Origin: Octopus vulgaris
Lineage: Eukaryota
DNA: 64,000 nt
Assembly: GCA_951406725.2 (NCBI GenBank)
Contig: OX597816.1
Location: 53,630,001 to 53,694,000, forward strand
Direction: 5' to 3'
A program made the translations under genes and the position numbers. This document shows, in pieces, positions 1 to 64,000 of the stretch. Below the pieces are notes generated by a model. The model was not told where the DNA came from and searched no databases. It was given only the letters and a program-made list of their open reading frames with translations. The number at the start of each line of letters is the position of its first letter. Positions within the stretch are counted from its first letter, which is position 1.

Positions 1-24
1 GAGACTTAGTAATTTTAATATTTC

Positions 25-63
<39 letters not shown>

Positions 64-1016
64 TATACATATATATGTACACACACAGACTTCCACTCAC
101 ATGTGTGTATTTGTGTATGTATGTGATAGGTGTGTGTGTGTATGCATATCCGTGTGTCATGTGCGTATAACCAAGTGCATATTTACGTTGTTTTGATATG
201 TGAGAACTGAGTGCAAATAAAGCATACCTTTTCATACAGACAGCATTGTTTGCTTGAAGTTCTCCACAAAATTCTGTCAGAGCTGTTCCTTATTAAGACA
301 CATCTATTACAAGAAATAAACATCAAGCATGAATTTAATATTCCTTTATTTCACCTGTCACATATGTTCCTGTGTTCAATAATCAATTATGGCATACAAA
401 TGTGATTTAAAAAGAGACTTAATCATACCAAATGTGTCCTCAGATGGGCTATTTTCATTCTATCTGAGAACTGAGAACACAATCCTTTATGACTAAGTGT
501 TCTTCGCAAATCACATTTATATATCATATTTATAACATAGGTGCAGGCATGGCTGTGTGGGTAAGAAGTTTTGCTTCCCAACCACATGGTTTCAGGTTCA
601 GTCCAATTGTGTAGTGTCTTGGGCAAGTGCCTCAAGCCTTTGTGAGTGAATGTGGAAGACAGAAATGCTATCATGTATATACATGTGTGTGAAAGTGCTT
701 GTGCCTCTTTAGAAAGACAGGAGGGAAATCACATTTATAGTACCACATTTGCAGTTATCAAACACAGAAATACATGTAATAGATGAAATGAAGGAATACC
801 AAATTCATGCTTCATGTTTTTTAGGTTGAAACTTTGAAATTACTGTCAATACTGTTATTGTTAAAGAATAATAAATCAGTACTCTACCAAATGTATTGAG
901 TAAATCTTTCAATTTAATGAAAAATTGCTTTAATTATAGCATCAAAACAAAACATTTATACATACACACACAGACAGATGTATCACACACACACACACAT
1001 GCACACACATATATGT

Positions 1017-1177
1017 AGCGGGAGCATGGTAAGAAGCTTGCATCCCAACCATGTGCTTCCATGTTCAGTCCCACTGTGGGGCATCTTGGGCAAGTATATT
1101 CATATTCTACTGTAGCTTAGGACCAACAAAAGCCTTGTGAGTGGATTTGGTTGACGGAAACTGAAAGAAGCTCATCG

Positions 1178-1243
<66 letters not shown>

Positions 1244-1510
1244 TGTATGTATGTATGTATATGTATATATATATCCATGTGTGTGCGCGTGTCTTTGTGT
1301 TTGTGTCCGGCCCTCCCATCACCACTTGACAACTGGTATCAGTATTTTTGTGTCCCCATAACTTAGCAGTTTGGCAGAAGAGACTGATAGAATAAGCACC
1401 ACTTCTTAAAAAAAAAAAGCACTGGGGTTGATTCCCTCGACTAAAAGTTCAAGGTAGTGCCCCAGCATGGCTGCAGTCTAATGACTGAGATAAGTAAAAG
1501 ATAAAAGATA
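1017..1510 (+). mobile_element. tRNA-derived SINE family A (octopus OK-like) with central microsatellite
   Basis: Same head (TGGTAAG..GTTCAGTCCCACTG..CTTGGGCAAGT), central (TA)n/(TATG)n and 3' body ending GACTGAGATAAGTAAAAGATAAAAG as many other copies in the window. Confidence 0.8.
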
Positions 1511-1629
1511 TATGTATGTATGCTTATATATATATAAGCCCAGTGTGTATATATATTATTCTTTTATTTGTTTTAGTCATTTGATTGTGGCTATGCTGGA
1601 GCACCACCTTTAATAAATATATATATATA

Positions 1630-1667
<38 letters not shown>

Positions 1668-2664
1668 TGTCTGTGTCTATTTGTTCCCACTTCATCGCTT
1701 GACAACCAATGTTGGTGTGTTTACATCCCTGTAACTCAATGGTTCAGCAAAAGAGACCGACAGAATAAGCACTAGGGTTACAAAGATTAAGTCCTGGGGG
1801 TCAGTTTGTTCAACTAAAAGCAATGCTCCAGCATGGCAGCTATCAAATGACTGAAACAAGTAAAAGAATAAAAGGAAAGAATAAAAGAATATGTGGGTGT
1901 ACACACACACACACGCACTCTCTCTCTCTGTCTCTCTCTCCCTCTCTCTCTCTCTACATCAATACAGAGAGAGGAGAGCTCAATACATGTAGAGGATATG
2001 ATTTTTTTAAAGATGAAACTAAAACTTTGTCTTATGACCTGAATTTGGCACCACTTTGTAAATAATTATTATAAATTGGTATTAATAGTTATTAATATCC
2101 TTTCATCTGTGTGTGTGTGGTCTAGTATTTGTGTTTTTTCATTGGATAGATTTTCATGTTTATTGATTGGCTGGTGGTTTTCTAGCCTCTTCATTGGTTA
2201 TTTATATTATTTTGGGGTTGTAGTGGTGTATTTCTGGCATTTATAGGTGTAAGGGCAAGGGCCTGGGAACAGGGGGTGCAGAGGGTGCACCTGCACCCCT
2301 TGGAATTTTCAGGTGGTGCAAGATCAAAATTTGCACCCCCTACATAATTTTACCAGTTTCAGAAAATAGTGTCTAAAAAATTATCTGTATAAGATGCTTG
2401 AAGCTAGATTTTGTTTCAAAGCAAAAATACATTAGTAACATACAAGAAGAATGAATACTTGACCTCCAGAAGGGGAATAAAAAATCTCTTTAATAGAATC
2501 TGTATTTACTGTCTGGAACCCAAGGTTTCATACTGTTGGAAATCCACAGTTATTCAATGAGAATTCAAATTATAAATAACACTCCACCAGTGTCAGAGTG
2601 TCATTTGTGTGTGTGTGCATGCGCGCATGTGCGTGCATGCATGCATAAATATATATATATGTAT

Positions 2665-2832
2665 GCAGGAGTGGCTGTGTGGTAAGTAGCTTGCTAACCA
2701 ACCACATGGTTCCGGGTTCAGTCCCACTGTGTGGCATCTTGGGCAAGTGTCTTCTGCTATAGCCCCGGGCTGACCAATGCCTTGTGAGTGGATTTGGTAG
2801 ATGGAAACTGAAAGAAGCCTGTCGTATATATG

Positions 2833-2865
<33 letters not shown>

Positions 2866-3075
2866 TTCTGTGTCTGTGTTTGTCCCCCTAGCATTGCTTG
2901 ACAACTGATGCTGGTGTGTTTACGTCCCCGTCACTTAGCGGTTCGGCAAAAGAGACCGATAGAATGAGTACTGGGCTTACAAAGAATAAGTCCCAGGGTC
3001 GATTTGCTCGACTAAAGGTGGTGCTCCAGCATGGCCGCAGTCAAATGACTGAAACAAGTAAAAGAGTAAAAGAGT
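2665..3075 (+). mobile_element. SINE family A, full length
   Basis: GCAGGAGTGGCTGTGTGGTAAG A-box-like head, GGTTCAGTCCC B-box-like, central (TA)n, tail GTAAAAGAGTAAAAGAG. Confidence 0.85.
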
Positions 3076-3607
3076 ATATGTTCATATACATACAAACTTT
3101 GTTTTGCTGTGGATAAGTTGTTAATGCTTGCTGCAAGAATAACACTGTATTCACATATATAAATACAAATAAAATTACCATATAATGTCTAGATTTAGAA
3201 AAAAAAAAAAACTAAATTTTTAATTTCCCAGTATACCTCAGGGGGAAAAAGCATAACAAAATTGATAGAAATAAAACAAAACATAAATACATGAACTGAA
3301 TATAGGTTTTGGTTATACAAGTTTACTGACTTGAATAAATATATATATATACTAAAAGAAAAATATTTTTACTATTTTAGAAAACTTTTTTTCCTTTCTT
3401 CTTCTCTTTGTGCATGATCCTATAGCAGCTGAGAGCATTTTCAGTTTGTCTTCAGATTTAGATAGCACTCTTTATAGTCAGTTCAACAACCATCTTCTTA
3501 TATTTTCTATCTTTCATCTTTCATTTGTTTCATTCATTAGACTGGGGCCATGCTGAGGCACCACCTTGAAGAATTTTTTAGTTGAATGAATCAACCCCCA
3601 GTTGTTT

Positions 3608-4229
3608 CGTACTTTGAGCCTCACAGAGGTTATGACGAAAGACCGAGACCTCTGGAGATATGCTGTGACTTCAAAGACCCAACAAATGAAGTGAGTTCAC
3701 GGCTCACAGGATGGCCTGCTGTGCTAACCTTGGATCGTAGAGTGACTCGCTGTTCTTGAGGATTCGAAGACCCGGCAAATGAAGTGAGTTCATACTCGCA
3801 GGATAGCCTGCTGTGCTAACCTTGGATCATAGAGTGACCCACTGTTCTTGAGGAGACCTGTTGAGTCAAGTTCTTCAACATCAAAAATTTGAATGGTAAT
3901 TGTAGTTAAGACACAAGTGCTGGTGACACGTAAAAGCACCGTTCAAGCATAGCAGTTACTAGCGTCGCTTGACTGGTGTCCGTGTCAGTGACACGTAAAA
4001 GCACCAACCGATCATGGCCGTTTGCCAGCCTGCGCTAGCTCCTGTGCTGGTGGCACATAAAAAACACCCACTACACTCACGGAGTGGTTGACATTAGGAA
4101 GGGCATCCAGCTGTAGAAACCCTGCCAAATCAGACTGGAGCCTGGTGCAGCCTCCATGGCTTACCAGACCCCCGGTTGAACCGTCCAACCCATGCTAGCA
4201 TGGAAAACGGACGTTAAATGATGATGATG
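3608..4229 (+). mobile_element. 5'-truncated RTE-clade LINE: last ORF codons plus 3'UTR with (GAT)n tail
   Basis: 3608-3694 translates RTLSLTEVMTKDRDLWRYAVTSKTQQMK* (DR..WR end typical of RTE ORFs); 3'UTR ends CATGCTAGCATGGAAAACGGACGTTAAATGATGATGATG. Confidence 0.75.
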
Positions 4230-4852
4230 TTCTGTGTTTCATTGGCAGGAAGGTTGAGAGGTAGTTAAGAAGTTTGCTTCTCAACCACATGGTTTAAGGT
4301 TCAGACTGACTGATGTGGTAACTAGGGTAAATGGCTTCTACTATAGCCCTAGGATGACCATAGCCTTGTGGTTGGATTTGGCAGACAGAAACAACACTAA
4401 AGTCTACCATACATACACGCCTCATCATCATTTAATGCCCGTTTTCCATGCTGGCATGGGTTAGATGGTTTGATAGGAACTGGCAAGTCAGAGGGCTGCA
4501 CTAAACTCTACTATCTCCTTTGGTATGGTTTTTACAGCTGGATGCCCTTCCTAATGCCAACCAATTTACAGAGTGGGCTAGGTTCTTTTTACACACACAT
4601 ATTCACACACACACACATGCACACGCGCACACACACACATATACACACACACATACATACATAGGTAAGAAAGTAGGTAGGTAGGTAGGTAGGGAAGGAG
4701 GAAGATAAGTAAATAGACAGGCAGACAGACTGACTGACAGACAAACAGACAGACAGACAGACTGACAGACAGACAGAAAGACAGACAGTCAGACAAATAG
4801 ACAGACAGACAAACAGAAAGACAGACTGACAGACAGACGGACAGACAGACGG

Positions 4853-4885
<33 letters not shown>

Positions 4886-6504
4886 TAGATAGATAGATAG
4901 GTATGCATGTGATTGCCTTAATATCATGTGACAGTTGTTGACAAGCATCCCTGTCATAAAGTGTGGTTTGTTTCCAATTTTCCATGAAAACATGTCTGGC
5001 AATGAGGAAATATTACCCTGCTTGGGAAAAGTTGAAGTTTGGCAACATGAAGGGCATCCAGCCATAGAGAATCTACCTCAATGAATTCCATCTGATCCAT
5101 CTAAGCATAGAAAACTGGACATTAAACAATAATAATGATGAAGATATGGATTCGGATTCTGTATTTATTTTTTCATCTTCTTATTACCGATGCACTGTAC
5201 AGCTTGATAGAACAACCGATATTGGAAAGATATTGGATTTACTGGAAGATAATGGAAGACTCTGTTATTTGTACAGGAATATTTAGGGCTAGTTATGATA
5301 TATATATAGGAAGTTATTGATTAAAAGAAGAAAAACAGTAGAGAAGTGATGGATCTTTTGGATGAAGGATTAAGTAAGTGCTGTCAACATCTGGATGTGG
5401 CACAATTAGTGAATAAAGCCGACACACAATCTTGCAGAATGTTTGTTAGCATATTGTATATAAAGAGGAAGTGAGGTGAGAGAGATGTCCCTAGACAGTA
5501 AGTGATTGAAAAATCTCATGATAATGGCTTATTCAAAGGTATATTATTTGATGGTAAAAGCTTAGGATGTTATCTGGATCAGTGGAAACGGTTATCTTTA
5601 TTTAGAAAAAGATTAGGATAGTTTGACAACTGAGTGGATTAATAATTACACTCAAGAGGTATGAGAGAGAAATGAGTGTGTGAGAAAAAGAGAGATAGAA
5701 GAAGGGGTTAAGAGAGAATGAGGGAAATAAAAGGAAAGAAAGAGGAGAGAGAGAGACAAGAGATAAGAGAAAGAGCAGAGGATGAAAATTAGTCTGTATT
5801 GAGAAGATTTGAAAGCTAAGTGAAGTGGTGAAGCAGAATTTCTACTGACAGGGTTGTTTTAATATTGTCAATTAACAATATGTCAACCCTGATTGAGTAG
5901 ACTGTTGATCAAAAGTATTCAATCCTTGATCATCCAACCATTTTGCCATATATTAGGAGAGAAAATGAGTACTCAGTATGTTATGTAGGGTACGTGAGTA
6001 TGGGTGTGTGCATGAATGCATGCATGCACTTCCGTGTGTGCATGTGAGTGAGCATGTGTGGTTGAATGGTTATAAATTTCATTTTGCGGTCATGAAATCT
6101 CGGGTTCAATCCCACAGTGTGGTATTTTGGGCAAATGTTTCCTATAACTTCGGCTGAACCCATATATTGTGAAGACACAAGGTAGATGGAAACTGTACAG
6201 AAGCCTGTCAGACGGATCATCCTTATAATACAAAAGTACAATCTCCTCACTCACAGCCTGTCATTCCACTTGGCAATTAAAAACACATGTGACTGTGAAA
6301 TGCTTAATCACTCATAGGTTAATTTGGTTGGTTGAACAACTTAATCAACCATATACACAGTATAATCACTGCACCCACACAACTCTCCCAATGTTCATCT
6401 CTATATACAGATTCCTTCCTATACCTGCACACGCAACCTCTCCTCTTCCTCCTCCTCTCTTCCTGACTACTCTTCTCCCCCTCCACCACATACACACACA
6501 TAGA

Positions 6505-6910
6505 ATTCTTTTCTACTCTAAGCACAAGGCCCGAAATTTTTTTTTTGGAGTGGGGGCCAGTCAATTAGATTGACCCCAGTATGCAACTGGTACTTAATTT
6601 ATCGATCCAAAAGGATGAAAGGCAAAGTCAACCTTGGCAGAATTTCAACTTAGAATGTAAAGACAGACGAAATACCTATTTCTTTACTGCCCACAAAGGG
6701 CTAAACACAGAGAGGACAAACAAGGACAGACAAACAGATTAAGTCGATTATATCGACCCCAGTGCGTAACTGGTACTTATTTAATCGACCCTGAAAGGAT
6801 GAAAGGCAAAGTTGACCTTGGCGGAATTTGAACTCAGAACGTAGTGGCAGACGAAATACTGCTAAGTATTTCACCCAGCGTGCTAGCATTTCTAACACCT
6901 CGCCACCTTC
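6505..6910 (-). mobile_element. tRNA-derived SINE family B (OR-like, Meta/MESC-type core), dimer
   Basis: Minus strand carries GAGTTCAAATTC B-box and the core CCTTTCATCCTTTC..GGTCGAT..AAGTACCAG twice. Confidence 0.7.
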
Positions 6911-7221
6911 CCCCACTCATTGAATTGCATTCCCACTTGTCTTCTCATTGCTTCTATTTTCCCCACCACTTTTCTTCATTCTTTTAGTTTCCCACCATCT
7001 TTTCTCTTCCTTTATTTTTTTTTTTTTTCTGATGATGTACTAGCATCCAAAATGTCAAAACACATTTTCCTTCTTTGAAACATTGAAATAATACAACATC
7101 TATTGAAACTTGTTCCCTCTATGTTGTCCTTTTTGTGTGTCCATTGACCTGTGTGTGTGTGTGTGTGTGTGTGCGTGTGTGTGTGTGTGTGCGTGTGCGT
7201 GCACACGTGCACACATGCTCA

Positions 7222-7279
<58 letters not shown>

Positions 7280-7623
7280 TCCAGTTCACTGGTACGTCAG
7301 TTGAATACCACATAAATATGGGTATAATTCAAATTACAAATAAATTATATAGAGAGAAACAATTGACAATTCAGTAATTTATTTATATTATATGATATAC
7401 TATGAATATAATATAATATACGATAGCATAAACTATTATTAAAAAACTAAACAGCCAACACTTTGTTTCAACTTATATAAATTTTTTGATATATAAACAA
7501 TTCAATTCCCTTATATAAGCCTCATCAGATCCAATGGCTTGAAGATAAACAAACTTCCATGTGAAAGGATGGCTGGATTGTATTTCTCTATTTAATTTAT
7601 TCTATATATATATATATATATAT

Positions 7624-7825
7624 AACGGGAAGGTTTACGAAAATAAACAAAAGACGAAGGCAGGTGGAGTACAAACAAACAAATGTATTAGTATGGCGCT
7701 CAGGAATAGAAATAGAACAAGTTTTTTATGTTTCGAGCCTACGCTCTTTGACAGAAAGATACACAGAAAAGAAACAAGGAGAGAAAAAAAATGCTTGTAG
7801 GAGCTAACGATCTAACATGGTGTTC
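7624..7825 (-). mobile_element. Short PLE-type pLTR fragment with decayed minimal hammerhead, inserted in (TA)n
   Basis: Minus 7724-7757 reads TTT-CTGTCAA-AGAGCGTAGGCTC-GAAA-CATAAAA; similar to 48095-48300 and 61810-62010; (TA)n on both sides. Confidence 0.55.
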
Positions 7826-8036
7826 ATAAATATATATATATATATATATATACTGGCGTTAGGAAGGGCATCCAGCTGTAGAAACACTGCCAGATCAGAC
7901 TGGAGCCTGGTGCAGCCTTCTGGCTTCCCAGATCCCCGGTCGAACCGTCCAACCCATGCTAGCATGGAGAACGGACGTTAAACGATGATGATGATGATGA
8001 TGATGATATATATATATATATATATATTTACACACA

Positions 8037-9285
8037 CAGACATGCAGGAAGTAAATAGACACCTTTAAATTTTTCAAAATTTTTGATCTAAGTGTCTTAA
8101 TATGTTTTCAGCGGTGGAGAATTTACAATGTAGTTATTCTTTTTCATTCCAGGTGCCATTATATTAAACATCTGCGAAGAGTAGCCATGCCACACACAAA
8201 AAATTCAGCAGAACTGTCAGATTTTCAAAGAGGTCATATTGTTGGGCAATCCGAGGCTGGTGTTAGCCAGCAAAAAATTGCCGAAAATCTCCAAATTCCT
8301 CTTGCTACTGTAAACAGAATTATATTGCAATTCAAAAGCCAAGGATAAGAATCAACAGATTCTCGTCCCATCTGACCTAGGCTCTCAGAAAGGAAGCTTT
8401 GCTGTTTGAAGAGAATTGTGGAAAACAAACCCTGTTCAAAGGCTTCTGACATTGCAAAACAGCTAGAAGTTAGTCCAAGAACGTGTGTCACATATTTGCA
8501 TAAGCTTGGGTATTATGGACGAACAGCTAGAAGAAAACCTCTCCTTCAACCAATTATCATCATGAAAAGAAATAAATGGGCTAAGGAGATGTCAGAAAAA
8601 TCCAGTTCATTTTGGGATAGAGTGATTTTCTCAGATGAATCCAGATTTGCATTATTTTCAGACAGTGGACGTGTTTGGGTCTGGAGGTTTCCCAGTTAAG
8701 GATTTGATTCGAAACAACTTCAACCAACTGTGAAACATGGCGGTATCTCTGTAATGGTATGTGGAGCTATCACCAGCAATGGTTGTTCTGAGCTGATCGA
8801 ATGTGTTGGAACCATAAACTCTGAAAAATACATTGAAATACTTAAGCAAAGACTACGTTTGATGTATTCACACGATAACATAATGAAAAATGAGTTTTTA
8901 TTCATGGAACATGGGGCACCATGCCACACAGCAAAAAGGAATCAACAATGGCTGAGTGAAAAAGTTTCCTTGGCTGAGCCAATCTCATAACATGAACCCA
9001 GTTGAAAATCTTTGGAGCATACAAAAAACTCAACAGAAACCTAAATCTAAAGATGAATTGTTTCGATTGTTGTGTGAAAAGTGGGCAGAAATTCCACAAG
9101 AGACAATCACAAAGCTCATCAGTTCAATGCTAAAAACAGTTTCTGAATTAAAAACTGCAAAGGGAATGTCAACTAAATACTAAAGTATGTAGTCCTATCT
9201 ATTGATTACATTTCAATTGTTCGCTTTGCATATTAAATAAAAGATTTTGAAAATTAAAGGTGTCTATTTATTTCCTGCATGTCTG
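8037..9285 (+). mobile_element. Tc1-family DNA transposon, complete TIRs, inactivated
   Basis: TIRs CAGACATGCAGGAAgTAAATAGACACCTTTAA / TTAAAGGTGTCTATTTAtTTCCTGCATGTCTG enclosing a broken transposase. Confidence 0.9.
8187..9183 (+). pseudogene. Tc1 transposase pseudogene
   Basis: [20 protein letters not shown] (HTH), ARRKPLL, WDRVIFSDESRF, KHGGISVMVCG, HGAPCHTA, NPVENLW, G.STKY; several stops and frameshifts. Confidence 0.9.
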
Positions 9286-9295
9286 TGTTCACACA

Positions 9296-9326
<31 letters not shown>

Positions 9327-9329
9327 GTG

Positions 9330-9385
<56 letters not shown>

Positions 9386-9610
9386 TGGAGGTACATGGTT
9401 TAGTGATTAGGGTGTTGGATTCATGATCATAAGAGTGTGGTTTTGATTTCTGGAACAGGTGGTCTATGCATTCTTGAGCAAAATACTTCATTTCATGTTG
9501 TTTTAATCCATTCAACTGGTAAAAATGAATAATCTTGCCATGCACTAGTGTCCCACCCAGGGAGGAATATATACGTCATGGAAATCGGGAAACTAGCCCT
9601 ATGCTTCTTA
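9386..9610 (+). mobile_element. tRNA-derived SINE family C
   Basis: TGGTTTAGTGATTAG head and TTCTTGAGCAAAATACTTCATTTCA core; related copies at about 11690-12015(-), 30100-30400(-), 46350-46610(-), 57652-57900(+). Confidence 0.65.
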
Positions 9611-9645
9611 TGAAATGATGTGGACTAATCATATATTATATATTC

Positions 9646-9686
<41 letters not shown>

Positions 9687-9694
9687 TAATAATA

Positions 9695-10209
9695 ATTATC
9701 ATGGACATTGTTTTGTATTGGTATAAAAGATGGGCTACAAGCAAATATTCTGCTCAATACCACAGATTTGCTTGTCAGTTGCTTGACCTTAACTAGTTGA
9801 GCATGTCCTTTAGTGGCTGACGATATGTGCATCTCTGACCACGAGCAGAAGTAGTGGGGGAGCATCATAGCCATGTGTTGAGAGGGATTCTTTTGGTTTT
9901 GAATAATTCACCTCTTGAAACATGGGTGTTTCGTTCAACATCCTTAAACGGTCTTTATTCAGGGACCTTTTGAGTGGGATGGGTTACTCGACCTGAAGAA
10001 AATTCTAACTGGGCCCCCACCTACAAGGTCATGTGCTGTTTATCTTGATATGAGATCACCATGTCGCACACATATGGTTGTGATGCATGTGCCTAGTGTA
10101 CCCTTATCAGACAGGTAGTCATGATGGGTATACTGGGCTTCGTATATTTTACCTCGGTGTCACTTAGATGGCATGCACTGCTCTCTCACTCAATAATAAT
10201 AATAATAAT
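9695..10209 (+). mobile_element. LINE 3'UTR with (AAT)n tail inserted in an (AAT)n tract (probably R4/Dong type)
   Basis: Flanked on both sides by (AAT)n; ends GCACTGCTCTCTCACTCAATAATAAT; short inverted copy of the same end at about 10353-10420. Confidence 0.5.
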
Positions 10210-10418
10210 CCCAAGATAAAATTTCATAAATGTTTTAATGCATTGCTATGCACATTTCCACAAGTTACATATTGTTTGTGACCATAATCCACAGACATAG
10301 GTTGATTACAATATAATTTGTAATATCTATGGATATTATGGTTATATATATGATTATTATTGAGTGAGAGAGCAGTGCATGCCATCAAAGTGACAGTGGG
10401 GTAAAATATACGAAACCC

Positions 10419-10502
<84 letters not shown>

Positions 10503-11181
10503 CAAGACCAACGATGGCTTAGCAGGCCAAAACTTTGAAGTAACTGTCAACAACATTCTTGTATAAGAACAATAAATTTGTACCCTAGAAAAGTATAGAG
10601 TAACCAATCATATTAATGTAAAATTGTTTTTATTAGAACTGAACATAAAAACAAACATCAAAACACATATATATATATATAGATATATATGTAGTTTTAT
10701 GATTAAAATATATATTTTGTGCTACTTTTTCTGCTTGGTGTTGCACACTAAATCTCCAAGCTTCACCCAATACTTCTGTTCGCCAGTCTTGCATTAATTT
10801 TCAACTCAATAATTTCCTATTTGATGAACATTCATACATGAGTCATCATTCCAAAGGATCTCTTTGCATATTTAGAAAATTTACTGTTTTATCTTCTACA
10901 TGAAATTTTCTTCCTACAATTCGTCTTACACAATCGTTGTTTTAACACTCTCAATATATAATTTTCATCTTCTTTCATATATCAAGTATTACATTTAATT
11001 CATTTTCCCACTTTCATTTCGTAACTGCTTCTTACACTTTCTCACCAACTAAACACATACACTCACAAAACATAAAGTGGATCGGATAAAGTTAATGGCG
11101 CCTGTGTGTATTTGTGTACAACTCTCATTCTCTCACTCTCTATTTTACTCACTTTCTCTCCCTCTGTATTTTGCTCAGACA

Positions 11182-11217
<36 letters not shown>

Positions 11218-12083
11218 GTTCCTCTCTCTCTGTTCCTTTCTATCAACAGATGCTATTATTTTTATTTCTTCTCCTCTTTCTCTCTCTTTTCTTAGTGTCT
11301 GTCATACATATTTCTTTTCCTCGTGTGCAAAACTTTTTCTCGTGATTATTCTCACAGGTAATCTTTCCTTTCCCTTTTTTTTTTTACAGATTCCATGATA
11401 TCTAATCACTTCCTTTGTGTGTCTGTTAGCATTTTTGAAAATGGCAAATGACATCATTTCTTCGTAATCCAAACATCTACTGAGATAGGATCATAAAGAA
11501 CAAGCTGGATCAAACTTTTTGACCCAGATGGGACATTGATCAGAAATATGGGATTTTCTTGTATGTATGATAATTGCAATACCAATATTCTCTATAGCAT
11601 TGCAATTCTTAGCAAATTTTAGAGTACTTCTGTGTAGGGACTTAGAAATGGAAGGGGAAAGATCAACAATATCCAATTAGGTACCTCTAACGAACTGCCA
11701 CTCTGCTGCTTGCAATGATAAGAATTCCAGTTGATTCGATCAATGGAATAGTCTGCACATGAAATTAATGTACAAGTGGCTGAGCACTCCACAGACACAC
11801 ATACCCTTCATTTAGTTCTCAGAGAGATTTAGCATGACACAGAATGTGACAAGGCTGGCCCTATGAATTACAGGTACAGCTTATCTTCACCAGCTGAGAG
11901 TACTGGAGTAATGTTAAATAAAGTGTATTGTTCAAGGGCCCAAGATGTTGCCAGGAATTAAACTCATGTCCTCATGATCATGAGCTGAATACCCTAACCA
12001 TTAAGCCATGCACCTTCACACCACTTAAGTACATCAAGAATTGTACTTTTAACTGTTCTATATTTTAGAGATGAAGAATTCTG

Positions 12084-12386
12084 TACATTATTTACATTAT
12101 TTACATTGAGCGGATATATGTCCTCATCTTGTTTGTTGTTACCACAATGTTTCGGCTGATTTACTCTCTAGCCTTCATCAGGTGTCCTAGTAGAATTTTG
12201 AACCCAACCCTGGGTTCTCATTCCTAAGGTATTTTGTTGCTGATGTTATTATTATTATTATTATTATCATCATCATTATTTATTCAATGCACTGCCTAGG
12301 ATTGAATGGGTATATAGCGTAATGGTTAAGAGTGCAGGCTACTAACCCCAAGATTGTGAGTTCAATTCCAGGCAGTGCCTTGAATA

Positions 12387-12422
<36 letters not shown>

Positions 12423-12588
12423 CATCAGCAACAAAATACCTTAGGAATAAGGACCCAGGGTTGGGTCCAAAATTCTACCAGGACACCTGATGAAGGCTGG
12501 TGAGTAAATCAGCCAAAACGTGGTAACAACAAACAAGATGAGGATGAGGATACATATCCATCCAATGTAAATAATGTAAATAATGTAT
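12084..12588. mobile_element. Head-to-head pair of a tRNA-headed, hammerhead-bearing SINE-like element
   Basis: 12308-12588(+) = tRNA-like head, (AAT)n, body with CAC-CTGATGA-AGGCTG..CAGCC-(a/G)AAA; 12084-12307 is an inverted 5'-truncated copy. Confidence 0.75.
12143..12184 (-). ncRNA. Minimal type I hammerhead ribozyme motif
   Basis: Minus strand CAC CTGATGA AGGCT..AGCC GAAA CATT GTG: core boxes, stem II and 3-bp stem I CAC/GTG. Confidence 0.7.
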
Positions 12589-12888
12589 ACTTTTAACTGT
12601 ATTGCTAAATCAGTTAAATACATGAAATACTGTTCTTTTCTAATGTTGTTCCAAAGTTATATATTCTTCACCACAACAACGGTGACGGGGACGATGACAG
12701 GCACAGGCATGGTTGTGCGGGTAAGTAGCTTACTTTGCTACCACATGACTCAGGGTTCAGTCCCACTGTATGACATTTTGAGTAAGTGTCTTCTGCTACA
12801 ATCTCACGTTAATCAATGCCTTGTGAGTAAATCTGGTAAATGGAAACTGTGTGGAAACCTGTTGTACATGTGTGTGTGTATGTGTGTG

Positions 12889-12944
<56 letters not shown>

Positions 12945-13167
12945 TATGTGTCTGTGTTTAGACTCCCACCGCTTGACAACTGGTGTTGGTCTGTTCAGAT
13001 TTCTGTAACTTAGTGGTTCAGCAAAAGAAATCGATAGAATAAGAGCCAGTCTTAAAAAAGAAAATGAAAGTGTTGGGATCAATTTGTTCACCTAAACATT
13101 ACAAGGCAGTGCCCCAGCATGGCCACAGTCCAATGACTGAAACAAGTAAAAGATAAAGTAAACTATG

Positions 13168-13347
13168 CATAGGAGTGGCTGTGTGGTAAGTAGCTTGCTT
13201 ACTAACTTACCAACCACATGGTTCTGAGTTCAGTCCCTCTGTGTGGCACCTTGGGCAAGTGTCTTCTACTATAGCCTCAGGCTGACCAAAGCCTTGTGCG
13301 TGGATTTGGTAGACAGAAACTGTCTATACATACTATACATACATATA

Positions 13348-13379
<32 letters not shown>

Positions 13380-13600
13380 CATGTGTGCATATATTTGTGT
13401 GTCTGTGTTTGTCCCCCCAACATCGCTTGACAACCGATGCTGGTGTGTTTACGTCCCTGTAATTTAGCGTTCAGCAAAAGAGACCGATGGAATAAGTACT
13501 AGGCTTCCAAAGAATAAGTCGTGGGGTCGATTTGCTCAACTAAAAGCAGTTCTCCAGCATGGCCACAGTCAAATGACTGAAACAAGTATGAGTAAAAGAG
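13168..13600 (+). mobile_element. SINE family A, directly after a more diverged copy at about 12705-13160
   Basis: Same head, body and tail as 2665-3075. Confidence 0.8.
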
Positions 13601-13697
13601 TAACAATGTGCATTAGACATCATTCTGTTACACACATACACACACACACACACTCACACTCACACACTCACATGCACACACACACATGAGTGCATAC

Positions 13698-13910
13698 ACA
13701 TGAGGAAGTGGTGAAAAGTTCCTGGCTTTGAATAAAATAAAATATAGGAGGATCAGTTAATTGTGATTTTATTCAACATATTCCCCTCTCAGATTCACAC
13801 GCTTATTGCAGCAGTCCTTCAGTTTTTACAAGCTCTGTAAAAGGTTGGGCCTCCAACCAGCACTTTCACAATACCCTTAAAACCTGGTACTTCGCAGCAC
13901 CCCATGGTAC
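13698..13910. mobile_element. Mariner-type MITE (diverged)
   Basis: Reverse-orientation homologue of 14967-15188; TGAAAAGTTCCTGGCTTT terminal motif. Confidence 0.6.
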
Positions 13911-14054
13911 ATATATGATGCTTGCCTCATCTTCTCAGATGAAAGCTATCTCACATAAGTGAGACATCTTTACATCATTGGATTTAAGTAATAAAAGTTT
14001 GCACAATACTTTTGACATTCTCTTGGTCATCACAGTAGATTCCAGAGGCAAATA

Positions 14055-14725
14055 TTCTTTTCCACGCTAAGCACAAGGCCTGAAATTTTTAGCGAGAGTG
14101 CCAGTCAATTAGATCAGCCCCAGTACCCAACTGGTACTTAATTTATAGACCCCGAAAGATAAAAGGCAAAGTCGACCTTGGCAAAATTTGAACACAGAAT
14201 ATAAAGACAGAAGAAATACCTCTAAGTATTTCACCTGGTATGCTAACGTTTCTTATTTCTTTATTGCTAAACATAGAGGAGACAAACAAGGACAGACAAA
14301 GGGATTAAGTCGATTACATTGACCCCAGTGCATAACTGGTACTGAATTTATCGACCCTGAAAGGATGAAAGGCAAAGTCGACCTCGATGGAATTTGAACT
14401 CAGAACGTAACGGCAGACAAAATACCTATTTCATTATTACCCACAGGGGGCTAAACATAGAGGGGACAAACAAGGACAGACATAGGTATTAAGTCGATTA
14501 CATCGACACCAGTGAGTAGCTGGTACTTAATTTATCGACCCCGAAAGGATGAAAGGCAAAGTCGACCTCAGCGGAATTTGAACTCACAATGTTGCGCCAG
14601 ACGAAATACCGCTAAGCATTTCGCCCAGCATGCTAACGTTTCTGCCAGCTCGCCGCCTTAGTGGCAGACAAAATACCGCTAAGCATTTTGCCCGGCATGC
14701 TACTGTTTCTGCCAGTTCACTGCCT
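14055..14725 (-). mobile_element. SINE family B, tandem multimer (three cores plus duplicated head)
   Basis: Three repeats of CCCCAGT..CTGGTACT..ATCGACCCCGAAAGGATGAAAGGCAAAGTCGACCT. Confidence 0.75.
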
Positions 14726-14966
14726 TTCCAGTGACAATTATTGCAAGATGACTGATATTACTTTGGCCGCAAGTTTTATGTCTGAGCATCGTTCTCCCTA
14801 GAAGAGCTACCCACCTCATGGTGTGCTGTGTTCTTGCGCAGAACACACCATTTCACATTGCTCTAGTCCATTCAACTGTACGTGAGTTCCATCAAAAGCT
14901 GGGAAGTTAACCCTGTGACAGATGGCATCTCATTCAGGGTGGGTGAATGGTATAATATCAGTTACT

Positions 14967-15188
14967 TACAAAGGGGTACTGAAAAGTTCTTGGCTTTAAG
15001 GGTATCGTGAAAGACTTGGTTGGAGGCCCAACCTTCTGAGTTCTTTTACAAGCCTTAGAAAAACTGAAGGACCACTGCAATAAGTATGTGAATCTGAGAG
15101 GGGAATATGCTGAATAATATAATAATTAACTGATCTTCCTGTATTTTCTTATACTGAAAGCCAGGAATTTTTCAGTACCCACCTTGTA
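14967..15188. mobile_element. Mariner-type MITE
   Basis: TA-CAAAGGGGTACTGAAAAGTTCTTGGCT ... AGCCAGGAATTTTTCAGTACCCACCTTG-TA inverted ends; partial third copy about 60415-60600. Confidence 0.7.
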
Positions 15189-16349
15189 TATGCCATAGAA
15201 AATGGATTACAAGTTCCAGGCTTCATGAGAGAACTGTTCCTTCTGTTAACTACTCTGAGTGGAGAAGATGCTTCATACACAGTAGTTAACAATAAGTATA
15301 GGTCAAAATCCCTCTAAAATTAGTGATTCTCAGTTCCACTTCCATATTTAGAACTTATTTCTCCTAATTCTTTCACCAATTCAGTTATGAGTTCCAGCAA
15401 CCCATTCCAGCAAGGAAAACAAACGTTAAATGAGGATGATGGTGGTGGGAATGCTGCTGCTGTTGTTGTTGTTGTTGTTGTTGTTGTTAAGCAACAAGAC
15501 GGGTAAGAGTGATTAGGTGATGGTCTAGGGCTTAGGGGCAGGAGACCCAAGACCTTGGAGAAAAAAAAAGCTTTGGTCGTCTTGCAGTCAAGGGCTCTTC
15601 GTTGATGCCCGACACCACTGGGAGGTGGCCCTCGAAGTCGCTGGAAACGGAGATCTCCAGGTTCAAATTCTTGAACGGCTGCTGCTGCTGGTGGTGACAG
15701 TAGCAGTGGCAGTGGTGGTGGCGTTGGCAGTGGTGGTGCTGGTGGTGATTTTGGTGGTGATGATGATGCTAACAACAACAATGATGGCGATGATGATGAT
15801 GATGATGAGCTCTTCTGTTATGGTTTGATCATTAACTGTAATAAACAATAGGGTTATGTGTATATATTATAACGTAGACTGAGTTAATGAAAGTTAAGTA
15901 TCTTGGCAATAGACAGAGCATAGTGCCAATGACAAGACTTCATATCTAACACAAATAACCATGTAAACCAATAAGTTTATGATATTATATCCAATCGGTT
16001 CCAGCAGCTGCATTTCTTGTAACATAGTAATTATCTTTGTGGCAAACAGTTTCTGAAACAAAAGTCTCAAGAACACGTGAACAATTCTTCGAAGAAATAC
16101 AAGACAAAAAAATAAAAGAATAAGAAACATAGGAGGGCTTCTGGCAAAACAGTTTCTTGAAAAAAAAAAAAAAAACCAAAAGGAAAGAAAGCTAGACTGG
16201 AGTTATTTTGACGATACAACAATTAATGATTCTGCTTATTCTGATAGACAGTAACGAGATAGGAGAGAAGTACGACAGTTACAGACTCGATATGAAAGAG
16301 AAATGAAGCAATTCTTGTAGCCATTCGATTTCATAATTATTTTCATTAC

Positions 16350-16965
16350 ATTCCTCCTCCTCCTCTTCTGCTTCCTCCTGCTCCTCATCATCATCCTCAT
16401 CAACAACAAAGCAACAGTAGCATCACTGTTACCATCAGCCACATTTTCATTGTCGTCATCATCGTTGTGTCATCATCATCATCATTGTCATCGTTGTTGT
16501 TGTTGTCATTGTCATCGTCACATTGCAGTTGTCTCATCATCATCATCATTATCGTTATCATTATGCACATCATCATCCTTATTCTCCTCATCATCATCAT
16601 CATTGTTATCGTCGTCATTATTCTCCTCCTTCTCGTTATCATCATCATTATTTTCCTCCTCTTCCACCTCCTCTTTATCATCATCGTCATCATCATCCTT
16701 ATTCTCCTCATCCTCATCATCACTATCGTCGTCATTATTCTCCTCCTTCTCATTATCATCATCATTATTCTCCTCCTCTTCCTCCTCCTCCTTATCATCA
16801 TCGTCATCATCATCATTATTCTCCTCCTCTTCCTCCTCCTCCTTATCATCATCGTCATCATCATCATTATTCTCCTCCTCCTTCTCATTATCATCATCAT
16901 TATTCTCCTCTTCCTCCTCCTCCTCCTTATCAACATCATTATTCTCCTCATCATCATCATCATTA
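16350..16965. repeat. Compound (CAT)n/(CTC)n microsatellite with higher-order units
   Basis: Blocks such as ATTATTCTCCTCCTCTTCCTCCTCCTCCTTATCATCATCGTCATCATCATC recur. Confidence 0.85.
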
Positions 16966-17144
16966 CCTACCACTATATCTGTATTAGTGCTGTCATTATT
17001 ACCACTACCTTTCAGGCAGCAGACTAGCAGAATCATTAACTGCTGGCCAAAATACTTAGCAGCATGTAGTCCATCTTTACATTCTGAGTTAAAATTTTGC
17101 CTCTCATTCTTTTCAGCTTGTGAAATGGTGAAACATGAAATAAA

Positions 17145-17306
17145 ATACATTATTTACATTTAACGGATATTTGTCCTCATTTTGTTTGTTGTTAACACAA
17201 TGTTTCAGCTGATATACCCTCCAGCCTTCATCAGGTGTCTTGGAGAAATTTTGAACCTGGGTTCTCATTCCTAAGGTATTTTTCAATGTTATTATTACTA
17301 TTATTA

Positions 17307-17360
<54 letters not shown>

Positions 17361-17395
17361 TCACTGCTTGAAATCGAACTCGGAATCTTGTGGTT
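17145..17395 (-). mobile_element. Third copy of the tRNA-hammerhead SINE-like element
   Basis: Minus: GAGTTCGATTTC B-box, (AAT)n, ACAC CTGATGA AGGCTG..CAGCT GAAA CATT GTGT at 17195-17238. Confidence 0.7.
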
Positions 17396-17442
17396 CGATT
17401 CCAGACAGTGACCTGTATAATAATAATAATAATAATAATAAT

Positions 17443-18560
17443 AAACCACAAAACTACAGACCTATAACCTGTCTCCCTACAATTTACAAAGCCTTTACTG
17501 CAATAATATCGCAGAGATTGAGCGAGCATCTGGAAGAAAACAACCTGTTTCCAGAAGAGCAGAAGATCAATAAAGCCATAACTGAAGACAGCTGCTGAAA
17601 GAAGAAAGTCCTCAGTATGGCCTGGATCAACTACCAAAAGGCTTTTGATTGTATTCCCCACACGTGGATCCTTGAAACACTAGCCAAGAACAAGGTAGCA
17701 CCAATAATTATAAGATTCATAAGACACTCTATGTATAAATGGAAGACAGTGCTACATCTCCAAACAAAAGAGGGGCTCGTAAAAACTAAAGCTATTCCCA
17801 TTAGAAGAGGAATATTCCAGGGAGACACGCTCTCTCCACTCCTTTTCTGCTTGGCACTGTCACCTCTATCTGATATGCTAAATAGAACTGGATGCGGATA
17901 TAAATGTTACGGCAAAACGATCAGCCACCTTTTATATATGGATGACCTAAAACTATACGCTACAAATGGTAAACAGCTGAAAACACTACTACAGATTTAC
18001 CAAAGAAATAGATATGAAATTTGGATTAGAAAAATATGCCAGAGCAACCCTGAAAAGAGGAAAAGTAGTTAAGAGTAGCAACATCACACTAGATAAAGCC
18101 AATGAAATAAGAGAATTAGACCAAAGCCAGACATACAAATATTTAGGAATCAATGAACTAGATACGATACAACACACACAAATGAAAAAAATAAAGAAAG
18201 AATACTATAGACGAGTTAGATCAATACTGAAAACAGAGCTCAATGCTAAAAACAAGATAATAGGTATTAACACTTTAGCCGTCCCAATTATAAGTTACAG
18301 CTACAATATCCTTAACTGGACACTAAATGAACTAACCAAAATAGACAAGAAAACAAGAAAATAATGACAGGATCTAGGATGCACCACCCAAAATCTGACA
18401 TAGAAAGGCTATATATGCAACGTATAGAAAGTGGTAGAGGCCTTATACAGCTGGAAAACTATTATAAAATAACCACCATAGGACTGCAAAAATATCTACT
18501 TCAGAAGCAAGGAAAACTAATACAGATAGCTACAAAACACAAGCAAAGCAAAAAACTGGT
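17443..18560 (+). pseudogene. R4/Dong-clade non-LTR retrotransposon reverse transcriptase fragment
   Basis: NYRPITCLPTIYK, YQKAFDCIPH, RRGIFQGDTLSPLLF, HLLYMDDLKLYA, YKYLGI, HHPKSDIERLY..R..GRGL; frameshifted; abuts a (TAA)n tract. Confidence 0.85.
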
Positions 18561-18569
18561 GGTAACGGT

Positions 18570-18966
18570 ATATATATATGGGTGATCGTTGTATTCTTTC
18601 TTGTCTTGAGGTTCACAGCCAAACGGCTGGGTGGATTTGTGTGAAAAATGGCACACATGTGGAGACGGGTGCATAGATTGGAATGTGGTTTGTATTTTTT
18701 CCTAGCATCCATACTTACCAAGAAAATCGATTAAAACTTTTCTAATGGAATTCTCCTCTTTTTTCTGCCATTAAAACGACCAGTTGCTTAGAAGCTGTTT
18801 TCTGATGGGGTGGGGTCAGGAAATTTTCATATAACTGGAGGCTCCAATCGAAACAGGGGACCCGAAATCATGAGGTTGAGAAACGCTGTTATAGATTATG
18901 CCTGACCAAAAACGATCACAGCCACATCATCCAAACAGACCGGGTAAAACCAGGCTTAGCTGCTAG
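18570..18966 (+). mobile_element. Non-autonomous Helitron-like element truncating the R4/Dong copy
   Basis: 3' end CCGGGTAAAACCAGG imperfect hairpin then CTGCTAG|T, like the 47019 end; 5' end not crisp. Confidence 0.55.
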
Positions 18967-19011
18967 TTTAATTATAAATCTCAGTTTGCGTGTGTTACTA
19001 AAATTCCTCAT

Positions 19012-20225
19012 ACGATGATGGTGTTGATGATGATGATGATATGATGATGATGATGATGATGATGATGATTATGATGATGATGACAATGATGGTGGTGGTG
19101 GTGGTGGTGATGGTAGTGGTTGAAGTAGTGGTTGAGGTGGTGGTATTGATGACGATGATGATCATGATCATGATGGTAATGATCATGATGGTGATGCTGA
19201 TGTTGATGATGATGATGTTGATGATGATGATGATGATGATGATGCTGATGACGATGATGTTGATGATGATGTCGATGATGATGATAATGGTGGTGGTGGT
19301 GGTGATGATGATGATAGCCCATAGCCAAGAGTAACAAACTTTAAATCCGTTACTAAAAGCAAACAAATATCTCTAAACCATCCTTAATGTAAGATCAGGC
19401 CCATCACTAATCACTGAAATGATGCTATAATCATTTGACAAGAACTAATTGCGAAATATGAATGTATGTACGACTGCCCCCTATAAAATCAGGTTGCAGC
19501 AAATCAATTTGTATGTTTGCCATGTATAGATTATCTCCGCACCTTATTGACGTACATAACCAAAATTATGAGGGCAGTGCTGGTGCTGGTGGTGGAGGTG
19601 CTGGAGGTGGTGGTGGTGGTGGTGGTGGTGGTGGTGGAGGTGCTATGGTGCTGGTGCTGGTGGTACTGGTGGCGCTGGTGGTAGTTGTGATGGTTGTGGT
19701 GGTTGCAGTGGTGGCTGGGATGGCAGCACTAATGGCGATGATGATGGCGGAGGCAGCAGCACAGTGGCAACAGAAGAAGTAGTTGTGGTGGTGTTGGTCG
19801 TGGTGGTGGTGGTGGTAGTGGTGATGGTGGTGGTGGTGGTGGTGGTAGCAGTGAAGGTTGATGATGATGATGATGATGGCGGCGGTGGTGGTGGTGGTGG
19901 TAGCAGTGAAGGTTGATGATGATGATGATGATGGTGGTGGTTGTGGTGGTGGTGGTGGTGGTGGTAGCAGTGAAGGTTGATGATGATGATGATGATGTTG
20001 ATGATGATGATGGTGGTGGTGGTGGTGGTGGTGGTGGTGGTGGTGGTGGTGGTGGTGGTAATGGAGGTAATGACACCAACAGCAATAGCAACAGTGGTAA
20101 CAGTGATGGTGATAATGGTGGTCATGTGGGTGGTGGTGGTGGTGGTGGTGGTGGTAGTGGTAGTGGTGGCGGCAGTAGTTGTAGTGATAGTGGTGATGGC
20201 TGTTGTTGCTGTTGTTGTTGTTATT
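19012..20225. repeat. (GAT)n/(GGT)n microsatellite fields
   Basis: Directly visible trinucleotide runs. Confidence 0.9.
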
Positions 20226-20432
20226 GAGCAGGCTGAACCGTTAACATGCTGGACAAAATGCTTAGCGGCATTTCGTCCATCCTTAGCTTCTGAGTTCAAA
20301 TTCCACCAAGGAGTCAATGAAATAAGTACCAGTTACATGCTGGGGGTGGGTCGATGTAATCGACGGTCCTCTCCCCAAAATTTCAATACATGTGCCTATA
20401 ATAGAAAGAGTTATTATTATTATTATAATTAT

Positions 20433-20511
<79 letters not shown>

Positions 20512-21529
20512 GAGCTAGTTGAATCATTAGCACACCAGACAAAATGCTTACCAGCATTTCGTCAGTCTTTACATTCTGAGTTCAAATTCCACCAGGTTGA
20601 CTTTGCTTTCCAAACATTTGGGGTCAATGGAATATGTACCAGTTGAGTTCTGGAGTTGATGTAATCGATTTGACCGCTCCCCAGACTAGCTAGATGTCTT
20701 GCAAACAACTTGCACATGCAAGTGCTACCAGTCAAGAACTCTGCATACCGGAAACCAGCAAGTGTATGGGGTCATCAGGAGAGAATGTGCACCGTTTCGG
20801 GGCCTACCTCTCAACAGCATCAATGTGCACTACCCCCACTTCACTGATATGAGGCCCCACTTGCTAGATCAACTGGTTATTAAATAAAGTTCACTATTTC
20901 TCTAGCCATTGCTCATCATCTCTTTTTAACCAAATCCAGTGGCTAGCCTTCTCCACTGTAGTTTGGATATTGGTCATGGTGGTATTGACTTTACAATGAA
21001 TTAGGCCTAATGATAACAACAGTCGTCTCACACTGTGTCCAACAAACCCTCTACATCCAACTTCGATTGGAAAATGGTCTGCTTTCCAGCCTGCATCTTC
21101 ACATTCCTCGAGGAGGTTTACATAACGGTCAATTTTTCGAGCCCGAGCAGCATCCATGTTATCTTCATGAGAAACCGTTAACTCGACTAAATTTACAACT
21201 TTCCTTCTTTCACACCACATCAAAATGTTCAGTTTTTTCGTAACTGGGATGGGAACCTTGTACCAAAATTTTCTTATCATTATAACTATTTTATTTTTTT
21301 TTTATTTACAGTGGCAAACTGGTAGAATCGTTAGCATGCCAAGCACAATGCTTAGTGGCATTCCATCTGTCTATATACAATGTGTTCAAATTCTGCCAAG
21401 GCTGACTGTGCCTTTTCATCCTTTTGAGGTCAATAAAATAAGTACCAGTTATGTGCTGAGGTCAGTGTAATTGACTAGCCCCCTCCCCCACAATTTCATG
21501 CCTTGTGTCTATAGTACAAAAGATTATCA

Positions 21530-21578
<49 letters not shown>

Positions 21579-21788
21579 GGTGGTAAGCTCGCAGGATCGT
21601 TAGCACATTGGACGAAATGCTTAGCAGTATTTCACCTATCACTACATTATGAGTTCAAATTCCGCTGAGGTTAATTTTGCCTTTCATCCTTTCGGGGTCG
21701 ATAAATTAAGTACCAGAAAACCCTACGGTTGATGTAATTGACTCATCCCCTCCCCCAATATTGCTGCCCTTGTGGCAAAATTTGAAAC

Positions 21789-21819
<31 letters not shown>

Positions 21820-21868
21820 GTTATTGTTGTTGTTGTTGTTGTTATTATTATTATTATTATTATTATTG

Positions 21869-21930
<62 letters not shown>

Positions 21931-22150
21931 GTTATTATTATTATTGTTATTATTATTATAATTGTCAAGGTAGTGAGCTGGCAGAACTGTTAGCACACCG
22001 GGCAAAATGCTAAGTGGTGTTTCATCTGTCTTTCCATTCTGAGTTCAAATTCCACCAAGGTTGACTTTACCTTTCATCCTTCCAGAGTTGATGAAATAAG
22101 TATCCCTTCCCCCAAATTTTCAGGCCTTGTGCTTTTAGTAGAAAGGATTA
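20225..22150 (+). mobile_element. Cluster of five same-orientation SINE family B copies, most with (ATT)n tails
   Basis: Heads at about 20225, 20510, 21310, 21578, 21968, each with GTTCAAATTC and AAGTA/GTACCAG core. Confidence 0.7.
20894..21240 (-). pseudogene. C-terminal restriction-like endonuclease (RLE) of an early-branching LINE, HERO/NeSL-like 3' fragment
   Basis: LVELTVSHE..ARKIDRY..PIEVGCRGF..EKASHWIWLKRDD..W. Confidence 0.75.
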
Positions 22151-22897
22151 TTATTATTATTATTATTATTAGGAGGAGGAGGAGGAGGAGGAGGGGATGG
22201 CATGAGGAGGGGAGGGGTATTGATAACGATGATGTTTGTCATGATAATGATGATGATGAGGAGGAGGAGGAGGAGGAGGAGGGGGAGAGGAAGCGGAGGA
22301 GGGTAACAATAATTATGACTACAACAACAACAACAACAGCAACCACAATACTAATGGTTATGATGGAAAAGAATTCTCTGTAAACCACTTGTTAGAATTA
22401 ATTAATCAGAGCTGAAGACACCTCTGAAATTGGGGTGGGGGCAGCCATGTCAAAATGGATGAGGAGTAGGGGCTGAAACCGGATGTGGTTCCTTCTGATG
22501 ATGTCTTGAGCTAACTGGATCCTATGAAGGAGCTGTTGTAGTAGCAGACCACTTTCAGCAATTAGAGATATAAATATTTAAACTCTGTATCATTTTTCTA
22601 TGCAGAAAACATCACTGTAAAATATACCATTGTAATATGGAATATATGACACACTGATAAAATATTTAATAATCTATCTACTAATCCATATGTCAATCTA
22701 ATTCTATCCATCTATTTGACTCTATTTATCAATATGTTTGATAGTCTGTCTATTTAACTATTTATCCATTTATGAAATTATTTGTCTATCTATCTGCTTA
22801 ATTATCTGTTTCAGATATCATATATGTACCCTACCTATCTATCTATTTATCTATTTATCTATTTATCTATTTATCTACTTATCTACCTACCTACTTA

Positions 22898-22929
<32 letters not shown>

Positions 22930-23169
22930 TCTCTTTCTCTCTTAACTGAGAAGTTAACCCCATGATAGATGTAATATCAGTTACTTACAAAGGGGTAATT
23001 CCACAAAATCATACAAGCCACAACATACAAGTAAAAAAACACCATGCCCAGAACAAGATCATACAAATGATCAAAAAAAATTAAGAAATTTACCGAAAAG
23101 ACAAATCCAAGGAACACAAACTGCAAAAATGGCCTTCTAGAGTAGCATGCCTTGATTCGTTTTTGCATT

Positions 23170-24860
23170 GTTTCTCTCTATCCACTCAGTCGAAGTCGAC
23201 TCTCGGTCACTCATTGGATCAGTGTCCTCCAGTCAGTTCTATCCTGGGCCGCTTCTTTCAGACTGGCTATGTCCATTCCGGTATCACTCTTGATGGTGTC
23301 AAGCCAGTGGGTTCTTGGTCGGCCTCTTCCTCTCTTGCCACTGACCATTCCGAGCATGATGTCCTTCTCCAGGGATTTTCTCTGCGTAATATGACCGAAA
23401 TATACCAATCTATGCTTGGTGATCCTAGCTTCTAGCGACATTTTCGGCCTGATCTGCTTAAGAACTTCTCCATTGGTGAGCCTCGCTGTCCATGGAATCC
23501 GCAAAAGTCTTCTCCAACACCAAAGCTCGAATGCATTAATTCTCTTCTGGTCAGCTTTCTTTAGTGTCCAGGTCTCACATCCATATGTTGCTATTGGGAA
23601 GACAATTGCATTCACCAATCTGCATTTGGTAGCGAGTCTGATGTCTCTACTCTTCCAGACCCTGCTCATGCTGACCATTGCCTCTCTGCCTAGAACTATC
23701 CGCCATCTTATTTCTGGAGTGCAGTCACCATCTCGATTTATTTTGGAGCCAAGGAAGATGAAATCATCAACCACTTCAATCTCTTCATTATCGATCTTGA
23801 TGCTGATGTTTGTTGTAGCTGCTGTTGACATGATCTTCATTTTCTTAACATTGAGGTACAGCCCAAATTTCTCACTCTCTTTCTTGACCAGCAGGACAAG
23901 ATCCTCCAGATCCTTACCACTCTCCACCAGCAGGGTTGTATCATCTGCATATCGAAGGTTATTAATATTTCTTCTTCCAATGCTGCTATCCTCCAGGCCT
24001 GCATTGCTCATGACCTTTTCAGCGTACATGTTGAAGGCTGCTGGTGACAGGATGCAACCTTGCCGAGTGCCTTTTCCAATCTCAAACCAATCAGTGTTGC
24101 CATATGGTGTCCGTACTGTAGCCTCTTGGTTTTGATAGAGTGATCTAATAAGCTGGACAAGGTGTAAAGGTGTTCCCATTTCCTCCAGACATTTCCATAA
24201 CTTGTCATGATCAATGCTGTCAAAGGCTTTGGAGTAATTGATGAAACAAATGTACAGCTTCTTTTGGTATTCTCTTGCCTTTTCCATAATCCACCGTAGG
24301 TCGGCGATGTGATCGCGGGTGCCTCTTCCCTTTCTGAAACCAGCTTGCACCTCTGGCAATTCTCTCTCAATAGTTGTTCAGGCACCTCTGGATGATTTTA
24401 AGGAGAATTTTGCTTACATGGGGGATCAGGGTGATGGTACTGTTGTTTGTGCAGTCCTTGGTATCTCTTTTCTTTGATATTGGGATGAAAACTGACCTCT
24501 TCCATTCCCTTGGCCACTTACAGATTCTCCATATTCGTTGGCAAAGCGATGTTAGTGTTTTTGTTGGTATTGGCTTGAGTAATTCTAGTGGAATATCATC
24601 AGTACCTGGAGCTTTTCGGTTGGCCAGCTGTTTTATTGCCCATACCACCTCATCCTCCAGGATATCTGGCTCCAGTTCCAGTTCCAGTGACTTCTCTTCT
24701 GCCTGTTCATCGAGATTGTTCCCTGCATACAACTGTACAGTGTACTCTTTCCATCTTTTCCTGATCCCTTCTTGGTCATGTAGTTCTTCACCATTTCTCC
24801 CTTGGATGGTTGCTTGTCTGGCCATGAATGCTGTACGAGTCTTCTTTACATGTTGGTCTT
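23170..24860 (-). pseudogene. RTE (BovB-like) LINE, 5'-truncated reverse transcriptase
   Basis: KAPGTD, QAGFRKGRGTRDHI, KAFDSIDH, GTRQGCILSP, NNLRYADDTTL, YGCETWT, RGRPRTHW, DRTDWR; one frameshift near 24365. Confidence 0.9.
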
Positions 24861-25157
24861 CTTTACATGTTGGTCTTCTTTACATGCATTGTTTCATTTA
24901 CATGAATTTATGAGAAATCCCATGAACAAAACGAGATTGTTTATGAAAATGGAGGCAAACACCTTTCTCCATGTGATTGGCTTGAAAAATTGTTAAGATA
25001 CTTGGATATTCTCCTACTCTTCTTAACATGAAACCAATGGTAGCCTTAATTCACAAATAAAGAAATTATCTATCCACTAGTGCGATGTCAAGTACTCATT
25101 CCAACATTCTACATTTACGTATATATATTTATCTACACTCCCCACACACACATATAT

Positions 25158-25577
25158 TACTCTTTACACTTTTACTCTTTTGCTTGTTTCAGTCATTTGA
25201 CTGTGGCCATGATGGAGCACCACCTTTAGTCGAGCAAATCAATCCCAGGACTTACTCTTTATAAGCCTAGTACTTATTCTATCGGTCTCTTTTGCCAAAC
25301 TGCTAAGTTATGGGGAAGTAAACACACCAACATCGGTTGTCAAGCGATGTTGGGGGGACAAACAAAGACACACAAACATATACACACACATACATATATA
25401 TATACACATATACGACGGGCTTCTTTCAGTTTCCGTCTACCAAATCCACTCACAAGGCTTTGGTTGGCCCGAGGCTATAGTAGAAGACACTTGCCCAAGG
25501 TGCCACACAGTGGGACTGAACCCAGAACCATGTGGTTCGTAAGCAAGCTACTTACCACACAGCCACTCCTACGCCTA
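25158..25577 (-). mobile_element. SINE family A
   Basis: Reverse complement of the full consensus. Confidence 0.85.
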
Positions 25578-26739
25578 TATATATATATCAGGGATTTAAA
25601 TGCTGGATGTGCTAGGTGGCAAATTCATTATAAATATTAACCTTACTCATTAATTTAATCACAAATCATAATGGAAAACTTTTGTTATACTCCGACTTGA
25701 AAGGAGTCCTGCACACCTCACAGTACATTGTATCATAACATGGTACCAGACATATCATAAGATAATGGAAAAATGGCAGAGGGTGTGTGACAGCTTTGAC
25801 AATACAGTTGTATGTTCATTTTCCTGGAGAGAAGTTGTACTTCTTTAAATTAATTCAAAATTCTTAAACTAAAATTTATTTAAAAAAATTTTTTTTTTTC
25901 TTACAATAACATCATATAACTATCATCTTAATTTGTTTTCAAAACTAATAATACACTTTAAGAAGTCAAAAATAAAACTTAGGTTGAATTCTGGCACTGT
26001 TAGTGCACCAAATACTACGAGTTTGGACAGTACCAGAAATACACAGCTTCTATGCCTAATTTGAGATAATACTAATGTTAGTCATAGTATGGTCAGTATG
26101 GCAGCATACCCAAAGACAACAACCACCATACACCACTGATATATATATATATATATATATAGATAGATAGATAGAAAGAGATAGATAGATAGATAACAAC
26201 AGCACAGAATTTTGTCAGTGAACAGGTCTCAGTCTCAAAGCGACGAAAATATTTTGGCAAATTAAATTTAAATGTTGAAGTGAATCTAACGGTTTTTGTG
26301 TGTTTCTGTATTTCTTAAATGGCTTATAAACACCTTCCACACTGCAATTGTTTTCGTTCAAGCACACAATCTTAGATCAGGTCACCTGCTATGCAAGTAC
26401 ATCTCCGTAATGTGTGTATATATATATATGGCTGTGTGGTTAGGGAACTTGCTTCCTAGCTACATGGTTTCGGGTTCAGTCCCACAGCATGGCATTTTGG
26501 GTAGGTGTCTTCCACTATAGCCCCGAGCCAACTGAAGCTTTGTGATTGAATTCGGTAGGCGGGAGTTACTGCCGTGTGTGTATGTGTGCATATAGCTGCT
26601 CGGTGCCTCTCCGAAAGAGAGAGAGAGAGGGATTGCTTACTTAATTACTTCCATTGCATTTATTTATCATTTTTATTATCATTGATTGTAATACAATGGT
26701 GATGACAGAGCTTTAATAGGATTTAGTAAAAAATTTTGC

Positions 26740-26950
26740 TCATCTTGGGAAAGTGTCATCTTGCTTCTGTCTTGAGACTCCATTTGATGTCCTGCAGTAG
26801 GCATTTGCTGATCTTGGGAAACTCTCGTGTCTCTTCTATATTGAAACTCCATCTGACATGCTGCAGCATGCCTTTGCTGATGTTGGAAAAGTCTCATCTC
26901 CCTTCACCCTTGAGACTCCATTTAACATGTTGCAGCATGCGTGAGACTCC
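26740..26950 (-). repeat. Degenerate ~69-bp tandem repeat, possibly a decayed Helitron N-terminal coding repeat
   Basis: (C/A)TTGA(G/A)ACTCCAT recurs at about 26771, 26840, 26910; minus strand gives Q/R/E-rich MES/MEF..R..Q repeats. Confidence 0.4.
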
Positions 26951-27322
26951 ATAAATTTAAGGGTAAATATGAAATTGTAAATACCTTGCAACCTTCCAAT
27001 TGCTGTGATAATTACGAACTGATAATTGAACAGTAAATGTGTATTTTTATATACCTTGGACCTTCCACCTAGTTGTTTTTGTCAAGTGTTTCACCTCCAG
27101 CCATTCGTTACGCCAGTCAACACACATACACTGACACACCATTCTGCTGTCATAGCAGTAAAGACAGAAAGTTGCTGATGCATAATATTGTTTACATTAG
27201 GATATAAATTATTCATTTATTTATTACAGCAAAATTAAAAGTGAAACAATAAAAGTGAAACAATATTATATGAGCAATAATAAATCTCTGAACGAGGTGT
27301 AAACAGTAACTGCCCGACAATG

Positions 27323-27723
27323 TGAGGTATACTTGCCATCTCAATATGGCTAACCACTAAGGGTGGGTGTTACTGTAGCTTGTAGCCCCAGGAGAACATC
27401 GTCTCCAGCTGGCTTTAGGCACACTTTCTGTGCCCTTATGGTATTTGCAAAGGGAGGTCATCCCTCCCTCGTCAACCTCAGTGATACGCACGGACTGTAG
27501 TTTCTAGGTATTGACCTGTCGTCGGAGTATCGACCTGCCGTCGAACTGCAGTCCGTGCGTATCACTGAGGTTGACGAGGGAGGGATGACCTCCCTTTGCA
27601 AATACCATAAGGGCACAGAAAGTGTGCCTAAAGCCAGCTGGAGACGATGTTCTCCTGGGGCTACAAGCTACAGTAACACCCACCCTTAGTGGTTAGCCAT
27701 ATTGAGATGGCTAGTATACCTCA
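27323..27723. mobile_element. Foldback MITE-like element, ~180-bp near-perfect inverted arms
   Basis: 27323-27502 is the reverse complement of 27544-27723 with about two mismatches; 41-bp spacer. Confidence 0.85.
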
Positions 27724-28504
27724 ATATTTTATGACATTACAATATAGATTTTATTCTTTCACTTTTGACATGTAATACCGAACCGGTGCCTATGTTATAT
27801 TGTTTTAATCCAAATGAAAAAAAATTACAAGTTGACATTCATGGGGTCTGATATTATTACCTTGTAAAATTTGATTTGATTTGGTTGAGCCATTTGAGAA
27901 TGCATAGGGAACAGACAGACAGACAGACAAGGAATTTTATATGTGTAGACAAGGAAACCGATTTGTATACAGAACTTACAAATCCTGTTTGTATAAAGCC
28001 CTAGAAGAAAATAGCTTGAGTGGAAAAACTTAAGCTGCTTTAGGATAGCTTTTCCTAATGCATGACTGCTCAGTGGCATGGTTGAAATCTCATTGGTTAG
28101 CAATAAAGACTTATCAGCTGTATGTGGTCCATAGTGGTCATGTGTATGTATGCCTGACCACACGCACAACATTTTTCAATAAGGGAGAAATGTAAATAGT
28201 ACATTTAAATAAAAGGAGTGCAAAAAATTTTTAATAAGTAAAGTAATGTTGTAGGGAGAACATACAAATAACCTAAAGACAAAGATATTTAACCACAACA
28301 AAATTCAAATACGCTGAAGTCAATTTTTAGGCAGATGTAGCAAAACTGAATTTAAACACACAGAGTGAAAAAAAGTTTAAAATAATTAAATCATTTTTCA
28401 GGGAGAATGTACAAAAACTGTAACAACAGAGATTTTTTTGCATGACTAATTGAAATACATGGGAGTCAATTTGTAGACAGAAGTTAGTGTGTGAGTGAGT
28501 TAAA

Positions 28505-28552
<48 letters not shown>

Positions 28553-28980
28553 AAACAGACATAGACTAAAAGAGCGGAAGTATTACAGAGAGTGAGGGAG
28601 AATATGTGTAAGCAAGAGAAACAGAGAATGAGAAAAAGAGAGAAATAAATAGAGAGAGAAAAGGGAGAGAATCGGTAGAAAACTTTTAAGGTTTTTCACT
28701 TTACACGGGAGCACTGGAGAAAATGTTATAGTGCATGACCATCCTTGGCACATAAGTAATGTATGTGTAAAGTTTGATGAAAATCAGTTGAAAACTGTAA
28801 AAATGCATATACACTTCACACACACATACACACACAGAGAGTTCCTTTGTTTTATATATATAGATTACACTATTAATTTAATTATATTATTTATTTTTTC
28901 AATCCACCATTTGAAGTTACACTATTTTAATATTCAATATACTGGACAAACAGTGTGCATATATATGGTGCATATATATG

Positions 28981-29022
<42 letters not shown>

Positions 29023-29049
29023 GTATACATATATAAATATATATATACG

Positions 29050-29450
29050 TTTATATATTTGTTGTGCAAGATTTTTTATGTGAAGTCGTGTGTTGAAACA
29101 GATATTGTTATATTTCGGAATGGTCATTTTGCCAGTTTAGCCAATAAAAACACACGCACTATATATTTGGTGTTACTTTGCTTCAATGTTATTTATTTTT
29201 TACATTAATCTTAATCTTATTTTGGCCAGAGTTCTTTCGTCACACTCCTGTGACCGCATCAGTGGTCCTTTGTTTCCTTCTTTCTTATTTGTGTCTCTCC
29301 TTACTAACCGTCAGCCATTTTGTATTTCTATTGTATGTCTTCATTTGCGCATGCTTATATCTCTATGTGCATCTATGTTTATTTAGTGTGTGTGTGTGTA
29401 ATATTTGTATCGTCTGTTTATATACATTCATGTAATTTGTTTTCGTTGTT
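29050..29450. mobile_element. Probable PLE-type pLTR fragment next to (TA)n
   Basis: Minus 29226-29265 CCA CTGATGC GGTCACAGGAGTGTGAC GAAA GAACTC TGG, a hammerhead-like motif with one core deviation. Confidence 0.45.
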
Positions 29451-30914
29451 GTTGTTTTTGTTTATTCTTATTTTGTTCATGTGTTTACAACCACTTATTA
29501 TTATCATTACATATGCTTGTATGTATGTATGTATGTATGTATGTATGTATAACAACAATTCTAGTTATAATAATAATAAATCAAAAAAAAAATTGATGTA
29601 TATACTGCTAAGCATTTCGCCCAGTGTGATAACGTTTCTGCCAGCTCTCTGCCTTAATAAATGCTTCATCTTTATGAATGACAATTGGAAAAAAAAGGAC
29701 TCATAGACACACACATACACACACAGACACACACACGTTCCCTACTTCAATTTCATTGCTTCTTTGACATTTCATAATGAAAATACAGACTACAATATGT
29801 GGTATACTTATTATGTCAATGCTATAATCTTAATGGAATTGCCTTCTTCTTCTTGTTGGAACATGTATTGGTGAGAATGACATTGCTCCCAAAAGAGAAA
29901 ATAGGAGGAGATCACTGTTGTGTGTCTCTGCTGCTGATGGCATCAATTTAGTGGTCTTTGTCCTCAGATAAACTACAAAAGTACCCAACATGTAATATGT
30001 GATATAGCCTGGTGTTCAAGACAATGGCAATGGCCAGTAAAGCCTGCTGTACATTGAACAACAGTACCAGAGATGGATAGTAACTGGTAGTTTGTCAGTT
30101 ACAATGACAAGTGTTCCATTTGAGTTGATCAATGGAACAGCCAAATTTACAAACAAGAGTCTGAGCACTCCACAGACACACATACCCTTCATGTAGTTTA
30201 TCAGGGAGGTTCAGCATGACACAGAATGTGATAAGGCTGGCCCTTTGAATCACAGGTACAATTCCTTTTGGGCAGCTAAATGAACTGGAGCAACATGAAA
30301 TAAGGCAACATGCTCGAGGATACAATGGGCCACCAGGAATTGAACTCATGACCTTTTGTTCATGAGCCAAATACCCTAACCACTAAGCCACGCACCTTCA
30401 TAGATAGATAAAATGTGTCTATAAATCTCCTCTTTCACCTGGTTCTCACACCATAAGAGACATTGAGCCCTGTTGAGAAGTCTGGTGGATGTACAATCAA
30501 GGTATCTACATCTTGATATTTGATATTCCTAGAGATCATAATCACCCCAGACAGTGGTCACAACTAAAGTCATCATGTGGTTTCTCAGGTTTAATACATC
30601 AATTTATGTCAGTTTGGGTGTTCAATGACATCAAATATTAGTTCAACAGTATTGATTTTTTGAAGATGAAGTTTCCTTATTACATTTATTTGTTGTTTGT
30701 TGAGCTCAAAGTACTTAAACATCTTGTGTTCTTTTCTGTCAATGCAGGGATGCTTATTTAATATTTAACTGTGAAATTAAAATTAAATTTTATGATTTGG
30801 TTGTGTGCTAAGAAGTTTGCTTCCCAACTACATGGTTCTGGGTTCCATTCCACTCTGTCACAATTTGGACAAGTGTCTTCTAGCATAGCCTCAGACCAAC
30901 CAAAGCCTTGTGAA

Positions 30915-31400
30915 AATCGTGAGTGTAGTGGATGCCTATCTGTCTTCGATGACAGTCAATTAAAGACCATCATTGATAAAGATCCATTTAAAACCATTTG
31001 AGAACTGGCAAAAGAACTTCAAGTTAGCCAGAAAACTACCTGCGATCAGAAAATCAAGAAAGCTCAACAAATGAGTACCACACGATTTGAATGAAAATCA
31101 GAAAATGCGCAGATCGATCCATTTCTCAACCGTAATGTAACTTGCAATGAAAAGTGGATTCCAGAAGCTGAGGGAACATGGCCACGAAGTTCTTTCCCAC
31201 ACAGTTTATTCCCCAGACCTTTCTCCGACTGACTACCACTTTTTCAAGCACCTTGATGGTTTCCTGTGAGAGAAGGAGTTCAAAAATCAAACTGATGCTA
31301 AAAGTGCATTCAAAGAGTTCATCAACTCCAGAACTCCAGATTTTTATGTTACTAGAATAAACTTGGTAAAAATGTGTTGATTGTAATGGAGCTTATGCGG
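30915..31400 (+). pseudogene. Mariner transposase relic
   Basis: TCNEKWI and YSPDLSPTDYHFFKHL motifs in broken frames. Confidence 0.8.
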
Positions 31401-32039
31401 CAGGTATTTAAAGGGAAAAATTTGACAAGACAGTCAGTCACCGGCTGACACTTGCTGACGATACATCAAAGAGGCCAGGGAACAGAAGAAAGAAGAAGAA
31501 AGAAGACATGCACCCAACACCAGAGCTGAAGACACCTCCGAAAGGGGAGGGGGCCTGCCACATCAAAACGGTAGAGGAGTAGGGGCCGAAACTGGACGTG
31601 GTTCCTCCTGATGATGTCTTGAGCTAACTGGATCCTATAAAGGAGCTGTTGTGGTAGCAGACCATGAAACACAGTTGTAATTCCTACTATGATGGGTAAA
31701 ATTTCTGCATTGTTGAAATATATCATGATGAATTTCAAGTTTTAAAATGTTGCTTACTTTTTACTCAGCCTGATAAAAGTTCATCAAGATGGACCCCACC
31801 CTGCAACATGGCTGCAGTCTAATGGCTGAAGAGATTCCGGCGATGATGGTAAATACCTATCAAATAAGAGAATTGATATTTTTGCAAGTCATTTTGCCAC
31901 AGCAAACTTTAAAATTCTTAACAAAGAACTATTTCAAACATTACGTTCCTCAACAAAAGGTAGAATAGTGTATAAAACTGCAACAAGACCCCCTCCACCC
32001 AAAGCACCCCTTTTTTGTACCTCTCCACCCAAAACACCC

Positions 32040-32460
32040 CTTTTTTTATCTATTTTTTTTTTCTACACAAACCTCCGTTTTCAGCTATAGAGAATATGAA
32101 TCTGCAAAAAAATTGGCAAAAATCAGCATTTTGAAATTCCACCCCACACCACATCTCAATTCTTCATTTTTAACATTTTTCAGAAATTTTTTTTTCAAAA
32201 TATGCGGAAAAAAGCGGAGATTATGATTCTGAAAAATATTTCCAAAAATTTTTCAACTTAGGTTTAGGGTTACAGTTAGGGTTCTAGGGATAGGGTTAGA
32301 TTAGGGTTGGGGTTTTAGGGTTAGGGTTACGGAAAAAGTGAAAAATGAAGAAATTGGGGGCGGGGGGCAAAAATTTCAAAATTCCGATTTTTGGCAATTT
32401 TCCAGAATCTCCATATCTGAAAACATGGGTTTTTGGCAAAAAAAAAATTAAAAAAACTAT
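32040..32460. mobile_element. Imperfect foldback element with internal degenerate (TTAGGG)n
   Basis: About 32080-32172 is inversely similar to about 32340-32425; TTAGGG-like units 32258-32329. Confidence 0.55.
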
Positions 32461-32959
32461 AATTTGCAAGAAAATGAGGGGAGACAGGAGGAAGTCTTTC
32501 CAAAAGTGCTTTACACACACACACAAACGCACACACACATAAGAATGTATGTATAAGCACTAGTATCAAACTGAGAATGAGTGGTCAACACTGCACTGGT
32601 GGATAAATATTCTTTATTTGTGGATTAACAAGGTAACCAATGGTTTCATGTGGGAAAATGGGAAAGTTCTCCACAGTTATTTAAGCAATCCACTTGGGAG
32701 TTTAGTACTTGTCTCCATTTTGGATGAGATATATATATGATATACCTTTACAGAAAGACACACACACATGCACATGCACACGCACACACACACGCACATA
32801 CACACACACACACACACACACATATATATGTATATACATTCATATATACATACATACACGCACACATATGTGCACACTTACAAAGGCAGACATACACATA
32901 TATGATAAATAGATGATTCGGTATTAATCGTGAAAGTGCTAAAATCATAAAAGGAATTA

Positions 32960-33348
32960 TTCTTTTACTCTTTTACTTGTTTCAGTTATTTGACTGTGGC
33001 CATGCTGGAGCACCGCCTTTGGTCGAGCAAATCGACCCCGGGACTTATTCTTTGTAAGGCCAGTACTTATTCTATCGGTCTCTTTTTGCCGAACCACTAA
33101 GTTACGGGAACGTAAACACACCAGCATCGGTTGTCAAACGATGCTGGGGGAACAAACATAAACACATACATATAGATATATACATACATATATACAACGG
33201 GCTTCTTTCAGTTTCTGTCTACCAAATCCGCTCACAAGGCATTGGTCGGCCCGGGGCTATAGCAGAAGACAATTGCCCAAGATGCCACGCAGTGGGACTG
33301 AACCCGGAACCATGTGGTTGGTTAGCAAGCTACTTACCACACAGCCAA
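32960..33348 (-). mobile_element. SINE family A
   Basis: Reverse complement of the full consensus. Confidence 0.85.
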
Positions 33349-33879
33349 CCCTGCACCAAAATTTAATTTTAGGATCTTCTTGATGATATGAGCTGCAGGT
33401 TTCTTGTGAAGGCTCAGAACTTTTCATGGCATGAATACAAGATTTATGGACAGCTGTGGGCCAAAAAGTACACTGCATTCATCTTAACTGTCTTGGAGTG
33501 TTTTCTTTAACAAGCAATATATTAGATTACCAATTATTTCCCAAATTCCATGTTTGGTGTTTCCTGGAAAATATTCCAAAAGTCTAGATGGCCATGTAAT
33601 GATTGAGTTTTAGTACAACGAATTCTGACAGAGATCCTGTTTAGTTTATTGTTGTTGTTGTTGAAGTTGCTGATGTTGTTGTTGCTGTTGATGCTGCTGC
33701 TGCTGCTATAGTTGTTCATGTTACTGTTTAACCTCAGGTCAGCCCTGACTTACCAGATCTATTGATGTGTGTAACAATATGTGTGTGTATGTAACAATAT
33801 ATATCTGTGTGTCTGTGTCAATGACATCATATAATATATATGCATATGTCTGTGTGTATGTATGTTTATATTAAGATAA

Positions 33880-34203
<324 letters not shown>

Positions 34204-34406
34204 TCCTAAATACATAAACATTTACATAGATCGAAATATGTTTGACTTGATCTGTTTATATTCTGGATAATGTAGTCATTGATAAATATCCGAAAAATAG
34301 GAAATGGTCATACAGGATATTTGATACACTGGTAAAATATTTATTTACCTACCTACATGCCTACCTACCTGCCTACCTACCTGCCTGCCTACTTACCTAC
34401 CTATCA

Positions 34407-34462
<56 letters not shown>

Positions 34463-34730
34463 CTCTATCTATCTCTATTTCTATTTCTTTTTGTATCTGT
34501 GTGTGTGTATGTGTGCAACTTATGTAAATTGATAAGTAGATGTTGGATTTGGCATATTCTTTTATTCTTTTATTTGTTTCAGTTAAACAAATCGACCCCA
34601 GGACTTTTTTTAAGCTTAGTACTTATTCTATCGGTCTCTTTTGATGAACCAAGTTACAGGGACATAAATACACCAACACTGGTTGTCAAGCAGTGACAGG
34701 GGGAAAAAACACAGACACAAAGACACACAC

Positions 34731-34769
<39 letters not shown>

Positions 34770-35408
34770 CATGTACACGAGCTCAACTCCCTTCCCCTCT
34801 CCTCTCTTCCTCTCACACCTGCTTCCTCTCTTCACTCCTACCCACCTTCTCTCCTCCACCCTCTCCCTTCATTCTCACCCCTCCATCGTTACCCCACCCC
34901 CACACATCCCAACACTATCATCCCTATATCTCCCATTCCACCCCCATACATTCCACTTCCATATACCCCATCCCACACTCACACCCACTCCTACCCCACA
35001 CCCCACCCTGCATATACCCCTCTGTATATATCTGATAGCTTTCAGTCCTCGATGTCAGCTAACTTTTTCTCAACTACAACTTTAACCCTTATATTCCCAA
35101 TGTCATTGAGGGTTCACCAATACATGAAACTGCTCAGAAAAAAAGGAGACATAAAACGTCTTCAAATTTAACCCAGATACCCTGTAGATCTATCACTATA
35201 CCTGTTTCTTTATTACCCACAAGGGGCTAAACACAGAGGGGACAAACAAGGACAGACAAACGGATTAAGTCGATTACATCGACTCCAGTGTGTAACTGGT
35301 ACTTAATTTATCAACCCCGAAAGGATGAAAGGCAAAGTCGACCTCGGCGGGATTTGAACTCAGAACTTAATATCAGACGAAATGCGGCTATGCACTTTGC
35401 CCGGCGTG

Positions 35409-35856
35409 CTATGCGATTGTTCAGCCTGATAATATAGCAGCCAAATTTCTCTCATATCACATCTTACTATTTCAATGTATGAAAGATACATTGGATAATG
35501 CAGTCTTGGGTGCTCACTATCTGGCATGGTGGTCATGATTGGAAAGCTTTTAAGTGCAAGTCTGCTTTATCACTATACCACAAGATGACTATTCTCATTA
35601 GCTATGTTGTGTCAAAATGCACAGGTGTACAAAGAAATTAACTATATTGTCAACGATGTTTGGAAGGGTGAATTAATTCAAAAGTTTTAAGATAGGCGCA
35701 GGAGTGGCTGTGTGGTAAGTAGCTTGCTTACCAACCACCTTGTTCTGGGTTCATTCCCACTGCGTGGTACCTTGGGCAAGTGTCTTCTACTATAGCCTAG
35801 GGCCAACCAAAGCCTTGTGAGTGGATTGGGTAGACGGAAACTGAAAGCAGCCTGTC

Positions 35857-35892
<36 letters not shown>

Positions 35893-36269
35893 TTTGGAGG
35901 GAGATACGAATTCGCCTGTCTATATAAATGTAGAGATGCTAGTGGACCGTTTATCGTTCGATGTCGCCTGATCGAGTTGGTGTAATGGGTGAGTTTTTTT
36001 CCTAGCATTTCTAGATTTATAGGAAATATTATGTTGACAAGGAAATGAACTTTCTATTCTGATCCAGAAACGAATTCGTCCATAATTAATCCAATAGGCT
36101 GGGATTTCGTTGTCTTCTTTCTCTTTACCATATACGGGTTACAAACTCTGTTTGTTTGTGGAGACTTTTTTACTAGTAGTAGAAATAGTGACCTATTTGG
36201 CTGCTATTTCTAATATTTTCAGTATGTGGTTTTGAGCAACTTGTTGCAATTAACCCTTTATTATAATTA

Positions 36270-36357
<88 letters not shown>

Positions 36358-37887
36358 GTATATGTTTGTGTGTTTGTGTTTGTCCCCACCAACATCGCTT
36401 GAAAACTGATGGTGGTGTGTTTACATCCCCATAACTTAGTGGTTCAGCAAAAGAGAACCAATAGAATAAGTACTAGGCTTACAAAGAATAAGTCCTGTGG
36501 TCCATTTGCTCAACTAAAGGCATTGCTCCAGCATGGCTGCAATCAAATGACTGAAACAATTAAAAGAGCAAAGAATAATTAGTATAAAAGAATAATTAAG
36601 AAAATTTGAATTTAGTAGGCATGCACAACATTAATATACAAAGTGACTGAATGGCTGAATGAGCAAACAAACATTTATGCACAAATTATCAAGGCAAGTT
36701 GTAATTAAACTTCTAAAGTAATCATTATGAATATTAACATTATTTTGTGCAATTATCATACTTTTCATGATTTAAAAAAAATCATTAAAGCAGGAGTAGA
36801 TTGCTGAGTGAGGTATTGGTGTACTGATTGCATTCAGCCTGACAATTAGCATGAATATGAGGATAGCAATGAACACATCTTCACTGGGGACCCTAACAAA
36901 AGGAGACATATTAGGCTATACAGTTATTTTATGGTACCTTTTTCTTTTATTTATTTTTATTTAAGGGTTTTTATCAACCAAATCAATACTAGAACCTATC
37001 TTTTAAGTCCAGTATTTTTTTCTTATTTCTTTACTGCCTACAAGGGGCTAAACATAGAGGGGGAAAACAAGGACAGACAAACGGATTAAGTCAATTACAT
37101 CGACCCCAGTGTGTAACTGGTGCTTAATTTATCGACCCCAAAAGGATGAAAGGCAAAGTCGACCTCGGCGGAATTTTGAACTCAGAACATAACGGCAGAC
37201 AAAATACCACTAAGCATTTCGCCCGGCATGCCTACGTTTCTGCCAGCTCACCACCTCATAAGTCTGGTATTTATTCTATTATTCTATCAGTTTCTTTTGC
37301 CAAACTGCTAAGTTATGGGAATGTAAATAAAACAGCATCGGTCGACAAGCAGTGGGTGGAGAACAAACGCAGACACAAAGACACATGCACACACACACAC
37401 TCACACACACACACACACACACATTGGGTTTCCACACAGTTTCCATCTACCAAATTCTCTCACAAGGCATCAATCAACCTGGGGCTATAAATGAAAAACT
37501 TGCCCAATGTGCTATGTCATGGGACAGAACCTATAGCTACATGATTGCAAAACGAGCTTTTTAACCACACAGCCATACCTGTAGTTTGGTTCTACTATTT
37601 GTCAGAAAAGCTCGTTAAATAATAAAATATACATTAGAATCAGGTATATTATAGCTTATTGGGAAACCAAAAAAGATGTTTGATCAGACTATGATATAAA
37701 ATTTACTACTAAAATATCAGCATTGATAGAGCAGACTTGCACTTAAAAGCTTTCCAATCATGACCACCATGCCAGATAGTGAGCACCCAAGACTGCATTA
37801 TCCAATGTATCTTTCATACATTGAAATAGTAAGATGTGATATGAGAGAAATTTGGCTGCTATATTAGCAGGCTGAACAATCACATAG
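35409..37887. repeat. Long-range inverted repeat pair, arms 35409-35572 and 37724-37887
   Basis: ~164-bp arms are reverse complements with about three mismatches. Confidence 0.85.
35694..36570 (+). mobile_element. SINE family A split at its central (TA)n by a ~370-bp insertion
   Basis: Head 35694-35857, unrelated sequence about 35891-36265, body resumes about 36360. Confidence 0.75.
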
Positions 37888-37959
37888 AGGCTCCCTCACT
37901 GGCTCCACAAAAATGCTAGCACATGAACTAGTGTTCTAATAGAACTTTTGCATTCCTCT

Positions 37960-37991
<32 letters not shown>

Positions 37992-38804
37992 TATCGTTAT
38001 CATCATCCTATGTCACCCATTTTCCATGGGAAAATATGGATACTATATTACAAACATCTACAAAGATTTCTCGAGAATTGTCCAACCCATGCTAGCATGG
38101 AAAGCGGACGTTATACGATGGTGATGATGTTTATTTCAAATTCTCAAAATATCTTTGTTAGACAGCAAAGGGCTGGCTCTGTAAGCACCGAGGTTCATAT
38201 TCTGAAAAATGGAATATTTTGGGCAGTTCATCTTGTTTGAAAAGATAATTTTAGAATTTTAAAATAGTTTTTTTTTGGCTTTTTTTTTATGAAGAATTAA
38301 ACATTGGTACATGTTCTCTCATAAGCCAAAGAAATAGTGCAGCAATTTCTTGAAAGGAAATCTCAAATAGATGCATACTAATCTCAAAGACTAGGAGATG
38401 AGGAAGAGGACAAGAAACAGAGCTAAATGGAGAGTAAAAGAGATTTATGAGGACATAATAAAATATTCAAAAAACAATTATTTGAATTGTGCCAAAACAG
38501 AGAAAGCTGCATATAAACCAGAAGTAAGTCAATACTATAGGAATACTGTCTGTCCAAAATGAAGAATTCTATTTTTAAAAAGCTGGCTTTCAGGAACATC
38601 CAAGCCCATATCACCTGCATCATCTTTCAAATGTTTTGTCTGCAGCAAGAGTTACAGATCTTGTTAATGGCTCCAAAAGTCAGTTGCATATACCTGACAG
38701 AGTTGTAGACAAATAAACTGAATTTGTAGAGACAGGGCTTGGATGCAAGTAGGAAGCATTCATCATCATCTGTGTGCATGTGAGTGCATACGCATGCACA
38801 TGCA

Positions 38805-38835
<31 letters not shown>

Positions 38836-38947
38836 GTGTGTATGTATGTGCGTGTGTGATGGGGTCTGAGAAAGTTTCATGTTCTAAACTAAGTTTTGAC
38901 ACAGTTGATATAAAGGGAGGGGACAATTTTTTTTTAATAATTTTTAT

Positions 38948-40010
38948 AGGCATAGGAGTGGCTGTGTGGTAAGTAGCTTGCTTACCACTAAGGCTGCGAG
39001 CTGGCAGAATTGTTAGCACGCCGGGCGAAATGCTTTGTGGTATTTCGTCCACCGCTGCATTCTGAGTTCAAATTCCGCCGAAGTCGACTTTACCTTTCAT
39101 CCTTTCAGGGTCGATAAATTAAGTACCAGTTACGCACTGGGGTCGATGTAATCGACTTAATCCATTTGTCTGTACTTGTTTGTCCCCTCTATGTTTAGCC
39201 CCTTGTGGGCAATAAAGAAATAGGTATTTCTTCTATGAAAGAAGAGAGAAAAAAAAAAGCCCCTTCAGTGGGATGTGTGCCACCGGAGGTGGGGCAGTGG
39301 GATGTGTGCCACCGAGTGAGAGAGTTGAGGCTCCTCTCAGTGAAGGTAGTGAGGAATGTATGTTCTGCTATCTCAAGGGAGAGGCTCTCAACAGTTTTGT
39401 CGAGAATAAGATGGACAGTCAGATCCTAAAGGAACCGAATTGCATTGACAGCTCAGAGTGGCCTTCACAGGTGGCTGCTCTAGTGCTGGAAAGAAAACAA
39501 TGCAATATGATAATCAACTCATGTGGAGGCGAGATTTTCAGAATTCTCCATTGGAACCCCCAATTTTGGTGGAAACAGTGCCTGCAAGTTGCACGAGATT
39601 TGCTGGGGGAGGAAGTGTAGAGGTTTATTGCCTCTAATTGCTGTATAGACTTTATTTTGATTGTATGGACTTTTGGTCCAAGAAATTGTATTTTTTGTAA
39701 GAGTTTATGCATTTTTGGAAAAAAAAAAATAATGTTTTAGAGAAGCAGAGGGTCGCCTTCTGCCTCTCCCATCTTTATCATTTTTCATCATAATTATCCG
39801 CTTCATTAATATTTATGTCTAGCCCGCAAGCTACTCTGTGTAATGCCTTTATGGCAAATTTCTATGAAATAAAGTAGCTTGCTTACCAACCACATGGTTC
39901 CAGGTTCAGTCCCACTGCGTGGCACCTTGGGCAAGTGTCTTCTACTATAGCCTCGGGCCAAAAAAAACCTTGTGGGTGGATTTGGTAGACGGAAACTGAA
40001 AGAAGCTCGT

Positions 40011-40061
<51 letters not shown>

Positions 40062-40270
40062 ATATGTTTGTGTCTGTGTTTGTCCCCCCAACATCGTTTG
40101 ACAACCTATGCTGGTGTGTTTACGTCCCCGTAACTTAGTGGTTCAGCAAAAGAGACCAATAGAATAAGTGCTAGGCTTACAAAGAATAAGTCCTGGGGTT
40201 GATTTGCTTGACTAAAGACGGTGCTCCAGCATGGCTGCAGTCAAATGACTGAAACAAGTAAAAGAGTAAG
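38948..40270 (+). mobile_element. Nested SINEs: family A head, family B copy (38991-39230), unclassified insert, family A resuming about 39872
   Basis: AAGTAGCTTGCTTACCA occurs both before the insertions and at about 39872. Confidence 0.65.
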
Positions 40271-40818
40271 AATATAAAAATGAAGGCAAGACTACTGCAT
40301 GGGTTAAGCCATGATAGCTAAAACAAACTGAATAACAAAATCACACACACAAACACATACAATCACGCACATGTACACACATACATGCAGTCAAATATAT
40401 CGTATTGCAGTATCATTTAATACTTCATAGTGCAGTATCAATGGGGTTCATCTTGTTTTCTTCTATAGCCCCAGGCTAACCAAAGACTTGTAAATTAATT
40501 TGGTCGACAGAAACCAGCCTATTGTATTTTTTTTTTTCTTTTACACCTTTCAGTTATTAGATTGCCGTCATGCTAGAGCATTGCCTTGCAGAATTTAGTC
40601 AAACAAATTGACCCCAGTACTAATTGTTAGATCTGAGTGATTGTACAACATATCATAGCTTCCTCAGAGCTGCTAAAATTCTAGATGCACATGTACTCTG
40701 CTCTGAATGTTCTACATCTCAGTAGCAGAAACAACTGTAAGCTAATGAAGTTCACTGCATAATTTTCTGTTGCTTTGTCATTTACTTAAATATATATAAT
40801 TATATATATATATATATA

Positions 40819-41216
40819 GGCGCAGGAGTGGCTGTGTGGTAAGTAGCTTGCTTACCAACCATATGGTTCCGGGTTCAGTCCAACTGCGTGGCATCTTGGG
40901 CAAGTGCCTTCTACTATAGCCTCGGGCCGACGAATGCCTTGTGAGTGGATTTGGTAGATGGAAACTGAAAGAAGCCTGTCGTATATATATATATATTTAT
41001 GTATGTATGTATGTGTATATGTTTGTGTGTCTGTGTTTGTCCCCCTAGCATTGCTGGTGTGTTTACATCCCCGCCACTTAGCGGTTCAGCAAAAGACCGA
41101 TAGAATAAGTACTGGTCTTACAAAGAATAAGTCCCGGGGTCGATTTGCTCGACTAAAGGCGGTGCTCCAGCATGGCTGCAGTCAAATGGCTGAAACAAGT
41201 AAAAGAGTAAAAGAGA

Positions 41217-41217
<1 letters not shown>
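40819..41217 (+). mobile_element. SINE family A
   Basis: GGCGCAGGAGTGGCTGTGTGG head to GTAAAAGAG tail. Confidence 0.85.
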
Positions 41218-41257
<40 letters not shown>

Positions 41258-41259
<2 letters not shown>

Positions 41260-41880
41260 CATCATCATCATCATCATCGTTTAACGTCCGCTTTCCATAC
41301 TGTCATGGGTTGGATGGCTTGACTGAGGACTGACGAGCCAGATGGCTGCACTGGGCTGCAATCTGATCTGGCAGAGTTTCTACAGCTTGATGACCTTCCT
41401 AATGCCAACCATACCAAGAATGTAGTGGGTGCTTTTATGTGCCACCGGCACGAGGGCCAGTCAGGCGGAACAGGTGATGCCCATGTTCAAACAGTGTCTT
41501 GTATGTGCCACCTGCAGAGGAGCCAGTCCAGCAGCACTCGCAACAATCTCACTTGAATGTTATTTTTCACATGCCACTGGTACAAGTGCCAGTAAGGTGA
41601 TGCTGGTAACGATCACGCTCAAATGGTGCTTTTTATGTGGCATATATATATGGTTGCTAGTGCTATGTAAAAAGCACCTGTGCAGGTGTCACATAAACAT
41701 ACCCATGCTGATGCTATGTAAAAGCACCCAGTACATTGCGTAAAGTGGCAAGGCATTAGGGAAGGGCATCCGGTCATGCCAAAACAGATATGGAGCCTGA
41801 GCATCTCTTCGACTGGCCAGCTCCTGTCAAACCATTCGCAACCAATGCCAGCATGGAAAATGGACATTTAATGATGATGA
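41258..41880 (-). mobile_element. RTE 3'UTR fragment(s) with hairpin repeat array
   Basis: (CAT)n-CGTTTAACGTCC tail, repeated GGTGCTTTTATGTGCCAC motifs; an oppositely oriented fragment follows. Confidence 0.65.
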
Positions 41881-42152
41881 TGACGATGATGATGATGAGG
41901 AGGAGGAGGAGGAGAAGGAGGTGGATGAAGATGATGAGGATGATGACGACGACGACGACGATGATGATGATGATGATGATGATGACGACGACGATGATGA
42001 TGATGATGATGAAGATGATAACAAGCATGCGTGTGTGATAAGAAGTTTGCTCCCCAACCACATAGTTCTAGGTTCAGTCCCACTGTGTGGCACGATGGGC
42101 TAGTGTCTTCTAATATAGCTTTGAGCTGACCAAAGCTTTATAAGTGTATTTG

Positions 42153-42262
<110 letters not shown>

Positions 42263-42305
42263 AATAAAAAATGGAGTCAACGCAGGTTTAAACAAGTATT
42301 TTTTC

Positions 42306-42388
42306 TTTCTACATATGTTTCAAAAATTCCACTGATACTTATTCAAAAGAATAAAAGGTATAAACAATGCAATCTTCTCTTCGGGAAA
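42306..42388 (-). ncRNA. Hammerhead ribozyme (copy in the inverted arm)
   Basis: Reverse complement of 45897-45979. Confidence 0.7.
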
Positions 42389-42590
42389 GTGAAAAAACGA
42401 AACTTGTCAATACGACATTTTAGCAAAAAATGATGGATTCGTATAGCGATAGACAGAACGCTATTAATATTGTTTAAAAAAACGTTATATGATATAACGT
42501 CATAAGTAGCTAACAGAAAGAGTAGGGATATTAATAGTGAATGTTAAATATAAAGGAAATTAAAGTCTAAACTATATATAATGATAGAGA

Positions 42591-43118
42591 CTACTTATAT
42601 GCACTAAAAGTATGCTTTTGCCAATGCTTACATCTGTATGCTCGTTCTATAACCGTGTTTACTAGAGTATTTTTAGAAAAAATAATGAAAAATAGCTCAG
42701 AATTGCAGAGAAGACAGAATTTCTTGCCTTTGTCATATGGTATCGAAATTGAGAGGATCAACCATTCCAAATGAAATTGTTCATTGTGGTCTTTTAAATT
42801 CCAAATCAGTTTGCTGAGACCGGTACTATTCCGTTTATTTCTATCCCTAAATGTTGAGTAATGGATAGAAATTCTCTTAGATAACTCTAACGATGTGCTT
42901 CCAATGTAAAATCGTACTTTATTACGAGTACTGATTATACACTGGTATATAGAATTTTTAATCTTAGAGTTACTTGACATAAATTTAATTCTATTGGGAT
43001 TGACTTCAGATACAATAACCTTGTTATTAATATTTCTAGAGGGTTGGATGGTAGTAGCTAAATTAATGTTAGTATTAGTAAATGTATTAATATTTAACAG
43101 TTTGTTATTATGAGAAGA
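42591..43118 (-). pseudogene. Inverted duplicate of the GIY-YIG C-terminus
   Basis: ORF 42591-42980 matches the last 129 aa of 44513-45694 except one residue (LIW vs LTW). Confidence 0.9.
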
Positions 43119-43365
43119 AAAAATACTTGTTTAAACCTGCGTTGACTCCATTTTTTATTCCTATTATTCAAATATTCAACGTAAACACGAAGTTTCAACC
43201 TTTATAAACAAGGAGTTACAACATCTTTACTTGTGAGATTTTGCTGCCCTGGTAACTATTCATTCATTTATCCGTGTTAATTGTTAACAAGGTAAAATAC
43301 ACTCATCTATTTATAATACTTTAATCAGGTTTATTAATAACCTGCTAACTGAATAGTTACAGCAT

Positions 43366-44511
43366 ATGGAGTTATTGAATATTAACGCATCTCTTAAGGA
43401 CATTCCTATTCCACCTAAGAATGTTTTCCTTAAACAACTTGTCAATAAGATTAATTCATTCATCAACCGAATAAGATGGCTTACCTTTTTCTTTGACAAA
43501 AATGACACTCAACAACACACTAATGATAAAACATCTGAGTTCAGCAAGTTATTTAAATCTAAAAATAGTCCGCCGCCTAACCCAAGGTTGAAGCAATTTG
43601 AAGATGATCTCTGGTCCATTGTGAGAAATGTAAAATTTCAACGGTCACCACTAAGAAATAAACATCTGAGGTATCTTCGCAACATCACCAAAGAAATCAA
43701 TTCTATGGATACTATGTTGGTTCAATCTGATAAGACTGGTAATCTGTACAAACTTTATAAAGACTATTATTTGGAATTACTTGAAAAAGAAATTCAGAAA
43801 AAGTATAAAATTGCTGATAAAAGAATACTTAAGAAAGCCAACATCGAGGCTATGAAAATCATGGAGAAATATAACCTACAAATGAAGACAGAACCTCTTG
43901 TTCCTAAGCAACCTAGGTTTATTTTGAAGGATCACAAACCAAATTTTTTTACTAACCCATCATTAAGGCTTATCTGCCCTTCTAGCTCTGACATCGGTAT
44001 CCTTAGTAAAAATATACTAGATAAATATATTCCTAATCTAATCAAAACATTAAAACTTAGCTTATGGACTAATTCATTTGACGTAGTTGACTGGTTTAGG
44101 TCTATTAACAGTAAGGTGAGTACGAAGTTTATCCAGTTTGATATTTCCAATTTTTATTCGTCTATTAATCCTATAGTACTTAATAAGGCACTTTGGCTTG
44201 CTCATAACAAAGCTGGTCTCACCCGAGAAGAAATTAATGTTGTGTTGGCAGCCAGAAGATCTATTATTAAATTTGATGATAAGTTGTGGGTCCGTAAAGA
44301 CACACCAGATAGTTTCGATATACCTATGGGAAGTTCTGATTCAGCACAGATAGCTGATTTGGTCTGTATATACATTCTTTTTGAAATGGCTGAAGAGTTC
44401 CCTAACATTTATGGAGGTCTATATCGTGATGATTGTTTACTTTACCTCCAAAATGTTTCTAACCAAAAGGTACAAAAAGTTAAGAACAGTTTAGTTAAAT
44501 TTTTTCAGTAG
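43366..44511 (+). CDS. PLE reverse transcriptase, N-terminal part
   Basis: S.KDIP start, SDKTGNLY (DKG-like), LKDHK, LRLI, FDISNFYSSI, IPMGSSDS, GLYRDD; ends at a 1-nt frameshift. Confidence 0.9.
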   Translation: MELLNINASLKDIPIPPKNVFLKQLVNKINSFINRIRWLTFFFDKNDTQQHTNDKTSEFSKLFKSKNSPPPNPRLKQFEDDLWSIVRNVKFQRSPLRNKHLRYLRNITKEINSMDTMLVQSDKTGNLYKLYKDYYLELLEKEIQKKYKIADKRILKKANIEAMKIMEKYNLQMKTEPLVPKQPRFILKDHKPNFFTNPSLRLICPSSSDIGILSKNILDKYIPNLIKTLKLSLWTNSFDVVDWFRSINSKVSTKFIQFDISNFYSSINPIVLNKALWLAHNKAGLTREEINVVLAARRSIIKFDDKLWVRKDTPDSFDIPMGSSDSAQIADLVCIYILFEMAEEFPNIYGGLYRDDCLLYLQNVSNQKVQKVKNSLVKFFQ

Positions 44512-44512
44512 A

Positions 44513-45694
44513 ATGGGCTTAAAAATCGTTTTTGATGACGATCTGACGAAGGCCAACTTTTTAGATATTACCCTTAATTTACACAGTGACTCTTACTTCC
44601 CATATCATAAACCGTTGACCAATCTTAAGTACATTAGCAAATTTAGTAATCATCCTGGAGCAATTACTAAGAATTTAGTTAAGAATATTTCATTTAGATT
44701 ATCTAAATTATCTGCTAATGTTGATATTTTCAATAATAACGCTGAATTCTATAACTCTGCCTTAATCAAAGCAGGTTATACAGAAAAAATTTTCTACATT
44801 GATTCTGCTCAGTCTAATTGTAAATTCAATAATGTAGTTATGATTTCTAGTCGTAAAAGAATTATTGATAACAAACATAACTTACGCACCGATACAAAGC
44901 GAATGAAGGCAGATAACCCTTATTTATTCCCCTATTACCGATCTAAAAGTAAATATAACACCTTCAAAAGTAATTACGCTATGAATACTAGTAAAAATAT
45001 TTGGTTAATAATTCCTTACGGGAGACAAATTAAATCTAATCTCCCACTGCTGTTTCGTCAAGCTATTGCTAGGAATTTTCCAAATAATTCTAGATATTAC
45101 TCTATAATTAATTCACATAAGGTTAGGATAGGTTTTTCAAACACAAAAAATCTCTTGCAAATTATATCTTCTCATAATAACAAACTGTTAAATATTAATA
45201 CATTTACTAATACTAACATTAATTTAGCTACTACCATCCAACCCTCTAGAAATATTAATAACAAGGTTATTGTATCTGAAGTCAATCCCAATAGAATTAA
45301 ATTTATGTCAAGTAACTCTAAGATTAAAAATTCTATATACCAGTGTATAATCAGTACTCGTAATAAAGTACGATTTTACATTGGAAGCACATCGTTAGAG
45401 TTATCTAAGAGAATTTCTATCCATTACTCAACATTTAGGGATAGAAATAAACGGAATAGTACCGGTCTCAGCAAACTGACTTGGAATTTAAAAGACCACA
45501 ATGAACAATTTCATTTGGAATGGTTGATCCTCTCAATTTCGATACCATATGACAAAGGCAAGAAATTCTGTCTTCTCTGCAATTCTGAGCTATTTTTCAT
45601 TATTTTTTCTAAAAATACTCTAGTAAACACGGTTATAGAACGAGCATACAGATGTAAGCATTGGCAAAAGCATACTTTTAGTGCATATAAGTAG
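44513..45694 (+). CDS. PLE RT thumb plus C-terminal GIY-YIG endonuclease
   Basis: GLKI, NFLDITLNL, YHKP..YISKFSNHP, IYQC..FYIGST..R...H, CLLC..E, terminal RCKH. Confidence 0.9.
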   Translation: MGLKIVFDDDLTKANFLDITLNLHSDSYFPYHKPLTNLKYISKFSNHPGAITKNLVKNISFRLSKLSANVDIFNNNAEFYNSALIKAGYTEKIFYIDSAQSNCKFNNVVMISSRKRIIDNKHNLRTDTKRMKADNPYLFPYYRSKSKYNTFKSNYAMNTSKNIWLIIPYGRQIKSNLPLLFRQAIARNFPNNSRYYSIINSHKVRIGFSNTKNLLQIISSHNNKLLNINTFTNTNINLATTIQPSRNINNKVIVSEVNPNRIKFMSSNSKIKNSIYQCIISTRNKVRFYIGSTSLELSKRISIHYSTFRDRNKRNSTGLSKLTWNLKDHNEQFHLEWLILSISIPYDKGKKFCLLCNSELFFIIFSKNTLVNTVIERAYRCKHWQKHTFSAYK

Positions 45695-45896
45695 TCTCTA
45701 TCATTATATATAGTTTAGACTTTAATTTCCTTTATATTTAACATTCACTATTAATATCCCTACTCTTTCTGTTAGCTACTTATGACGTTATATCATATAA
45801 CGTTTTTTTAAACAATATTAATAGCGTTCTGTCTATCGCTATACGAATCCATCATTTTTTGCTAAAATGTCGTATTGACAAGTTTCGTTTTTTCAC

Positions 45897-45979
45897 TTTC
45901 CCGAAGAGAAGATTGCATTGTTTATACCTTTTATTCTTTTGAATAAGTATCAGTGGAATTTTTGAAACATATGTAGAAA
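45897..45979 (+). ncRNA. Type I hammerhead ribozyme in PLE 3' region, CCGAAGA core, extended stem II
   Basis: TTTC CCGAAGA [GAAGATTGCA..TTATTC-TTTT-GAATAA..TGGAATTTTT] GAAA CATATG TA GAAA; palindromic stem III, 4-bp stem I, predicted cleavage after GUA at 45975. Confidence 0.7.
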
Positions 45980-46167
45980 GAAAAAATACTTGTTTAAACC
46001 TGCGTTGACTCCATTTTTTATTCCTATTATTCAAATATTCAACGTAAACACGAAGTTTCAACCTTTATAAACAAGGAGTTACAACATCTTTACTTGTGAG
46101 ATTTTGCTGCCCTGGTAACTATTCATTCATTTATCCGTGTTAATTGTTAACAAGGTAAAATACACTC

Positions 46168-46218
<51 letters not shown>

Positions 46219-46308
46219 CATTCATACATACATACATGCATGCATACATACATACATACATACATACATACATACATACATACATACATACATACATACA
46301 TACATACA

Positions 46309-46344
<36 letters not shown>

Positions 46345-46618
46345 TGGACTTTCCTGTCAAAGATGACAATATGAGCGTTCAGCTATTGCTGACTGACCTG
46401 CACAAATGATTTGTTTATAATGATTGCTCCCTCCATCAAATCGATATTATCTGAACAGGTACACCATGTACCATGCATAATGTGCTGAAGTGATCACAGA
46501 GCAACATTAGATGAAATGTTTTGCTCAAGAACACAATGAACCACCCAGTCTAGGAACTGAAACCCACAATCTCGTGATCGTGAGGACAACATCCTAACCA
46601 CTAGGCCATATATATATA

Positions 46619-47019
46619 TCTTCTTTATATATAAAAGTCAAGTTGTGTGTCTGTCTCCTACGATTTAGATTCCTAACTACTCCCACATTTTGCGGTGCAG
46701 TTTAACCAAAAGCGGGTATCTTATAGTCGTGATTCATATCGAGCCCTTCTGGGTATTAGCATGCGTCTACGATGAGTCTACGATTTTAAAAAAAATTTAC
46801 CATTTTTTTCCTGTTTAATGCATTTTTTTCGCTATTATATAAGGGAAGTAATTCTCTAAAAATGTTTACGATGAGTCAACGATTTTTAAAAATATTTACC
46901 ATCATTTTTTTTTCCATTTTTGGTGCATTTTTTTTGCTATTTTTTGGCTATAACTCTCTAAAAATGCTTATATAGTTATTTCCCTTATAAACCCGAGCAA
47001 CGCCGGGCGATACTGCTAG
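46619..47019 (+). mobile_element. Non-autonomous Helitron
   Basis: A|TC 5' end (TCTTCTTTATATATAAAAG), 3' hairpin CCCGAGCAACGCCGGG, CTAG|T end, no TSD. Confidence 0.8.
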
Positions 47020-47118
47020 TATATATATATATATATATTCCTTGCATCTCTACTTCACACTCCAAACACACATTCTTCTCTCTTTTCTCTCTCTCTCTCT
47101 CTCTCTGTTTTTTCCAAT

Positions 47119-47176
<58 letters not shown>

Positions 47177-48194
47177 CTTTCTACTAATTGCCATTCTTCT
47201 ACAACTATATTCCATACCTTCTAATCTGCTGTCTCAGCACTCATTTCACATTCCCATAAACAAATTTATCTGCTTAAAAAACATTAAATTCCAAAATCGA
47301 ATATTGTCTTCACAAAACAATTTATCCACTTAAAATCTCACCACTTTATATACAAAATGGAAATTTTCAAGCCTCAATGAATATCCCACTCACTAACTAC
47401 AAAATTCCAACGCAGCAACATTGACTGACATACCACCATACCCTTTCACACTGCACACAACAAAATGACATTTTAACATCTCCAATTTAATTCTATTTAT
47501 TATCTCTTTATTATTTTCTTTCTAATCACAAAGCCAGACTTTCACCTTTACATTCCGAATTGACTCAGCCAACTCACACTCATACACACATCCCCAAAAT
47601 GAAATTACTGCCTTCAAATAAAAACAAATAAATTATTTTCTTTTTAAAAAAAAAGATGCCATCAAAAGAAAAAGGCAAGATGATAAACACGTTTCACAAA
47701 TAAATACATCAATCTTGCATGATTTCCACCCAGGAAACTCTACTTGTCATTCTAAGGCATTGAATTTTCCAATGCACACAGTAGAAATCATTATTCAACA
47801 ATGCCTACTGTGACTCCCAGCCTTGCCAGCTCTTGTCAAACCATCCAACCCATAGCAGCATGAAAAACGGACATTAAATGATGATGATAATGGTGATTAT
47901 GATAATGATGATGATGGTGGTGGTTGTTTGGTGGTGGTGGTGGTGGTGGTGGTGGAGGTGATAATTTATATAACATATATAATATACATATAATATATAA
48001 TCATATATATATATATATATATATATATGCTAGGAAATGGATGCGTGGCGTTCAATCAAATAATAATATAAATAATATATATATATATATATATAGTTAC
48101 TCCATACATGATCAAAGAGAACACACAACAACACGAGGACGTGGAACAAGTATAGTGCTATTGGACGCTCAGGAAAGGAAAGAAAGAAGGAGGA

Positions 48195-48227
48195 TTTAAC
48201 GTTTCAAGCGGAGCTCTTCGTCAGAAA
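48195..48227 (-). ncRNA. Minimal hammerhead ribozyme in a short PLE-type element (about 48095-48300)
   Basis: Minus: TTT CTGACGA AGAGCTCCGCTT GAAA CG TT AAA; palindromic ACGT stem III. Confidence 0.7.
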
Positions 48228-48575
48228 CATAGAAAAAGGAAAGGTCCAAGGAAGGGAAGACGGAGAAAGAAAATCACCAATGATACACACACGGTCACAT
48301 ATATATATATATATATATATATATGCGCATATATATATATGTATATATACATACATACACACATATATATACATATATATATGCGCATATATATATATAT
48401 ATATATAGATATATATATATATGGGTGTGTGTGATTGTGTATAGAAGAATATATTAATAAAAAGAATTCCAACCTTGTCTGATTTTCACGTTTTATTTAC
48501 AATCTTATAATGATAATATATTATAATTGAGTAAACTAAAATGAAATAGTAGAATGTTAAATATTCATTCTGATT

Positions 48576-48618
48576 GAACTAGTACTTTCATGCATTGAAT
48601 TCTGCAATCTTCGGGTTC
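48576..48618 (-). ncRNA. Hammerhead ribozyme with CCGAAGA core
   Basis: Minus: GAAC CCGAAGA TTGCA-GAATTCAA-TGCAT GAAA GTAC TA GTTC; stem I GAAC/GTTC, palindromic AGTACT stem III. Confidence 0.7.
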
Positions 48619-49113
48619 ATGTAGTAGTGTTGACAGTCATGCTTCACAATTTTTGACTGTAGCAAGATGAGTGATTCTGTGCTATAAATACAGCTGGGTA
48701 GGCTCCAGAGTGCTAGGTTTTGCAAACTGTATTCTGACCAATCAGTGTGTAGTATCACTCAATTACTTAAGCTGATTGGTTGGTTGAGCTGATTGGTTTA
48801 GGCATCACGCTTTGTTGGACAGGTCAAGAGTCCTGTATCTTGACCCTGGCCGAAGCAGCAATTGTTGGGTTATTTTTAGAAATGTTGTAAATATCCTTTG
48901 TCAGAGATTTTTATATTTTTATATTTCAATTGTCATCATCATCATTGTCAGCACCTTAATTATTGTTGCTAGTGGTGATGGTGGTGGCAATAGAACTTTT
49001 AACCCTAAATAAGATAATTTTCCTGCTATCTTCGTCTTGATCACCTTTAGTATTGTTGTTGTTGTTAGTGGTCATGGTCGTAGCAGTGGAAGTAATACCT
49101 CTAAGTATTATTA

Positions 49114-49508
49114 TTATTGCTTATTTAGCTTGGGTTCGAATTTATCAATAAAATTCTTTTCTCTGATTTTCCTCTCGATTTCACTTGGGCTGTGTAATTT
49201 GTAGAATGGAAATATTATATATATTTTCCGACCACATGTTGCTAGGTGGTTACTCAAAGGTATCTGACGGACCTCTGGGTCTCTAATCTGTTGCCGGTGT
49301 ACACGTGAGCGTTCTAATAGTGCGTTTCCCGTCTGACCTACATATATTTCTTCACAATTTGGGCATTTGATGCAGTAAATTAAATTTCTGCTTTTGCAGT
49401 TCATATTCGCGTTTGTGAATATTTTCCCGGTTTTTGTGTTTATATATTGACCGGTATGTATGAATTGGCATGTGCCACATCGGCTATCATTGCATTTAGA
49501 TACCGTGA
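49114..49508 (-). pseudogene. PLE Cys-rich linker plus GIY-YIG endonuclease (C-terminal fragment)
   Basis: CNDSRCGTC linker, CKSRNLIYCIKCPNC..IYVGQT..R...H..SNHL, RE..FI..FEP.LN. Confidence 0.85.
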
Positions 49509-49559
49509 ATATATATATATATATATATATACATGCATACACACATATATATACACATG

Positions 49560-50690
49560 CACATGTGGGTACAGGACGTCACCAACAGAAAACAACAAGA
49601 AATACAAAAACAAATGAGTTCAATACACAAACGAGAGAAACAAATGGAAAACAGGACAAGTAAAACAAAGAACAACCTTTCATCAGTTGTCGGCTGTCTA
49701 TCTACTCCTCATTTCGAGCATTGAATGACAATATGAGTCTTTGAAGACAGTTCCTCCCATAAGTATCAAAATAAAATTTTGGATTTATGGATGGTCAAAG
49801 TTGGGAACAAAAGCAGGACAGTGGAAACATACAAGGAAACCGAACAAAAACAAATATGGAGTTTTTGTTAGACCAGAATGAGGGTAAAAATAGCAAATGC
49901 TGGAGAAATATTTTCTTCGACAAGAGAAAAGATAAGTGAGATAGATAGAATACATCCAGTCCTTAGGACAGGAGTAGATAAACAGCCGACAACTGGTGAA
50001 GGGGCGTTCTTTGTGTTACTTGTCCTATTTTCCATTTGTTTCTCTCGTTGTTTAAATTCATTTGCTTTCATATTTCCTGTTGTTTACTTTTGGTGACGTC
50101 TTGTACCCATATATGCATGTAAGTTTATCATAGCCCTTTTGATGCGATTCTATTCTATACTGTTTTCTCCCCTTCATCGTTTTCTCTCTCTCTCCCTCTT
50201 TCTCTTTTTCTCTCTCTTGTTGCTCACACGTGACCATCGTCCACCTTTCTTTTCCTCATGATCATCTTTCATTTCCTCCAGGACTGTCCAAAGGACTGGA
50301 CGTATTCTATCTCTCTCTCTCTCTTATCTTTTCTCTTGCCAAAGAAAATATTTCTCCAGCTTTCGCTATTTTACCCTTGTTCTGGTCTAACAAACCTCCA
50401 GGTTTGTTTTTGTTTTGGTTTCCTTGTATGTCTCTACTGATCTGTTTTTGTTCCCAACTTTGACCCTCCATAAATCCAAAATTTTATTTTGGTACTTATG
50501 GGAACAACTGTCTTTGAAGACTCATATTGTCATTCAATGCTCGAAATGACAACTGATGAAAGGTCGTTCTTTGTATTACTTGTCCTGTTTTCCATTTGTT
50601 TCTCTCGTTGTTTGTGTATTGAACTCATTTGTTTTTGTATTTCATGTTGTTTACTGTTGGTGACGTCCTGTGCCCATATATGCATGTGTG
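49560..50690. repeat. Inverted and partly triplicated ~400-bp repeat, probably PLE pLTR-derived
   Basis: 49565-49970 inverse of about 50280-50680; 49970-50110 inverse of 49565-49710; (TA)n flanks. Confidence 0.65.
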
Positions 50691-50722
<32 letters not shown>

Positions 50723-50912
50723 TAAGAAAATAAAAAAGGAAAATACGCACACTTACATGGTTATAATATAATTTTTAATGTGTCAATCGGTTTCGCAATC
50801 ACTATTCATGATATAATGTTTAATTTATATGAATATATATTTTTTCTTATTAAGAAGAAATTTGGTCCATGTTGTTTGTAATGAAATTCACGAGTGAATA
50901 TATATATATATT

Positions 50913-51575
50913 ATTTATCTATACAATAATATGTTACATTACTCGATAGTCAAGATAAAACTCTGAGTTTCAGATGCCGAAGTGGAAATCCACAACACCA
51001 TCTCTTCGGTTATCTGGCTATTTGAAAACGCTATGAAAAAATACCGTTATATAAAGGGAAATTACTGTGTTACAACTCTGCTTGCCTGCGTACTTATACA
51101 TCGCAGATCTGGAAAAGCAGCTTAGACCCTACTACATGTCTAAACACAAGGACAGAACTTTTTGGATCATGCCCACATGTGACTAAATTTCTGTTACGTT
51201 TTTGGTCCCCTAAAGAAAACAGATAGAACATGCTTTCTATGTTATGTCCCAAGAAGATTTTATATATTTTTATATATTTTTTATGTATTTTTATATAATT
51301 TTTATGACGAAAAATGCGAGCGATGTATAAGTACGCAGGCAAGCAGAGTTATAACACAGTAATTTCCCTTTATATAACGGTATTTTTTCATAGCGTTTTC
51401 AAATAGCCAGATAACCGAAGAGATGGTGTTGTGGATTTCCACTTCGGCATCTGAAACTCAGAGTTTTATCTTGACTATCGAGTAATGTAACATATTATTG
51501 TATAGATAAATTTCCTCTATTTACATAATATTGAGGTCTCTTTCTTTCTTTTGTTATCTTACCGTTTTACCAATA
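50913..51575 (+). mobile_element. Very short 3' fragment of a second Hydra-like PLE with inverted 5' arm
   Basis: Arms 50913-51104 / 51320-51511; 51107-51226 encodes IWKSSLDPTTCLNTRTELFGSCPHVTKFLLRFWSPKENR*, with an N..E...C.H ending like the 45694 ORF. Confidence 0.7.
51410..51470 (+). ncRNA. Hammerhead ribozyme with CCGAAGA core (mirror copy 50954-51014 minus)
   Basis: GATAA CCGAAGA GATG..GTGGA-TT-TCCAC..CATCT GAAA CTC-A-GAG TT TTATC; stem I GATAA/TTATC. Confidence 0.7.
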
Positions 51576-51609
51576 TATATTATTTATATATATATTTATA
51601 TATATCTTG

Positions 51610-52700
51610 TGTTATCCCATAAATAATGTGTTTTTTTCAGTTGCATGAACTAAAAGTTGGAGGAGGATGAGATAAACTACCTGCATCAACTTGCTATAAA
51701 AGCAGGTAGGAATTTTACCTTGTAGTTATTCTTAGTACAAGTTTTGAGACTGCAGTTCGATTTTAACAGTAATTATTTTAAAGCTGTAATGGAAGTGACA
51801 AAGAAGCATATTTGGCATATTTTGCTTTATGAGTTCAATAAAGGCAACAATGCAAGGGTAAGTGCAAGGAATATTAATGCAGTATATGGGGATCAGACAA
51901 TAAGCATAAGCCAGTGTCAACAGTGGTTCCAGAAATTCTGAGTCAGAAACTACAACCTATAAAATGGGCCTCGTCCCGGAAATCGGTAGATCTCAACAAG
52001 GATGTTCTGCAAACCCTTGTGGAACAAAATCCCATCATAACTGTTGAGAAACTAGCAGAGAAGCTTGGGTTTGGTCATTCAACCATTCATTGACACCAAT
52101 GTGCCATCAGAAAAGTCAGCAATTTGGATCAGTTGGTTCCTCACAAAGTTTCCGAGTCTAATCGTATGCAGAGGGTGAATGTGTTCTCTTCTTTGCTGTC
52201 ATGTCTCATAAATGAACCTTTTTTGGACCGAATAGTGACTGGTAGTGAGAAATGGGTTCTCTATAAAAATGTCAAGCACCAAAGACAGTGGGTAGGGATA
52301 GGAGAAACACTAGCACCCCTGGTTAAAGAAGGTTTGCATCTGTGTAAGGTGTTGTTATCTGTCTAATGAGATATGAAAAGTTAATCCCACTTTGAACTTT
52401 AAAACCCAAACCAAATGATAACAAAGGAGATCTACTGTGAGCAACTTCAGTGGCTTAAGTCAGCATTAGAAGAGAAACGACCATCTTTAGTTTCAAGATG
52501 AAAGGTGTTCTATCATCAGGATAATACTCGGTCACATACAGCAAGGATGACATTCCAAGGGCTGGAGCAGTTTGAATGGGAAATGATGCCTCACCTACCA
52601 TATTCGCCAGACATTGCCCCATCTGATTATCATTTATTCCACAGTCTTCAAAATCATTTCGAAGGAAAAAGTATGAATTCTGTAGACAAGGTAAGAACAG
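51610..52700 (+). pseudogene. Mariner transposon relic, 3' end cut by an RTE 3'UTR (about 52700-52910)
   Basis: LLYEF.KG..A, WFQKF, LVPH, IVTGSEKWVLY, HQDNTRSH, HLPYSPDIAPSDYHLF. Confidence 0.88.
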
Positions 52701-52998
52701 TACTGGCCCCTGTGCCGGTGGCACATAAAAAGCACCCACTACACTCACGGAATGGTTGACGTTAGGAAGGACATCCAGCTGTAAAAACATTGCCAGATCA
52801 GACTGGAGCCTGGTGCAGCCTCTTGGCTTCCCAGACCCCAGTCAAACCGTCCAACCCATGGTAGCATGGAAACAGACATTAAATGATGATGGTGATGATG
52901 ATGATGATTATTGGCGTTGCAAATGGATATGGTACAGAAATGTGTAACTTATAATTAAAAATGTGTTAAAGTATTTTCTTTGTCTTCTTTCCATTGGT

Positions 52999-53043
<45 letters not shown>

Positions 53044-53552
53044 TATACAATTACATATGAGCTACTCATACTTCCAAGATACATTAAATTGGCAGATTTA
53101 TGTGACATGCCATATATATCGAAGCAATTTTTCAAGCACAGTTCATAACGTTTGATGTATTTAAAAACCAGGACACTGGACTATGAGAAAGGAGGAGAAA
53201 TAAATGAGAAAAAAAATGTGAAGCAAGTTAATGCAAAAAGAGGAAGGAGAAGAAACAAAAGTAAAAAAAACAAGATCTTCTCTTTCTTTGACTGTAGAGA
53301 CTATAATTAATGTAGTTGGTGTGGAATAATATAACAGAAAGGAGGCCAAAGTCTTTGAGATAGCAAAATCTGGAGTTGGTTGTGTTCCTCAGTCTGACAA
53401 AAGAAACTTGTCCATGTGCCTGTATTTGCTAAAAATTTCATATCTGGAATTAAATAACATAGTGGAATTCTTGTACCTAAAAAGAATCTTATGTCACTAC
53501 CTTACTTTCTCTCTTTATTTCTAGAGTCACACCCACCAAACTTCACACTAAA

Positions 53553-53971
53553 CATCATCATCATCATCATCGTTTAACGTCTGTTTTCCATGCTACCATA
53601 GGTTGGATGGTTTGACCGTGGTCTGAAAAGCCAGGGGCTGCACCAGGCTCCAGTCTGATCTGGCAGTGCTTCTACAGCTAGATGCCCTTCCTAACACCAA
53701 CCACTCCATGTGTGTTGTGGGTGCTTTTTATGTGCCACCGACATAGGTGCCAGGGGAGGCCGGCAATGGCCATGATCGGTTGGTGCGTTTTACATGCCAC
53801 TGGCACAGAAGCCAGTCAAGGTGTCGCTGGCATTGGCCTCATTTGGATGGTGCTTTTTACGTGCCACCGACATGGGTATCACAACTACAATTTCCATTTG
53901 ATTTTTATTTTGATGTTGATGTACTTAACTCAATAGGTCTACTCAAGTGCAGCAGGTCACCCTATGATAAC
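53553..53971 (-). mobile_element. RTE 3'UTR with (GAT)n tail
   Basis: Homologous to about 3825-4229. Confidence 0.75.
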
Positions 53972-54059
53972 AATATGGAACGCTTCACGAATTTGCGTGT
54001 CATCCTTGCACAAGGCCATGCTAATCTTCTCTGTATCATTCCAATTTTAGAATATGTAC
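53972..54059 (-). pseudogene. U6: U6 snRNA retrocopy (5' hairpin missing)
   Basis: Minus: GTACATATTCTAAAATTGGAATGATACAGAGAAGATTAGCATGGCCTTGTGCAAGGATGACACGCAAATTCGTGAAGCGTTCCATATT, with ACAGAGA box and AGC triad. Confidence 0.95.
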
Positions 54060-55844
54060 CCCCATTTCCTTTCCAGAAGAATTGCCCACTGGATTTTTTT
54101 GTTCCTGATCATGTTTTTCCTTCAGGCATCAACCAACAGATATTCAACCTAAACACACACCGCAGTTGACCTCACCTGTCTGGAAGAGCTTATAAAGTTC
54201 ATGAATTACTACCTCTCCTTTCTCTTCCAACCAAATTGTGATAAAAATTATAGTGGTTATAATAAAATCATTCACTATACATTTATGAATAATTATCTAA
54301 TTTATAGATGTTCCAAATTATAATCAGATCAAGCAAAAATTAATTTCCATCAAATTATGATAGTTTTTTTTTATAATGATTGAACAGTGTTAAATTAGGC
54401 AGAATGAAGGGGAAAAAAAACTTTATTTAAGTGCTGTAATCAGTGTGGCCACTGTACATTTCTGCCAAGAAATAATTGCATAGCAACTCTGTGAAAAACA
54501 CCTAATTTTCCTTTGCCTCATAAATGCTGGACATCAGATGTCATATATCATAGTATTTTAAATATGTTTATGAAAAACTGAAAATATCTATGCGTTAAAA
54601 TTACATTTTTTTAATAATTGGCCGAAGTTCCAGAGTAACTCCAGGGCCAAGATTTTTGTGTGTTGGCACTTATCAAACTGGTTTCTAATCAAGGGTTCAT
54701 AAATTTATATACTGGTGATAATGGTATACCCCTGGTTTATTCTGGAACAAATTATTAAAATAGTTATAGCATTACATGTATAATGCATTAAAAAACATGT
54801 ATATACACATTTTGAGTTCTATTTTCCTGTTTGCATCACCAACCTTATGTATTAAGTTTATCTAGCTATTTGTTATCTATTTATCTAGCTATTTGTTAAC
54901 AATTTATCAATTTGTTATCAGTTCTGAAATGGCATTATTTTGTTTTTGTTTTATATTTTGTTGGGGGTTTTTTTGTGCTTCCAAAAAAAAAAACATTAAA
55001 AACATTTTTGAATTGTTAATGAGAATAAAAACAAATCATGTGAAAATTTAAGTAAAGATAGAGTAATTACTGATTTTTTTTCTCTAAAGATATTCCTAAA
55101 ACTGTAAACTAGATTAGGATTCAATGAATAATAAATACATAGTGTTGTGGTTTATCCTTTTAGATCCTATTTAGCATTTATAAATTTATAATAATTTAAA
55201 TTAATAGACATAGAATCACACATCATTCAATCCAGGTTAGATCTGATTGAACAGATAGTAAAGGGTGTTCCTGCTTATCATCCTCTGTATTTTTGTATAT
55301 CTAGGATAGCATTATTGTCTAGTGTATCTTTTTTTTTTTGTTTAAGATAGTAGGTTGGGACTTGAGGTAATTCAGCTGCTATTTCTGACATGTTAGGCAA
55401 CCACAAATGAGCTCCATCAATCTCATATTAGCTGGAATGACATTGTTGTTAATGCTGTAGTTTAACACCAGTAATCCCTTTTTATCTAACATAAACAGCT
55501 TTATATAAAAAATTCCTTACCACATATCTACATTCTTTTCTACGCAAGGCACAAGGCCCAAAATTTGGTGGGAAGAGGGGAAGACGGTTAGATTGAGCCC
55601 AGTACCGAACTGGCACTTAATTTATTGACCCCAAAAGGATGAAAGTTAAAGCTGACCTCGGCAGAATTCGAACTCAGAATGTAAAGACAGAGGAAATACT
55701 GCTAAGCATTTCACCTTGTAAGCTAATGTTTCTGCCAGCTCACTGCCTTACCACATACCTACATTGTGCAAGGATGATACTCTTCGAGTGTCCTATATTT
55801 AACACAATTTTCCTATCTTACTGTAAGGGCTACCTGGCAAAAGC

Positions 55845-56238
55845 AATGGCAGTGGCGGCGGTCGGCGGTCGGCAATGGTAGCAACGATGGCGGTAGCGGC
55901 AATGGCGGTGGTGGCAGCGATGGCGGTGGTGGCAGCAATGGCGGTGGTGGCAGCGATGGCGGTGGTGGCAGCGATGGCAGTGGTGGCAGCGATGGCAATG
56001 GCGGCGGCGATGGCGGTGGTGGCGGTCGGCGATGGTGGCAACGATGGCAGTGGCGGCGGTCAGCGATGGTGTCAACGATGGCAGTGGCGGCAATGGCGGT
56101 GGTGGCAGTGATGGCGGTGGTGGCAGCGATGGCGGTGGTGGCAGCGATGGCGGTGGTGGCAGCGATGGCGGTGGTGGCAGCGATGGCGGTGGTGGCAGCG
56201 ATGGCGGTGGTGGCAGCGATGGCGGTGGTGGTGGTGGT
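55845..56238. repeat. 18-bp GC-rich minisatellite (GGCAGCGATGGCGGTGGT)n
   Basis: Directly visible. Confidence 0.9.
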
Positions 56239-56764
56239 GTTATACACGACAGGCTTTCACACAATCTCTGTCTACCAAATTCCATAGACATAATAACGGC
56301 CCATAGTGTCCTTCGGAATGGGACTGAACCTGGAACAACATAGCCTGTATATGAACTTCTCACTCACACAATCATTTCATCATGTCAAGAATTCAGGTGA
56401 GACAGAGTAATTATGTTAAATATTTAGTCAATTAATTTTTTCACTTCTTAGACAAGTACAAGAATTCATAACCTGTCTCTTTAAATACACACTGAAAACA
56501 ATATAAAACAATATAAAGCTCAGATAAAAATTTATGAAAGTGAATGAAATTAATTCAAATACAAGGCATAAACATATTATTAACAGATACTTTACAAATT
56601 GTTCATTGAAATAATACCTTTAATTGCAGCGATTAAAAGCTAATGAATTATTGCAAACAGAAGTTATAATTCAAATAAGCTCAATCAGATTTTTCATTAA
56701 AAATTTCTTTTCCAACGAGGGATCCTCTACATGGTTACTCAACCTGCTAAAAGTAACAGACAAT

Positions 56765-57205
56765 TCCGTGCCAGTGGAGCACTAACAGCTCCATCCGTGT
56801 GGGATCTCTGCCAGAGCAGCTGTCTGGCTTCCATGCCGGTGGCACATAAAAATCACCATTTGAGCGTGATCATTACCAGCGTTGCCTTACTGGCACTTGT
56901 GCCAGTGGCATGTGAACAAAACATTCAAGCGAGGTCATTGCCAGTAACGCTGTACTGACTCCTATGCAGGTGGCATATAAAAAACACCATTCTGATCGTG
57001 GCCATTGCCAGTACCACACCAGACTGGCCCTCGTGCTGGTGGCACATAAAAGCACCCACTACACTCTCGGAGTCGTTGGTGTTAGGAAGGGCATCCAACT
57101 GTAGAAACTCTGCCAGATCAGATTGGAGCCTGGTGCAGCCATCTGGTTTGCCAGTCCTCAGTCAAATCGTCCAACCCATGCTAGCATAGAAAGCGGACGT
57201 TAAAC

Positions 57206-57239
<34 letters not shown>

Positions 57240-57240
57240 G
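56765..57240 (+). mobile_element. RTE 3'UTR with five hairpin repeat units and (GAT)n tail
   Basis: RTGCC(A/G)GTGGCAC/T..TAAAA..CACC about every 65 nt, then the shared tail. Confidence 0.75.
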
Positions 57241-57249
57241 TGGTGTTGG

Positions 57250-57280
<31 letters not shown>

Positions 57281-57615
57281 CTTTTATAAGGAGAGAACAC
57301 ATTAGATTAAAAAAAAATTCTAACCTAAAAGCTTGGGTTGGTCATGATTGAAATCATTTTGATAATAGGTCTGCTTCATCTGGATTGACCATGGGTTAAA
57401 CAATTGCAACGATAATGGTGACAACAATAATATCTACTATATCTAATTAGCGTCATATCATACACAACGATTCTTTATTTTTACTTTGTTTTTCATAATT
57501 ATACTTCATGATAATTGAAAACAGATAATGTAAAGAAAAGAAAATCATGGACATTGTTTCCTTCATTGAAATCCTGAAAATGTCATATTGATATTAGTTA
57601 ATATAAATCTTAATC

Positions 57616-57646
<31 letters not shown>

Positions 57647-57915
57647 CATGTGTGGAGGCATGTGGTTTAGTGGTTAGGGTGTCAGCACCATGATCGTAAG
57701 ATTGTGATTTCGATTCCTGGACCAGGCGATGTGTTGTGTTCTTGAGCAAAACACTTCATTTCACGTTGCTCCAGTCCACTCAGCTGGCAAAAATGAGTAA
57801 CGCTGCGATGGACTGGCGTCCCATCCAGCTGCGGAACACATACACCATTGAAACCAGGAAATTGGGCCCATGAGCCTGGCTAGACTTTAAAAGGGTGCAT
57901 TTATTTTATTTTATT

Positions 57916-60290
57916 ATCATCATCATTTAACGTCCGCTTTCCATGCTAGCATGGGTTGGACGGTTCAACTGGGGTCTGGGGAGCCCGAAAGCTGCACCAG
58001 TCCAGTCAGATCTGGCAGTGTTTCTACAGCTGGATGCCCTTCCTAACGCCAACCACTCCGAGAGTGTAGTGGGTGATTTTATGTGCCACCGACACAGGTG
58101 CCAGACGAGGCTGGCAAACGGCCACGCTCGGATGGTGTTTTTTATGTGCCACCGACACAGGTGCCAGACGAGGCTGGCAGACGGCCACGCTCGGATGGTG
58201 TTTTTATGTGCCACCGACACAGGTGCCAGATGAGGCTGGCAAGCGGCCACGATCGGATGGTGTTTGTTACGTGCCCACAGCACGGAGGCCAGTCGATGCG
58301 GTACTGGCTACGGCCACGTTCGGATGGTTTTCTTGTGTGCCACGTGCCACCGGCACTGGTACCACAAAGATACAAATTCCATTGATGTTCATCTATTTTG
58401 ATTTGTTTTGATTTGATTTGATTTTCACTTGCCTCAACAGGTCTTCACAAGTGTCACAAGAAGGAAGGTATGCACAGGTGGACTGACTACGTCCCAGGTA
58501 GGGGCCACAGGTTATGGCCCGACTAGTCTTGCCGGGTCTTCGGATGGTGTTTTTATGTGCCACCGACACAGGTGCCAGATGAGGCTGGCGAACGGCCACG
58601 ATCGGATGGTGTTTGTTACGTGCCCACAGCACGGAGGCCAGTCGGTGCGGTACTGGCTACGGCCACGTTCGGATGGTTTTCTTGCGTGCCACCGGCACTG
58701 GTACCACAAGATACAATTCCATTAATGTTCATCTATTTTGATTTGTTTTGATTTGATTTGATTTGATTTGTTTTGATTTCATTTTGATTTTCACTTGCCT
58801 CAACAGGCCTTCACAAGTGTCACAAGAAGGAAGGTATGCACATGTGGACTGACTACGTCCCAGGTAGGGGCCACAGGTTATGGCCTGACTAGTCTTGCCG
58901 GGTCTTCGGATGGTGTTTTTATGTGCCACCGACACAGGTGCTAGATGAGGCTGGCGAACGGCCACGATCGGATGGTGTTTGTTATGTGCCCACAGCACGA
59001 TGGCCAGTCGATGCGGTACTGGCTACGGCCACGTTCGGATGGTTTTCTTGCGTGCCACAAGATACAATTCCATTAATGTTCATCTATTTTGATTTGTTTT
59101 GATTTGATTTGATTTGATTTGTTTTGATTTCATTTTGATTTTCACTTGCCTCAACAGGCCTTCACAAGTGTCACAAGAAGGAAGGTATGCACAGGTGGAC
59201 TGACTACGTCCCAGGTAGGGGCCACAGGTTATGGCCTGACTAGTCTTGCCGGGTCTTCGGATGGTGTTTTTATGTGCCACCGACACAGGTGCTAGATGAG
59301 GCTGGCGAACGGCCACGATCGGATGGTGTTTGTTATGTGCCCACAGCACGATGGCCAGTCGATGCGGTACTGGCTACGGCCACGTTCGGATGGTTTTCTT
59401 GCGTGCCACCGGCACTGGTACCACAAGATACAATTCCATTAATGTTCATCTATTTTGATTTGTTTTGATTTGATTTGATTTGATTTGTTTTGATTTCATT
59501 TTGATTTTCACTTGCCTCAACAGGCCTTCACAAGTGTCACAAGAAGGAAGGTATGCACAGGTGGACTGACTACGTCCCAGGTAGGGGCCACAGGTTATGG
59601 CCTGACTAGTCTTGCCGGGTCTTCGGATGGTGTTTTTATGTGCCACCGACACAGGTGCTAGATGAGGCTGGCGAACGGCCACGATCGGATGGTGTTTGTT
59701 ATGTGCCCACAGCACGGAGGCCAGTCGATGCGGTACTGGCTACGGCCACGTTCGGATGGTTCTCTTGTGTGCCACCGGCACTGGCACCACAAAGATACAA
59801 ATTCCATTGATGTTCATCTATTTTGATTTGATTTGATTTGATTTTCACTTGCCTCAACAGGTCTTCACAAGTGTCACAAGAAGGAAGGTATGCACAGGTG
59901 GACTGACTAGTCTTGCCGGGTCTTCGGATGGTGTTTTTATGTGCCACCGACACAGGTGCCAGATGAGGCTGGCGAACGGCCATGATCGGATGGTGTTTGT
60001 TACGTGCCCACAGCACGGAGGCCGGTCGATGCGGAACTGGCTACGGCCACGTTCGGATGGTTCTCTTGTGTGCCACCGGCACTGGTACCACAAAGTGTGT
60101 GCCACCGGCACTGGTACCACAAAAATACAGATTCCATTGATGTTCATCTATTTTGATTTGTTTTGATTTTGATTTTGATTTTCACTTGCCTCAACAGGTC
60201 TTCACAAGTGTCACAAGAAGGAAGGTATGCACAGGTGGACTGACTACGTCCCAGGTAGCGGCCATGGGTTATGGCCTGACTAGTCTTGCC
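57916..60290 (-). repeat. RTE 3'UTR with six tandem 337-366-bp units
   Basis: TTCACTTGCCTCAACAGG at 58424, 58790, 59141, 59507, 59844, 60181; single tail at about 57916-58080. Confidence 0.88.
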
Positions 60291-60333
60291 GATATAAATA
60301 TATACATGCATACATAAATACATATATTACATT

Positions 60334-60382
<49 letters not shown>

Positions 60383-60844
60383 ATACACACACACACATAT
60401 ACATACATACATACACCTTAGGGTATTGCAAAAGACCTGGTTGGAAGACCAACCTTCTGAGTTCTCTTTATAGGGCTCAGAAAAACTGAAGGATGGCTGC
60501 AATAAGTGTGTGAATCTGAGAGGGGAATAAGTTGAAAAAAAATCATAACTAACTCCTGCATTTTCACCAACACCAGGAACTTTGCAGTGCCTCCTCATAT
60601 CCATACATACATACATACATACATACATACATACATACATACATACATACATACATACATACATACATGTGTGTGTGTGTGTGGGTGTACATATATGTGC
60701 ATGATTATCACCACTGCACAATCTGTGTTATTTGTGTGCATTCCCCTATAACTTTGTAGGTCAGTTAAAAGAGACTGTTAGAGTGAGTACCAGACTTGCA
60801 AACCCTTCAACACAGTGCCCCAGTATGACTGTAGTCTTAAAAAA

Positions 60845-61340
60845 ATAATAATAATGATAATGAAATTATTGTATACAGTGCTCAGGTGCACCACAACTTG
60901 TCAGAAAGTGCGTATAAAGTATATGCAGTAATGTACAAATGTCTGGAAAACGAACAATGTATGAGTCAGATACATGCTTGCGTGTGTATGGAGGGGAAAA
61001 AATTAGGTGTAGTGTTGGCAAATCTCAGGAAGCATGGATGTTTTGAAGGATGCAGTGCTCCAACAACTAACAACTGATGCCGGCAGTTTGTTCCATGCTT
61101 CAGCAACTCTCAGCGTGAAAAAATGTTTCCGAAAGTCATGGGAGCTGTGCTGTTTTCTGACTTTGTAAACATGTCCACGGGTGTTAGACAGGTAGACTTT
61201 GAAAAGGTGCTCAGAGTTATTGTTTGTAAGATGGTTAATAATTTTATGGGTGTTTGCTAAGTCAGCTGCCAGACGTCAGAGTTTCAATGTGTCCATGCCC
61301 AGGGAAGTAAGGCGTTCAGAATATGGCAAATGCCTGATGG
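60845..61340 (-). mobile_element. CR1-group LINE 3' fragment with (ATT)n tail
   Basis: Minus frame RLAADL..HKII..TRGHVYK..FRKHFFTLRVAEAWNKLP. Confidence 0.75.
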
Positions 61341-61566
61341 AGGGTGGATGGGCAAGGCATCTTGTTATAGAAAAATCTGCCTCAATGAACTCCTTCCAAC
61401 CCATGGTGTTCCATCCAGGTGGGGAATATACCATGAAACCAGTCATGACTCAAGAAAGTAACTTTACCTTTACCTTTACAAATATTTTACCTGTTTTGTG
61501 TTCAATATGGCTATATCCAGTTTCTCACACCTGACCTACAATTTCATTCTAAAACCAAACAATCAT

Positions 61567-61729
61567 AGGTGTAGGAGTGGCTGTGTGGTTTGTAGCTTGC
61601 TTACCAACCACATGGTTCTGAGTTCAGTCCCACTGCATGGCACCTTGGGCAAGTGTCTTCTGCTATAGCCTTGGGCCGACCAAAGCCTTGTGAGTGGATT
61701 TGGTAAACAGAAACTGAAAGAAACCTGTC

Positions 61730-61804
<75 letters not shown>

Positions 61805-62290
61805 GTTAATCCAAACAAGAAAGCACAAAAAAACACAACAACGCGAGGACCTGGAACAAATATAGTATTATTGGACGCTCAGGAAAGAAGGAAAGAAGGA
61901 GGGTTTAACGTTTTGAGCGGAGCTCTTCGTCAGAAACATAGGAGAAGGAAAGATCCAGAGAAGGAAAGACAGAGGAAAAAAATCGCCAACGGTACACACG
62001 AGGTCACATTTTGAAAAAAAAAAAAAAGGGAAAAAAAAATATAATATGCGTGTGTGTGTGTATGTTTGTGTGTCTGTGTTTGTCCTCCCAACATCGCTTG
62101 ACAACCGATGCTGGTGTGTTTACAACCCCGTAACTTAGCGGTTCAGCAAAAGGGACCGATAGAATAAGTACTAAGCTTACAAAGAATAAGTCCTGGCGTC
62201 GACTTGCTTGGCTAAAGGTGGTGCTCCAGCATGGCCATGGTCAAATGACTAAAACAAATAAAAGAGTAAAAGAGTTAAGGAGTAAAGAGT
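61567..62290 (+). mobile_element. SINE family A interrupted in (TA)n by a hammerhead-bearing PLE-type fragment (61810-62010)
   Basis: Insert homologous to 48095-48300; minus 61904-61936 TTT CTGACGA AGAGCTCCGCTC aAAA CGTT AAA. Confidence 0.75.
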
Positions 62291-62734
62291 AAATCACATA
62301 ATTGAAATCTCAAAGCTACATGATAACGCATGGTTAATTCAAAACAATATGAATAGATAAGCTTTACATTTGACAGAATAATCTGAATGCCAAAGGGTTA
62401 GAGATACCAATTGACAAGAATCAAGTCCACAAAGCTATCACGTTTTGGACATATGATATACTAGGTGTTATTTCCCAAGACTATCCTGACAGGAAGGTGA
62501 GGAGGATGAAGAGAGCAAGATGCCATCAAAGATGTTTGGGAATTGATAATATCAAAGAATGAACTGGAAATAGGAGCCTGGATAATTGTTGGTATACAAC
62601 AGAACTCAGAGGGAGCTGGAGATTGTGGGCAAGCCAGCCCTTGGACACATGGAGGCAATCAAGCTGAAGATGATGTTTTAAGTAATCAAAATGACTCTAC
62701 CAAAATGCTACAGTCTCTCATTCATCACACACAC

Positions 62735-62919
62735 TTTTACTCTTTTGCTTGTTTCAGTCATATGACTGCAGCCATGCTGGAGCACCGCCTTTAGTCAAGC
62801 AAATCGACACCGGGACTTATTATTTGTAAGCCTAGTACTTATTCTATCTGTCTCTTTTGCCACACCACCATCGGTTGTCAAGTGATGTTGGGGGGACAAA
62901 CACAGATGCACAAACATAT

Positions 62920-62957
<38 letters not shown>

Positions 62958-63130
62958 ATATATACGACAGGCTTCCTTCAGTTTTCCATCTACCAAATCT
63001 ACTCACAAGGCTTTGGTCGGCCTGAGGCTATAGTAGAAGACACTTGCCCAAAGTGCCACGCAGTGGGAGTGAACCTGAAACCATGTGGTTGGTAAGCTAG
63101 CTACTTACCACACAGCCACTCATGCACCTA
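62735..63130 (-). mobile_element. SINE family A
   Basis: Reverse complement of the consensus. Confidence 0.8.
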
Positions 63131-64000
63131 TGTGACAATATGTTTTATTTCATATCAAACATGTGCAAGAAAAGCATATAACAAAATTAGTCTCTGAATA
63201 TTAAATAAGTTCGCAAACAATTTTTATATGCTAACAAACAGAAAAAAAATTCAAAGTAAAGAAACCAAAATAAATATGAATATTTTTTTAATTTGATAAA
63301 ACGTTTCCAATCTATCTGTATCCTTTTTGCATTTTTATTCTTTCTTTATTCTTTTTAACATTATCAAAAACATATTTTCAGATATTTCATATTTTACTTT
63401 CTCTGAAATGATTATTCTCAAATATTAAATTTACTTTAATGAAAAAAAACATTACTAATGCTAGATTCTCAATTGAATTTTCAATTTGCCAGCATTTTTG
63501 AAGATTATCTGTATTTTGGCCGTTGTATTTCCACTAGCAACTGATTTTCTTTGTTTATTGTTACCTCCCCTTCCTCCTCACATTTTGCAATTAATTTTCT
63601 CTCATATCCTCTATTTTCACTCTACCTACTCAGCACTACAAGCATAAATACACACACACACACACACACTCTCTCTCTTTCTCTCTTCTCCTTCCTAGAC
63701 AAAGGGTTCTACTGCTCAAAATATTAAGCATCTCTTTTTCCTCACAACTAAAATAATTTATTCTACTATGCAAACTTTCAGTAGAATTTCTTGTATCCAT
63801 GGCCACTTTAGTTTTGAAGTCTGCAGGACATTTTTTCCAAAGTTAAATAATTTATTAAACTTAATAAATCATTAAACACCAAGCTGAGTACAAGCTACCA
63901 GAAATGATCTCTACGTAAATATCAGTGGATTCTCAATCATTTGTATTAGATTTACCGATGTTTAAAAATCTTGTAAATGTCATATTTTAATAGGTTTGTT

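Follow-up and report, generated by a model that had tools for sequence, protein, structure and literature searches.

Three families of Penelope-like elements (PLEs) represented in the window, the 64,000-nucleotide stretch of Octopus vulgaris DNA analysed here, carry hammerhead motifs with C in place of the canonical U at core position 4 (C4 and U4, respectively). The explanation we favour, with some reservation, is that U4 changed to C separately in the youngest subfamilies of the three families, and that the change likely weakens the predicted self-cutting without abolishing it, and is probably tolerated, since most of the RNA that these elements copy is uncut. The best reading is that the ribozyme would still be under selection despite this substitution.

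Hammerhead motifs in the window

The motifs were found where the original prediction had placed them, with a CCGAAGA core in all three families; two of them are accompanied by a second copy in an inverted arm of the same insertion.

42305-42389, minus strand: second hammerhead of family 1 (F1), same sequence, in the inverted 5' arm
45896-45980, plus strand: type I hammerhead of F1, a Hydra-like PLE; C4 at 45902, U11.1 at 45963, predicted cut after A17 at 45975
48575-48619, minus strand: type I hammerhead of family 2 (F2), a Neptune-type PLE; C4 at 48613, predicted cut after A17 at 48580
50953-51015, minus strand: second hammerhead of family 3 (F3), same sequence, in the inverted arm
51409-51471, plus strand: type I hammerhead of F3, a Hydra PLE; C4 at 51416, predicted cut after U17 at 51465

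The insertions that host them are the following.

42258-46178, plus strand: F1 insertion, with an inverted arm (42258-43124) and a forward copy from about 43115 to 46178
48426-49510, minus strand: 5'-truncated F2 copy, comprising the 3' repeat and the ORF end that encodes GIY-YIG (stop at 49114)
50898-51526, plus strand: short F3 insertion, with inverted arms (50898-51104 and 51320-51526) and the last endonuclease codons between them

The forward copy of F1 begins 3 nt past the predicted cut site, and its RT-EN frame (43357-45694) is broken by a frameshift near 44500. One of the elements had been described as very young; a young element is indeed present, and all three proved to be so.

The F1 motif consists of stem I CUUUC/GAAAG, CCGAAGA, a stem II of 7 bp with a G.U pair first, GAA, the palindrome ACAUAUGU as stem III and a GUA site. 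In F2, stem I UGAAC/GUUCA and CCGAAGA are followed by U.U, then UGCA/UGCA, AGUACU and a CUA site. F3 has stem I AGAUAA/UUAUCU, CCGAAGA, GAUG/CAUC, one extra nucleotide before G12, stem III ACUCAGAGU and a GUU site. The expected stem I of 4-5 bp was thus confirmed for F1 and F2 (5 bp), while that of F3 is of 6 bp. The predicted self-duplexes of stem III reach -7.0, -4.8 and -7.4 kcal/mol.

A descriptor leaving position 4 free matched the window five times, always with C4, and produced only 2 matches in total, neither of them C4, over 200 local dinucleotide shuffles. The motifs belong to the hammerhead class, defined as CYGANGA, GAAA and UH within a three-way junction, natural variants being allowed. 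They also have the features of PLE type I dimer hammerheads: stems I and II can form, stem III is palindromic, and they lie within the pLTR, on the sense strand, 3' of the RT-EN ORF. All five, as well as the family majorities, lack the U at position 4 which defines the canonical PLE min-HHR (CUGANGA); by sequence, they are variant, not canonical, PLE hammerheads. The bare 7-mer CYGANGA is not enriched in the window (48 occurrences versus 36.6 expected; 7 of 100 shuffles were as high), and an Rfam search at gathering or E-value thresholds reported no hammerheads there. Five further CCGAAGA occurrences, within a tandem repeat at 58.4-60.1 kb, were rejected as hammerheads, since they lack GAAA or stems.

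Assignment of the elements

By their protein motifs, F1 and F3 are of Hydra type and F2 is of Neptune type. The F3 protein (copy L188) features RWK, DKT and the CxCX5C linker, lacks CCHH, is encoded in less than 3 kb and carries a C-terminal EN; it shares with the Hydra clade (PMC8557442) these three motifs as well as CxxC/CxH, a unit of about 2.6 kb and (TA)n flanks. [quoted passage not shown] Pfam recognized GIY-YIG and a weak RVT_1 in the F2 protein, and neither the F1 nor the F3 protein. In F1 (copy L093), DKT, RWL and CxxC/CxH are as in the Hydra clade (PMC8557442), but the CxCX5C linker is missing; F1 is therefore named only Hydra-like, although its other motifs agree and its protein is 33% identical to that of F3 over about 700 aa. 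The three families had been predicted to be unrelated: this holds for F2, and the origin of C4 is separate in each, but F1 and F3 are related.

C4 as the majority state and its origin

Exact-pattern copies of the F2 motif in the genome number 1,118 with C4 versus 12 with U4. For the other two families the letters at position 4 were counted by hand from match listings: among the first 100 listed of 998 matches, F1 has 61 CCG, 35 CTG and 4 others, and among the first 100 of 5,799, F3 has 73 CCG, 25 CTG and 2 others. These counts bear out the predicted recurrent U4C variant, C4 being the majority in young families F1, F2 and F3 and not a product of random decay; CTGAAGA, looked for as the family consensus, is not the majority.

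Since older sister subfamilies have the canonical U4, the change appears to be separate and recent in each family. Eleven of the 12 F2 matches with U4 are marked by differences diagnostic of an older subfamily, whose identity to the young one is 85-98%, and the ribozymes of the two subfamilies are the same except at position 4. When position 4 was masked, the C4 rows formed a single branch in the F1 tree (100/98) and, weakly, in the F3 tree (58/78); when the column was kept, they were nested within diverged U4 rows in both, under midpoint rooting. The F2 tree, of 104 columns, and the midpoint-rooted tree of family 4 (F4, see below) did not settle the C4/U4 polarity. In F1 the core can be ordered as CUGAUGA, CUGAAGA and CCGAAGA; C17A and the loss of the G10.1-C11.1 pair came after C4. 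In the young masters of the families, the other core letters are kept. In contigs of other organisms, F1 has C4 in two (B and C) and U4 in a third (D), which gives no date for the change. U11.1 was considered as a shared partner of C4 and discarded: C4 came first in F1 and F3, F4 combines C4 with C11.1, and among published Hydra hammerheads a U preceding GAA is also common.

Conservation of the fold

In the F1 lineage (16 rows), stems I-III are paired in 95-100% of cells, versus 44-55% when the pairing is slid. Stem covariation, named in the original prediction as a check, was found in this lineage only: three pairs show two-sided changes, amounting to 14 cells versus 5.3 in shuffled alignments; a pair-count measure was not above shuffles (382/500). 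The core stems of F2 and F3 hardly vary, and monomer folding energies are ordinary (z from -0.2 to -1.3).

According to the favoured explanation, two copies would pair through the palindromic stem III to form an active dimer. A cut at the 3' ribozyme would sever the RNA from the 50-200 nt downstream, which the 3' copies examined retain and where copying would start; slow cleavage would cost little for this reason. [quoted passage not shown] In the available part of Perreault et al. (2011, PMC3088659), a viroid hammerhead with the same substitution is cited, where U4C "considerably decreases activity in vitro" but is sufficient in vivo, the viroid being still infectious.

Other families in the same genome

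C4 is not limited to the window families. F4 has it in 74 of the first 100 listed of 11,189 matches; it is designated only PLE-like, on its motif, (TA)n ends and likeness to family 6, because no PLE ORF was found upstream of its copies. The largest family found, of Neptune type and with about 15,000 copies, carries A6U in 96 of the first 100 listed of 15,211; this change is expected to be disruptive, and the family shows that a PLE can spread despite a badly altered core. In a 1.2-Mb sample searched with one free core mismatch, U4C, A6U and the U3-A8 already known were the only family-wide states; since the descriptor permits a single core mismatch, families that have decayed further would escape it. 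A rough model gives a chance of about 0.009 that three of four fixed changes are the same transition.

It is conceivable, and we advance it only tentatively, that PLEs weaken their own ribozyme again and again (three or four times by U4C and once by A6U, in one genome), as cutting destroys the RT template, and that attenuated lineages take over. The narrower proposal that U4C was itself positively selected, by sparing full-length templates so that C4 masters out-replicate and replace U4, seems rather doubtful to us. It agrees with the association of C4 with the youngest, expanded subfamilies of F1, F2 and F3 and with most of F4, with the A6U of the largest family, and with the order of events in F1, where the further changes followed C4. 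Tandem 360-nt retrozyme-like repeats, which presumably need cleavage, hold U4 in 99 of the first 100 listed of 1,275 matches, a comparison based on two families only; Naiad PLEs without canonical ribozymes attain high copy numbers (PMC8557442). On the other hand, among the first 100 listed of 5,638 family 5 matches only 5 have C4, several young families retain U4, and a neutral model yields P(4 or more) = 0.07, based on rough estimates of the fixation chance per lineage (0.11) and of the number of lineages (about 15).

Predicted core pairing, read-through and remaining alternatives

The change might instead be a folding fix, C4 ending the mispairing of the CUGA strand with its neighbours and leaving net cleavage similar or higher. 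The predicted probability of core pairing at 37 C does fall in F1, from 0.72-0.80 in immediate U4 sisters to 0.05-0.48 in C4 copies, and among natural F2 copies, mostly from 0.44-0.47 to 0.15-0.17. However, no such drop is seen in F3 (U4 0.23-0.60, C4 0.26-0.58) or F4 (U4 0.35-0.43, C4 0.52), older F1 copies with U4 are already at 0.40, and the models treat a monomer, ignoring the dimer and bound protein. We consider this explanation improbable.

Slightly less probable still is that the ribozyme is dead and that its three stems persist solely as a signal for protein binding or packaging. In a type III hammerhead, a mutational scan showed low activity for every single mutant of the CUGA region (PMC9901934), so that C4 combined with weak stems could be nearly dead, and the A6U family fits the same idea. 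In addition, PLE insertion in vitro is unaffected by ribozyme-dead mutants (PMC11167929), and most near-full-length copies read through: among those of F1 and F3, for which 5' starts were counted, 15/28 and 20/30, respectively, start upstream of the 5' cut site. For F2 on contig C1, ORF1 is preceded by an intact C4 motif, about 275 nt upstream, in 12 of 13 evaluable copies, as judged from match coordinates. Read-through would not be specific to C4, by analogy with the anole PLE ribozyme, for which PMC11167929 likewise reports no reads ending at the cut site. Against a dead ribozyme, the catalytic single-stranded letters G5, G8, A9, G12, A13 and A14 are constant across the successive C4 subfamilies of F1, F3 and F4, and 5' starts are in small excess past the cut site (8 in +1..+40 versus 2.5 expected, with -39..0 empty; post hoc P about 0.004), an excess which a promoter, or an RT that stalls at stem I, could produce as well.

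An artefact, be it an ancestral C4 decayed to U4 by CpG deamination, antisense A-to-I editing or assembly error, is very unlikely: C4-G5 is a CpG, young F2 copy L176 is back to T and the inverted arms yield double-stranded RNA, but CpG decay predicts equal CCA and CTG, which are found 2 versus 35 times in F1, 0 versus 25 in F3 and 3 versus 21 in F4 (first 100 listed each), U4 copies bear subfamily-specific markers, the F2 old-to-young changes show, by eye, no excess of A>G or T>C, so that decay and editing are largely refuted, and F2 C4 also occurs in contigs of three other organisms, from other sequencing runs.

Comparison with known hammerheads

The role of the hammerhead in PLEs is an open question (PMC8557442, PMC11167929). 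The motifs described here resemble the minimal and dimeric type I hammerheads of PLEs (Cervera and De la Peña 2014, PMC4209133; PMC8557442, File S2) in their pLTR location, type I topology, palindromic stem III, UH site and stem I of 4-6 bp; stem II starts with U.U or an extra nucleotide, as is common in the Hydra list. They differ at position 4: as had been predicted for canonical searches, C4 is missing from the lists, U4 being present in each of the 56 rows of Fig S3 (PMC4209133) and in each of the 26 Hydra rows of File S2 (PMC8557442), lists which were built with a CUGANGA descriptor; in the available parts of both papers the sole core change noticed is U3-A8. Canonical hammerheads were described as "universally present" in Hydra (Craig et al. 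2021, PMC8557442), whereas the young F1 and F3 cores are non-canonical.

U4C itself is not new for hammerheads, given the viroid case (as cited in PMC3088659) and the 1,305 deep-sea virome motifs with the same C/U degeneracy, CYGANGA (PMC13481778). In contrast to these, it is fixed here in subfamilies of animal retrotransposons, with thousands of copies and more than one origin in a single genome, within dimer-type motifs with a short stem III and no evident tertiary contacts. No report of U4C in PLEs was found in the literature searched; Lünse et al. (2017), outside that search, may list such variants. A metagenome scan with the F3 protein returned four loci, two of them with a hammerhead-like motif, both U4, too few to speak for other animals.

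By extrapolation from the first 100 listed exact-pattern matches, CUGANGA searches miss roughly 14,000 C4 and 14,600 U6 motifs in this genome, and claims of ribozyme-less PLEs may therefore need rechecking. The recurrence of the same core change, together with U4 in retrozyme-like repeats, suggests how much cleavage a PLE needs. F2 offers a natural single-letter comparison, its old and young ribozymes being alike but for position 4, with the C4 form in 1,118 exact copies. If PLEs do weaken their ribozymes in this way, CUGANGA searches would overlook over 25,000 hammerheads with non-canonical cores in this genome and probably many in other animals, and natural U4/C4 subfamily pairs, one ribozyme letter apart, would allow a direct test of the purpose of the PLE ribozyme.

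A further parallel is PAc, a Poseidon element of Anolis (Frangieh et al. 2024, PMC11167929), which also has a pLTR hammerhead upstream of an internal RT start and shares the trait of inserting from uncut RNA. The PAc ORF begins inside stem II, while here the motif lies about 200-270 nt upstream of the ORF start.

Hammerhead motifs in the window

The three motifs were recovered at the predicted places, each with the CCGAAGA core, both in the sequence itself and by a type I hammerhead descriptor accepting any letter at position 4 (C4 here, as opposed to the canonical U4 of CUGANGA). All five descriptor matches in the window are C4:

45901 (+), CCGAAGA type I hammerhead match, family F1
48614 (-), CCGAAGA type I hammerhead match, family F2
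51415 (+), CCGAAGA type I hammerhead match, family F3
42384 (-), CCGAAGA type I hammerhead match, inverted copy of F1
51009 (-), CCGAAGA type I hammerhead match, inverted copy of F3

In 200 local dinucleotide shuffles, the same descriptor found two matches in all, none of them C4. Each motif features a stem I of 5-6 bp (4-5 bp had been claimed), a stem II, GAA and, as predicted, a self-complementary stem III and a UH-type site. For F1, F2 and F3, respectively, stem III is ACAUAUGU, AGUACU and ACUCAGAGU, with predicted self-duplex energies of -7.0, -4.8 and -7.4 kcal/mol, and the predicted cut sites are GUA, CUA and GUU. Monomer folding energies are ordinary, the bare 7-mer is not enriched in the window, and Rfam reports no hammerhead within it.

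Five CCGAAGA within a GC-rich tandem array of 351/366-nt units, inside a SINE-like repeat (58382-60065), were rejected, as they lack hammerhead stems. Inverted and direct copies of another repeat (49570-50060 and 50390-50680) contain CTGATGA without an evident GAAA partner. Near-perfect inverted repeats at 27323-27723 and 35409-37887 (180 nt at 99%, 164 nt at 98%) may be further young insertions, and a U6 snRNA copy whose 5' stem is altered (53969-54068(-), 84 bits) is probably a pseudogene.

Host elements

All three motifs lie downstream of a Penelope-like element (PLE) ORF and on its sense strand. The intact relative of F1 (locus L093) contains a 730-aa frame, ending where the locus breaks within the endonuclease; that of F2 (L092) contains two ORFs, and that of F3 (L188) is made of tandem units of 2.58 kb. 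In L092 (1687-5285) an upstream 454-codon frame overlaps that of RT-EN, an arrangement also seen in frameshifted Neptune elements; at many loci F2 forms tandem units of 4,271 nt.

The families, originally described as three unrelated ones, fall into two clades, because F1 and F3 proteins share 33% identity, F2 shows only patchy matches (22-27%) to both, and F2 carries other clade motifs. When assigned by the motifs listed in section 11 of PMC8557442, F3 carries the Hydra motifs, F1 most of them, without the CxCX5C linker, and F2 those of Neptune, with a Pfam match for GIY-YIG. A complete Hydra-type PLE in a metagenome contig (L248:265 and 3024), 46% identical to F3, holds a hammerhead with canonical U4 in each of its terminal repeats.

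C4 as family state and its origins

Among the best-scoring copies at 30 loci per family, a sample leaning towards the query, C4 is found in 35/35 (F1), 36/36 (F2) and 38/38 (F3) motifs. Exact patterns, unbiased for position 4, were also searched throughout the 2.8-Gb genome of this animal. F2 yielded 1,118 C4 and 12 U4 matches; for the others, the first 100 listed, in coordinate order from contig C1, were counted by hand: 61 CCGAAGA, 10 CTGAAGA, 25 CTGATGA and 4 others for F1 (998 matches), and 73 CCG, 25 CTG and 2 others for F3 (5,799 matches). On these counts C4 is the majority in all three, so CTGAAGA is not, and C4 as family state holds.

Decay of C4 to U4 via CpG was ruled out, since the mirror product, CCA, is rare (2, 0 and 3 per first 100 listed matches in F1, F3 and F4, a further family) and U4 copies carry subfamily markers. 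Eleven of the 12 F2 U4 matches have common differences (e.g. -16, +51, +163); their identity to the young subfamily is 85-98%, against 99-100% within that subfamily. The twelfth is a young revertant. F1 forms a ladder, from CUGAUGA with a GC-rich stem II to CUGAAGA, C4, C17A and G10.1.U11.1.

When position 4 was masked, the trees placed the C4 rows of F1 on a single branch (25 rows, support 100/98) and, with weak support, also those of F3 (42 rows, 58/78; one row below 90 nt excluded). F2, with 104 columns, yielded no resolved branching. As the trees are midpoint-rooted, polarity depends on nesting and copy identity. The best reading is that C4 arose recently and separately three times.

Selection and cleavage

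Stem covariation, expected from the original prediction, was observed in the F1 lineage: across 16 rows, pairing in stems I-III amounts to 95-100% (44-55% in slid controls) and three pairs show two-sided changes (14 cells vs 5.3 in shuffles), the pair-count measure giving no excess over shuffles. Guessed distal helices are poorly supported (30% and 61%). The remaining invariant core letters are the same in young masters. Under a rough model with estimated inputs, P is ~0.009 for a single kind of transition accounting for three out of four fixed core changes, vs ~0.07 for four C4 lineages among ~15 if position 4 is neutral. On these values U4C is specifically tolerated; the step from tolerated to favoured lies beyond them.

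Since the 3' copies examined extend some 50-200 nt past the cut site, their templates would have been uncut at the 3' ribozyme. According to excerpts of earlier work, an anole element inserts normally in ribozyme-dead mutants and its cleavage requires protein (PMC11167929), U4C lowers activity in vitro and still supports a viroid (cited in PMC3088659), and CUGA-region mutants scored low in a mutational scan (PMC9901934). On these grounds we lean towards C4 motifs being slower, dimer-dependent ribozymes, whose weak cleavage would suffice for the element.

Near-full-length copies begin upstream of the 5' cut site in 15/28 cases for F1 and 20/30 (taken from 214) for F3; on C1, 12/13 evaluable F2 copies have an intact motif upstream of ORF1, one further match falling outside the listed range. 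Of 58 starts, eight fall in the first 40 nt past the cut site, where 2.5 would be expected, and the preceding 40 nt contain none (P ~0.004, in a post hoc test including some starts from shared tandem arrays); the window's own F1 copy starts at +3. RT stalling is an alternative source of this excess.

Positive selection for C4 appears unlikely. Rescue of folding is less probable again: folding models predict less mispairing of the core with C4 for F1 and F2, and no such effect for F3 or F4. A dead ribozyme ranks slightly lower, and an artefact is hardly credible, given the rarity of CCA and the markers of U4 copies.

Relation to known hammerheads and other core variants

PLE hammerheads of this architecture have been described (PMC4209133; PMC8557442). 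In the portions consulted, C4 occurs in 0/56 PLE rows of the former and 0/26 Hydra rows of the latter, both lists being based on CUGANGA; C and U at position 4 were both searched for and found in virome hammerheads (PMC13481778, in excerpt). Nothing on U4C appears in the sections consulted of PMC6765202, PMC7229834, PMC6155905, PMC3907566 and bioRxiv 2026.07.22.740005, and literature searches, whose coverage excludes Lünse et al. (PMC5785218), found no report of it in PLEs. The feature is real. Both the ribozyme and the substitution were known before; what sets this case apart is the repeated, recent fixation in high-copy animal retroelements.

A total of 1.2 Mb, taken as 120 segments of 10 kb at even spacing through the genome, was scanned with one core mismatch allowed. 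The 45 matches comprise 19 canonical, 10 A6U, 5 U4C and 4 U3-A8, the other 7 being scattered; each of three shuffles yielded about 2 matches, none of the C3-G8 class. The sampled U4C matches come from two more families, F4 and F5. About three-quarters of F4 is CCGACGA (11,189 matches; 74 CCG, 21 CTG, 3 CCA and 2 CAG among the first 100 listed), and no ORF linked to it was found; two decayed copies in the window (48190-48230(-) and 61900-61940(-)) read CTGACGA. F5 has 5,638 matches, and C4 is rare there, at 5 among the first 100 listed; decayed copies at 12181(-), 12487(+) and 17234(-) of the window have canonical U4.

Changes of A6 are expected to be strongly disruptive to the hammerhead. C4 fixation stands beside an A6U family in the same genome, F6, which forms the 3' end of a Neptune-type PLE (e.g. 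L272-L291 and L221:7187). Its exact motif has 15,211 matches; 96 among the first 100 listed carry A6U, and position 7 takes any of the four letters. Two tandem 360-nt retrozyme-like families, one with a canonical core and the other with U3-A8, have 1,275 matches; U4 is retained by 99 among the first 100 listed, mostly with U3-A8. Young repeats of this type, with units of 359-362 nt, are found at L228:2307-4540, L138:8667-9430 and L294-L297.
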